A DNA stretch of 64,000 bases from a virus, in the IMG/VR virus record IMGVR_UViG_3300044856_000343, positions 4,194 through 68,193 of that record. One strand, given 5' to 3'. The notes beneath the pieces were generated by a model, which was given only the letters and a program-made list of their open reading frames with translations, ran no database searches and had not been told where the DNA came from. The position numbers and the translations under genes were made by a program. Each line of letters opens with the position of its first letter. Position 1 is the stretch's first letter. This document shows, one piece after another, positions 1-64,000 of this stretch.

Positions 1-485
1 CCAAGATCATATAATCCTGTATATATTTTCTTAGGAATATCTGGGACCATTAGCAAATCAATTTTATTATCATCGCATTTGTAATAAGCAAGATCATTAG
101 TCAGATTGCTTATTTTATTATTAAGAACATCTTTCTGATCTTCAACCCATTTATGTAATCCAATAAGAATTGGATTTGGACTTACTACAATAATAAATTT
201 GCATTTTATAATAAATTCTAATACTCTACTAGAAGATATATTCATATCTTTAGCAATCTCCTTAGTATTTTTCTTTTCTTTATAGTAATCCAAAAATACT
301 CTTTTAACTCTGCCACTATTTGTGCTGTACTTTTTATCTTCAATTAAATATAAAATAGTAGTCTCCAAATCATATGGAACTTCATTGTTGAACAAGTATT
401 CTTTGCATTCTTCTTCAGTATCATAGTTATATGCATCCATTAATGCATTAATAGGAAATGTTGCTGTTGCTATTGATTTCTTCAT
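1..485 (-). CDS. Partial CDS (runs off window): sigma70 region-4-like HTH protein with C-terminal RNAP alpha-CTD-like HhH segment
   Basis: Not in ORF track; translated by hand from ATG at 485 (SD AAGGAG): MKKSIATATF...YYKEKKNTKEIAKDMNISSSRVLEFI...KIDLLMVPDIPKKIYTGLYDLG. Frame is open to base 1. Confidence 0.55.
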   Translation of the reverse strand, partial: MKKSIATATFPINALMDAYNYDTEEECKEYLFNNEVPYDLETTILYLIEDKKYSTNSGRVKRVFLDYYKEKKNTKEIAKDMNISSSRVLEFIIKCKFIIVVSPNPILIGLHKWVEDQKDVLNNKISNLTNDLAYYKCDDNKIDLLMVPDIPKKIYTGLYDL

Positions 486-526
486 GTTTTCTCTCCTTAT
501 CTTATCTTTTCTAAAGAAACAGTTAT

Positions 527-691
527 TTACTCATCGATATCATTTGGATATACTATAACACCATGCTTTCCATTTATTTCCATCTCATAGCAATATACAT
601 TATCTGTTTCTTTTCCATCTACCATTTCATATATAACTTTTTCGATAGTACCAATAACACCACCATAAGTCCTTACCCTTACTTCATCCAT
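527..691 (-). CDS. Small hypothetical protein (54 aa)
   Basis: Hand-translated MDEVRVRTYGGVIGTIEKVIYEM...PNDIDE*; GGAG SD; co-oriented with the small-gene cluster. Confidence 0.65.
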   Translation of the reverse strand: MDEVRVRTYGGVIGTIEKVIYEMVDGKETDNVYCYEMEINGKHGVIVYPNDIDE

Positions 692-724
692 TTCTCCAAA
701 TTACATATCTGTTTCTCCTTATTC

Positions 725-913
725 TTAAAAGTCTATATAATGACATGGAACTTGAATCTTATCTCCATGCTCTGTAGTAATCTCCAATACACCCCATTCA
801 TCTGATTTCACATTTTTATCCCTAATGCTGTTACTTATTGAAAATAAATCTTCAACATCAATCCACGTAACCAACAATATACCCAGTACTTCTAAATACA
901 CATAATTCTCCAA
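725..913 (-). CDS. Small hypothetical protein
   Basis: ORF track; part of a tightly packed minus-strand cluster. Confidence 0.6.
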   Translation of the reverse strand: MENYVYLEVLGILLVTWIDVEDLFSISNSIRDKNVKSDEWGVLEITTEHGDKIQVPCHYIDF

Positions 914-980
914 CTTGTGTTTTCTTTAAGCAAAATTCTTTAACTGTCATATATTTCTCCTTTCCAAAAGAAATGTAAAT

Positions 981-1193
981 TTAGTCTATTTTTACTTCAT
1001 ATATTTTCCAATCAATATTGCATGAATCACTCTGGATGCTAGCATCATATTTATCAATGGATACTTCATCTCCATTTTCTGCTAAATTCTCATATCTTCT
1101 TTCCATTTCGTCATAGGCTTCTACATAAGAATCATATGTGTCTGGTTCATTTATATTTTGATTTTCAACCTCTATTAAAATCCATTTACTCAT
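981..1193 (-). CDS. Small acidic hypothetical protein
   Basis: ORF track; AAAGG SD. Confidence 0.7.
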   Translation of the reverse strand: MSKWILIEVENQNINEPDTYDSYVEAYDEMERRYENLAENGDEVSIDKYDASIQSDSCNIDWKIYEVKID

Positions 1194-1223
1194 TTCTCTT
1201 ACCTTTCTTATAAAATATTAGTT

Positions 1224-1385
1224 TTACTTTCGTCCTATTAAATGTAATGCTTTATCATAATCATTTTCATCGAAAACTACAATATCGGTATTATCTCCTG
1301 ACATATCATCTGGACACCATTCAATGTCACTTGATTCCATAATGTCAATTTCTCTTTTTGTAAGATTTTCAATAATATATTCCAT
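1224..1385 (-). CDS. Small hypothetical protein (53 aa)
   Basis: Hand-translated MEYIIENLTKREIDIMESSDIEWCPDD...LIGRK*; start overlaps the stop of the upstream gene. Confidence 0.65.
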   Translation of the reverse strand: MEYIIENLTKREIDIMESSDIEWCPDDMSGDNTDIVVFDENDYDKALHLIGRK

Positions 1386-1681
1386 TATTCATCCTTCTCT
1401 TTCTTAACCTCTTTTTTAGCACTTATTACAATATCCTCCATATTAATTTCATCTGAATCTTCATATATAATTTGATCATATAGCTTTTCTATTATTCTAT
1501 TCATAATAGCTCTATCATCTTTAGAGGTAAATGTACATATTGATATAGATTTTCCTGACGACAATGTAATTACTAAAGATATTTTATTAGTTGCATCTAA
1601 TGCTCCAATTATTGATGATATATGATCAACATTTAATACTACATGTCCTTTTGAAGATTTTAATAACACCAAATTATTCAT
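1385..1681 (-). CDS. Hypothetical protein (98 aa)
   Basis: ORF track; AAGGAG SD. Confidence 0.75.
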   Translation of the reverse strand: MNNLVLLKSSKGHVVLNVDHISSIIGALDATNKISLVITLSSGKSISICTFTSKDDRAIMNRIIEKLYDQIIYEDSDEINMEDIVISAKKEVKKEKDE

Positions 1682-1703
1682 TTTTATTTCTCCTTATCTT
1701 TCT

Positions 1704-1850
1704 TTATTCACTATCATAAAACACCATTGGTATTTCAAAATCCATATCAAAGTTATGCGTTCTAATCCACTCATGGGCTTCCTCACTCGTTTTAAAACCT
1801 CTCTTTACTTTTTGTTCTCCATCAATATCTAACCATTCAACTCTATACAT
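1704..1850 (-). CDS. Small hypothetical protein (48 aa)
   Basis: Hand-translated MYRVEWLDIDGEQKVKRGFKTSEEAHEWIRTHNF...YDSE*; AAAGGAG SD; first gene after an early-type promoter. Confidence 0.7.
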   Translation of the reverse strand: MYRVEWLDIDGEQKVKRGFKTSEEAHEWIRTHNFDMDFEIPMVFYDSE

Positions 1851-1887
1851 GTTTTATCTACTCCTTTCTTTATATTATTATTACAAA

Positions 1888-1902
1888 TATAGTATATAAT
1901 CA
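1888..1902 (-). promoter_or_regulatory. Early-type phage promoter (TGATTATATACTATA)
   Basis: The identical 15-mer recurs at 57726-57740; both copies lie upstream of minus-strand clusters of hypothetical genes. Confidence 0.6.
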
Positions 1903-1912
1903 TTATAATGAT

Positions 1913-2323
1913 TTAGGTAAAAAAGCTAGCTCTTCTCATACTCATTCATTTGCATCTATTACAAATAAACCTACTAACTTAACAGGATATGGAATTGCAG
2001 ATGCAACTAAAGCATTATTAGCTGAAAAATTTGAATATGGACATGCTATAACTTATACATATTATAATTCTAATCCTATAGATCTAAAACCTAAATCTGA
2101 TACAAATTCAGTAATAGGTGCTCCTTATAAGAAAGGATGGACAAGAGTGATTTGTAATATGTATACTAATTCACAATATGCATTTATTACATATATGGAT
2201 ATGAGTAGTAAACCTGACAGAATTACAATTACTATTACAAATACTTCTAGTTCAGTTGTTCAAATAGAATATTTTATCGGTATACTATATATAAAAGATA
2301 CCATAATTAAAGAGCAAAATTAA
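1913..2323 (+). pseudogene. Start-less tail-fibre C-terminal fragment
   Basis: Open frame LGKKASSSHTHSFASITNKPTNLTGYGIADA...QN* (136 codons) carries the HTH/KPTxLxGYGIxDA fibre repeat. No in-frame ATG/GTG/TTG or SD back to the stop at 1793-1795. Confidence 0.65.
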
Positions 2324-2328
2324 ATATT

Positions 2329-2356
2329 TCTCTTAGGGATTTAAATCCCTAAGAGA
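2329..2356. terminator. Bidirectional terminator (perfect 28-bp palindrome)
   Basis: TCTCTTAGGGATTTAAATCCCTAAGAGA between convergent ORFs. Confidence 0.8.
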
Positions 2357-2371
2357 TTTTATATTTATAAA

Positions 2372-3004
2372 TTAATATCTAGGGAAATAATTCCTATGAG
2401 ATTCTACAAATTCAGATGATAATTTTTGATATCTAGAAATTTCTCTCCAATCAAGACGGTCATTTAATTTATGTCCATTATATCCTGGAAATAGTTTAAG
2501 TAAATTTTCATTTTTAAAATCATTATCTTGTATTGATTTTACAACTGCATGTACATGTACATCATCCCATTTATTAAATGAGAATAGTCCAGATGTAATA
2601 AATATAATATCATCTATAAAATCTTCTGGTAAATGAGAATAATGACAAACATAGCTTAAGCAACATAATGAAATACCAAATTTTTCAAATACAATTACTC
2701 TAAAAGCTATATCTTCTAGCTCCTCTGGATTAGTAGAAAATTTAGCCCAATCTTTTACATTATTCGCTAATGCTTTTAATTTATCTATTCGATATTTATT
2801 TTTTAAAGTCTTACTATCAGTAATCTCATAATGCTCTTTTCTGGCTTTTATTAAAGCTTTTAATTTATCTCGTCTAAAAGAATCTAAATCTTCAATTGTA
2901 TTTAATTCTTTAATATATTCCTCTAAGCCCTGATCCAAAAATAAATCTAATTTTTCATAGAATTTCTTTCTACTAAATCTCCATGTTTTTCCTTCTTGTT
3001 TCAT
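2372..3004 (-). CDS. Hypothetical protein with degenerate LDWxxISxYQxLSxEF repeats
   Basis: C-terminal LDWREISRYQKLSSEFV and internal HLPEDFI resemble a repeat common in large phages. Confidence 0.6.
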   Translation of the reverse strand: MKQEGKTWRFSRKKFYEKLDLFLDQGLEEYIKELNTIEDLDSFRRDKLKALIKARKEHYEITDSKTLKNKYRIDKLKALANNVKDWAKFSTNPEELEDIAFRVIVFEKFGISLCCLSYVCHYSHLPEDFIDDIIFITSGLFSFNKWDDVHVHAVVKSIQDNDFKNENLLKLFPGYNGHKLNDRLDWREISRYQKLSSEFVESHRNYFPRY

Positions 3005-3020
3005 TTTGCCACATTCTCCA

Positions 3021-3242
3021 TTATATTTTTGATAAGTCTATACATGCAAGTGAAGCTGATACAGATTCTACAATTTTATTAAATGCTTTATCTCTCTCAG
3101 ATTCATTTGCATATTCTCCAAATATTTCATTATTTATCATAATTACTAATTTTCCATTTCGACCACATTTTTCAAAAGATTCTATTCTAGCACCTTTTGT
3201 ATAGTCTTTATTTATGATATAAGTTTCACCAAGCATATACAA
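3021..3242 (-). CDS. Hypothetical protein
   Basis: ORF track; AAGGAG SD. Confidence 0.7.
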   Translation of the reverse strand: MYMLGETYIINKDYTKGARIESFEKCGRNGKLVIMINNEIFGEYANESERDKAFNKIVESVSASLACIDLSKI

Positions 3243-3249
3243 TCTCCTT

Positions 3250-3546
3250 TTACAATGTTATTTTAGTTTGTATATCTGGATATTTATTTTTCTCAACCAT
3301 ATGATATCTATATTCTAAAACAAGATCATCACATATATCCTGATATGCTAATATTTTAAATACTGGATCATTAATTCCTAATGTTTTTCCTTTAAACTTC
3401 TCATAATCATCTTCTTTAATTGTATAAATAATTGTATACCAAGGATCATCTGTAGTTTTTTGTGTTCTTACACAAACAAAATTAATATCGTTATATGATA
3501 TCACATCTCCAACGTCTATATCATTTATATCTTCAATTTGACTCAT
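3250..3546 (-). CDS. Hypothetical protein
   Basis: Start moved to MSQIED (AAAGGAG SD). Confidence 0.7.
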   Translation of the reverse strand: MSQIEDINDIDVGDVISYNDINFVCVRTQKTTDDPWYTIIYTIKEDDYEKFKGKTLGINDPVFKILAYQDICDDLVLEYRYHMVEKNKYPDIQTKITL

Positions 3547-3656
3547 AATATATTCTCCTTTCATATCTATATACATTACTAATTCGTTAATAAAATCGTA
3601 GTTATCAACCAGTTCAACTTTATAGTAATTTAAAAATAATATAAGGAGGAAATTAA

Positions 3657-4289
3657 ATGTCTTTATATGGAATTGATTTTTTAAATGAAAAATCTGATGA
3701 AATAGTATCTACAGCAAATAGACGTATCGAAGATATATTTGGATATAGATCTCCAAATGGTAGTTATAATGCTTTGGTAAAGATTACTGGAATAGATGGA
3801 TTGTTACGTGGAAGATCTGAAATGCTAGTATTAGATGAAACAAATACAAAGGTATTTTTAGATCTTCATAAAGACGGATCTTACAAAATTTCTGGTGGAT
3901 CTTGGAACGAAAATGAAGATTATATGGCTGCTGCTATTAGAGAAACTCAAGAAGAAATGAGAATCAATGTAAAAGATATTGTATATGCTGGTGGATATAT
4001 TACTTATTATAGTAATATAAATGGTCAACATAATATTCCGAAGCAATATAGATGGATTGGTACTTATACTCAATTATATATTGGAACAGAAAATGGTACC
4101 TATACTAAACCTATTGCTAAAAAAGATCAAGATGATATTTATTGGAAAGGAAAATATTATGATATTCATGAAGTATATAACTATTTAAACAAATATCATA
4201 AACATGCAATAAATATTATTCGTAGACGTAATAAAGAATTGGAGGACAATTATGGGTCAAATTATAACAGAAACAACTTTTTTATCTGA
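3657..4289 (+). CDS. Nudix hydrolase
   Basis: Nudix box GGSWNENEDYMAAAIRETQEEMRI (GX5EX7REUXEE); AAGGAGG SD. Confidence 0.85.
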   Translation: MSLYGIDFLNEKSDEIVSTANRRIEDIFGYRSPNGSYNALVKITGIDGLLRGRSEMLVLDETNTKVFLDLHKDGSYKISGGSWNENEDYMAAAIRETQEEMRINVKDIVYAGGYITYYSNINGQHNIPKQYRWIGTYTQLYIGTENGTYTKPIAKKDQDDIYWKGKYYDIHEVYNYLNKYHKHAINIIRRRNKELEDNYGSNYNRNNFFI

Positions 4290-4860
4290 TGAATTTGATA
4301 ATTTGGAAAAAACAAAGAAAGATGAAGAATATCTTGAATATATTAAAGATCATATTTTAAACGTAAAAAGATCATTCGTTAATTATATGATTCCTCTATT
4401 AAAGAAAAATAATATTTCTTCTATGATATCTGATGAAGATTTAAAAGCAGCAATTATAAAAGCCGCCGAGTCTGTTCAGCATCATGATGATTCTAAATTC
4501 GGAGATGATGAATTTGATGGATATAGAGCAAGATGGTATCCAACTCAAAAAGAGAAAAATGGTGATCAAGAGTATCAAGATTTAGTAAAAGCTGAATATG
4601 ATAAAGCCTGGGAGCATCATTATACTGTAAATGGTCATCATCCAATGCATTGGGTAGATCCTACAACTAAGATCGCTAAAGATATGACTTTAGATGCTAT
4701 TATAGAGATGCTTTGTGACTGGGAGGGAATGTCATTGAAGTTCGGTACATCCACACTAAGTTGGTATGAAAAAGATGCTAAAGATGAAAAAGCAGCGCTT
4801 TCACCAAATACAAAAGCAATTGTAGAAGAATTGTTATACAATGTATTACATTGCTCTTAA
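4252..4860 (+). CDS. HD-superfamily phosphohydrolase (DUF5662-like)
   Basis: Motifs H(ILNV), HHDDSKF, WEHHYTVNGHHPMHW, IIEMLCDW; GGAGG SD. Confidence 0.75.
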   Translation: MGQIITETTFLSDEFDNLEKTKKDEEYLEYIKDHILNVKRSFVNYMIPLLKKNNISSMISDEDLKAAIIKAAESVQHHDDSKFGDDEFDGYRARWYPTQKEKNGDQEYQDLVKAEYDKAWEHHYTVNGHHPMHWVDPTTKIAKDMTLDAIIEMLCDWEGMSLKFGTSTLSWYEKDAKDEKAALSPNTKAIVEELLYNVLHCS

Positions 4861-4883
4861 TATGTATACTTTCATATTTTAAT

Positions 4884-4896
4884 CATATATTATAAA
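4884..4896 (+). promoter_or_regulatory. Early-type phage promoter (CATATATTATAAA)
   Basis: The same 13-mer occurs at 25018 and 26567, always intergenic and upstream of a gene. Confidence 0.6.
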
Positions 4897-4905
4897 AGTG
4901 ATAAG

Positions 4906-4935
4906 AATAGAGATAGATGAAAATCTATCTCTATT
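4906..4935 (+). promoter_or_regulatory. 13-bp stem with GAAA tetraloop (leader hairpin or terminator)
   Basis: AATAGAGATAGAT-GAAA-ATCTATCTCTATT followed by T residues. Confidence 0.6.
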
Positions 4936-4960
4936 TTAATTTACTTAAGGAGGTTAAAAG

Positions 4961-5128
4961 ATGAAAGATTTTAATATAATAGATGGGATAATTGATGTCT
5001 CATCTATTATATCATCTATAGGAACTATAGATAGTATAGGAATATGTCCTATAGATGATCACCAAACAATTGGAATACAGTTACTTGATATAATTAATCA
5101 ATTTACTGCATTCCCTATCAATAATTAA
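4961..5128 (+). CDS. Small hypothetical protein (55 aa)
   Basis: Hand-translated MKDFNIIDGIIDVSSIISSIGTIDSIGICPIDD...; AAGGAGG SD; has its own promoter and terminator. Confidence 0.65.
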   Translation: MKDFNIIDGIIDVSSIISSIGTIDSIGICPIDDHQTIGIQLLDIINQFTAFPINN

Positions 5129-5135
5129 ATATATG

Positions 5136-5161
5136 CCACTGAGGTGATAAAACCTCAGTGG
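5136..5161. terminator. Bidirectional terminator
   Basis: CCACTGAGGT-N6-ACCTCAGTGG between convergent genes. Confidence 0.75.
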
Positions 5162-5174
5162 TAATAAAAAAGAA

Positions 5175-5717
5175 TTATTTTTTTTTATTTTTTCCCTGGA
5201 ATTTAGCAGGATTAGAATTATTATTCTGGTGATTATTAGATACATTATTTGTATTCTTATCATCTGATTTTACTTCTTCTGCCTTTTTCTCTTCCACTTG
5301 TCCTGCTGGTTTACTTTCATCCGTAGTATTAGCTACAGGATCAGATTCAGCTTTTTTCTCTTCGTTTACAACAACTGTATCAACAGGTGTTGTTTCTTTT
5401 TTGCCAGGCTCAGGCTGTTTAACTTCCTCATGTTTAGTTACAGTCTGTTGACCTGCAGAAGATTGTGCGATCAAAAATTGTTTGTACTCATCTTCGTTCA
5501 TATGCTTCTCATTATGAAGACGTTCTACATTTGCTGTATTTACACGAGCAATATCAGAACTTGAGAACCGTCTGTAGACGGTTCCCAGTCTGATACATTT
5601 CTTTACATCTTCAAGAGTAAGATATAAACTTTTTGGAGCACGAATTACATCTACAGATTCAAGTCCTTTTATAATTCTCTTAGGATGAACACTGTAAAGA
5701 TAAGATTTTGCTTCCAT
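5175..5717 (-). CDS. Hypothetical protein with low-complexity C-terminus
   Basis: Start moved to MEAKSY (AAAGGAG SD). Confidence 0.8.
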   Translation of the reverse strand: MEAKSYLYSVHPKRIIKGLESVDVIRAPKSLYLTLEDVKKCIRLGTVYRRFSSSDIARVNTANVERLHNEKHMNEDEYKQFLIAQSSAGQQTVTKHEEVKQPEPGKKETTPVDTVVVNEEKKAESDPVANTTDESKPAGQVEEKKAEEVKSDDKNTNNVSNNHQNNNSNPAKFQGKNKKK

Positions 5718-5736
5718 CAAGTTTTCTCCTTTTCTC

Positions 5737-6282
5737 TTATTTATCAATTCCATCGATAGCCATATCAATCAACTCATCATCACCGTAATCATAACTTAAG
5801 TTACTCTCACCAGCATCACCTGAGTTTGCAACGGCATCAATGTCATTGTCGTCCTGCTCTTCATCTGCTCCAGCGATCTCTGCACCTGTAGCATCTTCTA
5901 ATTCAAGAGATTCATACACTGATCTAGCAGCATCTGGACCAATATTATTTACAGATCCATTTACCTGCACATCATTAGGAACTACCTGAGCAGATCCATC
6001 TGGTACGTTTCCAAGAATAGAATCTAATGCTGAGTCAAGATCTCCATTTGCAGATTCATAAGCCATACCAACTACGTGAGTAGATTTACCTTCCACTTCA
6101 TCAGTAGAGTGTTTAATCTTACCTAATCTCTCTCCGCAGTCACAAGTATCAGCAACGTGGTCTTTTCCATCGTTTCCTCTGAATGCATTGCCAACTATAT
6201 GGGTCTTATTACCCTCTACATCAGCTGTGGAATGCTTAACTTTTCCAGACCGTTCGTCTGCATCAGAGGCATCTAAAAAGGG
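5737..6282 (-). CDS. -1 frame extension (181 aa) of the 6273-8609 protein
   Basis: Frame is open from CCC TTT TTA at 6282 to the stop at 5737, bounded upstream by TGA. No ATG or SD before the track's GTG at 6096. Encodes two GK(V/I)KHSTxxVEGxxTH(I/V)VG repeats. Confidence 0.75.
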   Translation of the reverse strand, partial: PFLDASDADERSGKVKHSTADVEGNKTHIVGNAFRGNDGKDHVADTCDCGERLGKIKHSTDEVEGKSTHVVGMAYESANGDLDSALDSILGNVPDGSAQVVPNDVQVNGSVNNIGPDAARSVYESLELEDATGAEIAGADEEQDDNDIDAVANSGDAGESNLSYDYGDDELIDMAIDGIDK

Positions 6283-8609
6283 TCAGCAAAAGCCTCAAGA
6301 GCTGCATCTACAGCCTCGTTTGTTGCATCCTGATCATTGTCATGTTGATTTGCTTTCTTCTTTCCATGAAGAACAATTCCTGTTACACCGATAACTGCTA
6401 AAGCTGCAGCGATAGCACCAGCAATGATCTTAGGCTTATTAGCTTTACCTTCTTTTGCACATTTCTGCGTATAACTATCGATAGCATCTACAATCTTGTT
6501 GATTCCTGGAATTTTTAATGCCTGAGTATGAGCTTTATCTCCAAGTCCTGAAATTTTCTCTTTAATTCCATTCTCAACAAGTACTGACTCGATAATGTCA
6601 TCTAACTCATCATAAGAGTCATAAGACTCATTCTGTGATTGCTGCTTCTCATATTGCTTCTTTGTCATAACATGTCCAACAACAGCTCCTCCACCTAAAG
6701 CGGCTGCGAATGCACTAGCAATTGCTGCTTTTCTTACATTTGGATGTGCCTGCATATATTTGTAAGCAGCTTCTGAAGCAGATTTAACAGCTTTTCTGAT
6801 TTCAGATGGCTTGCATTTTGAAAGTAAGTTCTTATTTGCATCTTCATCAAGTACAAATACATACTCTTCATCAACTGCCTCTACAGACTCATCAACTGAA
6901 TCCATATAATTGTTCTCGTATCCGTAGCATGTTGACTCATCTACAGGAATAACCTCTCCAGCTAATCCAAGTTTAGCACCCTCAAGCTTAGCTACTGGTG
7001 GATAAACTGCAACTGTTAAGCAATCAGCAGCCTCATCATAGTATGTCTCATATGGTGAGTAGTATACTACTGACTCATTTGTCTGCTGGTCATCTTTACC
7101 CTGGGCTTTCTTCTTGTCATATGCTTTCTTAGCAGCAATTCCTGCACCTGTAAGAGCAGCGGCACCTACAGCAGCAGCGGCAATTTTACCTTTCTTATTT
7201 AATAATCTTTTATTCTTTGCATCAAAAACATTGCTTCCATCAGGTAACTGACCAATCTTTTTACCTTGTACAACCTTTTTGGTTGAAAAAGTATCAGCTA
7301 TCTTAGTTCCTAAAGATTTGCCATTTTTAGCTTCTGCAACTAAATAAGATTCCATTGAAATCTCTTCAATATGCTTAGCTCTTTCAGCTGATCTGAACTC
7401 ATCATAAGCCTCTTTAAGAGATCCTGTAAGAACAGTATCTGTATCACAAAGAGCTGCTTCTCCACAAGCAATATCGGCATCACCAATCTGAAGGAAATAA
7501 GCTTCATTCTGAGCTTTTTCTGATTTCTTCTTATTGTGTGCTTTGATGCCTTTAACTGCAGCAACTCCTGCACCTGTAAGAGCAGCGGCACCTAATGCTG
7601 CACCTGCAACTTTACCTTTACTAATAGATCCATCATCTTTAGTAAAAGCTCCTGCAATTTTCTTTCCAGCACCTTTAACTTTCTCTTTAACTCCTTCATC
7701 TACAACTGTAGCGTCATAGAATCCAAAATCAGTAGCTTCCTGTTGAGTATCCTGTGAATTGTTCTGTGCTTTCTTCTTATCAAGATGATGCTTAATAGCA
7801 GCACCTGCTGCTACGGTTGCAGCTGCAGCTCCAGTGCCAATAGCAATCTTTTTACCAAGTCCACTCTTCTTTTTTGCAACTTCTGGTAATTCCTTTGCTC
7901 GTAAAGCTGGTAATTCCTTTGCTCGTAAAGCTGGTAATCCAGATACTGGTCCAGATGCAATTGCCTCATCTAAAGCTTTCTCAAGTACCTTCTCCTCAAG
8001 AGATTCTGTACTTGCTTCAAAAGCCTCATCAATAGCTACAGATCCTTCACATAATGTATTTACTGCTTCATCAACAGCATCATATCCTGTAGCACTTGCA
8101 ATAATGCTCTCTGCAATGCTGTTATCATCATAAAATGAACCCATTGTATAGTCCTCCTTTACGTTATTATTATCATTTTGATCATCATTCTGGCTAATAT
8201 CTCCATCATTTGAAGGTGAGGAGCTATTATTATTCTGGTTCTGATCATCAGATTCTGTAAATAAATCATCCAGATCAAATCCCTCTTCGATAGCCTTCTT
8301 TATACCAGGTGTCACATCATGTGCCTGAGATTCAGCAGACTTACCTTTAAACATTCCTACAGTTCCTACTTCACCACTTACTGGGAGAGAAACATCTTTT
8401 GATCCTTCTGCATCTTTTTCAGAATAAGAAGCATCTCCATCCAACTGATATTCAGATTCAGGATCAGGACCTGTCCAAGGAATTCCAGCTTCATTAACAC
8501 CAGCAACGGCATCAATTAAGCTGTCATCTTCATCGAACATGAGATCAAAATCTAATTCATCCGATGTGCAATTAGCAAATACGGAATCCATATTTTTTGC
8601 TACTTTCAT
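6273..8609 (-). CDS. Modular acidic/basic-hydrophobic protein, probable virion head polyprotein
   Basis: Five Gly/Ala-rich hydrophobic helices, each followed by KK(K) and (Q/T)(N/Q)E(S/A); acidic spacers; late-type promoter at 8676-8687. Confidence 0.8.
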   Translation of the reverse strand: MKVAKNMDSVFANCTSDELDFDLMFDEDDSLIDAVAGVNEAGIPWTGPDPESEYQLDGDASYSEKDAEGSKDVSLPVSGEVGTVGMFKGKSAESQAHDVTPGIKKAIEEGFDLDDLFTESDDQNQNNNSSSPSNDGDISQNDDQNDNNNVKEDYTMGSFYDDNSIAESIIASATGYDAVDEAVNTLCEGSVAIDEAFEASTESLEEKVLEKALDEAIASGPVSGLPALRAKELPALRAKELPEVAKKKSGLGKKIAIGTGAAAATVAAGAAIKHHLDKKKAQNNSQDTQQEATDFGFYDATVVDEGVKEKVKGAGKKIAGAFTKDDGSISKGKVAGAALGAAALTGAGVAAVKGIKAHNKKKSEKAQNEAYFLQIGDADIACGEAALCDTDTVLTGSLKEAYDEFRSAERAKHIEEISMESYLVAEAKNGKSLGTKIADTFSTKKVVQGKKIGQLPDGSNVFDAKNKRLLNKKGKIAAAAVGAAALTGAGIAAKKAYDKKKAQGKDDQQTNESVVYYSPYETYYDEAADCLTVAVYPPVAKLEGAKLGLAGEVIPVDESTCYGYENNYMDSVDESVEAVDEEYVFVLDEDANKNLLSKCKPSEIRKAVKSASEAAYKYMQAHPNVRKAAIASAFAAALGGGAVVGHVMTKKQYEKQQSQNESYDSYDELDDIIESVLVENGIKEKISGLGDKAHTQALKIPGINKIVDAIDSYTQKCAKEGKANKPKIIAGAIAAALAVIGVTGIVLHGKKKANQHDNDQDATNEAVDAALEAFADPF
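6276..6282 (-). other. Candidate -1 ribosomal frameshift site C_CCU_UUU(UAG)
   Basis: Canonical X_XXY_YYZ heptamer in frame, directly before the stop; GAGG 10 nt upstream. Confidence 0.7.
7883..7938. repeat. 24-bp coding tandem repeat (LPALRAKE x2)
   Basis: CTGGTAATTCCTTTGCTCGTAAAG x2 plus a partial copy, in frame within the 778-aa ORF. Confidence 0.9.
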
Positions 8610-8675
8610 TGCGTAGTCCTCCTTAACTTATTTTAGGATTTTTTGATATCAAATCTATAAAAATCTTAATGATTT

Positions 8676-8687
8676 TACTTTTATGTT
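8676..8687 (-). promoter_or_regulatory. Late-type promoter AACA-N6-TA
   Basis: AACATAAAAGTA upstream of the 778-aa gene. Confidence 0.6.
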
Positions 8688-9898
8688 CATCCTAATGCTT
8701 TTTCAATGTAATATTCTAGACAAAAAATCAACAAAGGAATCATATAAAAAGTCTTAATAGCAGTATTCAAATCTACATTTAAAGTAGATTCTACTTCCTC
8801 TTTTGTAAGATCTTCACCATAGAAATACTTTACAAAAATGTTTTGCCATAAAGGAGCTTCATTTTCTCCATCTTCTATGATCTTATGATCTTGAATTGCA
8901 TATACTAATTCATCTCCAAAAGATGTAGCTGCATATGCAGTAGGAGGTACAATATAATTTGTCTTAAAGTAAGTTTCAAATCTAGAAGAAAATGTAGTTC
9001 CAAATGAAACTATATTTACTGGTATATACCTTCGATTTGATTTTAAGAGCAAATTAATATCTTTCTTTTCAAATGCTCTGAAAAACGAATGATCATATTC
9101 AATCCCAAATGTTTTTCCAGGATCTAATTTATGATCAATATAAACATATGATTCAGATCCATTTGCAAGTATTTTATTACGAATTAAAAATTCTATCATA
9201 TATGGATCATACATTCTCCATTCTGTCATATCCATATAGATATATGTTTGAACTTCTGAGTTATAATATAACTCATTAAAATAATCTTTCAGAGTTACAG
9301 CAATTTGATCCATCTGTTTTGCTACAGCAAGATCTTCACTACGAACAATTTTAACAATATTTGTTCCTTCTCTTTTTTCGATCATTTTATAAGTTGCTAT
9401 AACTTGATCTTGAATCCTAGTATTATCTACATACTCAAGTTTATAACTAATTTTATATGCATTTGATCCATTTTGTAATGTATCTGTCTGTACATCAGTA
9501 ATTATGAATAACCATGTAGAATCTTTTACATAGTTTACTTCGAAATAATCACCTTCTGTAGGAATAATTGTATTTGGTAAAATTACTCCATCTCCAGATA
9601 CTTTATCAGCTTCCAATCCAAACTCTTCAAATTCTGTTTGTAACTCAATACGATCAATTCCATAGATCATAAAGTCTTCAATCTTATTAAATCGAATACT
9701 TGTTTCTGAGCCAATATTATCATAAGAAAGTTTAGATCCTGGATCTAAACTACTAAGAGTTTTATTGATATTATAATAAGTAACAATCGTTGGTTTCTTA
9801 TCACTAAAAGAATAAAACGAGTTGTTTACAAGATCTCCATAGAAAGAAGTTATTTTCTCCACAGTATCATGATATGTGGTTTCCAATATCTTTCCCAT
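8687..9898 (-). CDS. Probable virion structural protein (AR9/phiKZ-like)
   Basis: 403-aa ORF with late-type promoter CACA-N6-TA at 9927-9938; function not resolved. Confidence 0.55.
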   Translation of the reverse strand: MGKILETTYHDTVEKITSFYGDLVNNSFYSFSDKKPTIVTYYNINKTLSSLDPGSKLSYDNIGSETSIRFNKIEDFMIYGIDRIELQTEFEEFGLEADKVSGDGVILPNTIIPTEGDYFEVNYVKDSTWLFIITDVQTDTLQNGSNAYKISYKLEYVDNTRIQDQVIATYKMIEKREGTNIVKIVRSEDLAVAKQMDQIAVTLKDYFNELYYNSEVQTYIYMDMTEWRMYDPYMIEFLIRNKILANGSESYVYIDHKLDPGKTFGIEYDHSFFRAFEKKDINLLLKSNRRYIPVNIVSFGTTFSSRFETYFKTNYIVPPTAYAATSFGDELVYAIQDHKIIEDGENEAPLWQNIFVKYFYGEDLTKEEVESTLNVDLNTAIKTFYMIPLLIFCLEYYIEKALG

Positions 9899-9974
9899 CT
9901 TTCACACCTCTTTTCTGTTATATAATTATACTAATGTGATAATTAAACAAAAAATAAAGAGGAGAGTGATTTTC

Positions 9975-11027
9975 TCACTCTCCCCAAAGATCTATAGGTG
10001 CAACATATTCTTTTATATGAGATGGATGAACTCCAAAATCTTTTTCTCCTTCAAACATATTACGATGGACATACATTGGAATATTCATTACCTTTAAATA
10101 TCTAGCAACTTTTTTCATATTCCAATTTGATCCAAATTTATCATTATCAGGATAATAATGAAATTCTGTATATGGTAATTTATAAGTTTCTAAGAAATAC
10201 ATAGCAATTCCAATATAATTAGAACCACCAATACTTGTATAGATTCCTGGTTCTCGATGTCTCAAATTCTCATAAATTGATATAATATCAAAAGGCCCTT
10301 CTGCTACATGAATTTTAATTCTTTCTGTAGTACATAAATCTATCTTTGTTGGAACTGTATAAAATCTCTCAGAAGTATCATACTTATTAAAGAGCTTATA
10401 ATTTATATATCTTTTATCAATAGATTTATAAACTAATCCCTCTTTGCAAATTCTTCTCATATTTAAGAAAGCATTATCAATTGATAAAAATCCTAAAAAG
10501 TTTATATCCAATTGATCAATAATATTTGAATCTCTAGTTGTATCAGTAATATAATTATCTTTCATAATATCTTTTAGATTTAATACAACTTTTAAATCTC
10601 TTAGATCTTTATAATTAAAATTAGTCCCTAATCGTTTATTAAAGAAATCTAATTTATATCTTGAAATTTCATTATCTGTAGTAGTATTATAATTTACTTT
10701 ATAATGAGTATTGGAGAGATATTTATTATAATTTACTTTCGACATCTTTTTATTATGCTCAATCAATTCGAAAGCTATATTTTCATCATAAATATCCCAT
10801 TCAATCAATTTCTTATAACTAACTATTCCAGAGTTATGACATTTATGACAATAATACAAACTAGGTTCATCTTCACTTTGAGGAATTGAAATATAAAAAT
10901 GCTTTGATTTTGGATCTCTTGAATCTGGACAATACATACATCTGCAATTTATCATTCTACCACCACTTGCTAAAGAAGCTGTTGGTATTCTTGATAATAA
11001 GAATTCTGCATATTGATTCACATCCAT
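9975..11027 (-). CDS. DNA primase (T4 gp61-type, Zn finger + TOPRIM)
   Basis: CMYCPDS...YYCHKC zinc-binding region; TOPRIM motifs VAEGPFD and YPDND. Confidence 0.85.
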   Translation of the reverse strand: MDVNQYAEFLLSRIPTASLASGGRMINCRCMYCPDSRDPKSKHFYISIPQSEDEPSLYYCHKCHNSGIVSYKKLIEWDIYDENIAFELIEHNKKMSKVNYNKYLSNTHYKVNYNTTTDNEISRYKLDFFNKRLGTNFNYKDLRDLKVVLNLKDIMKDNYITDTTRDSNIIDQLDINFLGFLSIDNAFLNMRRICKEGLVYKSIDKRYINYKLFNKYDTSERFYTVPTKIDLCTTERIKIHVAEGPFDIISIYENLRHREPGIYTSIGGSNYIGIAMYFLETYKLPYTEFHYYPDNDKFGSNWNMKKVARYLKVMNIPMYVHRNMFEGEKDFGVHPSHIKEYVAPIDLWGE

Positions 11028-11047
11028 TTAATCACCTCCTAAAAATA

Positions 11048-11077
11048 AATCGGTATGAGTTTTCACCCATACCGATT
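11048..11077. terminator. Hairpin/terminator
   Basis: AATCGGTATG-N10-CATACCGATT. Confidence 0.65.
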
Positions 11078-11081
11078 AATA

Positions 11082-11321
11082 TTATAAATCTTCAAAAAAT
11101 TTATCTGGTACTATTAATACTAATCCGATAATAAATGTAAATACTCCATATCCAGCAGCAAATAGTAATCCAATTAATGATAAAAATATTTTTACATAGC
11201 AACTATTTTTTATAAAATCTTCCATAGATTTAACAATTGGAATTCCTAATCCTATTATTATCAATGCAATAATGCACATAACAATCCCACCAATGATTGC
11301 TATAGTCCGTCTCAATTTCAT
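11082..11321 (-). CDS. Small two-TM membrane protein
   Basis: Two hydrophobic helices. Confidence 0.7.
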   Translation of the reverse strand: MKLRRTIAIIGGIVMCIIALIIIGLGIPIVKSMEDFIKNSCYVKIFLSLIGLLFAAGYGVFTFIIGLVLIVPDKFFEDL

Positions 11322-11337
11322 TTACATTCCCTCTCTT

Positions 11338-12855
11338 CTAAATTAATAATACATAGATAAGAGTTTCTTCGATAACAAATCTTGACTCTATTTGAATGTC
11401 TTTTCCATGAATATCTTTATTATGATAATCAATGATTGAAAAAGATGATGTAATAATAGTTGCAATTGTTCCTAAAATCTGTTGAAGAATCTTCTTATTC
11501 TTATACTTGTTTACTACATATGGATAGTACTGAGAAGCTTCCATTTCTGCTAACTCTCTTTTATTAAGAGTCTTACGTGAAACAATTTTATTTACTTTTC
11601 CCGATATAATATATGGTAAAAAGTTCATATTATTATTAAGCAACATCTTTTTTGCTGACAGCATCAGTTTGATATAATCATCCTGATTAATTGCATTTGG
11701 AGAAATAGTATCTCCAAAATATTTATAGAATAAATTAAAGATTAATTGTCTCTGGAATCCATTCATCATTTCCCCATGATCATTTACAAGTTCTTTCTTA
11801 TAGAACTCTATCTCTTTTGGATCATAAGGTCCCCAATCTCTTTCAATAATTTTCATTGTATATTCATAATTAAACTTAGTCTGCAGATATATAGATTCAT
11901 CTGCTTTTGTTAAGTTAGATTCATAACGATCAAAATCAGATGTATTATCTTCTCCCTCTCGTTTACTAGAACTTAAAGTTACATATGAATATTCATACTG
12001 AATATCAGTAATCTGGAATTTATTACTCTTCTGAATTGAGGTATAATTCAGAGATACCATATTCTGATTAAATGTATATTTCGGAATAATATTTAAGATA
12101 ATATTCCTAACAGCATCTGCAGAATGACTGACTGTATCTTTTCCTCTGATATCCTGCTTTGCCCAAATTACAGCATTATTTTTTGCATTTCTATTTACAT
12201 TAGAAATACTTGTTTCATCCAGTTTTGACTTAATATCTACATTTGAAAATACTGGAGCATATAATATATTATCATAGACATCTAATAAGAATTCATCAAT
12301 ATCAGATACCTTTCTCATATATGCAAAATGAGTAATTATTGGAATGCAAAGATTCATCATAATACTAATCTGCATTAATGCTTTTGCATGTTCATTTGTA
12401 TATTGAAGCTGAGGATTATTTGCACTCTTATAAGAAAGAGTTAATGAATAATTAGCTTCAACCATTGCTCCTATTTTTGCAAATAAACTTGGTTGTATAA
12501 TGTATCTACAAATATCATACATAAAGTTTGATATATTATATTCTGGATAATAATCGATAAAGAATTTTAACTGAGCAAGATTTGTAAAATACTCTTTTTC
12601 TATATCAAAAAATTTCTCAAAATAATTAAGATAGTGACAAGTATGATCTCTTAAAAGATCTGAGTTATAACTTTTCTTCGGATTGATCATAAAGAAATCA
12701 ATACGACTCTGATGTGATTGATCTGTATTTTCCTGATTAGTTTCATCAATATGATAGAATCGACCAATCGGTGCCATAATAATATTTTTTGCATTCGTAA
12801 AGAATACATCTTCTGGATTTGGGTTCCATTCGTCCACTAATGGTAGTTGTTGCAT
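11338..12855 (-). CDS. Sigma-like promoter-specificity subunit of non-virion RNAP (AR9 gp226 / phiKZ gp68 family)
   Basis: Co-linear motifs recalled from AR9 gp226: INPKKSY; VEANYxLxL...LQYT...MxLxIPI; VIW; IIPK; SDFDRYExNL; QxxLI; LPYIIS; terminal EETLxxVLLI. Two genes from the chaperonin, as recalled for AR9 g226-g228. Confidence 0.8.
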   Translation of the reverse strand: MQQLPLVDEWNPNPEDVFFTNAKNIIMAPIGRFYHIDETNQENTDQSHQSRIDFFMINPKKSYNSDLLRDHTCHYLNYFEKFFDIEKEYFTNLAQLKFFIDYYPEYNISNFMYDICRYIIQPSLFAKIGAMVEANYSLTLSYKSANNPQLQYTNEHAKALMQISIMMNLCIPIITHFAYMRKVSDIDEFLLDVYDNILYAPVFSNVDIKSKLDETSISNVNRNAKNNAVIWAKQDIRGKDTVSHSADAVRNIILNIIPKYTFNQNMVSLNYTSIQKSNKFQITDIQYEYSYVTLSSSKREGEDNTSDFDRYESNLTKADESIYLQTKFNYEYTMKIIERDWGPYDPKEIEFYKKELVNDHGEMMNGFQRQLIFNLFYKYFGDTISPNAINQDDYIKLMLSAKKMLLNNNMNFLPYIISGKVNKIVSRKTLNKRELAEMEASQYYPYVVNKYKNKKILQQILGTIATIITSSFSIIDYHNKDIHGKDIQIESRFVIEETLIYVLLI

Positions 12856-12902
12856 CTCTTAAAGACTCCTTTTCGAAAATATTATTTCTTATATATCATT
12901 TA

Positions 12903-12912
12903 TATAATATAT
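12903..12912 (-). promoter_or_regulatory. Early-type promoter (ATATATTATA) for the sigma-like gene
   Basis: Core motif in the short intergenic gap upstream of 12855. Confidence 0.55.
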
Positions 12913-12915
12913 TAT

Positions 12916-13692
12916 TTATTTCCGTTTTGTCATTTTATCTCCATTTACTGTTTTTATAGATTTAATTGACTTGATAGATCCTGTAGATTTTACAGAAGAA
13001 ACTTTTAGGTTTCTATTTCTATTATCTATATTTACAGTTTTTATACGATCTTGTTTTGATTTGGTTTTCTGTTTTTGAAGTTTATTTCCCTCATCTTGTC
13101 GTTTCTGAATCTTAGAATCTGCATTCTCAATCTTATTCTGTAACTCACTCCAAGATATTTCTGGAATAGAATCAAATAAACTAACTCTATTTAATCCTTT
13201 ATTTCTAATTGCAAGATAAGCAAAATATAATGATTTTACATATCCCACATTTCCAGATGGGTTCTTCTCTTTTGCTGAATCTCTTATTGCTTTATTACTC
13301 ATCTTAGATTTTAATTCTTTGATGAATAAATTATTTTTATTAAATACATGAGCATATGTATAAACAAATGCAGGATCATTAGAAAAGAATCTTACATTAT
13401 ATTTCATTAAATTCTGTCCAGATTCTTTTACATCAGAATTTGTATAGAATTCTAATACGACATCATAATAGAATTTTGGTACTACTTCTGAAGGAATCTT
13501 GAGGTAAATATAATATTTATTTTTCTTGCTATCTTTATAAAGCTTATAATTAACAATACCATGTTCACGTACCATTATCTTATTGAATTTATCTGTATAA
13601 CTAGATCTCATGGATTCTCTCATAACGCTATTTAATACAGCATTATGTTTTCCCATAGGATTCTGTATATATTGTTCGAAAGTCATTTCCAT
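12916..13692 (-). CDS. Conserved hypothetical protein (positional equivalent of AR9 gp227)
   Basis: Start moved to MEMTFEQY (GAAAGGAG SD); motif VRFFSNDPAFVYTY; lies between the sigma-like and chaperonin genes. Confidence 0.7.
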   Translation of the reverse strand: MEMTFEQYIQNPMGKHNAVLNSVMRESMRSSYTDKFNKIMVREHGIVNYKLYKDSKKNKYYIYLKIPSEVVPKFYYDVVLEFYTNSDVKESGQNLMKYNVRFFSNDPAFVYTYAHVFNKNNLFIKELKSKMSNKAIRDSAKEKNPSGNVGYVKSLYFAYLAIRNKGLNRVSLFDSIPEISWSELQNKIENADSKIQKRQDEGNKLQKQKTKSKQDRIKTVNIDNRNRNLKVSSVKSTGSIKSIKSIKTVNGDKMTKRK

Positions 13693-13851
13693 ATTACAAT
13701 CGTCTCCTTTCAGAGATGATATTAGGTGGACATTATAGTCCACCTTTACCATACCCACCCAGTATAAAAGTTCGAAAAAACACAAGAAAGAAGGGAAAAA
13801 TAAAATTTCTATGAAATTCCACTAGGTGTATTAAATTTCTAAGCCTAAAGA

Positions 13852-15735
13852 TTAATATATGTTAAGGCTAGATGCCTGGAGACAACACTGGTTACATGTA
13901 ACCATCATTGTAATAATCTTGGAAATTGTATCCAAAATACTTACATCCAGCATTATTGAACATCTAACGTTAGCACCAGATTTATCATCAGGATCATCAG
14001 GAAGAGATCCAGATGAAATATTATATGGCATTCTATTTTTAATGCTTGCTGTGATATACTTATCTATCTTTTCAGCATCGCCACATACAGTTCCATAGAG
14101 AACCTTTGTAGTATCTACATATGATAAGAAAATTGCTCTTGCAATATCTATCATAATATCTTTCTCATATTGAGAATATGTTTCAAGATCCTTCATAATA
14201 CCAATTGCATTATATGAAAACTGAAGACCTTCAAAGTTTGCTGCATATCCAGTACCATATAATGCTGCTGAATTACAGTTTTTAATTGCATCCTCAACAA
14301 GATCTTTTGTTGCATCCCTTTCAGAAACTGTAACACCACCAACAAGATAATCTACCATATTAGATTTAAGAGCTGATAATCTTCTCTTTAATAATCCAAT
14401 ATCATTTGCATTACCTGTACTCTGAGCAGTCTTAAGTTCAGTCTCAAGGAAAGTCATCATTGTTGTATATATTGGATCTGGGTTTTTATCTTTATCAACC
14501 ATATGATCTGGATTGATAAATTTTGTTTTGCTTGTATCAGCAACAACTTCTTCACAATGTCCAGCAAATTCCCAAACGTTTTCAACTGTTGGAGCATTAC
14601 CAGCTTCAATGTCTTTCTTCTGAATTTCTGGATCGATATATTTACGAATAGTTTTACATCCACAAAGATTCGCAATATCATCCATGATAATTTCATCAGA
14701 AGCTACTACATTTGAAATGATAAGTACTGGTGGCTTCATAGCTGCAGATCCATTCCTATCATACTGATACATAGTTTCTACAAGCTGCTTTAATGTAACT
14801 GTCATATCCTTAGATAATCTTGGGCAAACAATTACAGTAGAAATTGGATCTTCATCATTCTTCATTGGATCATAGATATTATGCAGTAATATAGCTTCAA
14901 AAAGCTTAATATGATCCATAGTATCAATAGGATCAACGAAGTGATATACATGTGCATCTTTAATAACAGAAGTATTATTATCTCTATTATTAACAAATGC
15001 AGGGTCTGACATTCCTTCATTTATTGTGAGTCCATCATATACTTTGATATCGCTACTAGTGCCATTTGAAATTCCTACAGAGAGATTTACATTAAATCCA
15101 TGCTCTGAATAAATATCACGAATATTCTTAGAAACTTCTTCGTTACCATTTGTAGATATCATAGAAATATTATAGATATCATCAAGAGTGATATCTTTAT
15201 TATCAAGCTTAATCAACTTCTCGATAGTTCCTACAACATTCTTGAAAAAGCGAATCAACTGGAATGGTGGTACATTATTCTTCTTCTCTATCTTTGTTAA
15301 TTTATCAAAGATAAATGAAGATAAAATAACTGTAGATGTAGTTCCATCTCCTACCTCTTTCTCTACATGAGTAGTGATATCTACTAACTCTTCTACGATA
15401 GAAGCTTCAATAGGAGCAGAGTTAATAATATTCTTTAATACCTTTAATCCATCTTTTGAATAGATAGAAGATACATCTGCATGACTCTGACCTTTAATGA
15501 TCTTTGTATTTGATCCCATAGGACCGAATGTCTTTGATAAGAAATTGCTTGTTGATTTGAGAGTACTATTCTGAATCTCTCTTAATTTTTCTCCAGATAC
15601 AACGTTTGTCTGATTGTTTGGTGTAGATACTTTAACTGCACCATTAAGAACATTATCATTTGTATCTTTACATGTTTCTTCTACACCATATTTTGATGAG
15701 AATTCTTCATATTCCTGTGAAATAAAATCGTTCAT
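13852..15735 (-). CDS. groEL: Phage GroEL-like chaperonin (AR9 gp228 / EL gp146 type)
   Basis: TFGPMG, SKDGLKVLK, VGDGTTSTVIL, VGGVTVSE, DLVEDAI motifs. Confidence 0.92.
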   Translation of the reverse strand: MNDFISQEYEEFSSKYGVEETCKDTNDNVLNGAVKVSTPNNQTNVVSGEKLREIQNSTLKSTSNFLSKTFGPMGSNTKIIKGQSHADVSSIYSKDGLKVLKNIINSAPIEASIVEELVDITTHVEKEVGDGTTSTVILSSFIFDKLTKIEKKNNVPPFQLIRFFKNVVGTIEKLIKLDNKDITLDDIYNISMISTNGNEEVSKNIRDIYSEHGFNVNLSVGISNGTSSDIKVYDGLTINEGMSDPAFVNNRDNNTSVIKDAHVYHFVDPIDTMDHIKLFEAILLHNIYDPMKNDEDPISTVIVCPRLSKDMTVTLKQLVETMYQYDRNGSAAMKPPVLIISNVVASDEIIMDDIANLCGCKTIRKYIDPEIQKKDIEAGNAPTVENVWEFAGHCEEVVADTSKTKFINPDHMVDKDKNPDPIYTTMMTFLETELKTAQSTGNANDIGLLKRRLSALKSNMVDYLVGGVTVSERDATKDLVEDAIKNCNSAALYGTGYAANFEGLQFSYNAIGIMKDLETYSQYEKDIMIDIARAIFLSYVDTTKVLYGTVCGDAEKIDKYITASIKNRMPYNISSGSLPDDPDDKSGANVRCSIMLDVSILDTISKIITMMVTCNQCCLQASSLNIY

Positions 15736-15737
15736 TT

Positions 15738-16469
15738 CTAATACCTTCCTATAATATCCATCCTATACATATCAACTATACTTACAAGATTTCCATAATG
15801 AATACAATCCTGGATAGCTTGATGATCAATAAGATCATTATTTGCTTCATTCAGATTTAATCCAGAAGTAGAAAAATATATTGTTTTACCAGTTAATTTC
15901 ATTGATGTAAATGGCAATGCTTCGTCAAGATATCTAAAATAAAACTGAGAAAACATATCTGGATTAATATCTCCAGAATTTATTTCAGACATTGATACCA
16001 TTGGAAACTGCTTCATGATTGGATGGTTTTCTATTATTTCTTTTTGATATTCGTTATTGTACAAGATAGTTGGATTGATATCTCCAGAATCCTTAAAAAG
16101 CCTAATTAACTCAACAAATTGAGTATAATATGAATAGCTCAAAGCATCTTGATACTTTGTATCTATTATTTCTTTATAGCATTCATCTAAGAATTCTTTA
16201 TCTTGATCTAAAAGATTATCATTAGAAGCTACCAATAATGGATTCTTTTCTTTACGCTTATATTCCAATCCTATTAATTCTATTTTATTAAGTTTATTCA
16301 TCTTTTCTAAATTAAAATAAGTTGGATTTGGAAATTCATTTAAACAATATCGAATAACTCCAATATCAGTATCAACTAAACATTCAAAGCTTACAAGTGG
16401 AGTTGCTTTTATCATATCAGCTCCACCTGCAAATTGCTCTGATACCCGTTTGTATTGTTCTTTATTCAT
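15738..16469 (-). CDS. Hypothetical protein
   Basis: 243-aa ORF, translationally coupled to its neighbours. Confidence 0.75.
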   Translation of the reverse strand: MNKEQYKRVSEQFAGGADMIKATPLVSFECLVDTDIGVIRYCLNEFPNPTYFNLEKMNKLNKIELIGLEYKRKEKNPLLVASNDNLLDQDKEFLDECYKEIIDTKYQDALSYSYYTQFVELIRLFKDSGDINPTILYNNEYQKEIIENHPIMKQFPMVSMSEINSGDINPDMFSQFYFRYLDEALPFTSMKLTGKTIYFSTSGLNLNEANNDLIDHQAIQDCIHYGNLVSIVDMYRMDIIGRY

Positions 16470-17238
16470 CTAACATATCCTCAATATTCTCATATGAGGT
16501 ATGGTTTGATGTTGTTGAACCAGCATTATCCAAGAAATTATTTGAACCAGAATAATTGCCATTGCCAGATCCATTATTTCTTCTTTCAATTCCAAGCTTA
16601 TCATAGATAGGGTCCATCTTCTTAAGAACTCTAGCCTGATCATATCTTGTAATATCAGCAACACTGTACGCTGCAGCTCCATTAATGAATCTAGCAAAAT
16701 CTGAAATACAATACAGAAGCTGCATAATCTCTGCATCCTCATCATATGCTTTCTGAAGTTTCATAGCTTCAATATCATCCCACTCAAGAGCATAGTTAGC
16801 CGCTACATTAAGAATGAACATATCTGAATCTAAGATATTTCCATTTCCATCAATCTTTCCAATGGTAATAAGAACTGCTTTATCTTCTGGTCTTGTATGG
16901 AATCCAATATAGCTTACTTTCTCTCCCATACCTGTATTTACACCAAATGCCTTCTTAGGATCAATATCATTTCCTTTTCTGTACTCAAGGAACTTCTTAA
17001 TCTGGTCTGTTAACAGATAAGCTTTCATTGGTGATAAGCAGATGCTGATGATAGGATCTACCTTATAATTTTCTCCATACTTACTAATCTCAAGATACAT
17101 TAATCCTGAGCGATAGTAGACATTCAGCATTCTACCATTCTCGTAATTCTTTATTCTGAATCGAGAATAATATGTATTCTCGAAAAGTCTATTGTTGCTT
17201 CCGTTACTGTTGTTATTACCATGATCTCCAATTGCCAT
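16462..17238 (-). CDS. Hypothetical protein, possibly ssDNA-binding
   Basis: Beta-rich core, G/N-rich linker and acidic tail (IEDMLDE) as in SSBs; inference only. Confidence 0.4.
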   Translation of the reverse strand: MAIGDHGNNNSNGSNNRLFENTYYSRFRIKNYENGRMLNVYYRSGLMYLEISKYGENYKVDPIISICLSPMKAYLLTDQIKKFLEYRKGNDIDPKKAFGVNTGMGEKVSYIGFHTRPEDKAVLITIGKIDGNGNILDSDMFILNVAANYALEWDDIEAMKLQKAYDEDAEIMQLLYCISDFARFINGAAAYSVADITRYDQARVLKKMDPIYDKLGIERRNNGSGNGNYSGSNNFLDNAGSTTSNHTSYENIEDMLDE

Positions 17239-17288
17239 TGTAATATCCTCCTTTAAATTTTATTAATCTTTAGACTCGATGAGTCAAT

Positions 17289-17300
17289 TATAACTTTGTT
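17289..17300 (-). promoter_or_regulatory. Late-type promoter AACA-N6-TA
   Basis: AACAAAGTTATA upstream of 17238. Confidence 0.6.
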
Positions 17301-17340
17301 GTAGTTGTTGTAAATTAGTATGTTATCAGAGAGCGAAAAT

Positions 17341-17368
17341 CCCATACCACAACTATTAGTGGTATGGG
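17341..17368 (-). terminator. Terminator after RNAP beta' gene
   Basis: CCCATACCAC-N8-GTGGTATGGG. Confidence 0.75.
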
Positions 17369-17374
17369 AGTAAA

Positions 17375-19189
17375 TTAAGCATATTTCACTTTACTTGTAT
17401 CTGTTAATTTAGTATCTGATAAAACTTTAGTTAGAGCATAGCAAGCTTGAATTACATCAGCACCAGGCTCTTTTGTAAGGCTTGCACCAAATCCAACAAA
17501 GTTCTCTTTAGAATACATGAATTTTCTTAACTCTTCATTTGCTTCTACTGTATATACACCCTTACATGTAATCTGGTCACCATCATAATCAGCTCCCATT
17601 CCACCTAAGTAAAGGTTAGATATTCTTAATGTATCTACAAAGCTGTTAGAAGTATCCATTCCTATATCTTTATCTTTGATCTTTGGATAATATGGATAGA
17701 ATTCTCCATTTACATACATTGGTAATGTTTCTTTTGTTGAAGATACTACAACTTGAGTTGTAATCTGGTTTGTATAACTATCAATTGGGAAACGTGTAAC
17801 TAATATCTGTTTATCTTTTGAAGCTTCTACAGCAGCAATATAGAATACATCACACCAAGTAAGTCTTCTATTATATACATTATCACTATCTGGATTTATA
17901 GATTGATTATTTTCTTCTGGATTATTTCCAGATCCTTTAAATCTCATATAGTAAACTTCATCAGTTCCTTCAACTGGTAATTCAACTGGAACAAATCTAT
18001 TGTTATATCCATGCAGAAATCTGTCCATTTCTCTTTTAATTCTTTCATCTGAGAAATTAACTTCTGGAGAATCTGGATATACAGATTTCATATTTCCATT
18101 CTTATCCATAACTGGGTAAGTATTAATTCCTTGAAATTCATTCTCAAAGAATCTACGAGCATGGTACATTACAAAATCTCTAAACTCTGTAATTGTAGCA
18201 TATAGTGGTACTGCAGATTTATCAAATGAAACCATAAGATCATCTACTTTTTCAGCTTTTAATTCTGGAGCAGAAATTACAAGACGAGAAGAAAAGTTTG
18301 CGGTCTTAGACATATTTGCTCTTCTTAATATACCCATCTTTCCAGACATACCAGCACCAACATCTTTTCCAAGAGCATCATTCTTATTTCCAGCAAAGAA
18401 ATCATATATATTCAGAATAATCTCCTGAACTGTTGCTTTCATAGTATCTGTAGCATCAAAGAAATAATCTTGAGTTTCTGTAAGAGCATTTGTTCTGGTT
18501 ATCAAATTATTGTATAATTTATTTACTCCACCTAATCCAACAACTCTCTTACTAGAAGATGCTGTATTTTTATCTCTATAGAATGGAGGTATTACAATAT
18601 ATTTTTTGATAAACATTCTATCTCTATTCATTTCAAGATATTTTACAGAAATATCTTTAGAAATAGATTTTGTATCTTTGAATTTAATTCTTTTAATATT
18701 CTTTCTTAAGAATTCAATTCCAGTTTCTCCATTATCCTCATCTTCTACAAACTCACCTTTTTCGTTTATTACATAATATTTGACTCCATGAACGATATTA
18801 CGCACTGCACGATCTAATCGAATCCATGTTTTATAGCATGATGGATCTAGAAACCATGAATGTAAATCTATATATCCATATATATTAGAACGCTCTTCCA
18901 TAGTATATCCGAAGATTTCATTACTTAATAATCCTCTAGGACTTGGAATATTTCCAGCACTAAAAGCTCTCGGATCTGATACTGGTTTACAATCATTTAC
19001 AGAAACAAATTTTTCTACATCCAAAATATCTAATCGTAATCTTGTTGTTACTTTTTCATATTGCTCTTCTGTCAAATAAGCATTATTTAAATAATCATTT
19101 GCTTCATCTATAAATTGTATAATATCTCCACAATGATCTTGAATCACATTGATTTCATTTACAATGTTATCTATACTTAAAATAGACAT
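17375..19189 (-). CDS. rpoC: Multisubunit RNAP beta' N-terminal half with catalytic motif (virion RNAP, phiKZ gp180-like)
   Basis: GLLSNEIFG, YGYIDL, GKMGILRR, SRLVISAP, RFPID and GADYDGD; ends shortly after the active site; late-type promoter TACA-N6-TA at 19219-19230. Confidence 0.9.
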   Translation of the reverse strand: MSILSIDNIVNEINVIQDHCGDIIQFIDEANDYLNNAYLTEEQYEKVTTRLRLDILDVEKFVSVNDCKPVSDPRAFSAGNIPSPRGLLSNEIFGYTMEERSNIYGYIDLHSWFLDPSCYKTWIRLDRAVRNIVHGVKYYVINEKGEFVEDEDNGETGIEFLRKNIKRIKFKDTKSISKDISVKYLEMNRDRMFIKKYIVIPPFYRDKNTASSSKRVVGLGGVNKLYNNLITRTNALTETQDYFFDATDTMKATVQEIILNIYDFFAGNKNDALGKDVGAGMSGKMGILRRANMSKTANFSSRLVISAPELKAEKVDDLMVSFDKSAVPLYATITEFRDFVMYHARRFFENEFQGINTYPVMDKNGNMKSVYPDSPEVNFSDERIKREMDRFLHGYNNRFVPVELPVEGTDEVYYMRFKGSGNNPEENNQSINPDSDNVYNRRLTWCDVFYIAAVEASKDKQILVTRFPIDSYTNQITTQVVVSSTKETLPMYVNGEFYPYYPKIKDKDIGMDTSNSFVDTLRISNLYLGGMGADYDGDQITCKGVYTVEANEELRKFMYSKENFVGFGASLTKEPGADVIQACYALTKVLSDTKLTDTSKVKYA

Positions 19190-19241
19190 CTAGATATCCT
19201 CCTTTTAAGATATTTAATTACTCAAATGTAAATCTAATAAA

Positions 19242-19273
19242 ATATGGGATAGTCTATATAGACTATCCCATAT
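19242..19273. terminator. Perfect 32-bp palindrome (terminator-like)
   Basis: ATATGGGATAGTCTATATAGACTATCCCATAT. Confidence 0.75.
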
Positions 19274-19276
19274 ACT

Positions 19277-19570
19277 TTACTGCAATATTACTTTAATAGC
19301 ATGATCCGTAAGAGATTCTATACCTACAGAAATTGGTCTATTGTAAATTACAATATTTCCAGACTGTATATTAGATAAAGCTAAATCTCTATCATTATTC
19401 GATTTGAATATAATAGAGAATTCGATTGAGCTGTCATTATTATTATCAACTGTAACACTACCTTTATCTTCGACTATTTGCTTTAATGCAATAAAATGAT
19501 CGAAGAAATCAACAATCATTTTTGGGTATTGAATTCCACTAATCGAATCAAAAAATTGAATTCTATTCAT
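19277..19570 (-). CDS. Hypothetical protein
   Basis: ORF track; GGAGG SD. Confidence 0.75.
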   Translation of the reverse strand: MNRIQFFDSISGIQYPKMIVDFFDHFIALKQIVEDKGSVTVDNNNDSSIEFSIIFKSNNDRDLALSNIQSGNIVIYNRPISVGIESLTDHAIKVILQ

Positions 19571-19588
19571 TTCTTAGTAACCTCCAAC

Positions 19589-19804
19589 TTAAGTCATTTC
19601 ATCCACAACTTCTTCCATAGCTGCAGCTTTCTGTTCTTCAGCAGAATTAAGAAAGTTTACATATTGCTTATAAATAGCGTGGATATATCGATTAGGCATA
19701 TTCTCCAATTCCCCAATTGTAATAGTACCCTTAAGATATTTACTTAGGTTGATTAGTTTAATGATGTATTGGTTAAAGCTCCCAGTTGATAACGGGTAAA
19801 AACC
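19589..19804 (-). CDS. -1 frame extension (69 aa after the shift), T4 gp51 / lambda gpT-like
   Basis: Not in ORF track. Open frame (GF)YPLSTGSFNQYIIKLINLSKYLKGTITIGELENMPNRYIHAIYKQY...EMT*, starting 2 codons after a TGA; no usable start before the conserved part. Confidence 0.7.
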   Translation of the reverse strand, partial: GFYPLSTGSFNQYIIKLINLSKYLKGTITIGELENMPNRYIHAIYKQYVNFLNSAEEQKAAAMEEVVDEMT

Positions 19805-21507
19805 AGCTCTTCAGCAGAAGTTCTCTGCTCCTCTGTCATAGTATGGCACTGTGGACATTCTACTGATGGATATACATAGTACATTCCAGGATTCATAGCA
19901 ATAATGTCTCTTACATATGCTTTTACTGGACCAAACTCATCAACAGATAATGTGTTGAAGATCTTCTCATATTTCTGCAGCTTAGACTGAACAGTCTTAA
20001 CAGCATTGTCTGTATACTTCTTATATCCAACTGGAATAAGTTCATGAGTTTCCTGATTGATAACGTACAGCTCATCAATATATGGAATATAATCAATGAT
20101 TGATGAATATTTACGTCTTGTAGCATCATCGAGAGAAGCTAACTCAAACACATTGTAGATTGATGGCTCTCTGAATCCAATTGCAACTGACTCACTAAGA
20201 GGAACAACCTCAGATACAAACAATCCATTTGATACTGGAGATGCTTCACTCTTGTACAGCTTGCTGAACTCTTCTTTTGCTTTACTATTCTCAAACTTAA
20301 CCATATCCATGATTTTAATATCATCAGTAAGGAAAGTTTTCTTACATCTTGTATTGATACAATCCTCTGGTAAGAAATTTGCACCATTGAAAGATGCAAT
20401 ATAAATAGCAAAGAAGTAATGGTCTACATCTCTGTATGGAGTTACCTTGAGCCACTGCTCGAAGCTTGAAGGTCTTGCAGATGCAATATGATCATATATC
20501 ATATGGAATCTTCTATTGAGGGCATCTACAGAATTTCTATCCTCGCTATACTCACGTAGCTTCTCTAATTCTGATCCAGAGAACTCTTTCACAAAAATAG
20601 TAGCCTTCTGTGTTGGTAATACCCATTTAGCAACCTTAGCTTTATTTGGCTTGAAGAATGGCATTACATTTGTTACTGGCTTTTTAACAACAGTAAATGA
20701 AGAAATATCTAATTTCTTAGATGTAGGCTTTAATCTCTCTGTAGCCATATCCTGCAACTGCTTTAAGATAGTATCATCATCAGTTTCTGCAATCTCAGAG
20801 TTATTAATCTCTTCATCATCATTATCATCGGTAGCATCTTCTACTGAATCTCCAATAGATTCTACGCCTTCCTCAACATCAAGATCGATATCTGGAGCAT
20901 CAAAAACCTCATCCTCATCATTTGAAGACTCATCTGTTTCTGTAAGAGCTGCATTGGATTGCTCAGAATATACTTCATCATTATCGGCTGCATCGATATC
21001 AAGATCATCTGTTACATCCATATCATCAATATCCATAGATGCATCATCTGAATCCTCATCAAAATCATCTGATATTAATGATCCTTTTCCTTCAGATGCT
21101 TCTGCTGATTGCTCCATACTCTTCTCATCCTTATTTGCTGCCTCAAGCTCTGCCTTCTCTTGCTGCTCTGCCATCCACTCATGATACTCACTTGTTTCTT
21201 TTTCTACATATTTGCTAAAAGCAGAATCTGGACCTTCAAGAATAGATTTAGCAAGTGCCTCTCCAGCATTCTGAGGCATATCTGCATCTTCCTCATCCTG
21301 AGGTGCAATTGTAGAAACATTTACAGATTGTCTTGGAGCTACAGTTGCTGTTTGTGGCTTTTGATTATTTTGAGTTATAATTGTTTTTGCTCTTCCAATT
21401 GTTGCTGGTTCCTGAACAGAGTCTGACTCCATAACTCCAACAGTATGATCTGGATTTGTAATATCAATATTTACTGATCCATCCTTAAGATTATCAAGTG
21501 CACTCAT
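19753..21507 (-). CDS. Baseplate hub/tail assembly chaperone (T4 gp26-like) with long acidic N-terminus
   Basis: VKEFSGSE, TPYRDVDHYFFAIY, CINTRC, IGFREPS and CPQC match the gp26-like pattern; next to a gp25-like gene. Confidence 0.65.
   Translation of the reverse strand: MSALDNLKDGSVNIDITNPDHTVGVMESDSVQEPATIGRAKTIITQNNQKPQTATVAPRQSVNVSTIAPQDEEDADMPQNAGEALAKSILEGPDSAFSKYVEKETSEYHEWMAEQQEKAELEAANKDEKSMEQSAEASEGKGSLISDDFDEDSDDASMDIDDMDVTDDLDIDAADNDEVYSEQSNAALTETDESSNDEDEVFDAPDIDLDVEEGVESIGDSVEDATDDNDDEEINNSEIAETDDDTILKQLQDMATERLKPTSKKLDISSFTVVKKPVTNVMPFFKPNKAKVAKWVLPTQKATIFVKEFSGSELEKLREYSEDRNSVDALNRRFHMIYDHIASARPSSFEQWLKVTPYRDVDHYFFAIYIASFNGANFLPEDCINTRCKKTFLTDDIKIMDMVKFENSKAKEEFSKLYKSEASPVSNGLFVSEVVPLSESVAIGFREPSIYNVFELASLDDATRRKYSSIIDYIPYIDELYVINQETHELIPVGYKKYTDNAVKTVQSKLQKYEKIFNTLSVDEFGPVKAYVRDIIAMNPGMYYVYPSVECPQCHTMTEEQRTSAEELVFTRYQLGALTNTSLN
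19798..19804 (-). other. Candidate -1 frameshift site G_GUU_UUU
   Basis: In frame 14 codons before the stop; the -1 frame opens just upstream. Confidence 0.65.
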
Positions 21508-21526
21508 TTTTATAAACCTCCTAATT

Positions 21527-21904
21527 TTAATTTGATTTTATATCTTCCAATTTTATTGGAACTGGTGCTGATTTTGACTCATATACATATGTCATATCGC
21601 CAACAGAAATTTCAATATTACATAATTTATCAGGTGTTCTGATCATAGCAATATTTACATTTTGATACATTGGTAAATATGTTTCAATTTGATTCTGTAT
21701 ACGATCTTTTAATTCTTCTAGAGTATCTTGACCGTATCGAAAGTTTTTTAATCCAATTCCCATTTCTGGATGAAGTCTATCCTGTCCTGGGTTCATAAGC
21801 ATTAATTCCATCAATCTCATAGCAATTGAATTTTTTCCTTCGACATATCTAGGGTTTTTAAAGTTATCTACTGAAAATAGATATTCTTTATTCTTTATAC
21901 TCAT
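21527..21904 (-). CDS. Baseplate wedge protein, T4 gp25/GPW-like
   Basis: LMLMNPGQDRLHPEMGIGL motif; 125 aa. Confidence 0.8.
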   Translation of the reverse strand: MSIKNKEYLFSVDNFKNPRYVEGKNSIAMRLMELMLMNPGQDRLHPEMGIGLKNFRYGQDTLEELKDRIQNQIETYLPMYQNVNIAMIRTPDKLCNIEISVGDMTYVYESKSAPVPIKLEDIKSN

Positions 21905-21926
21905 ATTGATTTCCTCCTTATCGGAT

Positions 21927-21994
21927 TACATAAATGTCTTTCTTGTAACTATTTACAAATTATTAGTTTGTGCTATACCTTTCACATCACTATA
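21927..21994. promoter_or_regulatory. Divergent pair of late-type promoters
   Basis: GACATTTATGTA (minus, 21927-21938) and CACATCACTATA (plus, 21983-21994). Confidence 0.55.
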
Positions 21995-22022
21995 ATTATC
22001 AGTAAATATAAGGAGGAAAGAA

Positions 22023-23321
22023 ATGAGTAAAAGAATTACTACATACAAATGCATGTATTGTGATAAAAGATTCAATAGATCAGATCTTGTAAACCATGTT
22101 GGTGAAGACCACGAAGATATGATTCCAGAAGATTTTACTCCATTAAGACTCGTATTTAATTATGTAAATAAAAAGCCTTTATCTTATCATGGAAAATGTA
22201 CTGAATGCGGAGGTGCTACTCCTTGGGATGAAAATAAAGGTAGATATGATAGACAATGTGGCAAGAAAGCTTGTCATGATAGATATGTAAAAAAGTTTGA
22301 AAATAATATGGTAAATAAAAGAGGAGTAAAGAGAATTACTTCTACAGAAGAGGGACAAAAGAAAATGTTGGCAAACAGAAAAATTTCAGGAACTTACACA
22401 TTCCAGGATGGTGGAAAGAAAACATATACTGGATCTTATGAATTGAAAGCTCTTGAATTCATGGATAAAGTTATGAATTTAAAATCTGCTGATATTATGG
22501 CTCCTGGTCCTACTCTTGAATATCAATTTGAAGGCAAGACCCATATGTATATTACAGATTTTTATTATCAACCATATAATCTTGTCATTGAAGTAAAAGA
22601 TGGTGGTAGTAATCCAAATAAAAGATCTATGCCAGAATATAGAGCAAAGCAGATTGAGAAAGAGAAATTCATCATCAAGAATACGAACTACAACTATCTT
22701 AGATTAACTGATAATAACTTATCTCAGTTATTATCTATCTTCTGTACTTTAAAGATGCAACTTGTTGAAAATAGTGGAGAAAGAGTTGTTAAAGTAAATG
22801 AATCTGTAACCTTAGAAGCTATGAATGCTTTATTATCTGGAAAGGTGCCTGGATTAAAAGATTCTGATGCTTATATTGTAAATTATATACAACATAGTTC
22901 TTTCAATCCTGGATGGGAACAATCATATGGAGTTACAAATAGTATTAAATTGGATAGAATCTTTGGTAAAGATATAAATGGAAATCTTGGTCAAGTTAAT
23001 CCAGATACTATTTCTAATGTAAAGATATATAAACTCCCAATTACAATTGGAGAGGTAAGTAAAATAATTTCTCCATATATTGGAAAAGAGATAGATAATA
23101 AATTTATCTATGAAGCTTTGATTGGTAAGAAATTATATACTTATGATCAAATTGCTTGCGATAATTTACCTTGTGTAAAATCATTAACAGAAGACTGCTC
23201 AGATATATATTCAGAATTTACAAACTATTTACTGTATGGACAATCTAAAGTTCAACTTGAGCAAAGTTTGTATAATATTGAATCTGAATTAAGTCAGATT
23301 AAGGAGGAAATATATGGATAA
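22023..23321 (+). CDS. Zn-finger + TnsA-like PD-(D/E)xK nuclease (head-completion nuclease-like) with C-terminal extra domain
   Basis: C2H2 CMYC...HVGEDH; CTECG; YTGSYELK; YITDFY...LVIEVKDG. Confidence 0.7.
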   Translation: MSKRITTYKCMYCDKRFNRSDLVNHVGEDHEDMIPEDFTPLRLVFNYVNKKPLSYHGKCTECGGATPWDENKGRYDRQCGKKACHDRYVKKFENNMVNKRGVKRITSTEEGQKKMLANRKISGTYTFQDGGKKTYTGSYELKALEFMDKVMNLKSADIMAPGPTLEYQFEGKTHMYITDFYYQPYNLVIEVKDGGSNPNKRSMPEYRAKQIEKEKFIIKNTNYNYLRLTDNNLSQLLSIFCTLKMQLVENSGERVVKVNESVTLEAMNALLSGKVPGLKDSDAYIVNYIQHSSFNPGWEQSYGVTNSIKLDRIFGKDINGNLGQVNPDTISNVKIYKLPITIGEVSKIISPYIGKEIDNKFIYEALIGKKLYTYDQIACDNLPCVKSLTEDCSDIYSEFTNYLLYGQSKVQLEQSLYNIESELSQIKEEIYG

Positions 23322-24966
23322 GTTTAATGTAATCATTCCAACTGCAGATCTTGATGAATTAAATATAGATATGGCATCTTGGTGTTCTCTTCCTTATAAT
23401 ATGAGAATGAGATCTGATGAAGAATGTATTCGTGCATATGGAATGACAAATGCAGAATTATATAATAGAATCAAAGAAAAAATTCTATTAGCAAACGATG
23501 TTGTTAATAGAAATAAAGATAATCTTATTATTTCTAATGAAGCAATTGTAGCTTCTGATAACGAAAATTCTTGGACTAATTCTGCATTAATAGATAAATC
23601 ATTAGAACTGCAGAAATCTCCTTATATCGTATTAGTAGATCCTATACTTAATAATGTAGAAGCAGTTACAGATCGTTATATTAAGTATATGCTTTTGAAT
23701 AGTAAGAATAGATTAATTTCTAATAATTACTCTCTAATGATATATGGATACAATGTACCAAATATGTATTCTATCGTTTTAGATACAATTTCTCAACAGA
23801 AGCATGAATCTGAATTAGATTCTGATAATATTAAAACTGATACTTCAAACTCTGTTATGGAGCATTTTTCTGATTATGCAAATCAGATGATTATTTCTGA
23901 AAATAGTACCAATATTATTAAAATGAAATTGGATGCATTGAGTCCAGATTTAACAACAGAAGCTACAAGTATCTACAATAATATTATTACAGAAGCAGAT
24001 CAATTTGAACTATTTGATGCTTATAATCTTCCAGAAACTCCTTGGTTTTGTTATAATGAAATGAGTAATTTCGATTTACCAAAAACAGGATATATCAAGG
24101 CAGTTAAAGAAGCAATGGATGCTTATAAAAAAGATAACTCAGAAGCTAATTGCAATGCTGTATTATCATTAGGATGGAATCCTAGTGTATCTGTAAACGA
24201 GAATAGTATTAAATATGCAAAGTTGCGACAATTAGATTTCTTAAATAATAATGCTCCTAGAGTAATAAATATTTCAGAAATAAATACAACTTGTGTAGAT
24301 AATCCTGCTGTTGTTCCTCAGCTCTTTTTCAATCTTTATATTGTATTGAATAGATCCATGATTTCAGAAAGTACAATTTATAATAAATTTGGTATTGCTT
24401 TTTCAAGTAAAATGGATCAAATATATACAGTAAATATTGAAGATAATTGTTGTTTGGGATTTAGTTTAGAGCAATTATCTAATTACAATGATATTGATAT
24501 TATTCTGATAAAAGTAGATAAGCAAGTATACACAGCTTTAGCTACTTTCATTGCTTCTCATAAAGATATAAATAAGTCTGATATAAAGATTAAATCTCTT
24601 TATACTGTACTTGCAAATACTAAGAATAAATATGATCCAGCTTCTGCTAGATTATATTATCTTAAAATACTTGATATCATTAAAGAATTAATTTCTTATA
24701 ATAATGATATGGAGGATTATGCTGTATCTTATGGTAAGAATGTGTATCTCTATAAGATATATTCTGGATTTGCTGCTGAATATAAAGAAGATAATATCTT
24801 GAAAATACTTTCAATTTTAAATTGTAAAGAATATAGAGAGAAATTTATTATTTCTAATTGTCAGAATTATAACGTTACTGGTAATGAGAATTCAGCAAAA
24901 GAGATCTATAAAGAGATGCTTTCTATCTATACACCATCTAAAGTTATTATGAGTATTTCAGATTAA
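23314..24966 (+). CDS. Probable virion protein
   Basis: 550-aa ORF in a late operon; several hxE(S/A/N) motifs. Confidence 0.55.
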   Translation: MDKFNVIIPTADLDELNIDMASWCSLPYNMRMRSDEECIRAYGMTNAELYNRIKEKILLANDVVNRNKDNLIISNEAIVASDNENSWTNSALIDKSLELQKSPYIVLVDPILNNVEAVTDRYIKYMLLNSKNRLISNNYSLMIYGYNVPNMYSIVLDTISQQKHESELDSDNIKTDTSNSVMEHFSDYANQMIISENSTNIIKMKLDALSPDLTTEATSIYNNIITEADQFELFDAYNLPETPWFCYNEMSNFDLPKTGYIKAVKEAMDAYKKDNSEANCNAVLSLGWNPSVSVNENSIKYAKLRQLDFLNNNAPRVINISEINTTCVDNPAVVPQLFFNLYIVLNRSMISESTIYNKFGIAFSSKMDQIYTVNIEDNCCLGFSLEQLSNYNDIDIILIKVDKQVYTALATFIASHKDINKSDIKIKSLYTVLANTKNKYDPASARLYYLKILDIIKELISYNNDMEDYAVSYGKNVYLYKIYSGFAAEYKEDNILKILSILNCKEYREKFIISNCQNYNVTGNENSAKEIYKEMLSIYTPSKVIMSISD

Positions 24967-24974
24967 ATATTTTC

Positions 24975-25001
24975 GAGAAGAGGTCTTATAGATCTCTTCT
25001 C
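24975..25001 (+). terminator. Terminator
   Basis: GAGAAGAGGTC-TTATA-GATCTCTTCTC. Confidence 0.7.
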
Positions 25002-25017
25002 TATATTTTATTTCATT

Positions 25018-25087
25018 CATATATTATAAATATGAATTAAAAGGAGGATAAATCTATGAATAACTGATAAAACTGAACATTGAATTA
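25018..25087 (+). promoter_or_regulatory. Tandem early (25018-25030) and late (25076-25087) promoters flanking a 3-codon minigene
   Basis: CATATATTATAAA; AAGGAGG-N8-ATG AAT AAC TGA TAA; AACATTGAATTA. Confidence 0.55.
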
Positions 25088-25150
25088 TGTTAGAAAATTA
25101 ATAAAGTAGAATAATATCTACTTTCAAATAAAAGATTGGAGGACAAAAAT

Positions 25151-25483
25151 ATGTCACAGTTTGCTTTAATTTTTAGTACTATTTCATCAGATATTGATAT
25201 GGTAGCAAGAAGAAAATGCTGGGGTGATGATTTCATTTATGTTGTGCCAGCTGGAAAATTTGCTCCATATACACCAACAGCTCACCATCTTGTAAATGAT
25301 GAGGGATTAGTTAATTATTTACCTTATATTGCTCGATTTGATGCTACAACTAAATCGGTATCTCCTTGGACACCTTCTAATGAAGATTTGTTTGCATTAG
25401 ATTGGACATTTGCAACTTTTAATAAAGAAAAGGCTGCAACTTTAAAAGGAGATAATATTGTAAAAGGAGAATCATCAAAATGA
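25151..25483 (+). CDS. tad2: DUF2829 / Tad2-like protein (putative immune-signal sponge)
   Basis: VARRKCW...FIYVVP...YLPYIA...PWTPSNEDLFALDW matches the DUF2829 pattern (ARxGWNG...PYI...PWxxSQxDxLAxDW); start moved to MSQF (GGAGG SD). Confidence 0.75.
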   Translation: MSQFALIFSTISSDIDMVARRKCWGDDFIYVVPAGKFAPYTPTAHHLVNDEGLVNYLPYIARFDATTKSVSPWTPSNEDLFALDWTFATFNKEKAATLKGDNIVKGESSK

Positions 25484-26535
25484 ATACTAAAACAATGAAA
25501 GGCTATAAGCTTTTTAAAGAATTAGATGATGGAACAATACATATTGTTCGTATCACAAATTTAAAGGAACTTCATGCTCAGAAAAATGTTTCAAAAGATA
25601 AAATAGAAATCTATGATTATCTGACAAAAGAAACAAGAGAGACAACTATTGGAGCTTTGAAAGGATATACACCTTTAGAGCCAGATGCTATCTTTACAAT
25701 TTCTATTGGATCTGTTAAAGATGAAGCTGGAAAAACTTTCAATGATGTAATTTGTACAATTACAAATTATCTAATGGTAAAAGCTAAAATATCTGGAGTT
25801 CCATTTGCAGTTTGTAGACAGAATATTACAGATATTTTTGCTAATCTCTATTCAGTAAAAATAGATCCAGATATTGTAGGTTTAGCAGTTAATCAGAATG
25901 ACTGCCCTACAAATTTCGATTATTCATTGATGCTGGGTACATCTTCTATATCAGATTATGATTTCATCAATTTCTATAAAACAGATACAATTGATGATAT
26001 TCTTAATATGATAGATCAGCCAACATATGATGCTGTATTAAAAGATCTGTATAAAGAGCATGTAGAGCATGAGGGAAATCCATCTTTACTGTTTAAGAAA
26101 TCTCATAAAGGATGGTGCTCTACTCTGGAATTATTATTAAAAGAAAATAATTTCCAGAATGATATAAACGAATTGTTTAATATCTTACAGGTTGATTTCA
26201 ATATCACAGATTATGTAGAGAAGTTACCTCTTCCTACAAATCCAGATATTAAATATGATTCTCTTACAGAAGATATAAAAGCTTGGTTATCTTCAATCTA
26301 TAAAGTAAACATGAATGATGCTACTTTATTGGAATATGATCATGATATAAATATGGCAGACTTTGAAAAGTCTCATTATTGTTTCATTAGAGATAATACC
26401 AAGAAATTGTATCTTGTTGTTTATACTACGGATAATGAGAAATATGTAGCTGACTTAGAAGCAGAAGCTAATAAATATGATTTCAGTACAAAATTCCGTT
26501 TAGATTTTTACAACAAATACAACAAGAATAAATAA
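25480..26535 (+). CDS. Conserved hypothetical protein
   Basis: 351-aa ORF coupled to the upstream gene. Confidence 0.75.
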   Translation: MNTKTMKGYKLFKELDDGTIHIVRITNLKELHAQKNVSKDKIEIYDYLTKETRETTIGALKGYTPLEPDAIFTISIGSVKDEAGKTFNDVICTITNYLMVKAKISGVPFAVCRQNITDIFANLYSVKIDPDIVGLAVNQNDCPTNFDYSLMLGTSSISDYDFINFYKTDTIDDILNMIDQPTYDAVLKDLYKEHVEHEGNPSLLFKKSHKGWCSTLELLLKENNFQNDINELFNILQVDFNITDYVEKLPLPTNPDIKYDSLTEDIKAWLSSIYKVNMNDATLLEYDHDINMADFEKSHYCFIRDNTKKLYLVVYTTDNEKYVADLEAEANKYDFSTKFRLDFYNKYNKNK

Positions 26536-26566
26536 TAGATGTCTGAATATTAATATAAATTTCAGA

Positions 26567-26605
26567 CATATATTATAAATATGAATAAAAGATATCTTTT
26601 ATTCA
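26567..26605 (+). promoter_or_regulatory. Early-type promoter plus perfect 24-bp palindrome
   Basis: CATATATTATAAA then TGAATAAAAGATATCTTTTATTCA (26582-26605). Confidence 0.6.
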
Positions 26606-26645
26606 GTTACTCATAAAAAATAAATTATAAAAGGAGGAAATCATT

Positions 26646-27374
26646 ATGAGTGAAGCAACAAAAGAATCTAAGCAGCGTGTTCCATATGCAGTAGAGGTTG
26701 AGCCTAGTCCGTTCGACTCTGACGGAAAAATGAGATACATGACTAGCCTGGAGCTTTGTCGTGCCGTAAATGAATATTTCCGAGCTGCATTTGCAGACTA
26801 CTACGGATGTGTATTTGAGATGGCATCAGGTCCAGCTACAATGACTCTGTATTTCGATCATGTAGCATCTCAGGATAATGGAGTTTACGCTTGCAGCAGA
26901 CCAACATCAACTGAGGAACAGGCAAGCACAGTAATTACAAAATTACGTGCAAGGGATCGCCAGCTTAGAGAGGGAGATCGTTATACTCTTACTGAGGATG
27001 GTAAGGATATTATCTTCAAGCTCATTATCCCAAGACTATACAACCAGGGCAAGCCAGATATCAGAAAATTCGTAACAGATGTTTATGATAACGGTGGCTA
27101 CATGTATGGAAACATGGGTGGTGTACAGCGTACAAAGGTTACAGGCATTGATCTGAATAAGCTTTGCCAGATCCTTTGGGGAAAGAAAGATCCAGAGACT
27201 GGAGATGTATACGAGTATTCTGTAGATGTTAAGGGTGATCTTAACAGAGGTATGGGATTCATGAACCAGAATCCAAATTACTTCCTGATGATTACTCAGG
27301 CTAACTCTACTCATCTTGTAGATACCTATCAGAAGTTGGGTATCGCTACAGCCGGTAGCTCAATTGTTCACTAA
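26646..27374 (+). CDS. Hypothetical protein (own promoter and terminator)
   Basis: AAGGAGG SD. Confidence 0.8.
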   Translation: MSEATKESKQRVPYAVEVEPSPFDSDGKMRYMTSLELCRAVNEYFRAAFADYYGCVFEMASGPATMTLYFDHVASQDNGVYACSRPTSTEEQASTVITKLRARDRQLREGDRYTLTEDGKDIIFKLIIPRLYNQGKPDIRKFVTDVYDNGGYMYGNMGGVQRTKVTGIDLNKLCQILWGKKDPETGDVYEYSVDVKGDLNRGMGFMNQNPNYFLMITQANSTHLVDTYQKLGIATAGSSIVH

Positions 27375-27398
27375 AATTGAGTAACAATCAAACTGATT

Positions 27399-27422
27399 CC
27401 CAAGGACTTTAAAGTCCTTGGG
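27399..27422 (+). terminator. Terminator
   Basis: CCCAAGGACTTTAAAGTCCTTGGG followed by a T-run. Confidence 0.85.
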
Positions 27423-27457
27423 TTTCTTTTATTTTTTAAAAAGAGAAGGAGATATAA

Positions 27458-27703
27458 ATGACAAATCAGGAAGTTAGACGAATACTTCATAAAGCTGAAA
27501 AAGAATCTGATCTCGAAAAAAGACAATCTTTAATTGATAGTATTCCAAAAATTGTAGCACCTTATTATACAATTCAGAATGGTGTTATTACTAAATCTAG
27601 AAGAGTTATTCAATATCGCTTAGATAAAGATGGTGAAATTCGTCAATGCTTTAACGATATTTCTCAGTTACCTTACGCAGATATAGGTAAATTATTATTG
27701 TAG
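27458..27703 (+). CDS. Small hypothetical protein (paralogue 1)
   Basis: Similar to 27714-27917. Confidence 0.75.
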   Translation: MTNQEVRRILHKAEKESDLEKRQSLIDSIPKIVAPYYTIQNGVITKSRRVIQYRLDKDGEIRQCFNDISQLPYADIGKLLL

Positions 27704-27713
27704 AAGGGATAAT

Positions 27714-27917
27714 ATGGATACCGAAGAACTCTTAGAAAAAGCTAGAAAAGAAAAAGATATCGATAAGAAAAGATTATTGGTTTCTTCAATCCCTTTGTAT
27801 ATACATGCATATCAAGTTTTAGAGGGTAAAGAACTAATCGTTAAATATAGAAGAATAACTTATAGTGTAGATGAGTATGGATCTATATGTAAGCATATTG
27901 ATGATATTCAAATCTAA
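27714..27917 (+). CDS. Small hypothetical protein (paralogue 2)
   Basis: Similar to 27458-27703. Confidence 0.75.
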   Translation: MDTEELLEKARKEKDIDKKRLLVSSIPLYIHAYQVLEGKELIVKYRRITYSVDEYGSICKHIDDIQI

Positions 27918-27930
27918 AGGAGGAAACAAA

Positions 27931-28347
27931 ATGTTTGATAACAACTTACAGTACCACATTTTTAAAGACTATGGTCTTACATTCGATGAGAAAGGAAATA
28001 CTTGCGGAACTTTGAGAAAAGTTCAGTGGGTTCGTGAAGGTAAAGAACCAGATGAGGAAAAAGCAAAGATCGAGATCCGTCATGCAATTGTAAAAGAAGA
28101 CGGAGAGACAGTTGGTAAAGGATATTCATTTAGTACACCAGAAGGTCCTGGAGAACTTGTTGTTGGTATGATCGATTGTGGTTTTGGTGATACAAAAGAA
28201 ATCTTAAAATCTGTTAGAAAGAGAGAAGATTTCTTAGAAGCAGCAAAAACAATCAATGATGAAACCGAGGATAAAGATGGAGATATGTTTGATATGAGAG
28301 ATCTTATGCTCGGTGTAGATGAAGAGGTAGAATCAGAAGATGAGTAA
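27931..28347 (+). CDS. PC4/YdbC-like ssDNA-binding protein (putative)
   Basis: LRKVQW...KIEIRH...VGKGYSF resembles the PC4/YdbC pattern; acidic tail; start moved to MFDNN (AAGGAGG SD). Confidence 0.5.
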   Translation: MFDNNLQYHIFKDYGLTFDEKGNTCGTLRKVQWVREGKEPDEEKAKIEIRHAIVKEDGETVGKGYSFSTPEGPGELVVGMIDCGFGDTKEILKSVRKREDFLEAAKTINDETEDKDGDMFDMRDLMLGVDEEVESEDE

Positions 28348-29422
28348 TGTTTATGATAACAGAAGAATGAATGCTGACTCCATAATTTATGGTAGTTATG
28401 TAAAGAAACAAAGATTAGATTCTCTTGTATATGATACATTCTCTGGAACATCTATAGCATCTGCAACTTCATTAAATATATTCGTTGATCTCTATAGTAC
28501 TTTGAAACCTATCTTTAGTGAGCATTACAGAATTGATACTCCCGCATTAACTATTATTACTTCATGTCTTATCAATCTCTGTGGTCATTATAGATCTTTC
28601 TTCCGTACTCTTAGAGTAAAAACTAATTTCTATCTCATATTCAGCAAGAATACTTCTGAGATTAATCGTAAATTGGTAGCAGGATACAACGATACTTTCA
28701 AAGCAAAGAGTGAAATCAAACAATATAATGATTTTTCTGCTGCTAACTTTGATTTACTCAAATTACTCTGTCCATATCTTCCAGATATACATTTTATACA
28801 GAGTACAGAGAATTATGAAGTTGCTGTTATTATTGCAGGTATTATTGAGAAATTAAATGATGGATGCCCAAATTTAATTATATCAAGAGATCTTTATCCA
28901 TTACAACTTACAGCATATTATCCATATACATCATATCTCTTTCCTATTAAAACAAGATTTGGTGATGAATCGTTAATGATTCCTATTAATGAAAAACCAT
29001 CATACAGAAATCAATTCTGGGATATTTATAGTAGAAGACATCATTTATCTTTAAATAAATTAATAGAGATGTCACCTTTAAATTCTACTATATTCTCAGC
29101 AATGACAAACTTTTATGAAAGAAATATAAATGGATTAACAACTCCTGCAGTTGCAAGGAAATTTATTAAGTCTGTAGTAGGAATGGAAGATGTAAGAATA
29201 GATCCAGCGTTATTTGCAAACAATGAAGAGATTTTATCTAAGTTCCCAATGGCAATTCCAAGATATAATGCTTTGGATATAAGCTATGCTTTACCTATGT
29301 ATAAAATGTCTCCAGAATATAATAGTTTACAATTTGTAAACTTAAGAGATGATGCAAAGATAAATCAGATTTGTTCTATGGATGTATTTGTAAATAATCC
29401 AATTGATCTTACTCAATTATAA
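28340..29422 (+). CDS. PIN/5'-3' exonuclease-like protein, possibly degenerate
   Basis: IFVDL, NYEVAVII and IISRDLYPLQL echo FEN motifs but lack several acidic residues. Confidence 0.45.
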   Translation: MSNVYDNRRMNADSIIYGSYVKKQRLDSLVYDTFSGTSIASATSLNIFVDLYSTLKPIFSEHYRIDTPALTIITSCLINLCGHYRSFFRTLRVKTNFYLIFSKNTSEINRKLVAGYNDTFKAKSEIKQYNDFSAANFDLLKLLCPYLPDIHFIQSTENYEVAVIIAGIIEKLNDGCPNLIISRDLYPLQLTAYYPYTSYLFPIKTRFGDESLMIPINEKPSYRNQFWDIYSRRHHLSLNKLIEMSPLNSTIFSAMTNFYERNINGLTTPAVARKFIKSVVGMEDVRIDPALFANNEEILSKFPMAIPRYNALDISYALPMYKMSPEYNSLQFVNLRDDAKINQICSMDVFVNNPIDLTQL

Positions 29423-29433
29423 AAACAAACAAC

Positions 29434-29465
29434 AACCCCTAGGGACTTTTCAATCCCTAGGGGTT
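29434..29465. terminator. Bidirectional terminator
   Basis: AACCCCTAGGGA-N8-TCCCTAGGGGTT between convergent operons. Confidence 0.85.
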
Positions 29466-29534
29466 ATTTAAGAGATATAAACATGTCTAGAAAACCACTG
29501 CCAATAGCAACGATTATTAATAAGTTATATTTAT

Positions 29535-30560
29535 TTAAATTTTTATTTTATTTGTAGCAACTTCCTGACGTTTCTGAGGATTATTACTATTATTCAAGAA
29601 AGGTTTCTTTTTTGTCATCTCATCAAAATGAGTAAGAATCTGATATCTATTATGATAAACTTCATTCAATACTCTCATCTTAGCACTTAAGATCTCAGCT
29701 GATAAAGATATATAACGGGAAATATCTCTAACAATAATTTTTGAATTATCCTTTATTTTTTGATTCGAATTTGTAGTCTGCCCATCCTTATCCGTAAAAC
29801 TCATCTTTTGCTTCTTATTTGAATTAAAAGGTCTTGGGATTGCCTCTGATAAGTATTCTTCAGAGAGATCAACAGATTCTTTCTTTACAAGATTTTGATT
29901 ATTTGTTACACTATTTACTGGAGTTTCTCCACTTTGTGTATTATTAACCATATCTTGAATTGCTTGAATAGATTGATTAAAAGTATTCAAATCATCTTCA
30001 ATTGATCCTCTAAGTTTATAAAATCCAGTAGAGCAAAAATTATACGTTGTAATTAAAAACTTCTTATCACAAATTACTCTAGAATATCCAGGAATTGTCA
30101 TTGTTCTTAATTTTTTGTATACGTTTTGATCTCCATATAACTTTGGATAATACTTACGAATAAATTCTGGTTTCTTTTGATGTAAATCTTCTTTCATTCT
30201 ATTATAATCGAACTTCACAATCTTTACAGTTTGTAAATTAACCATATTTATTGTAGGACAATTATTAATTCTAAAACTAGAATTAAATTTTCTAACAGGT
30301 TGTGCAATTCTAAAGAGAAATTCTCTTTCTTCTTTTGTACCACATTTCTGTTTCCAATTATCCCAAACTTTCTGTGTAGAATTTGTTACTTTATTCAAAT
30401 AATTTTGTATTCGAACTTGAGGTGGTGTATTATTCTGGGCTTCAGATACTAGATTTAATCCACTTAATATATTATCGAATGATTCTTCAAAATCAAAGCT
30501 TTCTAATATTTCATCAGTAGATTCTTTTATATCTAATAACCATTGATCAATAAAATCCAT
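29535..30560 (-). CDS. Probable internal head protein
   Basis: Acidic N-terminal region with repeated hxE(S/A) followed by a basic domain. Confidence 0.55.
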   Translation of the reverse strand: MDFIDQWLLDIKESTDEILESFDFEESFDNILSGLNLVSEAQNNTPPQVRIQNYLNKVTNSTQKVWDNWKQKCGTKEEREFLFRIAQPVRKFNSSFRINNCPTINMVNLQTVKIVKFDYNRMKEDLHQKKPEFIRKYYPKLYGDQNVYKKLRTMTIPGYSRVICDKKFLITTYNFCSTGFYKLRGSIEDDLNTFNQSIQAIQDMVNNTQSGETPVNSVTNNQNLVKKESVDLSEEYLSEAIPRPFNSNKKQKMSFTDKDGQTTNSNQKIKDNSKIIVRDISRYISLSAEILSAKMRVLNEVYHNRYQILTHFDEMTKKKPFLNNSNNPQKRQEVATNKIKI

Positions 30561-30580
30561 ATTAACCTCCTTTAAAATTT

Positions 30581-30608
30581 GGTAGGTAGGATTCTTCTCC
30601 TACCTACC
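30581..30608 (-). terminator. Hairpin/terminator
   Basis: GGTAGGTAGG-N8-CCTACCTACC. Confidence 0.65.
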
Positions 30609-30617
30609 TTTATATTT

Positions 30618-31601
30618 TTACCATTTTACAACGATAGGTGCTGCTTCTGCAGCTTCATTCTCTGCTTTAATTAGTTTATTCTGAATACTATTCAGCTTAG
30701 CCATAATGTTTCTATATTCCTGTCTACGACGAACAAGAACATCACATTCTACAGCATAGCAAGTATTTAAAACAGAAACTACATCAAGAATCACATTGAT
30801 CCATTGTCCTGCAACAGCTAAGAAATCATCATTGAATTTATCCTCAATAGATTTCATTAACTTCCAGAATACTTTCCTCTGGTTCTCATATTCCTTCTTT
30901 GCTCTCATTACAGATTCATTGCTAGTTGCAATTATATAAATTGCATCAGCACTCTGAGCAATAACTCGTTTGGTAATAAGATATTCATCACCAATAAGTT
31001 TTTTCTTAAGAGCTTTTTTAACCTGAGAGTTAGATTTAACTCCTGAAATACCAGATACTTTGCTACATACAATTGCTTCCAATTTATCTGTAGCTTTGCT
31101 AATAGTGAGAATATCTTTTACACCATTATCAATTAATCCTTCATAGACTTTATTTACTTCTTCTATGAATTTATTTGCATCTTGTGCAAAACTAATTTCA
31201 TCTTCATTAAAGAATTTATGGGTTTTTCCATAAACTTTATCATCTTTTAATGAAGCAATTGTTTCTTTATTAATTTTTACATAAGTTGCTTTTTCACCTT
31301 TGTTAAATACTTTAAGTACATCATTCCAGAATGCATCTAAAGCTCTCCAAATACGAATACAAATAGCATCAAACTTAATTTTCATTAAAGCTAATGCTTT
31401 TCCTTCATATATAACAAGGCTACAATTTTCTTCAAAAGACTTTAATTCTTTTATACCAATCTCTTCCATCATCTCATTTACTAATCCATGAGCATAATCA
31501 GATATGTAAAGAGCACGATCATAAAAAGTATTGCATGATTCTGGAAATACAAAATCATTCTCTACTTCGGAATAATCTAATTGTTCTAAGATATAATCCA
31601 T
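30618..31601 (-). CDS. Probable internal head protein
   Basis: Acidic propeptide-like N-terminus (..VIYEG) and helical basic body. Confidence 0.55.
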   Translation of the reverse strand: MDYILEQLDYSEVENDFVFPESCNTFYDRALYISDYAHGLVNEMMEEIGIKELKSFEENCSLVIYEGKALALMKIKFDAICIRIWRALDAFWNDVLKVFNKGEKATYVKINKETIASLKDDKVYGKTHKFFNEDEISFAQDANKFIEEVNKVYEGLIDNGVKDILTISKATDKLEAIVCSKVSGISGVKSNSQVKKALKKKLIGDEYLITKRVIAQSADAIYIIATSNESVMRAKKEYENQRKVFWKLMKSIEDKFNDDFLAVAGQWINVILDVVSVLNTCYAVECDVLVRRRQEYRNIMAKLNSIQNKLIKAENEAAEAAPIVVKW

Positions 31602-31615
31602 TTCAAGCTCCCTCC

Positions 31616-32719
31616 TTAATCTTCAAAATAATCATAGACATAAATATCAGATGATTCTCCGATACTGAATAATATAGCTTCTGATACAGTTTGCTTCTTA
31701 GATCTCTTTGTAGCATAATGTCCTAAAACTAATAAAGCTTTACGATAAGCTGCAAATTCTCTGCTTGATAATGCATAGAAATCTGTAATCATAGCAGATG
31801 CAAGATAACTAAAAGTAGAACACATTTTTCCAATTCTATCAATCTTGTATACAGAAATTTCTCCATCATTACAATTAATAGAACTCATAATAGTGACTGC
31901 TGTAGAAAGCATTTTATTAATACCAGCATAAAGATTCTTTGTACCAGTATTAATATTTGTTTTGATTCTTGCTCCATCTGCAAAAGCAACAACTGCTTTT
32001 ATTTCATTATCTGTAGGAATCCAACGATCCATAAGTTTCTCAGACTTTGTAGAGCAATTTGTTCTGATATCTGCATCTCTCTTATTATAAATATCTGAAG
32101 TCTGTTTACCAAATTGACTAAACAGATCATCAATTTCATCTTTTGATTTTGCAGATTTAATCTTTTTAGCAACGCTATTCAATACAGTATTATACTCTTT
32201 CAAAGAAGTAATCTGCATTACTGTATTTTCATACTCTTTTCCAGGTAATACAAAATGTCTAATTCCCTTAAATCCTTGAAGATTTGCAGAATTGATTACT
32301 TTGATATATTTCGATCTTACATCAGAATCCGATTTCACCATAGCATTAATCTTAGTTGTAGTATTAGCTCCAGCTTGATTTGCAGAATTAGCAACGCCAG
32401 TAAGAATTTTATTTGTAGTTCCAATAATATCTGCTTTCTTAGCATCATTACTTTTCTTCAAATCTTCTTTACTACTTTCGTTCAGCATCTGCACATCCAT
32501 CGATGTCTGAAAATCAGCTTCGAGTAATCTATTAAACAAATTATGACTTTCCTGTCTAATCTGAATACATACTTCCATAGGATTTGTATATGATGAATCT
32601 TTATCAATAGATTCAATATATGATTCATCATATACAACCTGATCACCTAAGATATCTGTTCTTTGTGAAAATTCAGGAGCACTGATTGATGAAATTCTAT
32701 TAGATGAATATAATCCCAT
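31616..32719 (-). CDS. Probable internal head protein
   Basis: LLEA, LNES and VSEA motifs; same architecture as its neighbours. Confidence 0.55.
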   Translation of the reverse strand: MGLYSSNRISSISAPEFSQRTDILGDQVVYDESYIESIDKDSSYTNPMEVCIQIRQESHNLFNRLLEADFQTSMDVQMLNESSKEDLKKSNDAKKADIIGTTNKILTGVANSANQAGANTTTKINAMVKSDSDVRSKYIKVINSANLQGFKGIRHFVLPGKEYENTVMQITSLKEYNTVLNSVAKKIKSAKSKDEIDDLFSQFGKQTSDIYNKRDADIRTNCSTKSEKLMDRWIPTDNEIKAVVAFADGARIKTNINTGTKNLYAGINKMLSTAVTIMSSINCNDGEISVYKIDRIGKMCSTFSYLASAMITDFYALSSREFAAYRKALLVLGHYATKRSKKQTVSEAILFSIGESSDIYVYDYFED

Positions 32720-32760
32720 CTTATTTTCCTCCTTATTTATATTAGAGAAGGATGTTCTGT

Positions 32761-34305
32761 TTAGAACAGAACATCATCTCCATCATCATCTTTAGCAACT
32801 TTCTTCTTACTAGCATCATCTTTCTTAGATTCTGCATCAGCTTTATTCTGAGCCTGCTTTACATCCATGCTAAAGATATTTGACCATTTCTTAAGTCTTG
32901 CAGCCCATTTACGCTGTTTATTTGCAACCTTGGCTTTTTTATCATCATCCATATCAGAAGAATGCTCAACATCATCTGCATGAGCTTCCAGCATCTGAGC
33001 CTGAATCTCCAGATAATCAGAGAACTTCATACTAGAATATACAAGGTTGTAAATTAAGTTCTTAGCTGTTGGAAGAATAATCTTGATAAATACCCATCCT
33101 AATGTAAGTCCACCACCGATAGCTAAAACAGTTTTCTTAGCTTTACCAAGAGTGCCAACATACTTGCTCAACTTAAACTTACCATTTGATCCTTTGTATT
33201 TATCGCTATTCAGATCACTAAGTAATCTTCCAAGTTTTGAAGCATTCTTATCAATGAATCCTCCAATTGCAGCTCCAGTATTCTTTGCTGAGAATTCATT
33301 TACAGGCTCTGTAGGAAGATCATCATCTCCATCATCTGTAACCTGTGGAATGTTCTCTGGTTCAACGTCATCATTAAGATCGTCATCATCAAACATAGCC
33401 AGAACATCATCATCAAAATCTGGTGCATCATCTCCATCATCATTTGGATCATCAAGATCTAAATCATCTGGATTTGGTAAAATGACTGGATGACTCTGAG
33501 TATAATCATCATATCCAGCTGGTTTTACATCTGGTACATCAGATGGCATTGCTCTGATAGGATCTACTCCTGGCTCATTATCACATTTGAATGGCTCGCA
33601 TCCATTGCTTGAATCAAATGGAGATTCATTATCTCCATCCATAGAAGCTACATATCCTGCTCCATCATCATCGGCACCAAAGATATCTCCAGCTTCTTTT
33701 ATTGGAGTTAATGTATTTGCAAGAATAGCATCCATAGTTCCATTTGCACATAAATCATTGAATCCAGATAACTGCTTAAACATTACATTCTCAGCAGACT
33801 GCTTGTAAGCCGCAACATCCATACTGAATGAATTATTGCTAGTATCTTTGATATAATCAATACATGATGCAATCAGATAAGATACAGATCTGAAAATAGA
33901 TAATACAATCAGATTGTACATTACCATTGGAAACTCTGCATTCATTCCATATGCTTTTGTAAACTGCGGTTTACGATCAACAATATTCTGAATAGCTGCA
34001 CTGATAATATCTACAGGAGCTGGATTCTGATGATACTGTACAACAAGCTGACGAATAATATCGATACACTTCTTATTATTCTCAAATCCTTGTACCTTTG
34101 TAATATCTCCACGAGATTTTGGAATAGTTCCAAAATCAATCTCATCAACTTTAGCTACAATCTTGTCATATAATGCTGCTGAAAGAGCATCAATCAACTG
34201 TTCCTGTTGAGCATCTTCAAGAGTAACGATATATTGACGAGTATATTTATCAGATAAATCAAAATTCTCTCTGATTATCTGATCATAGTCTCGTTTTAAA
34301 ATCAT
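32761..34305 (-). CDS. Probable virion protein with acidic linker and a hydrophobic helix
   Basis: D-rich linker, PVNE|F, then a basic region and LAIGGGLTLGWVFIKIIL. Confidence 0.55.
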   Translation of the reverse strand: MILKRDYDQIIRENFDLSDKYTRQYIVTLEDAQQEQLIDALSAALYDKIVAKVDEIDFGTIPKSRGDITKVQGFENNKKCIDIIRQLVVQYHQNPAPVDIISAAIQNIVDRKPQFTKAYGMNAEFPMVMYNLIVLSIFRSVSYLIASCIDYIKDTSNNSFSMDVAAYKQSAENVMFKQLSGFNDLCANGTMDAILANTLTPIKEAGDIFGADDDGAGYVASMDGDNESPFDSSNGCEPFKCDNEPGVDPIRAMPSDVPDVKPAGYDDYTQSHPVILPNPDDLDLDDPNDDGDDAPDFDDDVLAMFDDDDLNDDVEPENIPQVTDDGDDDLPTEPVNEFSAKNTGAAIGGFIDKNASKLGRLLSDLNSDKYKGSNGKFKLSKYVGTLGKAKKTVLAIGGGLTLGWVFIKIILPTAKNLIYNLVYSSMKFSDYLEIQAQMLEAHADDVEHSSDMDDDKKAKVANKQRKWAARLKKWSNIFSMDVKQAQNKADAESKKDDASKKKVAKDDDGDDVLF

Positions 34306-34321
34306 TGTTGTTTCCTCCTAA

Positions 34322-35728
34322 TTATTTCTGATTATTAAGAAGATTAATAATCTTCTTATAGTTCTTATCTGCAACATCTTTATGCATAGAAGAATAAGAA
34401 GCATACTCATATTCTCCATTTCCATCATAAATAGATTTTACAACTTCATTAGCTTCATCTGCAATAAAGATAGACATAAGATTGTAAGCATCCATAATCT
34501 GCTTAGCATTCTTTACTCTTTCAATATCGAAATCATAAGAATTCTTTAAGAAGTTTGCTGTCTCCTGGCTAATAACTAATCCTGTTATAGCAGAAGCATC
34601 ATTACTAACTCTTCTTAACTTAGCAGCATTATTAGCAATTCCTCTCTTCTCAAGAATATCCCACATTCTACCAATACCAGATTTATTCTTAGCAGCATTC
34701 TTTGCTTTAAGCTTTGTCTGTGTAAATGCATTGGAAATCATCTGAGATAAGCTAATCTCTCCAGTTGTAAATTTTACAAACTTAGATAATCCGCTACCAT
34801 TCTTACCAGGATTCTTCTCAGCAAGTCTTTCAACAATATCCTGAGCCTCTACAGGAATAATACGAGATTTAACTCCAGCAACAAATGTCTTTGCAATCTG
34901 TCCACGACCCTGACCTACAACATCAACAAAGTTAATGATCATAAGGGTACCCTGAAGCTGATTCTGCTTCTTGATATCCTGAGCAACAAGTCTATTCTGG
35001 TTTAACCTATTGATATCATCCTGGACTCTCTTGATAGAAGCATAATCGTTTCCATTCTGTTTCTGTCTCTCACGATTATTCTTAGCAGCATCTCTAAGAT
35101 TTTTCTGAACTTCACGAGACTCTTTATTCTGTTTTCTTTTCTCTTCAGCTTCTTCTCTTTCTCTAGCTGCTTCATCATCGCTTCCATTATTATTTTTCTT
35201 GTCCTCATGAATAGACATATATCTATCATTTCCATAGACAAGATAATCATTAAGGGAATTCTCAGAAATACTCTCCTGAGGGAAGAACTTTGGATTTCTT
35301 AACTCAGCACACATTTCCTGAATAGCTGATCTTAACTCAGCATCGGTAATAGCAGATTCTCCAACAACTAAATCATCAAGAAATTCGATCATATCTTCCA
35401 TACTCATATTATTATCGATTCCTTTATAATATGATCTTAAAATCTCAACACCGTTATCTCCTTTAATAGATACAGAAGAGAATAATTTTTGAAGCATATC
35501 TACAATATTATATTCATTTGCTGTACTAATCATTGTAGCAGTATCTATAGGTAAAGTAGCATCACAAAGCATTGGAAAACTCATAGTAAGATTGTTTGTA
35601 TACTTTGAGATAGATCCTCTAAGATATACTCTACCTTTATCTGCATTAGATTTTCTGGCAGCTCTTGCATTTCCAGATATCATGGTAAATAAATTCGCAA
35701 GTCCGCCTTCGTTTAATACACTATGCAT
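34322..35728 (-). CDS. Probable virion (head) protein
   Basis: Late-type promoter AACACTCATATA at 35758-35769; VLNE|G, VGE|S motifs. Confidence 0.55.
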   Translation of the reverse strand: MHSVLNEGGLANLFTMISGNARAARKSNADKGRVYLRGSISKYTNNLTMSFPMLCDATLPIDTATMISTANEYNIVDMLQKLFSSVSIKGDNGVEILRSYYKGIDNNMSMEDMIEFLDDLVVGESAITDAELRSAIQEMCAELRNPKFFPQESISENSLNDYLVYGNDRYMSIHEDKKNNNGSDDEAAREREEAEEKRKQNKESREVQKNLRDAAKNNRERQKQNGNDYASIKRVQDDINRLNQNRLVAQDIKKQNQLQGTLMIINFVDVVGQGRGQIAKTFVAGVKSRIIPVEAQDIVERLAEKNPGKNGSGLSKFVKFTTGEISLSQMISNAFTQTKLKAKNAAKNKSGIGRMWDILEKRGIANNAAKLRRVSNDASAITGLVISQETANFLKNSYDFDIERVKNAKQIMDAYNLMSIFIADEANEVVKSIYDGNGEYEYASYSSMHKDVADKNYKKIINLLNNQK

Positions 35729-35757
35729 TATCTTAACCTCCTTAAGGAATAATATTT

Positions 35758-35825
35758 TATATGAGTGTTCTAAATATGCCTAATGTTAATATTTCTTAAT
35801 ATTGATATTGTGGAACATCAATATA
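35758..35825. promoter_or_regulatory. Divergent pair of late-type promoters AACA-N6-TA
   Basis: Minus 35758-35769 and plus 35814-35825, each 28-30 nt from an ATG. Confidence 0.65.
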
Positions 35826-35852
35826 AAATCCCTAAGGAAGGAGGAAAATAAA

Positions 35853-36896
35853 ATGGCAAAATCATCTGAATCAGAGATGGAAAGTATAAAAAATAAAACT
35901 CTTTCTACCAGTGATGTAACTAATAGTGATTCAAAATATATGAAAAATCTTTATCATGGTGCCAATTTATTTCAAAATAATGAAATAGATCTTTTTAATA
36001 AAACATATCGATTTGGTTTATTAAATCCTTATGGTGCTATTTCTACCACTAGAGAATATCTATTCTTTACGAAACCAGATCTTCATATATATCAGAGAAA
36101 TGATGATACTGGAATTACATCAAATTCATTAGTTTCTGGATTAGCTGATATTCCATTCTGGAAGAATTTGACTAGTGGTATGCCTCAGATAATTGAATCA
36201 CTACAACAAAGTTACGGAAATAATAAATCTGATCCTTTTAACCATTTATTGCAAAATCAAGTAAGTTCAAATCTTGATGTTCCGGGATTAAGTTCGGAAA
36301 TGATTGATACACCGACAAATATGTATGGCGTTGGATATTCTTATAGAGGATCATCAGAAGCTTCTGATGATAACCCAGAATTTTCATTAGAATTTAAAGA
36401 TACAAGATGGTTACAAATTTATCATTTCTTTAAAGCCTATGAAGAATATGAAACATTAAAGCATCATGGAGTTATTCGTCCTTGGAAAGGATATATCATG
36501 AATAAGATTCTTCATGATCAATTTGCAATCTATAAATTCTTGGTTGATGAAGATATGGAAACTATTATCTATTATGGAAAGATGTATGGAGTTACTCCTA
36601 AGAGTTTACCTAGAGATGTATTTTCTAATCCTTCATTTGATAATGGTCTTTCATATTCTGTAGATTTTAAAGCTGCATTCTATGAAGATATGCGACCAGA
36701 GATTTTAAAAGATTTTAATTCTTTATCAAAGAAATATTATGATTCTTTGGAATATGATATTAGTCCGTACAATACAACGTTTGATAGAGTAGATACAAGA
36801 CCTGCAAAAGCTGCTTATATAGTAGCTGAGAATAATCCATATTCTCCATCAGGTTATGTTTATAAATTAAAATGGAGAGGAAGTGACGAGTACTAA
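35853..36896 (+). CDS. Tail-tube-fold baseplate protein (gp54/gp48-like)
   Basis: FFTKPDL; EFSLEFKD; IYKFLVDED...YYGK...P pattern; start moved to MAKSSE. Confidence 0.55.
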   Translation: MAKSSESEMESIKNKTLSTSDVTNSDSKYMKNLYHGANLFQNNEIDLFNKTYRFGLLNPYGAISTTREYLFFTKPDLHIYQRNDDTGITSNSLVSGLADIPFWKNLTSGMPQIIESLQQSYGNNKSDPFNHLLQNQVSSNLDVPGLSSEMIDTPTNMYGVGYSYRGSSEASDDNPEFSLEFKDTRWLQIYHFFKAYEEYETLKHHGVIRPWKGYIMNKILHDQFAIYKFLVDEDMETIIYYGKMYGVTPKSLPRDVFSNPSFDNGLSYSVDFKAAFYEDMRPEILKDFNSLSKKYYDSLEYDISPYNTTFDRVDTRPAKAAYIVAENNPYSPSGYVYKLKWRGSDEY

Positions 36897-39601
36897 TGGC
36901 TAATTCAGATTGGAATATTAATAGTGATATTTATGATATCGCTTCTAATATTAATGATTTACAAAAAAGATACATTGAAGATGAAGATGAAACTACACTT
37001 TCTCTTGGTGTATTTGGATTCATATCAGATCTTGAAGCAAAGAAAATTCAGACATCAGTTATTATGACTGGTCAATTAGGAAATGAAATGTTTCCTACAA
37101 GATCTATGCTTACCAAAAATGTACTTACACATGCAGCTTATAATGGTATTTCTGATATCAATGCAAGACCTGCAAATATTACAATTACTCTTTGTACTAA
37201 GGTAGAGGATATTTTAAAATATGGACAAGATGATGGATGTTTTTATCTTGATCATAAATCCCCGATATATATCGAAAATATCGAATTCCATTTCGACTAC
37301 GATATTAAAATTACAAAGAAGAAAGTAAATGGTGTTTGGAGTTTTTCTGCACAATATGTGGTTACTGATATTGATGGTAAAAAGATAGTCAATAGATTAT
37401 CCAATATTACTAATCCTTATTTAAAACAACCATTTATCATTAATTTAAATAATGATCAATATGTTGCTATTCAGGCTGAAATTCGTCAGTGTACAATTGA
37501 GGAAACTTATGATTCAATGACATCTGATTCTATTATTGAAAATAAATCTTATATGTTTACTTTTGATAATCAGTTAGCAGATTTTAATGTCGTTGTTACA
37601 GATGGTGATGAGGAGACTGAGCTTACTCCATATATCTATGGTATGGCTATAGATCCAGATGTAGATAATTATTGTTGGTACCTTTATGTATCTAAGAATA
37701 CAATTAGAATTACTTTTGATAGTAAGTCTTATACTCCAGGTATAAACTCTAAGATCTATATTAAAACATGGACTACTCTTGGTGCTGAAGGTAACTTTGA
37801 TTATTTAAATAATGATGGTACTTCTCAAGGTATTTATGTTGATATTGATTCTGAAACTTATGGTTATTCTGGAATTACTTCTTATTTAGTAGCAATTACA
37901 GATTCTGAAGATGGATCTGACAGAAAATCAAAAGAAGAGTTACAGAAATTAATTCCTAAAGCAGCATTATCAAGAGGATCTATTACAACAGAATCTGATG
38001 TACGAAACTATTTTAATCTGATTGATAATGAGCAGAATAGATTAGTTATGCAAAAGAAAGTTGATAACCAATTATCTCGTGTTTGGTATGGATACTTTAT
38101 GCTAAAAGATGATGCTAATAATTTGATTCCTACAAATACTATTGATATCAGATTGGTTTTAAACAATGGTACTATGGTAAAATGTAATGATGGAAGATAT
38201 ATACTTCCAGCTGGATCAGTAATAAAATATGATGCAGAGAAACGAGTTGGATTTGTTATTGATGATTCAACAGTTCCAGTTCTATATTCTGATGCTTATT
38301 ATGACTCTAACTATTATTACTACATGACAGTGTATAATATAGTATTATGCAAAGATCCATTATACTCTGCATTCTATCTTACAATTTGTAATTATGATTC
38401 TTTCTTCGTCTACGATTATGTAAATGATGGATCTGAATTACAGTTTATTGCAAACAGATTTCATTTTGAAAGAAAACTCTTATTAGATCAAGATACTTAT
38501 AAGATAACTTTCAATATTGCACAATCAAACCTTGATGTCGATTTTGCTACTTATAGTACTGAGACATATTATGTAACAGATACAAATGGAAATAAGATTC
38601 CAAAAACTGTTACAACTCAGAACGTTAGAGCTATTTTAGTTCTTTATGATAATTCTGGAAATCCTTATAGATGGAAAGAATGTACTATGACAGACTATAA
38701 TAATTCTAGTAAGGTATTCTATTTTGAAACTGATATTACAACTGATAGTATGATGGATAATTTGAATCGTATCAAATTATGTGGAATGAATATTGTTGGT
38801 TCTAAAGATCAAGTATATGGATACGTGGATGAGAATGTAAAAGCATCTCTTTATATTGTAGCAAAGGTGGTTACAAGTAGTGATGTAAGTTTTCCAAGAA
38901 AAGATTTGGACAATATAGCTCCTGGATATGAAGATTATGTAGTAACCAATATCTATAATTGTTCTGAAGGATTACAGTTCTTAGAGAACTTTACAAATAT
39001 TCTTGATTCTAAAGTTACAGATGATGATGGTACTAGTGGTACAACTTATACAACAACAGCTGTTCCAGTAGTAGGAAGACATTATATGACTTCTGAAACT
39101 CAAGTTAGATATTTAATTGAAGAGATTAATGAGAGAAGAGCATATATTAATTATTGCTTAACTCTTTTGGAGAATTCTTTAAATATTGATTTTAAGTATT
39201 ATAATACTTATGGTCCGAGTGTTACTTATACTCTTGAAGATAATAATACTGGAATTGGAGCTGTAGATCTTACACTGAGATTTAAATTATCTTTGAAAGA
39301 TGAAACAGATGTAACTACAAAGCCAGATATTATAAACTACATTAAAAAATATATAGAAGATCTTTACGAGACTGGAGATTTACATGCTCCAAATCTTATT
39401 ACAAATATTATTAACGAATTTAAGGATAGAATCAATTATATTGAGTTCGTTGGATTTAATACTTTTGATGCAGATGACCAGCATATTGTTTTGAAAGAGG
39501 TAGAAGATCCAACTACAGTTCCTGAATTCCTTAATATTCGTAATAGGAAAGATATAGAAAGTGGAGAATTAGTTCCATATATTGATATTAAGGTAGTTTA
39601 A
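36896..39601 (+). CDS. Baseplate wedge protein, T4 gp6 / baseplate-J-like
   Basis: TTLGAEGN; GSDRKSKEEL...RGSITTESDV. Confidence 0.75.
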   Translation: MANSDWNINSDIYDIASNINDLQKRYIEDEDETTLSLGVFGFISDLEAKKIQTSVIMTGQLGNEMFPTRSMLTKNVLTHAAYNGISDINARPANITITLCTKVEDILKYGQDDGCFYLDHKSPIYIENIEFHFDYDIKITKKKVNGVWSFSAQYVVTDIDGKKIVNRLSNITNPYLKQPFIINLNNDQYVAIQAEIRQCTIEETYDSMTSDSIIENKSYMFTFDNQLADFNVVVTDGDEETELTPYIYGMAIDPDVDNYCWYLYVSKNTIRITFDSKSYTPGINSKIYIKTWTTLGAEGNFDYLNNDGTSQGIYVDIDSETYGYSGITSYLVAITDSEDGSDRKSKEELQKLIPKAALSRGSITTESDVRNYFNLIDNEQNRLVMQKKVDNQLSRVWYGYFMLKDDANNLIPTNTIDIRLVLNNGTMVKCNDGRYILPAGSVIKYDAEKRVGFVIDDSTVPVLYSDAYYDSNYYYYMTVYNIVLCKDPLYSAFYLTICNYDSFFVYDYVNDGSELQFIANRFHFERKLLLDQDTYKITFNIAQSNLDVDFATYSTETYYVTDTNGNKIPKTVTTQNVRAILVLYDNSGNPYRWKECTMTDYNNSSKVFYFETDITTDSMMDNLNRIKLCGMNIVGSKDQVYGYVDENVKASLYIVAKVVTSSDVSFPRKDLDNIAPGYEDYVVTNIYNCSEGLQFLENFTNILDSKVTDDDGTSGTTYTTTAVPVVGRHYMTSETQVRYLIEEINERRAYINYCLTLLENSLNIDFKYYNTYGPSVTYTLEDNNTGIGAVDLTLRFKLSLKDETDVTTKPDIINYIKKYIEDLYETGDLHAPNLITNIINEFKDRINYIEFVGFNTFDADDQHIVLKEVEDPTTVPEFLNIRNRKDIESGELVPYIDIKVV

Positions 39602-39612
39602 ACATCGATATA
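39601..39612 (+). promoter_or_regulatory. Late-type promoter AACA-N6-TA
   Basis: AACATCGATATA, 31 nt before ATG 39643. Confidence 0.65.
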
Positions 39613-39642
39613 AATAGAATATTTTTAAGGAGGAAATTCTAA

Positions 39643-40926
39643 ATGAGCCGATATAATGAAATGGTTGAGACTGTTAGAAGTCTTAATGAGAATAGAAATC
39701 GTCTCGCTCAGCAGGAAGCTGCTAAAATAGATAAAGCAGTAAATGAGCGCTCGAATTTCATGAATAATTATTACCAGATTAAGGAATCACAACATCAGCA
39801 GAAAATGATGAGGAGTAAGATTTTAGAGAGTGCTAGAAATGATGCTCTTGCTACTTGCTTGAAAGCAATCTATATTACAGCTCTTGAAGCTAATACTCTT
39901 ACAGACCAGAGTATTATTTTAGCTGAATCAATGGTTGATAATTATATCAAAGAGAATGGTGGAGCTTCTGCTATTCTTGGTAGAGTTGGAAATCAGTCAT
40001 ATCTTCTTTCAAGAATTACAGATATTGTAGAGGAAGCAGCTCTTAGAGAAGCTGAAGAAATTGAAAAAGATGATGATAAGGAAGATGCTAAAGCTGCAGA
40101 AGATAATAAGAAAGATCTTCAAGATAAAGCTCTTATTGCAGCTAAGGATTTCATCGATTCAGCTTCTGAAGATGATATTAAGAAATTCACTGCAAAGATG
40201 AAAGGTGAAGCTACAGATGATGGAGATGATGATATTCAGCTTCCAAAGAATGATGATGATAAGCAGGATACTCCAGAGCTTGAAGATCCAGATGATGATG
40301 GAGATGATAGCAAAGATGATTCGGAAGATGATGATGACGATCTTGGTGAGCCACTTCCTGGAGAAGATGATGATAGCTCTTCGGATGATGATAGCAAAGA
40401 TGATTCTGATAAATCTTCAGATGATAATGACTCTGAAGGAAAAGGAAAGATTCTTGATAATCTCGATAAAGAGGAAGATGTTCAGAAAGCTATTGATACT
40501 ATCAGAAATAGAGTTGCTGATGCTGAGGAGACTTTCATCAAAAACAATGCAGAGGATAAGAAAAAGATTGATGAGTTATTAACTAAGATCTCTACAAATG
40601 TAAAGACTGTTAATGATTTGGGTGACAAAAAAGATCCAAAGTCAAAGGTAGCTCAGGAGTCAGTTCAGATGGCTAAGAGACAGATTGATATGATTAAAAC
40701 TAATCGTCCTCTTACTATCTTTGAAAAGATGACAAGAAATCTCTCTCTTAATATTGTAAAGGATTGTGCTATTAGAGAATCATTTATTGAAGAGCATGGA
40801 CAGCTCGATGTAGATATGATTGTTGAGACAGCTAAAGTTATGTATGGTTTCTTGGAGACTGTAAATACTTTACAATTAGAGAAAGTTGATGAAGCTTACA
40901 TCAAGAACGTATTAGAAAATATGTAA
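39643..40926 (+). CDS. Probable head scaffold/internal protein with D-rich linker
   Basis: Many hxE(S/A) motifs, coiled-coil character, long acidic tract. Confidence 0.55.
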   Translation: MSRYNEMVETVRSLNENRNRLAQQEAAKIDKAVNERSNFMNNYYQIKESQHQQKMMRSKILESARNDALATCLKAIYITALEANTLTDQSIILAESMVDNYIKENGGASAILGRVGNQSYLLSRITDIVEEAALREAEEIEKDDDKEDAKAAEDNKKDLQDKALIAAKDFIDSASEDDIKKFTAKMKGEATDDGDDDIQLPKNDDDKQDTPELEDPDDDGDDSKDDSEDDDDDLGEPLPGEDDDSSSDDDSKDDSDKSSDDNDSEGKGKILDNLDKEEDVQKAIDTIRNRVADAEETFIKNNAEDKKKIDELLTKISTNVKTVNDLGDKKDPKSKVAQESVQMAKRQIDMIKTNRPLTIFEKMTRNLSLNIVKDCAIRESFIEEHGQLDVDMIVETAKVMYGFLETVNTLQLEKVDEAYIKNVLENM

Positions 40927-40931
40927 ATTTT

Positions 40932-40961
40932 ATCCCATAGGAGTATAACCTCCTATGGGAT
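40932..40961. terminator. Bidirectional terminator
   Basis: ATCCCATAGGAG-TATAAC-CTCCTATGGGAT. Confidence 0.8.
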
Positions 40962-40966
40962 TATTT

Positions 40967-41377
40967 TTAAAGATTAAACGTAATTGAATTGCCAATATAA
41001 GATATATCACAAAATAAAACAATGAATGCATCTCTTCTCATATTAAGAAACTCATCAAAGCTTGCCATCGATTCTCCTTGTATTGGATTTAATTGTTTAT
41101 TAATTACAGCTTTATTATTAATAATAAATGCACGGATTCTTTCTATAATATTATTAATAACTCTGCTGCTATCTTCTTGTGTCGCATTTGAGTCAAGCTC
41201 TACAGTAATATTGTAATTTGATATATCCATACTAATAGAAGTTATGGATTTATCTTTATCTCTTATTTCTAAAATTGTACTACAAAGATCATTATAAAGT
41301 GGAGAACCAATTCCACCATCTTTGTATAGCTCATGTACATAGGTGCGATAATTATAATATGTATTTATTGATAACAT
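40967..41377 (-). CDS. Hypothetical protein
   Basis: ORF track; AAAGGA SD. Confidence 0.65.
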   Translation of the reverse strand: MLSINTYYNYRTYVHELYKDGGIGSPLYNDLCSTILEIRDKDKSITSISMDISNYNITVELDSNATQEDSSRVINNIIERIRAFIINNKAVINKQLNPIQGESMASFDEFLNMRRDAFIVLFCDISYIGNSITFNL

Positions 41378-41399
41378 GATATTTTCCTTTCGATATTAT

Positions 41400-41876
41400 T
41401 TAAGAATTTTCCCATATAGTAATATTTAATTTTGATTCCTTTCCAAATCTTTTACTTACAGAAAGATTTGTAATTTGAGAATCATCATCATAAGCAATAC
41501 CATTTAAACCATCAAGTGGTGTTTTTCCTAAATTATCGCAATCAGGTTTCTTTGTATGTGGAACCTTATTATTTAGCATTTCCTCTCGTTTTTTATTACT
41601 AATAGAAATAGGAGGAGCAAATACACCTTCTATTTCAGCAGATAAAGATCCCTTTAATTTATCTGCTCCAGTATACAATTCTTTATAGCATTTCTCAACC
41701 TTCTTTTCATACATCTTAGTTTCTCTAGGTGTATATACTTGAACAAATCTACCCTTCCTAGCAGCTCGAGGTCTTTGTTTTGCTACTGGAGTTCCAGATA
41801 CCGAAAAATATACGGATTTATGTCCAATAAGTGCTGGTTTGAAAAATACTGGGCAAGTTATATTTTTATTTTCCAT
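41400..41876 (-). CDS. rusA: Holliday junction resolvase RusA
   Basis: GTPVAKQRPR; KKPDCDNLGKTPLDGLNGIAYDDDSQI. Confidence 0.9.
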   Translation of the reverse strand: MENKNITCPVFFKPALIGHKSVYFSVSGTPVAKQRPRAARKGRFVQVYTPRETKMYEKKVEKCYKELYTGADKLKGSLSAEIEGVFAPPISISNKKREEMLNNKVPHTKKPDCDNLGKTPLDGLNGIAYDDDSQITNLSVSKRFGKESKLNITIWENS

Positions 41877-41970
41877 ACATAGCCCTTTCTACCCATTTAT
41901 TCTAAGGTGATAATATTATTATTTTTTTACTACTAAAATAGTGGAAGGCATTTAACCTTCCACCATAATA

Positions 41971-43452
41971 TTATAATATATCATAAAGTCTACCAATAAG
42001 ATTTGATATCTTATTTTCTACTTTTGTATATAAATTTGCTGTACTAGTTCCTACATATGTTTGTGTAAGATAGTAATACATTCTTATTCTTCTTCCCATT
42101 TCCATTTGACCAATATTTAATCCAGCCATATTTGCTAAGAAATCCTGATAAGAAGTATTATTTGCTATAGATTTCATGATATTAAGTCCATTCTTAAAAT
42201 CATTAATTCTAGACATCATTAATGATTTATAAAGATCTTTTATTTCCAAACTAATATCAATCTGAGTTGGTAATCCATCATCATTCCAACAACATTCTGC
42301 ACCTCTAGTTACTGTAAGTCCAGTGATAATTCCCATATCAATATTAAACAATCCTTTTGAATATGCTTTTACAAGAAATGGAGAATTATAACTGTTTGGA
42401 TCTTCATCACCATCTTTTGATAATGTTTGTCTTGGTAAGCATAAGGTTAAAAGTTTACAGTAAGGTTTTAATACATTCAATAGTATACTTAAGCTATCAT
42501 GATCTGGTGATCTAAGTTTAATATCTATTGAATATGAGCGATCAAAACTTGAGTTGGACCATATCTCTGGGAATACAATCTTTCCACCGTTTAATACACT
42601 ATATACACCTTTGTCTGATAAAGATCCTATAATACCACCACCAGCAGTAGTTAATACTTTTGATAATTGCGATGTAATTGAAGATGTAATATCGCTAGCC
42701 TTACTGATTATATCAGCTACAGCATTACCTTTATCTCCAAAAAGGAATTTTATTTCTTTTGCTTGATCTGAATATCCATTAATCTGAGATGCTAATGATG
42801 ATTCTGTTGTATCATTACTAAAAGTTTCTGATACTGAAGTCATACCATCTAGATAAAATATAATATTTTCAGCAGCAGAGAAATAAGTAGCAAAACTATC
42901 ATTCATTTCCTTCTGCCAGGCAATTTGCCCAATCTTTACAGGTTCATTATATCCAGCAACTTGAATTGTTTCATCAAACAATCCTAAGTATACTGCAACA
43001 GATGCAATCATAGTATTAAGATATTTATAATATTCATCATAAGCATATGTAGTGGAATAATATCTACCACTGCCACTTACAGTTTCTGAAATATTTTCAA
43101 TTCCATCTCCAATAATACCTTGAAGTAAATTTTGCTGATCTTGTTTTGAGAAATCATCCATAAATAGAGGTTCACAAGGTGTTAAGAATAATAATGGTAA
43201 TCTACTGAATATACGTTCAGCATATTTTCTACCAACGTCTGTATCTGGAAGTCTGCAATCCACAGATTCCATAAACTGATATGGCAATCCTTCAATTCCA
43301 TTTGTTTTTGTTGAAATCAAATTAGTTATATTCTTTTCATCTTCTGAAGATCCATTAAGATATCCATTTACTTGACTTTTTGTTAATGGCTTTGTATCTA
43401 ATTTATCCGCTGTTGTTATATTACCATTCGTTTTTGGCATTTTATTCACCAC
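41971..43452 (-). CDS. Baseplate/tail-tube-cap-like protein (T4 gp48-like)
   Basis: FPEIWSNSSFDRSY; PFLVK...GIITGLTVTRG...DGLPTQIDISL; likely start is ATG 43440. Confidence 0.6.
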   Translation of the reverse strand: MVNKMPKTNGNITTADKLDTKPLTKSQVNGYLNGSSEDEKNITNLISTKTNGIEGLPYQFMESVDCRLPDTDVGRKYAERIFSRLPLLFLTPCEPLFMDDFSKQDQQNLLQGIIGDGIENISETVSGSGRYYSTTYAYDEYYKYLNTMIASVAVYLGLFDETIQVAGYNEPVKIGQIAWQKEMNDSFATYFSAAENIIFYLDGMTSVSETFSNDTTESSLASQINGYSDQAKEIKFLFGDKGNAVADIISKASDITSSITSQLSKVLTTAGGGIIGSLSDKGVYSVLNGGKIVFPEIWSNSSFDRSYSIDIKLRSPDHDSLSILLNVLKPYCKLLTLCLPRQTLSKDGDEDPNSYNSPFLVKAYSKGLFNIDMGIITGLTVTRGAECCWNDDGLPTQIDISLEIKDLYKSLMMSRINDFKNGLNIMKSIANNTSYQDFLANMAGLNIGQMEMGRRIRMYYYLTQTYVGTSTANLYTKVENKISNLIGRLYDIL

Positions 43453-43467
43453 CTTTTATAATAAAGT

Positions 43468-43493
43468 TGGAGGTAGTCTTTAAACTACCTCCA
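43468..43493 (-). terminator. Hairpin after the tape-measure-like gene
   Basis: TGGAGGTAGT-N6-ACTACCTCCA. Confidence 0.65.
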
Positions 43494-43498
43494 GTTAT

Positions 43499-46400
43499 TT
43501 ATCCTTTAGCTATATCAGCAAGTACACTTACTAAGCTAATGATATTAGAATCAATCTCATCTGATCCAGATGATGTTGCTGTAGGTTTTGGAGCTGGTGT
43601 GCTCTTCTTTACAACAACTGGTTGTTTATTACTACTACTTCCTCCTCCAGATACATATGTCTTTAAAACATTGTAAATGGCTGAGATATCTGCAGTATTA
43701 TTAGCAATAGACTGAAGCAGATTTGTAATAGATGTAATCAGTTTATTAACTGTATCTGTGCTAATCTGTCCAGCTGATCCCTTAGAGGCAACGCTATTTT
43801 TAATATTTGTGAGCATTGAAGTTGTAGATGCAGCAAGATTAGAATCTCCACCGGAAGGACGACGAGCAATTTTATATTGCTTCGAAGCGACCATATTATT
43901 TCTAGATCCAACTCGAGAAGATAATAATATTCCTGACGATCCACCTGCATTATTACAGATGTCGTCATAACTAATAGGAACTAATCCAGATCCAGCACCA
44001 GCTGCTGTTATTCCTTTAAGACGACGAGCTTCAATGTAATGTTTAGAATCTTTTGTAAGTGGTGTAACCTTAGGTCCTTGACCTCCACCATGTCCAATTC
44101 TGTTTCCATTTCCAACATACATCTCTACATGTCCTACACGATATTTACGTCCAGAAGTGTATCCGCTATCAGGTCTAGAGTATAATAAAATATCTCCAGG
44201 CATTAACTTAGATTCTGTTGGTCCACTAGAATTAGATCCACCACTATTTACATTCATATTATTTGCAAGGTCAATAACCTCTGTATTTGCATTATTAATA
44301 ATAGCATCTGTAGAATTGCCAATGTCTTTTCCTGTAACCTTCTTGTAAGCCCAGTTAACTGTAGATGAACAGTCTGCTGAACCTTTTTCAGGATCTCTAG
44401 GTCCTTTCATTGAGTATGATAATTTACCTTGAATATCAAGTAATTTTTGAACAATAGCTTTTTGTGTAGCATTTCCATCTCCAACAGCTGCATTTGATAC
44501 AACTCCATCAGCAGATCCTGATGAACTACTTGAAGATGATGAACTATCATCATTAGCATATCCAAATAATTTTCCAAACGCATTTCCAAATACTGTTCCA
44601 ACATCACTAACAATATTTAATGGATTTGTAAACAAAGCATCTTCACCAGATGAACTACTTGAAGAATCATCTGAAGAAGAACCTACTCCAATACTTGGAT
44701 CTATTTCATATGTCTTTCCTGTAAACATTTCATAGAATTTCTTTGCATATGTTATACGCTTAGCCATCATTGGCTTACCAGCTCTTTCAAAAGCTGCCTC
44801 GAATTTAATTGTAGCAGTAGCCACATCTGTAAGAGCTTTAAACTGCTCATAAGTCATAGAAGAATATGAATATGACTTACCATCTTTGTCATTGATTGTA
44901 CCAGATTTTTTCCAATACTGACTAGGTAATTCTTCTGAAAGATACTCTAACTGAACAGCTAAAGTATTATATCCAGATCTACGCATTAATTCTGATTTTC
45001 TACCGCCATCCCACTGGCAAAGTCCATATGCTGAACCACCAGACTGATGTAAATTAATATCACAACCAGATTCTTGCTCCATATTACCCATAACACCTGC
45101 AGCAGCTGCTTCAGTCATTCCAAGCTTTTTAGTGAGATAAGCCCAAATCTGCTGAGTAATAGCATCATTACGGCATTCTCCACCACCACCTACAATACGT
45201 CTAAATCTTCTTGCAGATCTATTAGAACTGTATTTTCTATGTTTTAATTCACTAGCTGAACCAGCAACAGCATACTGAGCAGATTTAAGAATAGATGGAT
45301 TGTAAGATCTAGATCTATTAGATTCAGGATCATTTACAATTACATTTCCTCTTCTGTCAAGACCTGTAGCAAGTACATAATGGTTATTAGGACCAAATGG
45401 TGAATTATCTTTTGATGTATTAGAAGGATCTCTTCCAAGTAATACAAGTTTATCACCACTAGCAATTGAATTATACATGTCGTTTGAAGATCCACCAGAA
45501 ATAATTCTAGTATTAATACCTCTATCTCCAAGTACTTTTCCAAAGTAATCTAATGTAACTCCATTGGATGTCTGATATCCATTTGATTCAGATACAGCAT
45601 CTCCAACTGTCATATTTTTACCCATAGCTTTAGCAGCCATAGTAGCAACTGCAGGACCACAACCTTTTGAAGCAAAGCTTTGTCCTCCAATAGAATATTG
45701 TTGGTATTTAGGATCATACTGCGAAACAATTCCTGATGATCCACCACTCTTTTTACTCTTTTTAGACTTTTTGCTCTTTTTCTCTTTCTCTTCTTCGTCG
45801 TCTGCAGCTCCTTTAAATTTACCAGCAATTCCACCAAGCAATTTTACAATTGGTCCAAATATCTTTTCAGCAAATCCAACTATTGTAGAGAATATCTTAT
45901 TGATAGTTATACCAGCATTGAAGAAAGATCTTATAGGATCATCATCAGAAAATTTAGCCTTTACTTTCCAAATAGAAGATACACTTCCCTTTGAAGCCTT
46001 CTTTTTAATTTTCTTTATAGCACTATTAAATTTTTTCATATCAGATTTAATTTCATCGCTATGAATAGCTTCTTTAATTTTGTTACCAGCCATAAATACT
46101 GTAGCAAATGGTGTTAATGCTACTTTCTGTATTCCATCTATGACTTTTCCAAAACCACCTAAAGGATTTTCTTTATCCTCTTTTTTGTCTTTATCACCTT
46201 TCCAAAGTCCAATAGGATCTCCAGCTTTGACATATTTAATATTGTTTCCAGCTATAGAAGCTATTCCTAATCCAAAGTCTTTGACTTTATCAATTAGAGG
46301 TTGTATACCTTCTTTGACTTTTCCAAGAACCTTAAATATTAATGCAACAGGAGTACTAGTAACCTTATTTACAATAAGAGGAATTTGTCCAATTGCTTTT

Positions 46401-49400
46401 GAAAATACAGACGGAACTGCTGTTTTAAGATCTGTTCCTTTAACTTTGTCTCCACCTCCAGAGAAATCACTAAGAGCTACTTTCCACATACCTTTCAAAT
46501 CACCTTTTAATGATTTTGAACGTATTTTGGCATTCGCTTTTACAATCTCTCCTAATACACCAGGAAGCATATTTCCAAAGCTATCTCCTATACCAGAAGT
46601 AATTCCAGCAAGTCCACCACCATTCTTTTTATAAGAATCTTTAAATGTATCAATAGCCTCAGCTCCCATTTGCTTAATAGCACCACCAAAGCCTTTATCC
46701 TTTACATTCTTTTTAAATTTACCGAATTTATTTTTAGCATCTGCTACTGTAGATTTTGCAGCATTTCCAACACGTTCTGTCCAAGTATAATCTTTCAATA
46801 CAGATTTATTAAATTCCTGTACGGATTTAATTTTTGCACCATTTGCTTTATTATAATCTTCGACAGTCTTTTTAGCTTCTTCTCTTGATTTCTTTAATTC
46901 CTCAACGTCAATTCCTAATGCAGGTGCAATATAATCACAACATACATCAACAACTACGCTATCTGGAATTAAAGTTCCAACAATTGGTATTAAGTTCTTA
47001 ACCAATCTAAGTACACCAGAAAGTATTCTTTGTCCCATAGTAGGTTCTTTTACAATTCCTAATGTAGATCTAGCATCTTCATATCCAGTTGTAAAGTCAG
47101 CAACTGCAAATGCAATTCTTGCAACTACAACAACTTGACCTGCAGTTTTAGCAATATTTTTAGCTGTACTAGAACCAGCAGCATTAGCAATCTTAGTTGC
47201 TAATTTAGAAAACATTCCTTTTGTAGTATCTGGATCAATACCCATCTTAGCAAGTAATGGTGCAATCTTATCTGCAACTTTCATTAATGACTCTCCCATA
47301 GAAGATTGTAATGCAAGTCCAGCAAAATTATCTGTACCATTTTTCAATACATTCTTTAAATCAGCTCCAGCATTTGATTTAGCAAATGATTTAATTCCTT
47401 TTCCAATAGCAGTTTTTCCTAATACAGCACTTCCAACATTCTTTCTATTAGTTATTATTCCTCTTCCAATATTCTTTCTCAGTTTTGTACTGAATTTATC
47501 AGAATCAGTTTTTCTAACCTTTACATTACTAACAGTATTTGGATCAACCTTCTTTCCATTTTGATCAACCCATACTTCATTTCCATTACTATCTGTAGTT
47601 TTTGTTACAGTATTACCATTAGCATCTGTTGCTGTTGTAGAATCATCTTTAATTCCATAGCCACCACCTGTAGCTGCATTTGCAACTGAATCAAATGCTC
47701 CACCTAATCCAGCAGCCAATAAAGCAGGTCCAACAATATTAGCTAATACTCCTTTTAAACTAACCTTAGATAATAATTTCTTAGCAAAAGATCCATCTCC
47801 TGTAAAGAATCCAAATAATCCAGAAAGTACACCATCATCTCCAAATAATTTTGACATCATTTTAGATAAGATTCCAGGTTTCTTTTCTTTATCATTTCCA
47901 AGTAATCCATCCTTTAATTTACCAAGTAAACCAGATACACCACCAATAGCTGCTCCAATTCCAGGTACAGATTTAATAGCATTGAAAAATGTGCTATTTT
48001 TCTTATTAGTAACTTGTGTTTCTTTATCTCTAGTATCAACAATAGGTTCACCCTGATTATTTGTTGTATATTGAACAGGACCAAACATCGTATATTGAAT
48101 ATGATCTTTGGTTTTTTGTACATCTTCAGCTCCCTCTTTATCATAATCATGATCTTTTTGATCACTTACAATTCCATTAGCAATATCCTTAACAGCTTTT
48201 TTACCAGCTCCTTTTAATACAGTATATCTCTTCCATTTACCAGCAATAGTATATGGAGTTGTACTATTATGAAGCATAATATTCTGTATATTCTCAACTA
48301 ATCCAAGTAAGCTTCCTTTGTAATCGTCCTCAGTTTGCTCTTCTTGTTTATCATCAGAAAATCTTAATTTCTTTTCAGTATCAAGAGCTCCAATTAATGA
48401 TGTAATATTCTTATCATTAACTGCTCCCTTAAATCCCATAGACTTAAGAGCTGATCTAGCAGCTTCTTTTGATGACTTAGTATCAGCATTCATCTTTAAT
48501 TGGTTAATTGCACCTTCAAGACTATCTCCAAAATCATTAGATCTACCAGATTGCTTTAGTATTTCTCTAGCTCTATCTGTTTTACCTTTTTGAAGTTGTT
48601 TAATAATAGCATTTTGTGTTTTAGCATCTAAGGCTTCTGTACCTTGAGTTTCAAATGCTTTATATAATCCTTGATATGTATCATTATCAAGTTTTTTCTT
48701 AACATTTTTTCCACCTTGAATAGTTTCAAGTAATTGCTTAGTTTTATCTAAGCTTTCAACATTCTTTGTATTTGCAAGATATTTATCAAACTCTCCATAT
48801 CCAGCATTAGTATTCATTCCATATTCTGTACGCAAAGCATTACGCTCAGCAGCAGATAATGTTTCTCCATTATCACTAACATCATAACCTTTTCTTAAGT
48901 TATGCTTTTTCATCCTAGTACTAATTTTACCAAGTCCAAATCCAGCAATATTAACTGGAGCATTCATAAGAAATTTAGCACCTTTAGCTAATTTATTTCC
49001 TAAGCTTCCATCATTACCTTCAGCACGTCTCATTATTTTCTTTCGTAATGATTCACCTATGCTTTGTACTTTTCTAGAAATAGATTTAAATAATTTCTTG
49101 CCAAATCCTTTAATATTATTAGCCATATTTTTGAATATATCTTCAAGATTATTAATAATCTTATCATGAATATTACCAGCAAGACCTTTATCATTCTCAC
49201 CATCACCAAATAAGAACTCACCAAACTTCTCTGATTTTGATAAGTATCCTAAGCCAGCACCAACCATAAGGTTTCCAACAATACCAAAAGGACCTGCAAT
49301 TAATCCAGCTAATGCACCAGCAGCCATATTAGGAGCAGCTTCTTTTAACTTCTTTTGCATTTCCTTTTTAATAAGGTGACCTTCGTTTTTCTCATCTCCA

Positions 49401-52400
49401 AATAGCCAAACTTTTGCTTTCTCTGAAGAAGATACATATCCAACAGTTCCACCTAAAATAGCACCTAATACTGGAGATCCAGCAAATAATCCAGCAGCAT
49501 ATCCAATACCAGCACCTTTACTGATACTTGGTAATTGCTTTTTTATAAATTCTGCTGTATCTTTCTTAAATAATCCTTCTTGGAATTTACCATTATCATC
49601 TACATATCCAAACAATTTTTGTTGAATCTTTGTAGAGTTAGAAATTAATCCAACACCAGCACCAATAGCTGCACCCATGAATGGTCCAACTACAGCTCCT
49701 GTAAGAATAGATACTCCAGCTCCGCCTAAAGCTCCGATAGCCATAGCACCTTTATTAGCACCCATCTCTGATACAGATGTCTTTAGTACATCAGTAATTT
49801 TCTTCTTATCCTCATCAGGATTATCTCTACCAAACATTTGAGCTACAAATTTTGTAAATCCTTCACTAAGAAGTACAGCACCTTGTCCAATTACTTGTGC
49901 ACCACTTTCTGCTTTCTTTTGAAAATTGCCATCTTTGTCTCTTTTAAAGACACCTTCCATAGCTCTTTTCTTAATTCTATCAGAAATAGATTTACCGTAT
50001 TTTTTCTCTTCTTTATTATCTTTAGAATCCTTGTCCTTATCTTTATCTTCTTTAGATCCACCACCAGCTAGCTTTCTATAAATATTATTCTCGTTATTTA
50101 CTTGAGCTTGCTTATTTGTAGGTCCATTATAATAAGGATTTAATTCAGAAGGAATAATTAACTCACCTTCTGATACAACTACAGATCCTGCTTTAGTAAC
50201 TTTTCTACCATAAGCAGCTGTACCATTGTTTCTTACATTCTTTAATTCCTGTGCAGCAGTTTTACCATACAAGAATCTATTCTTAGCATCTACAACACCA
50301 TTAACAACATTTCTCTTTACATTATTCCAAGAAGCTTTAAATTGATCTTTAAAACTTGCTACTTGTTCGTTTCCGTTAAATAAATCTCTGAATTTCTCTT
50401 TTAATTTATCTTTGAGATTTGCAGTCATTTCATCGAACTTATTATACATTCTTTCAATAAGTCCAGACTTATTATCATCTCCCCAGAATAATTTATTAAG
50501 AGAATCTGTAGCAGTAAAAAGAAAACTTGATAAAGCTTGAAATGGAGCTTCATAAATAGACTTTACTTTACTCATAGCTTTTCCAAATTTTGATTTTGGT
50601 TCTGTGCTATCTTTATCAGATCCAAACGGATCTCTCATACCACCATCAAATTTATCTTTAGCAGTTTCCCAGGCTTTTTCTGCTTTATCACGTTCTTTAG
50701 CCTCTGCAATTTGATCATCTGACATTCCATAATATCTATAATTCATATCATCTTTCTTATCCATATTAGAATGCTCTCCAGATGATGAACCATTTCCTAT
50801 TACTCCATTATCATTGATCTTACCTAACTTAAATTTCTTTCTCTTTCTTCCTTTTCCTATAGGTCCAGAATTAGAAAGAATTGTATATATCCCTCTTAAA
50901 TAATCAAGAGAACTATTTCCGTATTTATCAATTATATTAGGTCCAGCTCCTAATTTACCATTAGAACCAAATCCATTATAAAGATAATCTAAAGGAGAAT
51001 TTCCACTAGCTTCAGCTTGTCTCATTGATCGATCAAGCTTTCCTCTTTCTGTAGCAACTCTTCCTCTAAAACTTGTAGCTCTGTTTCTTACATATCCTTT
51101 TCCAGTTTTCATATTGGATTTAGAATATGCATCCATAAGGTTTACAAGAATCTCATAAGCTTCATCAGAATTAATTCCTAATGATTTACGATAATCTTTA
51201 TTGTTTCGATTTTTCTTAAGATCAGAAAAATCTCCACCTTTCTTCAAAGCATTTAAGAAATATGCTTCTATCTCTGCTTGAATCTCTGGATTACCAGTTT
51301 GCTTTGCTTTTCTAAGAGCATCTTGTCTAAACTCTCCACCTGCTCTAGCAGCAGCTTTGGATTGATCATAATCTCTCTTACCTTTAATATTATTAAGGGT
51401 AACAAACTTACCGACATTATAATCATAATATCTTTCTTCTCCACCTAGCGCTGCATAGATCTTAGCAAGATAAGTTGGAATTACTTCTACAACTGATTTT
51501 CTTGCAATACCATCCCAAGCCACTTGACCTTTATTATATTTGCTAGTATCAGGAGATCCAAATCTTGATTTTGGTAGCAAGATATTTCCTAATATAACAG
51601 CTAAAGGATTCTTACTTTTTCTAAACTTTAATCCAGATTCTGATAAAGCAGAAGATAAAAATCCTCTAAGAGTTTCATCAAACATTTCTAATGATGATTT
51701 AGCAAACTTAGGCATCATAAATTCTATAGCAGTTGTAATAGCTTGCTGCATAGCTGGTACATTTTTAGAATTTTTAGGTTGAGGTTTTCCATCTCCAAAG
51801 ACCTTATTCATAAGATCCATCTGTTCCTTAAAATTCTCTTTTACCATAGATAAGTATCCAGCACCATCTAATTCACCATCTTTATTTAAGAATTTTAATA
51901 TAGATTTATCTCTACCTATTACTCCTCTTGCAGATGTATTAGATTTTGCTACAGACTTTTCAATATTTGATAAAGACCTTTGCATCTTATTCAAAGTATC
52001 TGTAGTGGTTGTATAGAAAATTGCTGAGTTCTGCATATGTGCATTTAATGGTACTCCTAATGAAGCTATTCCATTTAATGTATCATGCATACCTAATAAT
52101 ACATTAGTAACCTGGGTAAATCCAGCTTTATTAAGATCATATAATGCTTTTGTAGAAGCAACTTGTGATTTAGCAATATATTCAGCGCTTTTGGATGAAG
52201 AAACTCCAATAGCTTTTGATATACTATTTTCGAAATTAGTGAGAGAATTAATCAAATCTTTTGAATTTGATTCATTCTGTTCCAGTAAATCTTTTACATC
52301 ATTACTGGTATTTTCATCACCCCAATCTTCGGATTTCTTTGATGACGTTCCACTTCCAGTAATATTCTTTACAGTAGAATCCATAATATCATCTAAGATA

Positions 52401-52642
52401 TTAGAATATCTATCATTACCAATATCTAAATCTTTTGTAGATTGAGAAACAGATCCATTTCTCATTTTCTGCATAGATGATTTGGCATTCATAGCAACAG
52501 CTTTTCCAGATTTAATAATACTAGAAGATGTAGGAGCATAAGCTGAAAATACATCTCCAACAGCATATCCAAAAGATCTGTTTAATGATTTAATATAACT
52601 AGAAGCTTTATTATTTCTAAGATATTTGTTCGCCATATCCAA
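43499..52642 (-). CDS. Tape-measure-like tail protein with C39-like peptidase, tail lysozyme and NlpC/P60 domains
   Basis: Long helical Gly/Ala-rich body; GCGP...HYV...NDP (about 45260-45720); GNMEQES...YGLCQW...FERAG (about 44720-45150); DCSS...GD...GHVEMY (about 44020-44460). Confidence 0.85.
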   Translation of the reverse strand: MDMANKYLRNNKASSYIKSLNRSFGYAVGDVFSAYAPTSSSIIKSGKAVAMNAKSSMQKMRNGSVSQSTKDLDIGNDRYSNILDDIMDSTVKNITGSGTSSKKSEDWGDENTSNDVKDLLEQNESNSKDLINSLTNFENSISKAIGVSSSKSAEYIAKSQVASTKALYDLNKAGFTQVTNVLLGMHDTLNGIASLGVPLNAHMQNSAIFYTTTTDTLNKMQRSLSNIEKSVAKSNTSARGVIGRDKSILKFLNKDGELDGAGYLSMVKENFKEQMDLMNKVFGDGKPQPKNSKNVPAMQQAITTAIEFMMPKFAKSSLEMFDETLRGFLSSALSESGLKFRKSKNPLAVILGNILLPKSRFGSPDTSKYNKGQVAWDGIARKSVVEVIPTYLAKIYAALGGEERYYDYNVGKFVTLNNIKGKRDYDQSKAAARAGGEFRQDALRKAKQTGNPEIQAEIEAYFLNALKKGGDFSDLKKNRNNKDYRKSLGINSDEAYEILVNLMDAYSKSNMKTGKGYVRNRATSFRGRVATERGKLDRSMRQAEASGNSPLDYLYNGFGSNGKLGAGPNIIDKYGNSSLDYLRGIYTILSNSGPIGKGRKRKKFKLGKINDNGVIGNGSSSGEHSNMDKKDDMNYRYYGMSDDQIAEAKERDKAEKAWETAKDKFDGGMRDPFGSDKDSTEPKSKFGKAMSKVKSIYEAPFQALSSFLFTATDSLNKLFWGDDNKSGLIERMYNKFDEMTANLKDKLKEKFRDLFNGNEQVASFKDQFKASWNNVKRNVVNGVVDAKNRFLYGKTAAQELKNVRNNGTAAYGRKVTKAGSVVVSEGELIIPSELNPYYNGPTNKQAQVNNENNIYRKLAGGGSKEDKDKDKDSKDNKEEKKYGKSISDRIKKRAMEGVFKRDKDGNFQKKAESGAQVIGQGAVLLSEGFTKFVAQMFGRDNPDEDKKKITDVLKTSVSEMGANKGAMAIGALGGAGVSILTGAVVGPFMGAAIGAGVGLISNSTKIQQKLFGYVDDNGKFQEGLFKKDTAEFIKKQLPSISKGAGIGYAAGLFAGSPVLGAILGGTVGYVSSSEKAKVWLFGDEKNEGHLIKKEMQKKLKEAAPNMAAGALAGLIAGPFGIVGNLMVGAGLGYLSKSEKFGEFLFGDGENDKGLAGNIHDKIINNLEDIFKNMANNIKGFGKKLFKSISRKVQSIGESLRKKIMRRAEGNDGSLGNKLAKGAKFLMNAPVNIAGFGLGKISTRMKKHNLRKGYDVSDNGETLSAAERNALRTEYGMNTNAGYGEFDKYLANTKNVESLDKTKQLLETIQGGKNVKKKLDNDTYQGLYKAFETQGTEALDAKTQNAIIKQLQKGKTDRAREILKQSGRSNDFGDSLEGAINQLKMNADTKSSKEAARSALKSMGFKGAVNDKNITSLIGALDTEKKLRFSDDKQEEQTEDDYKGSLLGLVENIQNIMLHNSTTPYTIAGKWKRYTVLKGAGKKAVKDIANGIVSDQKDHDYDKEGAEDVQKTKDHIQYTMFGPVQYTTNNQGEPIVDTRDKETQVTNKKNSTFFNAIKSVPGIGAAIGGVSGLLGKLKDGLLGNDKEKKPGILSKMMSKLFGDDGVLSGLFGFFTGDGSFAKKLLSKVSLKGVLANIVGPALLAAGLGGAFDSVANAATGGGYGIKDDSTTATDANGNTVTKTTDSNGNEVWVDQNGKKVDPNTVSNVKVRKTDSDKFSTKLRKNIGRGIITNRKNVGSAVLGKTAIGKGIKSFAKSNAGADLKNVLKNGTDNFAGLALQSSMGESLMKVADKIAPLLAKMGIDPDTTKGMFSKLATKIANAAGSSTAKNIAKTAGQVVVVARIAFAVADFTTGYEDARSTLGIVKEPTMGQRILSGVLRLVKNLIPIVGTLIPDSVVVDVCCDYIAPALGIDVEELKKSREEAKKTVEDYNKANGAKIKSVQEFNKSVLKDYTWTERVGNAAKSTVADAKNKFGKFKKNVKDKGFGGAIKQMGAEAIDTFKDSYKKNGGGLAGITSGIGDSFGNMLPGVLGEIVKANAKIRSKSLKGDLKGMWKVALSDFSGGGDKVKGTDLKTAVPSVFSKAIGQIPLIVNKVTSTPVALIFKVLGKVKEGIQPLIDKVKDFGLGIASIAGNNIKYVKAGDPIGLWKGDKDKKEDKENPLGGFGKVIDGIQKVALTPFATVFMAGNKIKEAIHSDEIKSDMKKFNSAIKKIKKKASKGSVSSIWKVKAKFSDDDPIRSFFNAGITINKIFSTIVGFAEKIFGPIVKLLGGIAGKFKGAADDEEEKEKKSKKSKKSKKSGGSSGIVSQYDPKYQQYSIGGQSFASKGCGPAVATMAAKAMGKNMTVGDAVSESNGYQTSNGVTLDYFGKVLGDRGINTRIISGGSSNDMYNSIASGDKLVLLGRDPSNTSKDNSPFGPNNHYVLATGLDRRGNVIVNDPESNRSRSYNPSILKSAQYAVAGSASELKHRKYSSNRSARRFRRIVGGGGECRNDAITQQIWAYLTKKLGMTEAAAAGVMGNMEQESGCDINLHQSGGSAYGLCQWDGGRKSELMRRSGYNTLAVQLEYLSEELPSQYWKKSGTINDKDGKSYSYSSMTYEQFKALTDVATATIKFEAAFERAGKPMMAKRITYAKKFYEMFTGKTYEIDPSIGVGSSSDDSSSSSSGEDALFTNPLNIVSDVGTVFGNAFGKLFGYANDDSSSSSSSSSGSADGVVSNAAVGDGNATQKAIVQKLLDIQGKLSYSMKGPRDPEKGSADCSSTVNWAYKKVTGKDIGNSTDAIINNANTEVIDLANNMNVNSGGSNSSGPTESKLMPGDILLYSRPDSGYTSGRKYRVGHVEMYVGNGNRIGHGGGQGPKVTPLTKDSKHYIEARRLKGITAAGAGSGLVPISYDDICNNAGGSSGILLSSRVGSRNNMVASKQYKIARRPSGGDSNLAASTTSMLTNIKNSVASKGSAGQISTDTVNKLITSITNLLQSIANNTADISAIYNVLKTYVSGGGSSSNKQPVVVKKSTPAPKPTATSSGSDEIDSNIISLVSVLADIAKG

Positions 52643-52687
52643 GATTTCCTCCTTTCGATTATTGAATTATACTTATGTGAAATATGA

Positions 52688-52711
52688 GAGAGTGGCTATA
52701 ATGCCACTCTC
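52688..52711 (-). terminator. Hairpin/terminator
   Basis: GAGAGTGGC-TATAAT-GCCACTCTC. Confidence 0.7.
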
Positions 52712-52718
52712 CCGTAAA

Positions 52719-55373
52719 TTATTTTTGCTTTTTGATTGATTCTTTTCCAGCCCAACCTTGTCTTGTAAGAGTTGGTCCCATTGCTAATCCATATGGAAAA
52801 TCATATTTCTCTTCGTCAACAACATCTACAACGTACATAAGTTGATTTTTCTTTTCAATATAACTTCCACTACCATTAGCATAATTATATAATTCTCCAG
52901 TTACAATAACAGCATCTCCCTTTACAATCTTTCCAAGATTTTCAAGGTCGATTGTTTTGAACCATCCACAAGCTCTAGCTGGAGCTTGAACTCCTTCTAA
53001 ATCATGAGTAAGTCGAATCTTTCCCATAGCAATTTTAGAATTCCATACATAGTATTTTCCTGACTTTGTTCCAGAAGAAGCATCAGAACAATAATTTGCA
53101 TATACTGGAGTATTATCAAGATCAAAATATTTTCCTGGGTCCCAAGTATCATCAATTACTTGATTACTTAATATATTGAAATCATAATCTCCATTTGCTA
53201 CATTATCTTTATCTACGCCTTCTTCAAGATCTCCAAAATCATAATCTCCTTGAGCAGATTCATCTTTAAAATCAAGATCTCCAAAATTATATTTCAGATC
53301 ATCATCTCCATCATCAATATAATTATTTCCACCTTCAGGTTTTGTATGTTCCGTTCCACCTAAAGGTTCATTATTGATTACTTTGAAATTGAATACTACT
53401 GTATCATTAAATCCTTTTATAGGTTCAACTTTTATATTTACAATTGCATCATAATCCTTATCATGAACTGTAAATTTATCTTTAGCAATTATTTTATAAT
53501 CTGTTCCTTCTTTTAATTCTTTACCATTTAAAGATAATTTAAGAATTCCATTATCTACCCAATATTCAGAATACTTACACCAATATCCATAATTAGCAAC
53601 AACTCTAGAAATCGGAATAGATATAATTTCAAATGTTGCTGATATTGTTCCAGTGTAATTACCTTTACCTGTAGCAATAATTGTTGCTATACCTACATCA
53701 GTATTATTCTGATAAGAAAGTGTATAATCAGTATTTAGAACCAATGTATCAACAATTCCTACAGCAAGTATTGGTGAACTAGTATAATTATATTGAGATT
53801 TTTCTGTATTAAGTGTATGCTCTAAAGCTATATTCCTTGGATCTATATTGAACTCTATTGTTTTTGTTCCTTCATATTCTCCAGCACCAGTAATTATAAT
53901 ACTAGCTTTTCCAGCATTTGTATTATTCTTATAAGCTACTGTAAAATCTTTATCTTGAATCATTCTGTCAATTGATACTTTAGGACACCATGCTTTGCCA
54001 GGTGTATATACACATTTTAATTCTTCTACATTTACTGTCATCTTAGAAACATTCATTTCCGAAATCTCAAATTGGATTTCTTTTGATCCGTTAAAGTTTC
54101 CAGTACCAGTAATTGTAATTGTAGCAATACCTACATTTGTATTATTTTTATAAGATACATTGTAAGTTTTATTTAATCCACTTGTATCTGTACAAGTAAC
54201 TGCTGGTTTAATTTCAGATCCAGTATATTTATACATAGATCTAGGAATTGTAAATTGATAATCTGCTACTGATTTCTGATAAATAGTAAAGCTTCCAGAT
54301 TTTGTTCCAGTATAATTACCTTTACCTGTAGCAGTTACAGTTCCTTGACCAGCATTAATATTTGTTCCATAAGAAATATCATAATCAGTTCCACTAGTTA
54401 ATCCACTAATATAACTACTCGGAGTCTTTTGCTTTCCATCATATACAGGATGATCATCAGAAATTGTAAGAGTCTTAGAACTAATATCACATTTATTGAT
54501 TGTAAAATTAATTCTCTTTTCTCCAGTATAATTTCCAATGCCTTTTACAACTGCTGTAGCAGTTCCAGCATTTGTATTATTTTCATATGAAACTGTAAAA
54601 TCCGTTCCAAGTTTCTTATTTCCATTATCTACAGTAACTAATGGACAATTTACTCCACCATAATAAGTTACTGTATATAGATTTAAAGTAATCGAATACT
54701 TATTAATATCTATTGGATCTGGCTTTGTAGGTGGTGGAGTAGATCCTCCTCCCCATCCTGCTACATCATTATAGAAATGAGATAAATCAACTCTATTACT
54801 TGTACCTGCTACAGATCCAGTAGATGTGTATTGCCAGCCATCATATGAATTCACATAAACAGGAGCTTCAGAACTATATTTGGCTACCCATAATGAATAT
54901 CCTTTTGCTTTTAATTGAGACAAGTCCAAATGATCTTTAAACCAAGAATCAGAAGCATAAACTCCTGCTCTGTATCCAAGCTGTTTTATACGATCACAAA
55001 ATGCAATAGTTACTGCTGTTCTTACAGATTTACTTAATTTATCCGATCTACCTGTATGATTGGCATTAGAAAATTCAGAATCTATATAAACCGGAAAATT
55101 TACAGTTTTACTTTTAATAAGGTTATATACATAATTAGCTTCTGCTACAGCTTCATTTGTATTTATAGCTGTGGAAAACCAATACATTCCTATTTTTGTT
55201 TTTCCATTAAATCCATTATAATGAGTATCAAAATGATTATCTTTTTGCAATGATCCAGAGGAACCATATCCTCTATATCCGCATCTTATGATAACGCCAG
55301 ATATACCACTAGCACAAGATGCATAGTTAGATATATCATTATATTTAGAAACATCAAGCACTAACCAAGACAT
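52719..55373 (-). CDS. GH25 muramidase with Ig-like (MBG-type) repeats and a C-terminal wall-binding-like domain
   Basis: LDVSKYN, PVYIDSE, LWVAKY, WQYTSTG and VDLS motifs; about six repeats YxNNTNxGxATxxxTGxGNYxG. Confidence 0.85.
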   Translation of the reverse strand: MSWLVLDVSKYNDISNYASCASGISGVIIRCGYRGYGSSGSLQKDNHFDTHYNGFNGKTKIGMYWFSTAINTNEAVAEANYVYNLIKSKTVNFPVYIDSEFSNANHTGRSDKLSKSVRTAVTIAFCDRIKQLGYRAGVYASDSWFKDHLDLSQLKAKGYSLWVAKYSSEAPVYVNSYDGWQYTSTGSVAGTSNRVDLSHFYNDVAGWGGGSTPPPTKPDPIDINKYSITLNLYTVTYYGGVNCPLVTVDNGNKKLGTDFTVSYENNTNAGTATAVVKGIGNYTGEKRINFTINKCDISSKTLTISDDHPVYDGKQKTPSSYISGLTSGTDYDISYGTNINAGQGTVTATGKGNYTGTKSGSFTIYQKSVADYQFTIPRSMYKYTGSEIKPAVTCTDTSGLNKTYNVSYKNNTNVGIATITITGTGNFNGSKEIQFEISEMNVSKMTVNVEELKCVYTPGKAWCPKVSIDRMIQDKDFTVAYKNNTNAGKASIIITGAGEYEGTKTIEFNIDPRNIALEHTLNTEKSQYNYTSSPILAVGIVDTLVLNTDYTLSYQNNTDVGIATIIATGKGNYTGTISATFEIISIPISRVVANYGYWCKYSEYWVDNGILKLSLNGKELKEGTDYKIIAKDKFTVHDKDYDAIVNIKVEPIKGFNDTVVFNFKVINNEPLGGTEHTKPEGGNNYIDDGDDDLKYNFGDLDFKDESAQGDYDFGDLEEGVDKDNVANGDYDFNILSNQVIDDTWDPGKYFDLDNTPVYANYCSDASSGTKSGKYYVWNSKIAMGKIRLTHDLEGVQAPARACGWFKTIDLENLGKIVKGDAVIVTGELYNYANGSGSYIEKKNQLMYVVDVVDEEKYDFPYGLAMGPTLTRQGWAGKESIKKQK

Positions 55374-55403
55374 AAATGTTTCCTCCTTTAACTTATTTGA
55401 ATA

Positions 55404-55952
55404 CTATGCTTCTGAATCTGTTTCTCCATCTGCTAAGTTTGAATTATCAATCTCATCATCTGATTCTTCGCTAGTATTCTCTTCATTATTAGAAGTGTCA
55501 TTAGATTCCATTCCTAATTTCTCTCTAAGAGCATTTAATTTTGCATCTGCAATTCCAATATAGTAATTTCCAGCAATCTTAACAGCGTTTTCTACAGCAG
55601 ATTTAATAATATATCCACCTACAACTTCTCTAAAAGTTGTATTAGATTCTGTAATAAATGTATCTATTCCAGTTATAGTACCTGTCTGAAAACTATACCA
55701 AACCATACCAATACTAAATGCTACAGAAACTAAGTATAAACAAAATGTAACTGAAACAATTTTCTTAGAGAATGATTGTATCCATCCGATATATCTTTTA
55801 TTATTCTCTAAAGTATCCATATCCTCATAAAGTTCTTTCTCATCTTCAGTTGAAAAATATTTTGATGCTTTAGCAAAATCATGTACCTGTATCTGATCTG
55901 GTCTAAGATAATTGCGTCTTTTAGGTTTCTCATTTTTTATCTTTCTAAACAT
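55404..55952 (-). CDS. Membrane protein, holin candidate
   Basis: Hydrophobic helix KIVSVTFCLYLVSVAFSIGMVW; directly upstream of the GH25 gene; late promoter at 55998-56009. Confidence 0.5.
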   Translation of the reverse strand: MFRKIKNEKPKRRNYLRPDQIQVHDFAKASKYFSTEDEKELYEDMDTLENNKRYIGWIQSFSKKIVSVTFCLYLVSVAFSIGMVWYSFQTGTITGIDTFITESNTTFREVVGGYIIKSAVENAVKIAGNYYIGIADAKLNALREKLGMESNDTSNNEENTSEESDDEIDNSNLADGETDSEA

Positions 55953-56032
55953 AATTAACACCTCCATTTACTGTTTAAAAAATAAAAATCCTAATATTAT
56001 AACGGTGTTAATTTTAAACAAAAGACAAAAAA

Positions 56033-56060
56033 TAAACCGTATGCAAATGCATACGGTTTA
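56033..56060 (-). terminator. Terminator
   Basis: TAAACCGTATGC-N4-GCATACGGTTTA. Confidence 0.8.
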
Positions 56061-56069
56061 TTTCATAAA

Positions 56070-56810
56070 TTATAGTCCTTTATAATCTACCAATCTCTTA
56101 CGCACAATCTGTGCACCAAAATGGTAATTAGGACCTAGTTCTTCAGTCAGATATTTGATAAATTTATCTGGAAATGTAAATCTATCGGCATCCTTAGCAC
56201 ACTCCAGAATTCTCTGTCCAAAGATACTAATATAAATAGTACCATATCTATCCATCTTCTTAGAGAATGGATAGAAAGATAATGAATTATCTTTTCTCAT
56301 ATGATTTTTAGTTACTATAGATTGCACTGTTTCTGCATTGATCTTGTAATTGAATCCAGATGCAGGATCATAAGTAGTTAATGCTAATTCGCTATTACCG
56401 ATCTTATCATCTATCTGAGCTTCATTCATATAATCAGACATCCATTTTGTGAAAGCCTTCTCTATATCATTCATGATGCTTTCTCTTAACTGAATACCTG
56501 TTGCTTTATCATATAATTTATCGATATCATAATTCTGATAAATCATATATCCTGCTTTTAAGAGAACTGGCTGATATCCATCATCAATAATAAATTTATC
56601 ATTATTATACTGAACGATAATATCTCCACCATATTCCTCAGTTATATTATCTCCATTAACAGTCAGAATAGACTGATCTGGAAGTGATAATCTCAATTTA
56701 AAATGAGGATATTTTTCCTTTAAATCTGAACTATACTTTGGAATTATTTCATCTGATTCTGGATCAAATAAATAATTATTCCTACCATCTAATTTTATTG
56801 TTTTTACCAT
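56070..56810 (-). CDS. Hypothetical protein
   Basis: ORF track. Confidence 0.75.
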   Translation of the reverse strand: MVKTIKLDGRNNYLFDPESDEIIPKYSSDLKEKYPHFKLRLSLPDQSILTVNGDNITEEYGGDIIVQYNNDKFIIDDGYQPVLLKAGYMIYQNYDIDKLYDKATGIQLRESIMNDIEKAFTKWMSDYMNEAQIDDKIGNSELALTTYDPASGFNYKINAETVQSIVTKNHMRKDNSLSFYPFSKKMDRYGTIYISIFGQRILECAKDADRFTFPDKFIKYLTEELGPNYHFGAQIVRKRLVDYKGL

Positions 56811-56811
56811 C

Positions 56812-57624
56812 TTAATCCTCCTTAACTTCTATCGGATGAGCATTCTCTATCTTTAATGTATGAATTGTTTCATCATAATCTTTCAAATCTTCTATCATCC
56901 ATTTTAATAAAGTTTCCACTTTATGTACTGAATCACTGTCTCTAGGTTCTTCAGTATCTCTAGTAGCATATACATAGAGAGAAGTATACTTATCCAGATT
57001 CTTTGTATACTTAAAGCAGAATTCTCCTTTTTCCTTTCTTGTTTGATTTAAAGATACTAGCTTTTTATTTAAAAGAATATGAATCTTTGCAGTTGAATTC
57101 TTTACATCTAATACAACTTCAGATTTACTCTTTCTGACAATTCTGCTGATAGAAATTAAATTATTTTCCATCAATATCTTTTGTCCTTCCATTGCTACAA
57201 TATCTAGCAACTCATATTGCCTTGTATTACCGTATTCTTTATCATATTGATTTTGATCTCCGTTTTCAAATACCAAATACCAAAAATCATATGCAAATAC
57301 ATTTTTACCTTCATAAATCTTATAAAGGCAATCTAAGGTATATATTTCCCAATGATCTTCTACTTTCTGAGAATAATCAAAACTAAACCGTTTATTCCCT
57401 ATAAAGAAATAATAAGATCTAGGATTACTACCTGCAATACTACGAGCAACAATTCTAGCAGTATTAAATTGCTTATACAATCTAACTGACCATATAGGTT
57501 TTCCTTTTGATTTTGTTGTAGATTTATGAACCACAAATTTTTCTTTTCCACTATCATCCATATATTGTATTCCAATACCATTATGGATGCCATCTAATAC
57601 TATCTCTTTTATCTCAGATACCAT
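56812..57624 (-). CDS. Hypothetical protein
   Basis: ORF track; downstream of an early-type promoter. Confidence 0.75.
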   Translation of the reverse strand: MVSEIKEIVLDGIHNGIGIQYMDDSGKEKFVVHKSTTKSKGKPIWSVRLYKQFNTARIVARSIAGSNPRSYYFFIGNKRFSFDYSQKVEDHWEIYTLDCLYKIYEGKNVFAYDFWYLVFENGDQNQYDKEYGNTRQYELLDIVAMEGQKILMENNLISISRIVRKSKSEVVLDVKNSTAKIHILLNKKLVSLNQTRKEKGEFCFKYTKNLDKYTSLYVYATRDTEEPRDSDSVHKVETLLKWMIEDLKDYDETIHTLKIENAHPIEVKED

Positions 57625-57725
57625 ATTATTGTGTCTCCATTTCTTATTATATTTGCTGGTGATTTAAGTTATACTCCTTTCGTTTATATTAAATAAATAA
57701 TCAGCAATAATTATCTATTCATCAT

Positions 57726-57740
57726 TATAGTATATAATCA
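57726..57740 (-). promoter_or_regulatory. Early-type promoter (TGATTATATACTATA)
   Basis: Identical to 1888-1902. Confidence 0.6.
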
Positions 57741-57777
57741 ATAAATTATTTTCAAATATGGAGATTTGTACAATTTC

Positions 57778-57789
57778 AACACCTATATA
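57778..57789 (+). promoter_or_regulatory. Late-type promoter AACA-N6-TA
   Basis: AACACCTATATA, 28 nt before ATG 57817. Confidence 0.65.
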
Positions 57790-57816
57790 ATTTTAAATCA
57801 TAAGGAGGTTTATAAT

Positions 57817-60800
57817 ATGATTCTAGTAGATAAAATGAAGAATTTTAAGATCTATAAGACTCAAACTTTTCTTCCTACCGTTACTGGTAATAAGAAAAAA
57901 GGTTCTGCAATCTTATTATTCACACCGAACTATGAATCATCTAAGAAGATTATGGAGAGTAATCTTTTTATCAATAAATTAAGATATTCTTCATATTACT
58001 TAGAAAGAGATATATCGTATTATATTAATGATAATACAATTGAGGAAGTTAACGAGAATGCTATATTTGCTGATCAGGTTGAATTAGATACTTATCTTGA
58101 GATGAGTTCTGCTGAGCGAAATAAATTGCCTGATGAAATGTTTGGTATTCCTTCAAAGAGAAAATATCCTCTTGATACAGAAGCTCATATAAGATCTGCA
58201 ATCAAGTTCTTTAATTATGTAGATCCAGAAGATGAAAAAGAACTTGCTGAGAATATTATCAAAGCTATGAAAAGATTTAATCTTTATGGAAAGATTAAAG
58301 TATCTTCTAAGAATCGTTTCTCTAAATATTACAGAGTAAATGTTTCTGAATCTGTAATTACAGAAAAGAAGAAAATAGCTAGAAGAAATGATGCTGGTGA
58401 ATATGTTCCAGAAACTTGTCCAGTTTGTGGAGCTGAAGTAAAATGCTATCTTAAAGGAGAACCAGTTTGGTTATGCTCTAATGAGAAATGTAATAAATAT
58501 TTTGGGGTTAAAGAATCTGCTATGTCTACAGAGAGATTTCTATCTTCAATTACAGAAGATTTTATCAATACTGGAGATAAAGTATTATTGTTTAACGAAG
58601 CTAAGAAAACTCCAAATGATTCTAGATTAAAGAAGCTTTTATATGCATCTAGAATTAAAACAAGAAAGGAATTACTTCTCATTCTTGATAAAGTAAAGAA
58701 AGATATTCCTTTTATTAAGTTTGCTTTTCCAGAGATGAAGAAATATATGAATAAAAACTTATTCGTTGATCTTTATTATTACAATGCTTTATTCTTTCAG
58801 AATAATACTTGGGTATTAAAGAAAGGATTAAGTCTTTATACAGACTTTATGACTAGATTGATTAATCATCCAAACTTAAAACAGAATGGATATAATTATA
58901 AATCTATTTTTATTCCTATAGCAGATTGGGATATTTATAGAGATGCTAGTGTTTGGAATATTAGAAAATCTATTAATCCAATTTCTTGTATTTATCAGAT
59001 GATGTTTTTAGGACAATTATCTCAATTAAAAAAGATATTTGGAAATAATAATATTATCTTTACAGCAAATGATAAATATTTTAAAGTAAACTTTTCAGAA
59101 ATAGATCCAAAGGATCTTAAGAGGTTAACTGCTAAATTTAAAATCTTTTGTATTAAGATTTGTCATGGAGAAGAATTTGATTCAGAGGATATTGATAGTT
59201 CTGCAGATAATGTAGATTCTCCTGAAGTTATTCGTGCTAAAATTGTAGATAAGATTGAAAAGGCAAAAGGTATTGATCTTACCAAGCAAGTAGAATTAGC
59301 AGCTAAAAAGAATAAAGAAAAGAAAGTTAAAAATCCTATTAATACAACTAATAGCTTAGTTACTAATACTATAGGTGCTGAACCTGAAGTTACTTTACAG
59401 AATAAAGATGTAAAGAAAGCAATTGCAGCTAATAAAGCAAAATCTGATGAAGATTATGAACCAGAAGAAGATCAAGAATCTGATGATTCTCAGAGAGATA
59501 AAGATATTGAAACTCTTGCAGCTGCTATTGCTCAAGCTTCAGATGATAATTCTAATGAAGATGATGCAGAAGATGATATGGATGATGACGAGATCAAACG
59601 TATATTAACTACATTATCTGGAGAAGATGATAAAGTTAATATTTCTGCTGCTAGAGCTGCTCGTATTAACGAACTTGATGAGAAGTTAATGAATAAAGAT
59701 GTAAAAGGGAAATCTGTAAAAGAAATTCTTGAAGACGAATCTAATAAAGAGGAGATTAAAACTACAGTAAATGTATCTTCTCCTAATACAGAAGAATGGT
59801 CTAATCTTACTTATATGAACTTCGATAAGAATTATAATGTGGATAAAGATATTATCAATATCTTTAGACATTTTTCTAAGTGCTCTAGACCTATATCTAT
59901 TAGAGATATTAAGGTTACTGATAATTCTACATCAGAAGATCGTCTTGAATTATATGATGTAGATATGGAAGACTATAGAGGAAAAAGATTTAGAATTAAG
60001 CTGGATATTCCAATTATGGAAGATAATAGATTCTTATTAAGAGGAAGCTATAAATCAGTACAAACTCAGTTCTTTAATATGCCTATTATTAAAACTGATA
60101 TTGATACTTGTCAGCTTATTTCAAACTATAAGAAGATTTTCTTAAAAAGATTTGGATCTACAAAAGGAAAGTCATTACCAATTGTAGGAAGAATTATAAA
60201 AGCTGCTAAGAAATATTCTGCAGCAAAAGGATTTACAAAGAAAATTAAATTCACTACAGGAGATAATACAAAGATTTGTACTAAGTATCAATTACCTATA
60301 GACTATATTGATATAAGTACATTATTCAATACAATTGAAACCAATGATTGGATTGTATATTTCAATCAGGATGAAATTAGAGAAAAGTATACAATAGAAG
60401 ATGGTAAAGGATTCCCATTTGCTTTTAATAAGAAGCTGAATGCAGTAGAATATTTTTCTCCAAAGATTAAAGAATCTTTTGCAAAGATGCTGTATTTGAA
60501 TCTGATTAAATGTGATGAGAAGTTTGGAGAATTCTTTGATAATGCTACAGCACCTTCTGTGTGTACCTATACTAAAGCTAGTATAGTAAATTCTAAAATA
60601 CCACTTATTATTATTTGTGCATATCATGTAGGTCTTACTGATACTATGAATAGAGCTGGTATTAAATACGAAATCATGGATAAACTTACAAAAGAGGTTC
60701 GAAATGATATTGATTTAGATTGGATAAGATTCAAAGATGGATATATTGTATATACTAATACTTATGAATCTAGTTTGTTAATGAATGGTCTTAAAGATTG

Positions 60801-62718
60801 TTCTACAGATTTATTTAGTATTGGTGATATTGATAATAAAAATATGTATCTTGAATTCTTGGATAACTTTGGTGGTAGAATCAAAGCAGATGGATTAGAT
60901 AACTTCTATGATTTATTTGTAGATCCTATGATTGAAGAATCTTTGAAATTCTATAAATTACCAACAAACTACATTGATATTTTACTTTATGGAAGTTCTT
61001 TATTAGCTGATAATAAATATATAAAGCATGTAGATACTTCTTCTCGTAAATTAAGAAGATATCAGTTAATTGCTGTATATACTTACTTAGTATTATCTAC
61101 AGCATATGGAATGTATTCTATTCAGTTGAAACATTCAAGGCAAGCAGCTGAGTTCTCAGTAAAACAATCTGCAGTTATTGATGCTTTCTTATTAGATTCA
61201 ATTACATCTGATGATTCTTGTATCAATGCATTGAGAGATGTAGAGACTACAAACTCAATTACAACAAAAGGACCTTCTGGTATGAATAATGATAGAGCTT
61301 ATTCTCTTGATAAACGTTCATATGATGATTCGATGTTGAATGTATTGGGCATGTCTACTGGATTTGCTGGTAACGTAGGTATTACTCGTCAAACTACAAT
61401 TAATCCAAATGTAACTGCAGATGGATATATTAAGAGTAGCTCTAATTCTAATACAAAAAATAATATGAATGATGCTAACTCATTAACTGCTACTGAGGCT
61501 ATGATACCATTTGGATCTACTCATGATGATCCTATGAGAACTGCTATGTCATTTATTCAGACATCTAAGCACATGGTTCGTACAGAAGATTCAGATCCTT
61601 TATTAGTAACTTCTGGTGCAGATGAAGTTATGCCATATATTACTACAGATAAATTTGCATTTAAAGCAAAAAATAAAGGAACTATCAAAGAAGTTGATGA
61701 AAATCATATTCTTGTTGAATATGAAGATGGAAAGAAAGATTTTATTTCTTTAAGAGAAACTATTGAGAAGAACTCTGATGGTGGTTATTATGTACCTTTA
61801 AAACTTGATGCTATGGAAGGTATTAAAGTTGGTATGAAGTTTAGCCAGAATCAAATTCTTGCTTATGATAAATATAGTTTTTCAAATAAATTAGGAGAAT
61901 CAAATAATCTTGCATATAATATTGGTAAACTTGCAAAAGTTGCTATATTAAATACAGATGAAGGATTTGAAGATTCTGGTATTATTTCTGCTTCTATGGC
62001 TAAGAAATTAGCTACAAGAATTGATTTGAAATATGATTCAGTAATTGAAAAAGATTCTACTATATTTAAGATTGCTAAGGTTGGAGATCATATTGAAGCT
62101 GGAGATGAATTATTAGTTTGGCAAGATGCTATCGATGATGAAGATGCAGAAGCTGTAATTAAAGGTTTAACTCAAGATGCTGATATTTCTGATCTTGGAA
62201 AAAGAAAATTAAAATCTGAAGTTACTGGTACTTTAAAAGGTATTAAGATTTATCGTACTGTAGAAGTAGATGAATTATCTGATAGCTTAAAGAAGATAGT
62301 AAATGCTTATGAAAAACCATATAAAGAAGAAGCTAAAATTCTGAAAGAAAATGGTTTGAATATTTCTAAAGTTCCAGCTCATTATGTATTACCACCTACA
62401 GGTAAACTTAAGAAAGCTGAGAATGCAATTTTCATAGAATTCTATGTAGAATACTATGATACTGTCGGTGTTGGTGATAAGATTGTTTATAACTCAGCAA
62501 ATAAAGTTGTAGAGAAAAACATCTTCCCAGAAGGAAAAGAGCCATATACAGAATTCAGACCTAATGAAATTATTGATGCTTTTGTTGCAGAAACTTCTAT
62601 TGATAAGCGTTTGGTTACTTCAACTTTCGTTTATGGAGCTTTACAAAAATTAATGGTTGAATTAGATCGATCTGTTAAAGATATTATGGGAATTCCTTAT
62701 GATGATTCTACTATTTAA
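57817..62718 (+). CDS. rpoB: Multisubunit RNAP beta subunit (virion RNAP, phiKZ gp178-like) with N-terminal inserted domains
   Basis: HDDPMRTAMSFIQTSKH, VAILNTDEGFEDS, VGVGDKI and IDAFV...KRL beta motifs; start moved to MILVDK (AAGGAGG SD). Confidence 0.88.
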   Translation: MILVDKMKNFKIYKTQTFLPTVTGNKKKGSAILLFTPNYESSKKIMESNLFINKLRYSSYYLERDISYYINDNTIEEVNENAIFADQVELDTYLEMSSAERNKLPDEMFGIPSKRKYPLDTEAHIRSAIKFFNYVDPEDEKELAENIIKAMKRFNLYGKIKVSSKNRFSKYYRVNVSESVITEKKKIARRNDAGEYVPETCPVCGAEVKCYLKGEPVWLCSNEKCNKYFGVKESAMSTERFLSSITEDFINTGDKVLLFNEAKKTPNDSRLKKLLYASRIKTRKELLLILDKVKKDIPFIKFAFPEMKKYMNKNLFVDLYYYNALFFQNNTWVLKKGLSLYTDFMTRLINHPNLKQNGYNYKSIFIPIADWDIYRDASVWNIRKSINPISCIYQMMFLGQLSQLKKIFGNNNIIFTANDKYFKVNFSEIDPKDLKRLTAKFKIFCIKICHGEEFDSEDIDSSADNVDSPEVIRAKIVDKIEKAKGIDLTKQVELAAKKNKEKKVKNPINTTNSLVTNTIGAEPEVTLQNKDVKKAIAANKAKSDEDYEPEEDQESDDSQRDKDIETLAAAIAQASDDNSNEDDAEDDMDDDEIKRILTTLSGEDDKVNISAARAARINELDEKLMNKDVKGKSVKEILEDESNKEEIKTTVNVSSPNTEEWSNLTYMNFDKNYNVDKDIINIFRHFSKCSRPISIRDIKVTDNSTSEDRLELYDVDMEDYRGKRFRIKLDIPIMEDNRFLLRGSYKSVQTQFFNMPIIKTDIDTCQLISNYKKIFLKRFGSTKGKSLPIVGRIIKAAKKYSAAKGFTKKIKFTTGDNTKICTKYQLPIDYIDISTLFNTIETNDWIVYFNQDEIREKYTIEDGKGFPFAFNKKLNAVEYFSPKIKESFAKMLYLNLIKCDEKFGEFFDNATAPSVCTYTKASIVNSKIPLIIICAYHVGLTDTMNRAGIKYEIMDKLTKEVRNDIDLDWIRFKDGYIVYTNTYESSLLMNGLKDCSTDLFSIGDIDNKNMYLEFLDNFGGRIKADGLDNFYDLFVDPMIEESLKFYKLPTNYIDILLYGSSLLADNKYIKHVDTSSRKLRRYQLIAVYTYLVLSTAYGMYSIQLKHSRQAAEFSVKQSAVIDAFLLDSITSDDSCINALRDVETTNSITTKGPSGMNNDRAYSLDKRSYDDSMLNVLGMSTGFAGNVGITRQTTINPNVTADGYIKSSSNSNTKNNMNDANSLTATEAMIPFGSTHDDPMRTAMSFIQTSKHMVRTEDSDPLLVTSGADEVMPYITTDKFAFKAKNKGTIKEVDENHILVEYEDGKKDFISLRETIEKNSDGGYYVPLKLDAMEGIKVGMKFSQNQILAYDKYSFSNKLGESNNLAYNIGKLAKVAILNTDEGFEDSGIISASMAKKLATRIDLKYDSVIEKDSTIFKIAKVGDHIEAGDELLVWQDAIDDEDAEAVIKGLTQDADISDLGKRKLKSEVTGTLKGIKIYRTVEVDELSDSLKKIVNAYEKPYKEEAKILKENGLNISKVPAHYVLPPTGKLKKAENAIFIEFYVEYYDTVGVGDKIVYNSANKVVEKNIFPEGKEPYTEFRPNEIIDAFVAETSIDKRLVTSTFVYGALQKLMVELDRSVKDIMGIPYDDSTI

Positions 62719-62732
62719 GAAAAAATAAACAT

Positions 62733-62760
62733 GAGCCCTAGGTATAATCACCTAGGGCTC
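62733..62760. terminator. Bidirectional terminator
   Basis: GAGCCCTAGGT-ATAATC-ACCTAGGGCTC. Confidence 0.85.
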
Positions 62761-62766
62761 TTTTGT

Positions 62767-63090
62767 TTATCTTAATTCGGATGTATCTGTATCAGATGCA
62801 TCTCTGTTTGATGATGCATCTGATGAATTATCTTCTGATCCATTATAATTGTTCATAATGGATATTGTTGCTACCGATACGCCTGTATCGATAACAGCTG
62901 AAGATAAGCACGAAGCAACTATTGTAAACCTCTGCTTCTTTTTCTTAAGTTCAGCAACCTGATCCTTATCACTAGGATCAGGTGCTGTATATTTTTTATC
63001 AGCATACTTGCTGATTCCAAAACCAGCAAGCAATGAGCCGAAACCTGATACGGCAGCTCCAGCTACCGCTAAAATTATATCTTTATTCAT
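62767..63090 (-). CDS. Small membrane protein
   Basis: Two hydrophobic segments. Confidence 0.75.
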   Translation of the reverse strand: MNKDIILAVAGAAVSGFGSLLAGFGISKYADKKYTAPDPSDKDQVAELKKKKQRFTIVASCLSSAVIDTGVSVATISIMNNYNGSEDNSSDASSNRDASDTDTSELR

Positions 63091-63380
63091 GAGTTCTCCT
63101 TTCCTGTCGATTCAACATCGACATCAACGGTTTTATTATTATCAACAGTAGCTGTAGGATCTACATCTACTGTTTCAGCCTGAACATGTTCAGGTTCTGA
63201 TTCTGTGGTTTCTGATGTAGAAGAATCTTCTGATTCAACTGCCTTCTCTACATCTTCACATGTATCATCATCAGATGATACATATTTCTTCTCATCTTTT
63301 TTAGATGAGAAATATCCATATACTAAGCTTGCTGCTAATCCTGCAGCAAAGCTCACTCCAAAAATTTTTGCGTTACTCAT
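63087..63380 (-). CDS. Small membrane-anchored acidic protein
   Basis: N-terminal hydrophobic helix, acidic tail. Confidence 0.75.
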   Translation of the reverse strand: MSNAKIFGVSFAAGLAASLVYGYFSSKKDEKKYVSSDDDTCEDVEKAVESEDSSTSETTESEPEHVQAETVDVDPTATVDNNKTVDVDVESTGKENS

Positions 63381-63396
63381 TTCATTTTCCTCCTTT

Positions 63397-63705
63397 TTAA
63401 TTTGAGTTATTTATAGCTGTTTCTGCCAGCTTAAATAATCCAGCTCCTGCAACAACAAACAAAGTCTTTACTATCATAGACTTTGTTTTGCCTTTGTTTA
63501 TAGATGCTAACATATCGGCATCTTGCTCCTCTTTGGAGCTAAAACTTTTCTCATTAGAAGATTCTATCTCCTTAGAGATAATCTTCTCTGCTGCAACAGA
63601 AGATGCTAAATTGCTTGCAAATCCTGTTACTAACTTTGCACCCATCTTAGAGGCTGTTTTTTGTCCAGCTGACATTGATGCTTCTAGTATGATGTTTTCC
63701 AACAT
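63397..63705 (-). CDS. Small membrane-associated protein
   Basis: Ala/Gly-rich amphipathic segments; AAGGAGG SD. Confidence 0.75.
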   Translation of the reverse strand: MLENIILEASMSAGQKTASKMGAKLVTGFASNLASSVAAEKIISKEIESSNEKSFSSKEEQDADMLASINKGKTKSMIVKTLFVVAGAGLFKLAETAINNSN

Positions 63706-63747
63706 ATTATTTTCCTCCTTTTTTATGCTTTGATTAATTACTGGATC

Positions 63748-63927
63748 TTAGATATTTCCACTTTCAATATTTGAACATAAACGTTCAAATATTGCATCAG
63801 CCTTCTCTAAGCTGATGTGTGGCTTCCTTGTAGCCACTGATACTTCTGTATCAACTTCTGGAGCAAATTTTTCATTTGCTCTTACCTCTTTGATTTCTTT
63901 GTGCGATACTTCTTTGAAAAATGACAT
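63748..63927 (-). CDS. Small hypothetical protein (59 aa)
   Basis: Hand-translated MSFFKEVSHKEIKEVRANEK...SGNI*; AGGAGG SD. Confidence 0.7.
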   Translation of the reverse strand: MSFFKEVSHKEIKEVRANEKFAPEVDTEVSVATRKPHISLEKADAIFERLCSNIESGNI

Positions 63928-64000
63928 AATGTTGTCCTCCTGTATTATAATATAAATTGATAAGTAATAGTGAATATCAGATATATCTATCTTCTATTCA

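Follow-up and report, generated by a model that had tools for sequence, protein, structure and literature searches.

In Escherichia coli dnaX, which yields the tau and gamma products with a common N-terminus, the -1 frameshift signal comprises a heptamer of the X_XXY_YYZ type and a Shine-Dalgarno (SD)-like sequence approximately 10 nt upstream. The same elements, and two predicted products sharing their N-terminus, are found at the locus described here, a gene of an uncultivated gut jumbo phage contained in a 64,000-nt stretch of viral DNA (hereafter, the window). For the dnaX genes of some bacteria, it has been proposed from sequence that the zero-frame stop codon lies right after the shift site and that the long product is made by shifting (PMC5009743); the ORF layout of these "reversed" dnaX genes is identical to that of the phage gene. 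However, the two systems differ in the heptamer (A_AAA_AAG in dnaX, C_CCT_TTT in the phage) and in the 3' stem-loop, which is proven in dnaX and has no supported counterpart here, and the DnaX protein is unrelated to the phage gene product.

Among phage genes, the gene 10A/10B pair of T7 uses the heptamer G_GUU_UUC, and the shift places a short extension on the major capsid protein. The T7 gene (PMC5009743) and the studied gene have in common a -1 shift near the ORF end, proposed for the latter, by which part of the product gains a C-terminal extension; however, in our case the extension would be a conserved domain of 179 aa attached to a protein that is not recognisable as a capsid protein. 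The tail assembly chaperone genes G/GT of dsDNA phages also resemble the studied locus in having a position-conserved -1 shift in a phage gene of the morphogenesis region, and this shift sets the ratio of the short and long products (Xu, Hendrix and Duda 2004, cited in PMC4276943). In contrast to G/GT, the studied gene belongs to another family and occupies another position, beside a head-tail joining-like gene rather than upstream of the tape-measure gene, and it is the long form, not the short one, that matches the ancestral single-frame protein. The identical heptamer, C_CCU_UUU, is used for the NS1' proteins of West Nile virus and Japanese encephalitis virus; however, that frameshift involves eukaryotic ribosomes, needs a strong 3' pseudoknot, and is evolutionarily unrelated to the phage site. 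Interpretation of the phage site as a new case of known -1 recoding is well supported. With a probability of about 0.85, we propose from comparative sequence analysis that it represents a conserved programmed -1 ribosomal frameshift at C_CCU_UUU, which would extend a 778-aa protein to 957 aa.

Organization of the proposed shift site and identity of the gene

The gene is located on the minus strand of the window, and includes the following elements:

6273..8609, minus strand: ORF1, zero frame, 778 aa, which stops after ...ADPF with TAG; its final codons are GAC CCT TTT TAG
6296..6293, minus strand: SD-like GAGG ending 10 nt 5' of the heptamer, a candidate 5' stimulator
6285..6283, minus strand: TGA of the -1 frame, just 5' of the heptamer
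6282..6276, minus strand: slippery heptamer C_CCT_TTT in X_XXY_YYZ phase
6279..6275, minus strand: run of five T, equal to the plus-strand A5 run at 6275-6279
6275..6273, minus strand: zero-frame stop abutting the 3' end of the heptamer, TAG here and TAA in most relatives
6282..5740, minus strand: -1 frame extension of 181 open codons, with its stop at 5739..5737; the first two codons (P, F) overlap ORF1
6269..6266, minus strand: CCTC, a candidate 3' element
6267..6257, minus strand: hairpin TCTG-ATG-CAGA, a candidate 3' element
6260..6246, minus strand: alternative hairpin CAGAC-GAACG-GTCTG, a candidate 3' element

Both the ORF end, in which the heptamer directly precedes the stop, and the -1 frame, in which a TGA immediately 5' of the heptamer is followed by the long open stretch, had been described in an initial sequence-only reading of this DNA, and both were confirmed on the minus strand. 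ORF1 is preceded by a strong SD sequence, AAGGAGG, and encodes a protein with a conserved N-terminus (MKVAKNMDSVFANCT..), a region of low complexity that is acidic, and five hydrophobic helices that are rich in Gly/Ala and flanked by Lys. In the window and in the related loci L006 and L011-L013, the zero and -1 frames are open together nowhere but in the heptamer; this confinement of the frame overlap to the heptamer pins down the shift site. The fused product is predicted to contain 957 aa (778 + 179), with a predicted junction-spanning peptide ..AFADPFLDASDADER. Of 29 long ORFs, a single one contains CCCTTTT, and the two occurrences of this sequence in the 64-kb window compare with 6.8 expected. 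Given this scarcity and the conservation of the whole layout in relatives, the heptamer arrangement exceeds chance. Stop-codon readthrough and an alternative genetic code were also considered and were rejected, since the extension is encoded in the other frame and the zero frame recloses 18 codons past the TAG.

ORF1, the extension, and the single-frame relatives described below received no assignment in Pfam, PHROGs, a PDB sequence search, or the ESM Atlas, and the AlphaFold2 model of the extension had a pLDDT of 36.6. Megablast and tblastn searches of cultured phage records gave no match, and no relatives were detected by scanning IMG/VR and JGI, whether the query was the extension protein or its alignment. 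The gene adjoins a putative head-tail joining gene (PF24214/phrog_3013), a synteny that suggests a virion role. The more specific labels previously attached to the gene product, "virion polyprotein" and "AR9/phiKZ-type head protein", were not borne out: Pfam, PHROGs, PDB and the Atlas gave no match to a virion protein, and only the head-tail joining neighbor hints in this direction.

Conservation of the proposed shift site and candidate stimulatory elements

All 20 split-type homologue clusters (P0002-P0021; 51 member sequences with 43-86% identity) end in ...PF, and none of them contains a fused form of approximately 950 aa, which the protein search would have caught. The site pattern with five to seven T had no match in collections of viral and metagenome contigs that do not hold the contigs analyzed here. 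In the DNA of eight loci from different samples, the succession of CCCTTTT, T, and TAA or TAG is invariant, and the -1 ORF spans 168-183 codons, closing just short of the next gene. The codon that precedes CCT is GAC, AAC or AGC and is thus always C-ending, though the encoded amino acid varies; in this phage, GAC accounts for 6% of Asp codons, AAC for 13% of Asn codons, and AGC for 25% of AGY codons. The apparent retention of the wobble C against codon bias fits selection on the full heptamer, with the reservation that the independent lineages are few (~4-5) and that the codon-bias arguments involve small numbers. Overall, both the heptamer and the frame offset, whose conservation in homologues had been named as a check, are kept in diverged relatives.

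The SD-like GAGG located 10 nt upstream of the heptamer, another element of the sequence-only reading, proved to be real and conserved. It is retained in all four diverged lineages with a spacing of 7-10 nt (7 nt, not 10, in one lineage), and is extended to GGAGG in two relatives. Only 31% of the Glu codons in the phage are GAG, and where GAGG would align, a relative without the shift (L014) reads GAA GAC. Conserved Glu-Ala/Gly residues could partly account for the retention of this sequence. The phage genes use strong AAGGAGG ribosome-binding sites, which implies that the host reads SD sequences.

Within the candidate 3' region (6246..6269, minus strand), a block of 13 nt, CCTCTGATGCAGA, is invariant. 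The consensus fold downstream of the shift site contains one covarying pair (C:G to U:A), and its stem is broken in L006. The single-sequence fold of the downstream region is not unusual, with a z-score of only -1.44; synonymous sites are more often conserved past the shift site (7 of 10 vs. 34 of 83), but not significantly so (p = 0.10); and an Rfam search returned only chance-level matches, far under the gathering scores. The short downstream hairpins noticed in the initial reading are present, but they were discarded as evidence for a stimulator on the basis of the z-score, the broken stem, and the synonymous-site statistics.

The pattern of conservation at the site bears on transcriptional slippage, the best surviving of the alternatives, in which the phage or host RNA polymerase would add one U in the five-T run, and normal translation of the resulting mRNA would give the 957-aa protein. 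The junction peptide would then be the same, and the genes of the phage include those for an unusual multisubunit RNA polymerase (phrog_2986, phrog_25005). However, the run comprises only 5 nt, compared with approximately 9 nt in documented bacterial slippage (PMC5009743), and it is lengthened in no relative, whereas the conserved C before CCT, the phase, the adjacent stop, and the GAGG would all be irrelevant to a polymerase. The majority sequence of a contig from an RNA library also has five T, which weighs little since minority variants are dropped from contigs and DNA was possibly present in the library. Altogether, we consider slippage during transcription quite improbable.

The extension and its single-frame relatives

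The extension contains two GK.KHST..VEG..TH.VG repeats around a CDCGER motif, followed by an acidic tail ending ..YDYGDDELIDMAIDGIDK; the presence of the repeats had already been pointed out from the sequence. Its identity between lineages is 65-99%, and dN/dS over the whole extension is 0.15-0.28. The first 61 codons include no ATG, GTG or TTG, and in comparisons of the window clade with other lineages these start-less codons have a dN/dS of 0.11-0.17 at a dS of 0.9-1.4. In the same comparisons, the other two frames show dN/dS of about 1 or more and contain 2-11 stops. Judging by these substitution patterns, the -1 frame codes for protein without a start of its own and experiences purifying selection beginning at the shift site, and the earlier view of the extension as a real protein holds.

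In more distant relatives, a single frame encodes the matching N-terminus, domain and C-terminus, and the shift position falls inside an unbroken motif, DPIxD..D...R.G. The BLASTP alignment of the trans-frame product with one of these single-ORF relatives (P0022) crosses the junction (E = 9e-22). A profile search with the extension found 42 representatives; in the 23 that were inspected, the domain is part of a larger single-frame protein of 214-732 aa, usually at its C-terminal end. These proteins share N- and C-terminal motifs, and DPIxD precedes the domain in frame in most of them. The sequence-only reading had regarded a continuous ORF in relatives as a possible sign of an indel in the window. 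Such relatives do exist, but they have no slippery site, and therefore represent the ancestral state rather than a sign of error. Two of the profile hits, P0035 and P0036, stand alone; both start at profile position 73 and represent gene-caller truncations. The protein family, with its conserved ends and shuffled middle, is widespread in uncultivated gut jumbo phages.

On the phylogenetic tree of a neighboring protein, the seven split loci are all placed on one side of a branch with 98/98 support; according to this tree, the split arose once and was then retained. The two split sub-clades are 24-29% apart in a conserved neighboring protein, with dS of ~0.8-1.6. These data also speak to the possibility that the break is a fixed inactivating frameshift or a "savior indel" tolerated by background slippage, in which case the two products would have no selected function. 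The ancestor was a single ORF, and the split could stem from a 1-nt deletion; however, the extension has remained open and under purifying selection in both sub-clades over the above divergence, and the heptamer, the stop, and the GAGG are all kept. Furthermore, a one-base insertion, which would restore the single ORF, is seen in none of the 20 clusters. Both versions of this explanation are very improbable.

Slightly less probable still is the existence of two separate genes, with ORF1 ending at the TAG and the downstream frame being translated from an internal or non-canonical start. Gene callers do place an ORF of 100-119 aa at an internal GTG or ATG of the split-type loci, and P0035 and P0036 are database entries. 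However, the 61-72 codons 5' of the earliest potential start rank with the most conserved ones and evolve under strong purifying selection, the internal starts have no SD sequence, the heptamer is precisely where the -1 frame becomes open, and the single-frame relatives are continuous through the junction motif. In the window, the earliest start-like codon of the -1 frame is the GTG at codon 63, which agrees with the earlier observation that no ATG or SD precedes this GTG and leaves the downstream frame without an independent start.

The frame break itself is reproduced in independent assemblies. For the probable source run, the Logan re-assembly gave an identical sequence; from three other studies, two DNA runs of pig gut and one RNA-library run of bovine gut provide indel-free contigs that cover positions 6275-6279 and carry 3-39 substitutions; and the five-T run and the frame offset are also the same in eight contigs obtained from other samples with other assemblers. 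No 1-nt indel in the A5 run was found in the source run or the three other runs, as judged from assembled contigs, in which minority variants are hidden. An assembly or sequencing error, with a true sequence of six T and a single ORF, is a natural suspicion for a homopolymer in a metagenome-assembled contig, but is already refuted by the five T in the source-run re-assembly, the three other runs and the eight other contigs.

Proposed mechanism and significance

Programmed -1 frameshifting as originally suggested for this gene is strongly supported, with no indel, no independent start, and a conserved frame break. In the proposed mechanism, the P-site tRNA of a ribosome positioned on C_CCU_UUU would be tRNA-Pro, paired with CCU, and the A-site tRNA would be tRNA-Phe, paired with UUU. 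Some of the ribosomes would move back by one nucleotide onto CCC_UUU and next read UUA GAU GCC (..DPF-LDAS..), producing the 957-aa protein with the conserved C-terminal domain and acidic tail. The non-slipping ribosomes would terminate at the stop codon that adjoins the heptamer, UAG or UAA, and yield the 778-aa form that does not have this domain. The shift presumably takes place on the ribosome and not at transcription, its efficiency may be raised by pairing of GAGG with the anti-SD of 16S rRNA and by the slow-to-decode adjacent stop, and the ratio of the two products probably matters to the phage. Heptamers of the H_HH.U_UU.Y type, to which C_CC.U_UU.U belongs, rank with the most efficient -1 motifs of E. 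coli (PMC4066793).

A more elaborate version of this mechanism, which we regard as unlikely, treats the shift as a switch that controls stoichiometry in a polyprotein-like precursor, possibly with structure-free stimulation that includes a pull on the nascent chain. Five cationic/hydrophobic helix modules would then be made by every ribosome and the C-terminal domain only by the shifted fraction, which would also gain the acidic YDYDDDELID tail carried by all single-frame relatives. The structure-free stimulation would combine the upstream GAGG, the adjacent "shifty" stop, and a pull exerted on the nascent chain by the last hydrophobic helix. In all lineages, this helix ends 26-44 residues ahead of the shift site, a distance close to the length of the ribosome exit tunnel. 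To our knowledge, nascent-chain-assisted frameshifting has been described only for a eukaryotic virus.

If the gene is expressed through a programmed -1 shift, as we propose, the locus is misannotated in the public gene calls for this clade, which comprise a ~770-aa gene and a spurious ORF of 100-119 aa but neither the 957-aa product nor the 61-72 conserved codons. Few -1 frameshifts are known outside the tail-chaperone and capsid genes, and the site would add one that is well documented and was retained in evolution. Its signal is compact and unusual: the efficient heptamer C_CCU_UUU is abutted by a stop and preceded by an SD-like sequence, with no evident RNA structure. In addition, the site provides a handle on a protein family that lacks database assignment. 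The retained split suggests that one clade of these phages needs forms of the protein both with and without the C-terminal domain, and that the domain acts in sub-stoichiometric amounts.

The slippery site at the end of ORF1

We interpret the frame break at the end of ORF1, the zero-frame gene of 778 aa, as a real, conserved and programmed -1 ribosomal frameshift, a reading to which we assign a probability of roughly 0.85. The relevant features are as follows.

Features of the locus and related sites (window positions)
8687..9898, upstream neighbour of ORF1, matching phrog_3013 'virion structural protein' and Pfam PF24214 (putative head-tail joining protein)
6273..8609, minus strand, ORF1, 778 aa, last codons GAC CCT TTT TAG
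6296..6293, minus strand, SD-like GAGG, 10 nt 5' of the heptamer
6285..6283, minus strand, TGA closing the -1 frame immediately 5' of the heptamer
6282..6276, minus strand, heptamer C_CCT_TTT in X_XXY_YYZ phase
6275..6273, minus strand, zero-frame stop TAG directly after the heptamer
up to TAA at 5739..5737, minus strand, extension, 181 open codons in the -1 frame
5175-5717, minus strand, next gene after the extension, ATG at 5717 (MEAKSYLYSV..) preceded by AAGGAG
59703-59709, minus strand, second CCCTTTT copy, on the non-coding strand of a plus-strand ORF

Since the -1 frame is shut by the TGA and then open, the overlap of the two frames is confined to the heptamer; the earliest ATG, GTG or TTG in the -1 frame is codon 63, and the predicted fused product has 957 aa. 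The sequence-only reading had described the ORF end, the heptamer, the -1 frame, the GAGG spacing and the 181-codon run exactly, and its two short hairpins and two GK.KHST..VEG..TH.VG repeats were likewise found. CCCTTTT occurs twice in the 64 kb versus 6.8 copies expected from shuffles, a scarcity that, in small numbers, agrees with the slippery heptamer being avoided where it would fall in coding phase.

A homologue search of 5.8 billion proteins returned 20 clusters (51 member sequences) at 43-86% identity to ORF1, all 20 with the C-terminus ...PF behind variable residues (ADPF, RSPF, GNPF, YDPF, SDPF, NNPF); no fused form of ~950 aa was found among them. At the DNA level both the heptamer and the frame offset are conserved: CCCTTTT, then T, then TAA or TAG is present in 8 of 8 loci from different samples, the -1 frame is open from the heptamer onward in all seven loci whose contig continues past the site, and in the six loci reaching its end the -1 ORF spans 168-183 codons and stops just before the next gene. 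The codon 5' of CCT in these split loci is GAC, AAC or AGC, which account for 6% of Asp, 13% of Asn and 25% of AGY codons in this phage; because it always ends in C despite the minority status of these codons, selection is indicated to act on the first base of the full X_XXY_YYZ heptamer, not on the T run alone. The proposed SD-like element is also retained, as GAGG or GGAGG, 7-10 nt upstream of the heptamer in each of the four diverged lineages; of the Glu codons in this phage, 31% are GAG, and the sequence aligned to this position in a non-shifting relative is GAA GAC.

Mechanism of the shift

In the explanation that the evidence favours most, tRNA-Pro and tRNA-Phe would slip back in tandem by one nucleotide on C_CCU_UUU. 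The dnaX gene reportedly carries an SD-like element ~10 nt upstream of its shift site (Larsen et al. 1994), and by this likeness the GAGG may form part of the shift mechanism here. In E. coli, the H_HH.U_UU.Y class of heptamers, to which C_CC.U_UU.U belongs, ranks among the most efficient (PMC4066793). In some bacterial dnaX genes a zero-frame stop right after the shift site has been proposed, from sequence, to be bypassed by shifting to give the longer product (PMC5009743), and a stop adjoining a slippery run corresponds to the classical 'shifty stop' (Weiss et al. 1987, as cited in PMC5009743). Transcriptional slippage would lead to the same protein; however, it is unlikely, as the run is only five long and slippage leaves the conserved C, the adjacent stop and the GAGG unexplained.

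A stimulatory role of the downstream hairpins listed in the sequence-only reading found no support in fold, alignment and synonymous-site analyses, and no Rfam family matches the site region. Separately, GAGG (6293-6296) and CCTC (6266-6269) on the minus strand are invariant, complementary and flank the slippery site; in the window the complementarity extends to GAGGC and GCCTC. Pairing of the two in free mRNA is conceivable, both sides being invariant and hence incapable of giving a covariation signal.

Translation of the -1 frame and origin of the split

Identity of the extension among lineages (65-99%) exceeds that of the ORF1 body, and dN/dS over its full length is 0.15-0.28. In the comparison of the window clade with other lineages, the first 61 extension codons, which contain no possible start codon, have dN/dS of 0.11-0.17 at dS of 0.9-1.4, versus dN/dS >1 and 2-11 stops in the other two frames; in the split loci L004 and L008 the earliest start-like codon appears only at column 73. 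We infer that ribosomes read the -1 frame from the shift site onward.

Public gene calls place a 100-119-aa ORF at an internal ATG or GTG within the extension (L004:5457-5759, L006:5460-5783, L011:2033-2392 and L013:3996-4355 in split relatives; equivalent window stretch 5737-6096), leaving 170-207 nt as 'intergenic'. The database entries P0035 and P0036, stand-alone matches beginning at profile position 73, were rejected as separate genes and represent gene-caller truncations.

Assembly error as the cause of the break is ruled out by comparison of four public runs with window 5700-6900: the probable source run, as assembled independently in Logan, matches the window exactly, and in runs from three further studies (two of pig-gut DNA, one of a bovine-gut RNA library) contigs cover the five-T run (6275-6279) and show, relative to the window, 3, 15 and 39 substitutions and no insertions or deletions.

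Several relatives encode the protein in a single frame. In L003, a 200-kb relative, the syntenic gene is one 575-aa ORF with the N-terminus of ORF1 and the C-terminus (..YDYDDDELIDM..) of the window extension. The single ORF of P0022 (1299 aa), encoded on locus L014, has the architecture of the predicted fusion, and its BLASTP alignment with the trans-frame product (E = 9e-22) is uninterrupted at the junction, ..LEAFADPF|LDASDADERSGK.. versus ..LEDL-DPIADTCDAGERAG.., where the P0022 DNA reads GAT CCT ATT GCT GAT and lacks the slippery site. The extension profile has 42 matches among 1.84 billion representative proteins; in the 23 inspected, the domain lies inside a single-frame protein (214-732 aa), usually C-terminally, with conserved N- and C-terminal motifs, and in most of them DPIxD..D...R.G precedes it in frame. 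In the tree of the neighbouring 403-406-aa protein, seven split loci group together, separated from two single-frame loci by a 98/98-supported branch, which agrees with a single origin of the split; the split is kept in two sub-clades with only 71-76% identity in that protein.

The phage and the protein family

The window belongs to a 70,969-bp IMG/VR virus contig (estimated completeness 44%) and has a GC content of ~30%. Among its genes are those for a split multisubunit RNA polymerase, a primase and a GroEL-like protein, by which we take the window to be a fragment of a jumbo phage broadly of the phiKZ/AR9 type; ribosome-binding sites of the phage genes are strong (AAGGAGG). The gene downstream of the extension, syntenic in all relatives and matching no known family, probably starts at ATG 5717 rather than at the TTG 5768 chosen by the ORF tool. 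On the contig of P0022, the head-tail joining-like gene is immediately preceded, on its upstream side, by a GGDEF-domain gene (L014:1-1112, minus strand; PF00990, diguanylate cyclase family), which may encode a phage-borne c-di-GMP enzyme or may instead mark the contig as a prophage or a chimera.

The label 'virion polyprotein' is not supported by sequence: neither ORF1 nor the extension has a counterpart in Pfam, PHROG or PDB, and nothing similar occurs among cultured phage records. Synteny suggests a virion location. ORF1 contains five Lys-flanked Gly/Ala-rich hydrophobic helices; single-frame relatives have 0-5, before or after the conserved domain, in an order unlike that of ORF1. The ORF1 body (window 6320-7960; compare P0022, P0023 and P0029, proteins of relatives) varies strongly: homologues of 70-86% identity are 754-815 aa long, and a bovine-gut contig carries 209 unrelated letters in place of 6618-6835. 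By these comparisons, both ends are conserved across the family and the middle is shuffled.

Because both termini are kept in all relatives, the functional protein of ancestral type is probably the 957-aa form, and the 778-aa form would be a variant from which the acidic tail and the C-terminal domain are missing. That the shift has been kept for so long suggests a benefit from the ratio between the two products. The kind of recoding is known and in itself unsurprising; its placement in an uncharacterised jumbo-phage protein family is new and useful for annotation and recoding catalogues.

Follow-up and report, generated by a model that had tools for sequence, protein, structure and literature searches.

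An array of five lysine-flanked apolar cassettes in a conserved, predicted late acidic protein of an uncultured pig-gut jumbo phage

Based on the analysis of a 64,000-nucleotide window (the whole stretch of viral DNA studied here), we found that an uncultured pig-gut jumbo phage, whose own contig is 44% complete, encodes a 778-aa protein (P0001) in which one type of cassette is repeated five times. Each cassette consists, in this order, of a Lys flank, an Ala/Gly-rich apolar helix, a KK..DKKKA basic patch, a short polar linker and Glu-(S/A). The gene has an AR9-type late promoter motif and a conserved neighbour, and it ends with a −1 frameshift signal (Table 1). We infer, at a probability of about 35%, that the product is a late acidic precursor which would be packed in the prohead and cut after the cassette glutamates, and of which the helices would then act on a membrane.

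Table 1. Features of the cassette-array locus. Positions are those of the window; dG is the predicted insertion energy of the apolar run in kcal/mol.
Feature	Position	Strand	Details
AR9-type late promoter motif AACA-N6-TA (AACATAAAAGTA)	8676..8687	-	immediately follows the stop codon of a 403-aa gene upstream
Shine-Dalgarno sequence AAGGAGG	8618..8624	-	8 nt before the ATG of the array gene; kept in relatives
Zero-frame ORF, P0001, 778 aa	6273..8609	-	homologue conservation; TAG stop included
Family-defining N-terminal region, residues 1-112	8274..8609	-	97% column identity in alignment A1
Cassette 1, residues 240-292	7734..7892	-	run 255-272, patch HHLDKKKAQ, candidate site QQE291 followed by A, dG +4.85
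Cassette 2, residues 319-370	7500..7655	-	run 334-352, basic patch, candidate site QNE369 followed by A, dG +2.44
Cassette 3, residues 461-513	7071..7229	-	run 476-493, KKAYDKKKAQ, candidate site TNE512 followed by S, dG +4.49
Conserved domain after cassette 3, residues 514-590	6840..7070	-	92% column identity
Cassette 4, residues 613-662	6624..6773	-	run 628-645, candidate site QNE661 followed by S, dG +4.02
Cassette 5, residues 713-766	6312..6473	-	run 728-747, HGKKKA, candidate site TNE765 followed by A, dG -1.08
Slippery heptamer C_CCT_TTT	6276..6282	-	directly before the TAG stop (6273-6275)
-1 frame extension, 179 codons and stop	5737..6276	-	acidic tail, no early start codon

Over 20 independent assemblies, with identities as low as 43%, keep the frame of P0001 open and share invariant blocks with it; full-length homologues were found at 70–86% (n = 17) and at 43–45% identity (n = 2). 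Additionally, contigs covering the gene are present in metatranscriptome libraries, and the ORF has its own Shine-Dalgarno sequence and promoter motif. Judged by sequence comparison the array gene is real and conserved, and its expression class, as read from the promoter motif, is late. The low AF2 confidence described below and the lack of a Pfam or PHROG family could speak for an artefact, a low-complexity frame with no real function, but that explanation is effectively refuted by these comparative data. By tblastn against 50,697 phage records, neither P0001 (whole or as its N-terminal 115 aa) nor P0027 had a homologue in a cultured phage, and megablast of 6 kb of the window against cultured-phage records gave no match. 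P0001 yielded nothing above threshold in PHROGs, Pfam, NCBIfam and PDB sequences, and the ESM Atlas, searched by features of the sequence, offered no useful lead; matches to DUF3824, ETRAMP and EbpS were set aside as compositional. Scans for further related loci returned only two from IMG/VR, both of the one-module clade, and none from metagenome_contigs.

The original prediction described a polyprotein-like array of five cationic/hydrophobic modules at 6320-7960. This span corresponds to residues ~217-763 and is the entire array, the five helices that had been quoted are each present verbatim in the ORF translation, and the five modules were confirmed as Lys-flanked Ala/Gly runs that are each followed by (Q/T)(N/Q)E-(S/A). 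P0001 contains exactly five uncharged runs of at least 14 aa and exactly five matches to the motif. The runs are 18–20 aa long with an Ala+Gly content of 45–72%, they have 3–6 Lys/Arg per 15-residue flank on either side, and the site Glu lies 19, 17, 19, 16 and 18 residues downstream of runs 1–5, respectively. Among 20,000 shuffles that preserved the composition, none gave five such runs or five motif matches. Compared to the other ORFs of the contig (three times in 20,123 aa), the motif is enriched 43-fold in P0001 (five times in 778 aa). Pairwise identity from cassette to cassette is 30–45%. In alignment A1, Q367, N368 and E369 of cassette 2, N511, E512 and S513 of cassette 3 and E661 of cassette 4 are invariant. 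The apolar runs of cassettes 4 and 5 are preceded by amphipathic helices (residues 604-621 and 702-719, respectively).

Each cassette is net positive (+4 to +8), within a protein that has a net charge of −43. Acidic spacers had been proposed to separate the modules; this holds for the 10–20 residues after each Glu, which are acidic/aromatic, but not for the stretches between successive sites as a whole, which are non-uniform in charge (net +5, +3, −9 and −3). It is in the N-terminal ~240 aa and in the frameshift tail that the protein is strongly acidic. Two of the inter-site stretches are well-conserved domains (371-430 and 514-590). The second of these has the motifs VVYYSxYETYYDE ... AKLEGAKLGLAGEVIP, is recognisable in the relative P0022 and has no Pfam match; it is more than a spacer.

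A profile of the N-terminal region (pattern NMDSVF..D..FD.DD..ID..G..E.G, with invariant S91-x-E93 and A96-H97-D98) recovered 130 clusters of a family that has no name, with the region at the N-terminus in all of them. It is single copy per genome, both in the phage's own contig and in the complete sister genome G001, which rules it out as a shared capsid-targeting tag. Nearly all family members are hyper-acidic, and their architecture combines the docking-type N-terminal region and a conserved C-terminal Y-D-Y-DDELID tail with a free-evolving middle. To judge from sequence, such an arrangement suits a virion-assembly or head-internal (core/ejection) protein with two conserved partners. The number of modules varies among relatives: about 10 of the 130 clusters bear cassettes, in 1, 2 or 5 copies, and about 120 have none. 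The cassettes thus are a lineage-specific insertion, and the core function of the family cannot be membrane-peptide delivery. Cassettes and Glu sites are kept in relatives down to 43% identity. The column identity of cassettes, basic patches and Glu sites is 0.67–0.91, compared to 0.31–0.53 for the hypervariable linkers before the cassettes, which metagenomes show to be replaced from strain to strain. Glu-(S/A) at constant spacing ends each cassette, distant relatives included; the sites of P0022 read SQNE/STNE/SKNE, the one-module clade has VKE followed by N-YEY, and distant cassette-bearing relatives retain Glu at P1 together with a small residue at P1'.

The late (nvRNAP) promoter consensus of phage AR9 is AACA-N6-T(A/G) (PMC5312081). 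The AACA-N6-TA motif of the array gene is present at the same place in five lineages (L003, L006, L010, L015 and L009), and it is depleted across the window, with 25 occurrences found vs 66.5 ± 7.6 expected; by this sequence motif the gene is predicted to be of the late class. It is always found downstream of a PF24214/phrog_3013 gene, the AR9 homologue of which, gp164, carries a virion-protein annotation, and the family is placed beside a head-tail joining-like gene. Only gp164 is shared in the synteny with AR9. The AR9 protein encoded at the corresponding position, gp163, is likewise acidic but shows no detectable homology, including no match with the family N-terminal HMM, and has no virion annotation. 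AR9 gp162 and the 197-aa ORF of the window are unrelated.

At the 3' end of the gene, the identical heptamer and stop are present in 10 related loci from three lineages, with an SD-like GAGG 7–10 nt upstream of the heptamer in all three (3/3). The −1 extension consists of two D..ER.GK.KHST..VEG repeats and the acidic tail NLSYDYGDDELIDM; ATG, GTG and TTG are absent over its first 61–72 codons, and its substitutions by codon position are 6/2/9, 9/2/13 and 5/2/6. Zero and −1 frames are fused as one ORF in P0022, P0023 and P0027–P0031, and the T5 run shows no indel across independent DNA contigs or RNA-library contigs. The −1 extension is the ancestral C-terminus of the family, and the comparison points to a conserved programmed −1 frameshift signal with predicted products of 778 aa (zero frame) and 957 aa. 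Bacterial and phage examples of −1 frameshifts are dnaX, with A_AAA_AAG and an upstream SD-like element, and the G/GT proteins of lambda. An X_XXY_YYZ heptamer, an upstream SD-like element and two products that share their N-terminus would be common to these cases and the array gene, for which fused-frame orthologues exist. However, the heptamer C_CCU_UUU here abuts the zero-frame stop, and a frameshift-stimulating RNA structure of significance was not detected downstream of it (z = −0.4 to −0.9).

The helices had been expected to insert into membranes. On the Hessa scale (19-aa sums without position weighting), a negative insertion energy was predicted for run 5 only, with +2.4 to +4.9 kcal/mol for runs 1–4, so that this measure of membrane insertion favoured one helix of five. 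With Eisenberg <H> values of 0.67–0.87 and muH of 0.03–0.11 the helices are uniformly apolar, and hence are not amphipathic AMP-like peptides. Gly-zipper or YtxH Pfam models gave no match to the cassettes even at E ≤ 5, and the sole sub-threshold family matches to single cassettes were TM-plus-lysine regions. Sub-threshold scores were seen for ETRAMP (19.2 bits, cut-off 29.1), HIG_1_N, DUF3824 and Rv0361. AF2 reached a pLDDT of 33 for the whole protein. For the N-terminal region (50 sequences) the pLDDT was 61 and the pTM 0.19, indicating no globular fold. The part with the best confidence has the amphipathic helices paired with apolar helices 4 and 5 as hairpins. According to these models the very acidic array protein is predicted to be largely disordered.

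The cassette sites read TQQE, AQNE, QTNE, SQNE and ATNE. They had been likened to T4- and phiKZ-type motifs but share only the P1 Glu with the known rules: the P3 residue (Q, T, or K in relatives) is outside the T4 L/I-x-E and phiKZ S/A/G-x-E rules, and the sites are also outside the SPN3US A-x-E rule. The N-terminal S91-A-E93 does fit S/A/G-x-E, a kind of tripeptide that is common in this composition. It had further been suggested that the spacers neutralise the peptides until maturation, which does not follow, as cutting at the sites would leave each acidic/aromatic head joined to the next cationic helix. A head protease was not found in the phage's own, 44% complete contig or in the complete genome G001 with PF03420 (the gp21 family), PF04586, phrog_3014 and phrog_7478, nor with the AR9 and phiKZ proteases as phmmer queries, and a major capsid protein, likewise sought in both to test the site rule, was not found. 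The phrog_3014 profile matches phiKZ (E 1.5e-91) and AR9 gp113 (E 9e-35). The related phage AR9 thus encodes a phiKZ gp175-type head protease, and the AR9 record annotates virion protein gp077 as proteolysed. SPN3US gp245 is an established case of Glu-specific cutting at multiple sites in head proteins (PMC10052503).

Five copies of one cassette were gained by this lineage in the free-evolving middle of the protein. According to the precursor reading, the protein would enter the prohead, where a Glu-specific head maturation protease would cut after the site Glu and thereby produce five fragments, each with one C-terminal Lys-flanked helix. Being merely marginally hydrophobic, the helices could stay soluble in the cytoplasm and the capsid, and after ejection would insert into or perturb the host membrane, a step modelled on proposals for Gly-rich segments of tape-measure proteins. 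The −1 frameshift would set the ratio of the 778-aa to the 957-aa form, of which only the long one would have the family C-terminal tail.

With the head-internal proteins of phiKZ and SPN3US (PMC10052503) the array protein has in common that it comes from a jumbo phage with split multisubunit RNA polymerases and, by its promoter motif, from a late gene. Those phages cut one precursor at multiple sites after Glu, and candidate sites read from the sequence are present here; the protease of AR9 and the invariant S91-A-E93 add to the likeness. However, the array protein has no homology to those proteins, its sites carry Q or T at P3, its own contig and G001 yielded no protease of this kind, and the known substrates lose N-terminal propeptides and are not cut into a series of helix-bearing pieces. 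The core and internal proteins of T4 (gp22, gp67, gp68, IPI-III and Alt) have an N-terminal capsid-targeting sequence and are cut by gp21 after L/I-x-E. They are acidic and cut after Glu into small pieces, which resembles the acidic array protein with its candidate Glu sites, and the conserved N-terminal region could target the latter to the prohead. Unlike the 10-aa tag of T4, this region is ~110 aa long and single copy, no L/I-x-E occurs in the first 15 residues of the N-terminus (MKVAKNMDSVFANC...), and the sites are without the hydrophobic P3 of the T4 motif.

For phage tape-measure proteins, it has been proposed that Gly/Ala-rich hydrophobic segments move into the cytoplasmic membrane as DNA is injected. 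Two comparable Gly-rich runs, also marginal, are present in the tape-measure protein of the phage studied here, e.g. at residues 965-986. They resemble the cassette runs in composition and marginal hydrophobicity (dG about +2), and both would be encoded by virion-type late genes. The cassettes differ in being Lys-flanked, repeated five times, followed by a Glu site at a fixed place and part of a hyper-acidic, non-tape-measure protein. In eukaryotic multi-copy precursors of antimicrobial peptides, such as those of amphibian skin peptides and insect apidaecin, acidic propieces alternate with cationic peptides. Repeated cationic units, a fixed processing-type site and an acidic context are shared with the array. 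The architecture of such precursors, to which the original prediction had appealed, was not borne out: the array protein lacks a signal peptide, its acidic N-terminus having no hydrophobic leader, its repeated units are TM-like apolar helices of low muH, and the proposed cuts would leave them joined to acidic segments. The likeness is one of layout only.

Alternatively, the Glu-Ser/Ala pair could cap a helix and have been passed on by duplication. This is part of an alternative that we consider possible but rather doubtful, in which the protein stays uncleaved and acts like a scaffold or in assembly, with its acidic, disordered chain as a space-filling or DNA-mimicking core component or an assembly factor. 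The Ala/Gly helices would then serve small-residue, zipper-type self-association or be membrane tethers, and would cluster the protein, e.g. at a membrane-bound assembly site or in the prohead core. A hyper-acidic, disordered chain with conserved termini is indeed scaffold-like, and the late promoter motif, the AF2 hairpins, the mismatch of the sites with every known protease rule, the negative protease search in the contig and G001 and the failure of cuts at the sites to separate the charges all agree with it. However, the 16–19-residue spacing and the near-invariant Glu, kept while the linkers changed wholly, exceed the needs of a helix cap, and a cassette copy number of 0 to 5 would be odd for a stoichiometric scaffold.

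Two further alternatives appear improbable. In one, processed Lys-rich islands (net about +27 in total), bundled by the Ala/Gly helices, would bind packaged DNA and balance charge or condense it in the capsid, with the acidic parts expelled, similar to the basic internal proteins of T4 or adenovirus core peptides. The positive cassettes within a strongly negative protein fit this idea, and the invariant DKKKA(Q) patch exceeds positive-flank rules. However, uniformly apolar runs of 18–20 aa are no known DNA-binding element, and the fragments cut at the sites, being near neutral or acidic as given by the inter-site charges above, would bind DNA poorly. The other, hardly more credible, is a non-virion late membrane protein of the infected cell, multi-spanning or repeatedly anchored, which might, for instance, time lysis, exclude superinfecting phages or remodel the envelope. 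Such a protein would agree with the five Lys-flanked apolar runs of TM length, the sub-threshold matches to single-pass membrane proteins and the late promoter motif. Against it, a signal peptide is missing and the N-terminus is acidic, the translocon is predicted to accept four of the five runs poorly, Lys on both sides of every run violates an alternating positive-inside topology, highly acidic loops of ~100 aa would need to cross the membrane, and most family members have no apolar run.

A more elaborate form of the precursor reading, which we consider unlikely, is a capsid-loaded magazine in which a protease of new specificity (polar-N-E before S/A) would free five zipper helices, with the frameshift tuning the share of molecules that have a docking tail. 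After ejection these helices would oligomerise in the host membrane and give a DNA conduit, depolarisation, or remodelling around the incoming genome. If true, the protein would represent a new class of ejection protein and the phage equivalent of the multi-copy precursors of antimicrobial peptides. As to the precursor reading in its simpler form, a cleavable, capsid-borne carrier of membrane-inserting helices would be the first candidate membrane-active ejection component of the AR9-like group and would bring to light a head protease whose site preference is new. It would bear on how jumbo phages of Gram-positive gut bacteria move 200–250 kb of DNA and a virion RNA polymerase across the membrane, and on what fills and organises large jumbo-phage heads. 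Independent of cleavage, the analysis delimits a large family without a name, in which 130 clusters of predicted late, hyper-acidic proteins have conserved termini, and a membrane-anchor-like cassette that was inserted and amplified in one branch of the family, where the array is tied to a conserved frameshift signal.

The site tetrapeptide was also observed inside the GH25 domain of an 884-aa lysin, and the motif alone therefore cannot define a cut. In the N-terminus of the tape-measure protein the site motif is present as well and recurs in G001, but this region is conserved overall. Additionally, the motif occurs at residue 25 of an unannotated 427-aa ORF.

Based on the translation of P0001, the 778-aa protein of the family studied here, all five helices of the original prediction were found letter for letter. 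The protein has exactly five uncharged runs of at least 14 aa (residues 255-272, 334-352, 476-493, 628-645 and 728-747), which are 18-20 aa long, contain 45-72% Ala and Gly and carry 3-6 Lys/Arg per 15 residues in the flanks on both sides. The motif (Q/T)(N/Q)E followed by Ser or Ala also occurs exactly five times, its Glu lying 19, 17, 19, 16 and 18 residues downstream of a run. Five such runs or five motif matches were seen in 0 of 20,000 shuffles of the sequence, and the motif was 43-fold denser than in the other ORFs of the contig (5 in 778 aa vs 3 in 20,123 aa), confirming the predicted modules. These cassettes are true repeats, because they align with each other at 30-45% identity with a common consensus, K-(I/V)A.AA..AAAL.GAG(V/I)A, then KKK(A/S)(Q/E), then Q.NE(A/S). 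The raised local GC in the array (0.40 vs about 0.30) is merely due to Ala/Gly codons.

Independent metagenome assemblies contained 17 full-length homologues that share 70-86% identity with P0001 and two that share 43-45%. The linkers before cassettes 1, 3 and 4 were swapped or strongly diverged among strains from pig-gut and bovine-gut data sets, and the conservation by region is given in the table. Selection acts on the cassette anatomy, which is genuine and not a product of chance. In the hypervariable linker before cassette 1, PALRAKEL occurs twice as a strain-specific tandem duplication (residues 226-243; 7881-7934, minus strand); other strains have unrelated variants there, one of them similar to the linker before cassette 2.

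Coordinates and conservation of the features (window positions unless residues are stated)
Feature	Position	Strand	Column identity	Remark
P0001 ORF	6273..8609	minus		778 aa
N-terminal 112 aa			0.97	homologue alignment
Apolar runs			0.67-0.90	homologue alignment
Basic patch plus Glu site			0.68-0.91	homologue alignment
Linkers before cassettes 1, 3 and 4			0.31-0.53	homologue alignment
C_CCT_TTT -1 frameshift site and acidic extension	5737-6282	minus		at stop of P0001 ORF
Late-promoter motif AACATAAAAGTA	8676-8687	minus		directly after stop of PF24214/phrog_3013 gene
Example AACA-N6-TA copies	8676-8687(-), 17289-17300(-), 35758-35769(-), 39601-39612(+), 55998-56009(-)
Gly/Ala-rich runs of tape-measure protein (TMP)	residues 965-986, 1058-1073 of 3047-aa TMP, 43499-52642	minus

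A profile search with the N-terminal region matched 130 clusters (50%-identity representatives), with the region invariably at the protein N-terminus. Nearly all family proteins are hyper-acidic, with a net charge of -50 to -170. Cassettes were found in only about 10 of the 130 clusters, and are therefore a lineage-specific amplified insertion rather than the family core; their number varies among these relatives as 1, 2 or 5 copies. Searches of Pfam, PHROG, NCBIfam and PDB gave no above-threshold match for the family protein, tblastn against 50,697 phage records revealed no member among cultured phages, and no source giving a name to any member was found. AlphaFold2 reached a pLDDT of 33 for whole P0001, and a pLDDT of 61 with a pTM of 0.19 for the N-terminal region (50 sequences); thus P0001 looks mostly disordered in these models, and its N-terminal region resembles a docking segment more than a fold. 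That this region is a tag common to many cargo proteins was rejected, as it is single copy in its own contig and in the complete sister genome G001.

The P0001 ORF ends in GAC CCT TTT TAG, and the -1 frame, reading CCC TTT TTA, stays open for 181 codons counted from CCC, into an annotated, acidic 119-aa ORF downstream (5737..6096). The heptamer and stop are identical in ten related loci of three lineages, with an SD-like GAGG 7-10 nt upstream in all three, and the T5 run was free of indels both in independent DNA contigs and in contigs from RNA libraries. Over its first 61-72 codons, the -1 frame lacks ATG, GTG and TTG and evolves like coding sequence (differences by codon position 6/2/9, 9/2/13 and 5/2/6). 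Both parts form one ORF in the distant relatives P0022, P0023 and P0027-P0031, with P0022 reading in frame through GAT CCT ATT GCT at the corresponding position. No significant RNA structure was detected downstream of the heptamer. A slip would add 179 residues after F778, so that two products of 778 and 957 aa are predicted, of which only the long form would carry the C-terminal tail Y-D-Y-DDELID seen in 34 of 158 family sequences.

A 71-kb contig is the source of the window. It belongs to a jumbo phage of low GC content with a distant relationship to Bacillus phages AR9 and PBS1, and it encodes split RNA-polymerase subunits, a GroEL-like protein, a primase, a GH25 tail lysin and the tape-measure protein. 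This phage is frequent in metagenomes of the pig gut (14 studies), and two metatranscriptome libraries from bovine gut contained related contigs. A PF24214/phrog_3013 gene of 403-406 aa immediately precedes the family gene in all relatives examined; the AR9 homologue of this preceding gene, gp164, carries the annotation of virion structural protein. The motif AACATAAAAGTA fits the AR9 late-promoter consensus AACA-(6N)-TA/G (PMC5312081) and keeps its position in five lineages, distant ones included; the 77-nt spacer preceding the P0001 ATG showed no AR9-type early motif, which argues that the gene is most probably late. Copies of AACA-N6-TA are far fewer in the window than expected (25 vs 66.5 +/- 7.6), and several of those present are placed 30-70 nt ahead of ORF starts, which suggests that this phage uses AR9-type nvRNAP promoters.

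Our best reading, at a probability of about 0.35, is that P0001 would be a late virion-assembly or head-internal precursor; its five cassettes would be cleaved behind Glu, and the helices, which are marginally hydrophobic, would act on the host membrane once ejected. In support of cleavage, all cassettes of all lineages retain the Glu, followed by a small P1' residue, at an unchanging spacing, even where the linkers are wholly different. AR9 also encodes a phiKZ gp175-type protease, another virion protein, gp077, is listed in the AR9 record as proteolysed, and SPN3US is an established case of Glu-specific processing at several sites (PMC10052503). However, P3 at the cassette sites is Gln, Thr or Lys, outside the rules of both T4 and phiKZ proteases; the same tetrapeptide also occurs within a GH25 domain (lysin), and searches for the tested protease families found none in complete G001 or in the contig itself, which is 44% complete. 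Nearly as likely as the cleaved precursor is a tentative alternative in which P0001 stays uncleaved and serves as a scaffold-like or membrane-tethered assembly protein. Acidic spacers, as proposed originally, were found only in part: each Glu is followed by 10-20 acidic and aromatic residues, but the net charge of the pieces between sites is only +5, +3, -9 and -3, and two of these pieces are strongly conserved domains (residues 371-430, column identity 0.81; 514-590, 0.92). After cuts at the Glu sites, every piece would keep its acidic/aromatic head together with a Lys-flanked helix at the C-terminus, so that spacer and cationic peptide would stay joined rather than being freed from each other.

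On the Hessa scale, the best 19-aa windows of runs 1-5 summed to +4.85, +2.44, +4.49, +4.02 and -1.08 kcal/mol, by which helix 5 alone is predicted to be clearly membrane-competent and the other four marginal. The hydrophobic moments were 0.03-0.11; the helices are thus uniformly apolar and resemble transmembrane segments or fusion peptides rather than amphipathic antimicrobial peptides. Strongly amphipathic helices (muH 0.57) lie just before runs 4 and 5, and AlphaFold2 folded each back on its run into a hairpin, where its local confidence was highest. Similar marginally hydrophobic Gly/Ala-rich runs (dG about +2.2) occur in the phage's own tape-measure protein and are an in-genome precedent for such segments in a protein assigned to a tape-measure family (phrog_9570). 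Two other readings, DNA-condensing peptides and a non-virion membrane protein, are equally improbable beside the cleaved precursor and the uncleaved assembly protein.

The tape-measure protein also has QNE-S at residues 122-125, in a region conserved overall, aligned with QNE-A at residues ~126-129 of its G001 counterpart (G001:C1:140687-151366). The match of phrog_3014 to the AR9 head maturation protease gene, gp113 (L033:28502-29653; L019/L020), is split in two, which agrees with the joined (intron-split) CDS of its record. An unannotated 427-aa ORF (39643-40926, plus strand) has LAQQE|AAKI at residues 21-26 with the Glu at 25, and may carry a short propeptide, because it is the only other protein with a cassette-type site near the extreme N-terminus. 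Between the primase and RNA-polymerase subunit genes, a 79-aa ORF (11082-11321, minus strand) contains two segments of strong hydrophobicity (dG -4.6) and resembles a small membrane protein, perhaps of holin type.

Follow-up and report, generated by a model that had tools for sequence, protein, structure and literature searches.

Layout of the locus

The window (the whole stretch of viral DNA that was analysed, 64,000 nucleotides) carries a gene of 584 codons whose 3' end is overlapped by a second open frame, shifted by -1. The features of the locus, in the order in which they would be transcribed, are the following.

21527..21904, minus strand: neighbour on the upstream side, 125 aa, with a weak resemblance to gp25 (baseplate wedge; GPW_gp25 E 0.0036, short of the curated cut-off)
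21507..19753, minus strand: 0-frame gene, 584 aa
19813..19811, minus strand: TGA closing the -1 frame, 3 codons 5' of F570
19804..19798, minus strand: putative slip site G_GUU_UUU at V569-F570, conserved across relatives
19798..19592, minus strand: -1 frame extension, 69 codons (three-helix module, conserved core, acidic end)
19797..19756, minus strand: dual-coding overlap of 14 codons, 0-frame TRYQLGALTNTSLN, -1 frame YPLSTGSFNQYIIK
19755..19753, minus strand: 0-frame stop TAA
19591..19589, minus strand: -1 frame stop TAA
19277..19570, minus strand: downstream neighbour, 97 aa, no assigned function

The initial annotation had described a 584-aa ORF with a heptamer 14 codons before its stop, a 69-aa frame behind it and a product of 639 aa; on the minus strand, all these positions and numbers are correct. 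Residues L568-V569-F570 are encoded by CTG GTT TTT (19806..19798, minus strand), and the 14 codons that follow the heptamer (TRYQLGALTNTSLN) lead to the TAA at 19755..19753. Past F570 the -1 frame reads YPLSTGSF... and continues for 69 residues, which gives a possible product of 570+69 = 639 aa with the predicted junction ...EELVF-YPLSTGSF.... Since the TGA at 19813..19811 closes the -1 frame, there is no room for an upstream start in this frame. Downstream, the earliest canonical starts are a TTG at codon +31 and an ATG at codon +34; the latter lies within the conserved core and 3 nt after a GGAG, a spacing that had also been reported correctly.

The heptamer G_GUU_UUU is not a canonical X_XXY_YYZ site, and perfect re-pairing after a shift is expected for the A-site U_UUU only. 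In the P-site, GUU re-pairing with GGU would keep two of three positions, and the CUU seen in relatives would re-pair with GCU or ACU.

Distribution among related phages

The comparison set comprised 23 distinct diverged loci (30-64% identity), gathered through cluster-level alignments, and the cultured phages AR9, BpSp, Staphylococcus phage S6 and phiR1-37. AR9 was searched with the family profile, which matched g231 at E 6.7e-24, with the same site in the same frame; tblastn with AR9 g231 then reached BpSp, S6 and phiR1-37. The same arrangement was present in every relative examined (the 23 loci and the four cultured phages); its conservation in AR9 and relatives had been named in the initial annotation as a point to check. 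One of the loci (L021) is without the U-run and has TAATG. The predicted junction in AR9 is ...EEMLF-SSSSSGG..., and in AR9, BpSp, S6 and phiR1-37 the -1 frame stays open through longer linkers rich in Ser and Gly.

The family comprises 616 clusters at 50% identity and is common in pig-gut metagenomes; AR9, PBS1, BpSp, Staphylococcus jumbo phages and phiR1-37 are among its members. The laboratory phages AR9 and PBS1 thus belong to the relatives in which the arrangement is present and has gone unannotated. This lineage of AR9-like jumbo phages, which encode multisubunit RNA polymerases and GroEL, uses G_GUU_UUU or N_CUU_UUU as slip site. The virus had been called phiKZ/AR9-type; the AR9 half of this assignment stands, and in phiKZ itself the family profile found no match. 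Among GenBank phages, megablast and tblastn with the window gene and the tail gave no match.

All 150 cluster representatives listed keep the position of the 0-frame stop within a few codons, and none of them is an in-frame fused homologue. The 0-frame tail is identical in 52 near-identical proteins from other samples, and an indel at the U-run is absent from two DNA assemblies; together, these observations show that the arrangement is not a sequencing error. The contigs that RNA libraries yielded end before reaching this site.

Domain structure and genomic neighbours of the 584-aa protein

The 584-aa protein begins with a short conserved N-terminus, followed by a hyper-acidic variable region of roughly 200 aa and a C-terminal domain of ~315 aa (residues 270-584) with two conserved Cys pairs. 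The protein had no match in Pfam at E<=1, and for the protein as well as the tail nothing significant was found in Pfam and PHROGs; P0002 matched phrog_7837 at E 0.012. The AF2 model of the C-terminal domain (pLDDT 82, pTM 0.81) had many matches in BFVD that are annotated as "baseplate hub assembly protein" or "baseplate hub subunit", with E values from 1e-7 to 1e-5 and TM scores by target of 0.48-0.59. Foldseek searches of the domain against PDB and AlphaFold/Swiss-Prot returned noise only.

In T4, gp26 and gp51 are listed as hub assembly chaperones (PMC3004832). T4 gp26 (208 aa) corresponds over its whole length to PF12322, while gp51 consists of PF12322 (1-201) and a C-terminal tail of ~48 aa, which is PF28602 in newer releases of Pfam. 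An hhalign comparison of the family profile with T4 gp26, T4 gp51 and the gp51 family gave weak matches around the CxxC knuckle. Judged by its modelled structure, the C-terminal domain has the fold of the T4-type gp26/gp51 baseplate hub assembly proteins. The description of the 584-aa protein as gp26-like is thus borne out by the fold matches in BFVD (E about 1e-7), the adjacent gp25-like gene and the two Cys pairs. A 514-aa ORF (32761..34305) was considered as a second PF12322-like gene of the window and rejected, the match being of 13 bits only and unsupported by hhalign.

The neighbourhood consists of the gp25-like gene, the gene of the 97-aa protein and an RNA polymerase subunit. The tape-measure gene is not adjacent, in line with what had been said of its distance. 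AR9 g232, which has the same position as the 125-aa gene, is annotated as a base plate wedge subunit. In most of the loci inspected, and likewise in AR9, BpSp and S6, the gene of the 97-aa protein comes immediately behind the extension; in L018 and phiR1-37 it is not present there. In phiR1-37, g240 is annotated "phage structural protein", and g241 and g242 are without that note.

The 69-residue tail

The tail aligns with practically no gaps over the region from the slip site up to and including the conserved core (KG..TIGEL.NMPNRY.H..Y), and it has an acidic end. In the AF2 model (pLDDT 82) it forms three helices, the first of which begins at residue 9 after the shift, that is, within the overlap.

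The initial annotation had seen in this peptide a relative of T4 gp51 and of lambda gpT, and such homology could not be demonstrated. By hhalign, the tail alignment reached E 0.073 against T4 gp51 and E 0.16 against a 90-sequence gp51 profile (local, global and low-mact modes), compared with E 2e-6 for the AR9 tail as positive control. The stretch over which gp51 and the tail resemble each other is short (K..Y.L.SIM.MIP and KG..TIGEL.NMP, respectively), no member of the tail alignment matched PHROGs at E<=0.01, and Pfam gave nothing either. A Foldseek search of the tail against BFVD gave no significant match (best E 0.18).

Several of the top BFVD matches of the tail are small ORFs of phages that also yielded matches of the domain, and two of them adjoin domain-match accessions (LE4 LED6/LED7 and I1VX76/77), which we regard as a lead.

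Selection on the probable slip site and on the -1 frame

Across relatives, the slip site follows the pattern G/A + [G/C]UU + UUU(U/C). In 22 of the 23 loci, U is the third base of the codon that precedes Phe (background frequency of U at third positions 0.45, P 4e-7), and the Phe codon is UUU in 21 (P 5e-6). The Val/Leu codon is preceded by G in 19 of 23 (background 0.16, P 6e-12); since this conserved G lies upstream of the shift, coding in the -1 frame cannot explain it. The U-run has a length of U5 in most loci and of U6-U8 in L015, L010, L040 and BpSp, and only L010 and L040 have a canonical heptamer, U_UUU_UUA.

The overlap itself carries a second signal. Over its 335 codons in the 23 loci there is no stop in the -1 frame, as compared with 33 stops in the +1 frame and an upstream density of 0.15 per codon. 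When codons were shuffled synonymously, the joint probability of an open -1 frame came out at about 10^-13.4. Third bases are conserved at 0-frame codons +3, +5 and +10, where they determine Ser, Gly and an aromatic residue of the -1 frame. At +10 the third base is U in 22 of 23 loci, although the 0-frame residue varies (N/S/T/A/G/L), and the aromatic residue that results at -1 codon +11 is Tyr in 16, Phe in 5 and Trp in 1. The same holds for Ser at -1 codon +4 (18/23) and for Gly at +6 (14/23). Judged from these codon patterns, selection at the protein level acts on the -1 frame already 5' of all possible starts.

For an explanation by chance overlap, by mutational breakage of a gene or by misassembly, nothing speaks except that two overlapping frames exist. 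The arrangement is conserved over the 616-cluster family together with the 0-frame stop and is identical in independent samples, and with a joint probability of the order given above we consider this explanation effectively refuted.

Folding of 60 nt downstream of the site in the 23 loci revealed no conserved stem or pseudoknot (z-scores from -2.8 to +1.4, no common structure), and by inspection no clear SD-like motif was seen upstream of the slip site.

Possible routes to the tail

In principle, the tail could be a separate small protein of about 55-60 aa that is made without any frameshift, by termination and reinitiation at or near the stop of the 584-aa gene, using ATG where available and otherwise a near-cognate codon (ATC in the window; ATA or GTT elsewhere). 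A canonical start (ATG, GTG or TTG) near the 0-frame stop is indeed present in 15 of the 23 relatives, at codons +12 to +22, and in 7-8 of these 15 it overlaps the stop exactly (TAATG, ATGA, TGATG, TTGA), which is above the chance expectation. The ATC of the window is at the exact position that the ATG of TAATG takes up in L007 and L008. Gene callers predict ORFs of 58-64 aa at the tail in relatives, and T4 gene 26 has an annotated internal initiation product, gp26'.

On the other hand, 8 of the 23 loci, the window included, have no ATG, GTG or TTG before the conserved core, and where a Met is present, its position varies from +12 to +22. In the existing annotations of AR9, BpSp, S6 and phiR1-37, the tail begins with CTG or TTG, or else with an ATG within the conserved core. 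In AR9, S6 and phiR1-37, the U-run is followed by 18-50 open codons without a start, and reinitiation would truncate helix 1 of the module. Reinitiation leaves unexplained the synonymous-site conservation of the U-run and of the G before it, the absence of -1 stops between run and stop, and the selection that acts on -1 codons +4, +6 and +11, all of them 5' of any candidate start. As the only source of the tail, we find it very improbable. Since the start overlaps the stop in about a third of the relatives, the sequences suggest that in some of them the tail may also be made as a free peptide, and reinitiation may be an additional route in some lineages.

The same 639-aa fusion, identical in protein sequence to the frameshift product, would arise from some of the mRNAs if the RNA polymerase of phage or host added one U at the run. 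These phages do encode their own unusual multisubunit RNA polymerases, and the conserved element is a homopolymer run that attains U6-U8 in the four relatives named above. For bacterial RNA polymerases to slip efficiently, runs of about 7-9 or more are required, whereas most of the runs here are U4-U5 only, and the G conserved ahead of the Val/Leu codon is more in keeping with re-pairing in the P-site. We hold transcriptional slippage to be very improbable.

The reading that we prefer is a conserved, programmed -1 recoding site through which a short (584 aa) and a long (639 aa) form of a hub chaperone would be made; we assign it a probability of roughly 0.8, based on the comparison of sequences. 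Most ribosomes would stay in frame and terminate after 584 aa, while a fraction would slip back by one base when decoding GUU-UUU (V569-F570) and go on in the overlapping -1 frame. In the resulting 639-aa form, the final 14 residues would be swapped for the 69-residue C-terminal module of three helices, and a single gene would thus supply both forms of the hub chaperone at a fixed ratio. The site and the open frame are established by the sequences, as are their conservation and the selection on them; the slip itself is presumably ribosomal. The tail presumably adds a binding surface for another component of the hub or tail, and a role of the protein in baseplate hub assembly is suggested by homology.

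Implications

Programmed -1 frameshifting in the genes of tail-assembly chaperones is a hallmark of long-tailed phages. A search of full-text literature found no report of a -1 frameshift in a hub chaperone of the gp26/gp51 type, and we know of none. If the preferred reading is correct, a very large family of phages carries a conserved, unannotated recoding site in its hub chaperone gene, and the small ORFs downstream, now annotated from a CTG or TTG or from a start so late that it cuts into the core, would have their annotation corrected. It would also offer a possible rationale for the need of T4 for two paralogous and poorly understood hub chaperones. A direct test is possible in Bacillus subtilis with AR9 or PBS1.

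A wider reading, to which we attach less than even odds and which we put forward tentatively, is that a recoded pair of short and long chaperone is a general, possibly ancestral gp26/gp51 state of jumbo and T4-like myoviruses, that T4, with its separate genes 26 and 51, shows a derived, duplicated state, and that the tail of the long form corresponds in function to lambda gpT. In this case, the tail of the long form would recruit a second component of hub or tube to the chaperone-bound hub or tape-measure complex. If true, the rule of a conserved frameshift in tail assembly genes would extend to groups of phages that were thought to be without it.

Comparison with known systems

At the level of the slip site, the lambda heptamer (G_GGA_AAG) differs from the G_GUU_UUU found here. 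A heptamer with a P-site that is likewise not XXX is G_GAU_UUU of red clover necrotic mosaic virus, which would have in common with the present site the slippage of an A-site U_UUU, the partial re-pairing in the P-site and the preceding G. Unlike our phages, it is a eukaryotic plant virus, and its site has a downstream stimulatory structure, whereas none was found here.

With gp26 and gp51 of T4, the protein shares the fold of the C-terminal domain and the two Cys pairs. As in gp26, a helix after the second Cys pair ends the short form; the gene lies beside a gp25-type gene, as in the T4 order 25-26; and T4, too, has a short form and a form with a C-terminal tail, as is proposed here. The two forms come from two paralogous genes in T4, whereas here one gene and a frameshift would account for both, and the end of T4 gene 26 is without a U-run (TTC TTT). 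Further differences from gp26 and gp51 are the extra N-terminal acidic region of ~270 aa and the absence of a Pfam match at the sequence level.

A -1 frameshift that is conserved in the genes of tail assembly chaperones was described by Xu, Hendrix and Duda (2004), as cited in PMC9024508. In lambda gpG/gpGT and P2 E/E+E', as is proposed for the present locus, a -1 shift near the 3' end of the chaperone gene swaps a short C-terminus for an extra domain, and, as with gpG/gpGT, the two forms here would have a common N-terminal part and presumably a fixed ratio. Unlike gpG/gpGT, the protein is of another family (no match to the G/T families in Pfam or PHROGs), its gene is not located upstream of the tape-measure gene, and its role, judged by homology, would be in the baseplate hub instead of the chaperoning of tape measure and tube. 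Of the G/GT-like pair proposed in the initial annotation, the mechanism, a -1 shift near the 3' end, is therefore retained, and membership in the G/T families is not. The comparison with G/GT is an analogy of mechanism and logic.

Slip site and reading frames

The best explanation for the reading frames at the end of the 584-aa gene is, judging from the sequences compared here, a programmed -1 frameshift, by which the gene would give rise to a 584-aa and a 639-aa form of a hub-assembly chaperone; we put the probability of this reading at roughly 0.8. The features of the region are, in window coordinates:

21507 to 19753, minus strand: 584-aa ORF, C-terminus ...SAEELVFTRYQLGALTNTSLN
19813..19811, minus strand: TGA closing the -1 frame
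19810 to the stop at 19591..19589, minus strand: open -1 frame
19806..19798, minus strand: codons 568-570, CTG GTT TTT
19804..19798, minus strand: heptamer G_GUU_UUU
19277-19570, minus strand: conserved gene of about 100 aa and unknown function, N-terminus M.R..FF.SI, directly after the -1 tail

Fourteen codons separate Phe570 from the TAA of the 584-aa ORF. With a slip of one base backwards after UUU, the predicted continuation is YPLSTGSFNQYIIKLINLSKYLKG..., a tail of 69 codons that makes a 639-aa protein. Note that G_GUU_UUU is a non-canonical heptamer. Counting codons after the slip site (Phe570), the earliest canonical starts in the -1 frame are a TTG at +31 and an ATG at +34; both lie within the most conserved part of the tail peptide, and the ATG is spaced only 3 nt from a GGAG. 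The ORF, the heptamer, the -1 frame and the ATG had been described in the initial annotation, and rechecking coordinates and counts showed that description to be accurate in every detail.

Conservation of the junction

The 584-aa protein belongs to a very large family, comprising 616 clusters at 50% identity. Among 150 listed representatives, four of which are fragments breaking off before the C-terminus, the motif [LVMI]-[LV]-F is invariant and every complete sequence ends 9-18 residues beyond it; therefore the stop of the 584-aa frame (0-frame) is conserved. No naturally fused form of 0-frame and tail was seen among these representatives.

The DNA of the junction was compared in 23 distinct relatives (30-64% identity). 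The Val/Leu codon preceding Phe has U as its third base in 22 of the 23 loci (P 4e-7), and the Phe codon is UUU in 21 (P 5e-6); as background, GUU or CUU make up about 37% of the Val/Leu codons of the same genes, and U 45% of third positions. Directly 5' of the Val/Leu codon we find a G in 19/23 loci, where the background frequency is 0.16 (P 6e-12). Since this G lies ahead of the shift (in most loci shortly after a -1-frame stop), it is not explained by coding in the -1 frame; it fits re-pairing in the P site (GUU to GGU). Transcriptional slippage at the U-run would yield an identical protein, but it is unlikely for runs of U4-U5, and the conserved G speaks for the ribosome. Contigs of two metatranscriptomes reach the region but stop short of the slip site. 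No conserved structure was found downstream of the slip site; this, like the non-canonical heptamer, counts against an uncomplicated frameshift.

In the 335 codons that the 23 loci have between run and 0-frame stop, not one -1-frame stop occurs. There are 33 stops in the +1 frame of the same stretch, and 0.15 stops per codon in the -1 frame of the 250 codons upstream. If the amino-acid sequence and codon usage of each locus are kept, the joint probability of all 23 loci staying open is about 10^-13.4. The loci are not fully independent, but outside the junction their third positions have reached saturation, with an entropy of about 1.6 bits.

Selection on the -1 frame and the position of start codons

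As far as the codon patterns tell, the -1 frame inside the overlap is under selection at the protein level. For example, 0-frame codon +10 has U in third position in 22/23 loci, although the residue encoded in the 0-frame varies (N, S, T, A, G or L); as a result, -1 codon +11 encodes an aromatic residue (Y in 16, F in 5, W in one) in all loci but one (L). The third bases of 0-frame codons +3 and +5 likewise give a -1 Ser at +4 (18/23) and Gly at +6 (14/23). All three of these -1 codons are 5' of any candidate start codon. Eight of the 23 loci, the window among them, have no ATG, GTG or TTG ahead of the conserved core of the tail, and where there is a start before the core, the position of the Met shifts between +12 and +22. 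From the slip site to the end of the core the tail sequences align with virtually no gaps, the sole gap being a single residue in three sequences.

A free peptide, translationally coupled to the 584-aa gene, may be an additional or alternative source of the tail in some lineages. A start codon is found near the 0-frame stop in 15/23 relatives, and in 7-8 of these 15 the two overlap exactly in the -1 frame as TAATG, ATGA, TGATG or TTGA (L007, L008, L016, L017, L018, L021, L037 and L015), which we estimate to be above chance; one of them, L021, has lost the U-run and has TAATG. On the other hand, coupling leaves the conserved run, the open frame and the selection upstream of the starts unexplained and is thus not the general mechanism. 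In the AF2 model of the tail, a three-helix module (pLDDT 82), helix 1 starts at residue 9 past the shift, which is six codons ahead of the 0-frame stop, so that a peptide initiated at or after the stop would miss part of it. Together with the near-gapless alignment, the model indicates that the overlap supplies residues which the tail requires.

Cultured relatives

A profile of the folded domain matches g231 of Bacillus phage AR9 (E 6.7e-24); it gave no match in phiKZ. All four cultured phages examined have a U-run, after which the -1 frame is open and continues into a homologous tail; one of them is AR9, where the initial annotation had suggested looking for heptamer and overlapping frame. 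The AR9 tail matches our tail profile with E 2e-6. The annotated small ORFs look like a mis-annotated frameshift tail.

Slip sites and annotated small ORFs in cultured phages
AR9: ATG CTT TTT CAT; -1 frame a Ser/Gly-rich linker, then tail; g230 (KU878088 198881-199081), CTG start
BpSp: CTT TTT TTT; -1 frame open into tail; gp285, ATG midway through the conserved core
Staphylococcus phage S6: ATG CTT TTT CGG; -1 frame open into tail; S6_1160, TTG start within helix 1
Yersinia phage phiR1-37: ATT CTT TTT ACC; -1 frame open into tail; g242, TTG start within helix 1

Genome context

The window comes from an IMG/VR contig of 71 kb with an estimated completeness of 44%. The phage is a jumbo phage; it encodes a primase, a homologue of GroEL and RNA polymerase beta subunits that are split. 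The gene order around the slip site, namely a zinc-finger endonuclease (opposite strand), a gp25-like wedge gene, the 584-aa gene, the -1 ORF and the conserved gene of about 100 aa, is identical in AR9 (g233, g232 'base plate wedge subunit', g231, g230, g229). In AR9, GroEL (g228) follows g229 directly, whereas in the window an RNAP beta subunit gene and two more ORFs lie between the 97-aa gene and the GroEL homologue. Among the loci inspected, most have the gene of about 100 aa directly behind the -1 tail, as do AR9, BpSp and S6 (for example L004 4146-4442, L010 3158-3469, AR9 g229, BpSp gp284 and S6_1170); it is missing at that place in L018 and phiR1-37. The protein it encodes could be a partner of the chaperone or of the chaperone's tail.

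DNA of the phage comes mainly from pig-gut metagenomes and one bioreactor sludge sample. DNA near-identical to 19300-20300 is present in sequencing runs from around a dozen studies, the prevailing label being pig gut metagenome, and small parts of this region are present in bovine gut metatranscriptome assemblies.

Identity of the 584-aa protein

The 584-aa protein has no match in Pfam or PHROG. An AF2 model of residues 270-584 (pLDDT 82, pTM 0.81) matches three groups in BFVD: uncultured-myovirus homologues (E 1e-28 to 1e-23), proteins of about 500 aa from many jumbo phages, and many proteins of about 250 aa (E 1e-7 to 1e-5) named 'Baseplate hub assembly protein, bacteriophage T4-like', 'Baseplate hub subunit' or 'Baseplate hub assembly chaperone'. 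No solved structure comparable to this domain was found. By modelled fold and synteny, not by HMM, the protein belongs with the T4 gp26/gp51 hub chaperones.

Ahead of the folded domain (20700-21500, minus strand, residues about 60-270) there is a hyper-acidic, low-complexity stretch rich in Asp/Glu, the length of which is highly variable among homologues (whole proteins 454-853 aa); T4 gp26 and gp51 lack such a region. A second PF12322 member in the window, a 514-aa ORF (32761-34305, minus strand, PHROG 'virion structural protein'), was not supported: its PF12322 match is sub-threshold (13 bits), and hhalign gave no significant match to the gp26-like family profile.

Comparison with T4 and lambda

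A full-text literature search found no publication reporting such a frameshift. Provided that our reading is right, a -1 frameshift in a hub-chaperone gene is present in the AR9-like jumbo phage lineage, and the arrangement reaches cultured, genetically tractable phages.

In T4, gp26 (208 aa) and gp51 (249 aa) are paralogues, both listed as hub assembly chaperones (PMC3004832). Both match PF12322, gp26 over the whole profile and gp51 over 1-201, plus a tail of about 48 aa. With a short gp26 and a tailed gp51 in T4, the short/long pair that T4 makes from two genes is plausibly made from one gene here. At the corresponding position T4 gene 26 lacks a U-run. An internal in-frame initiation product, gp26', is annotated in it (gene 26', AF158101 115802-116089), so T4 also makes more than one product from a hub chaperone gene, by a different route. 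The gp51-like or gpT-like identity proposed for the 69-aa tail found no support here: hhalign gave E 0.07-0.16, with just a short motif resemblance; a newer Pfam family, PF28602, lies on gp51 homologues. As for the G/GT-like pair of the initial annotation, the likeness to lambda stands in the mechanism and logic of a short/long chaperone pair; the 584-aa gene is of another family than lambda G/GT and has no adjoining tape-measure gene.
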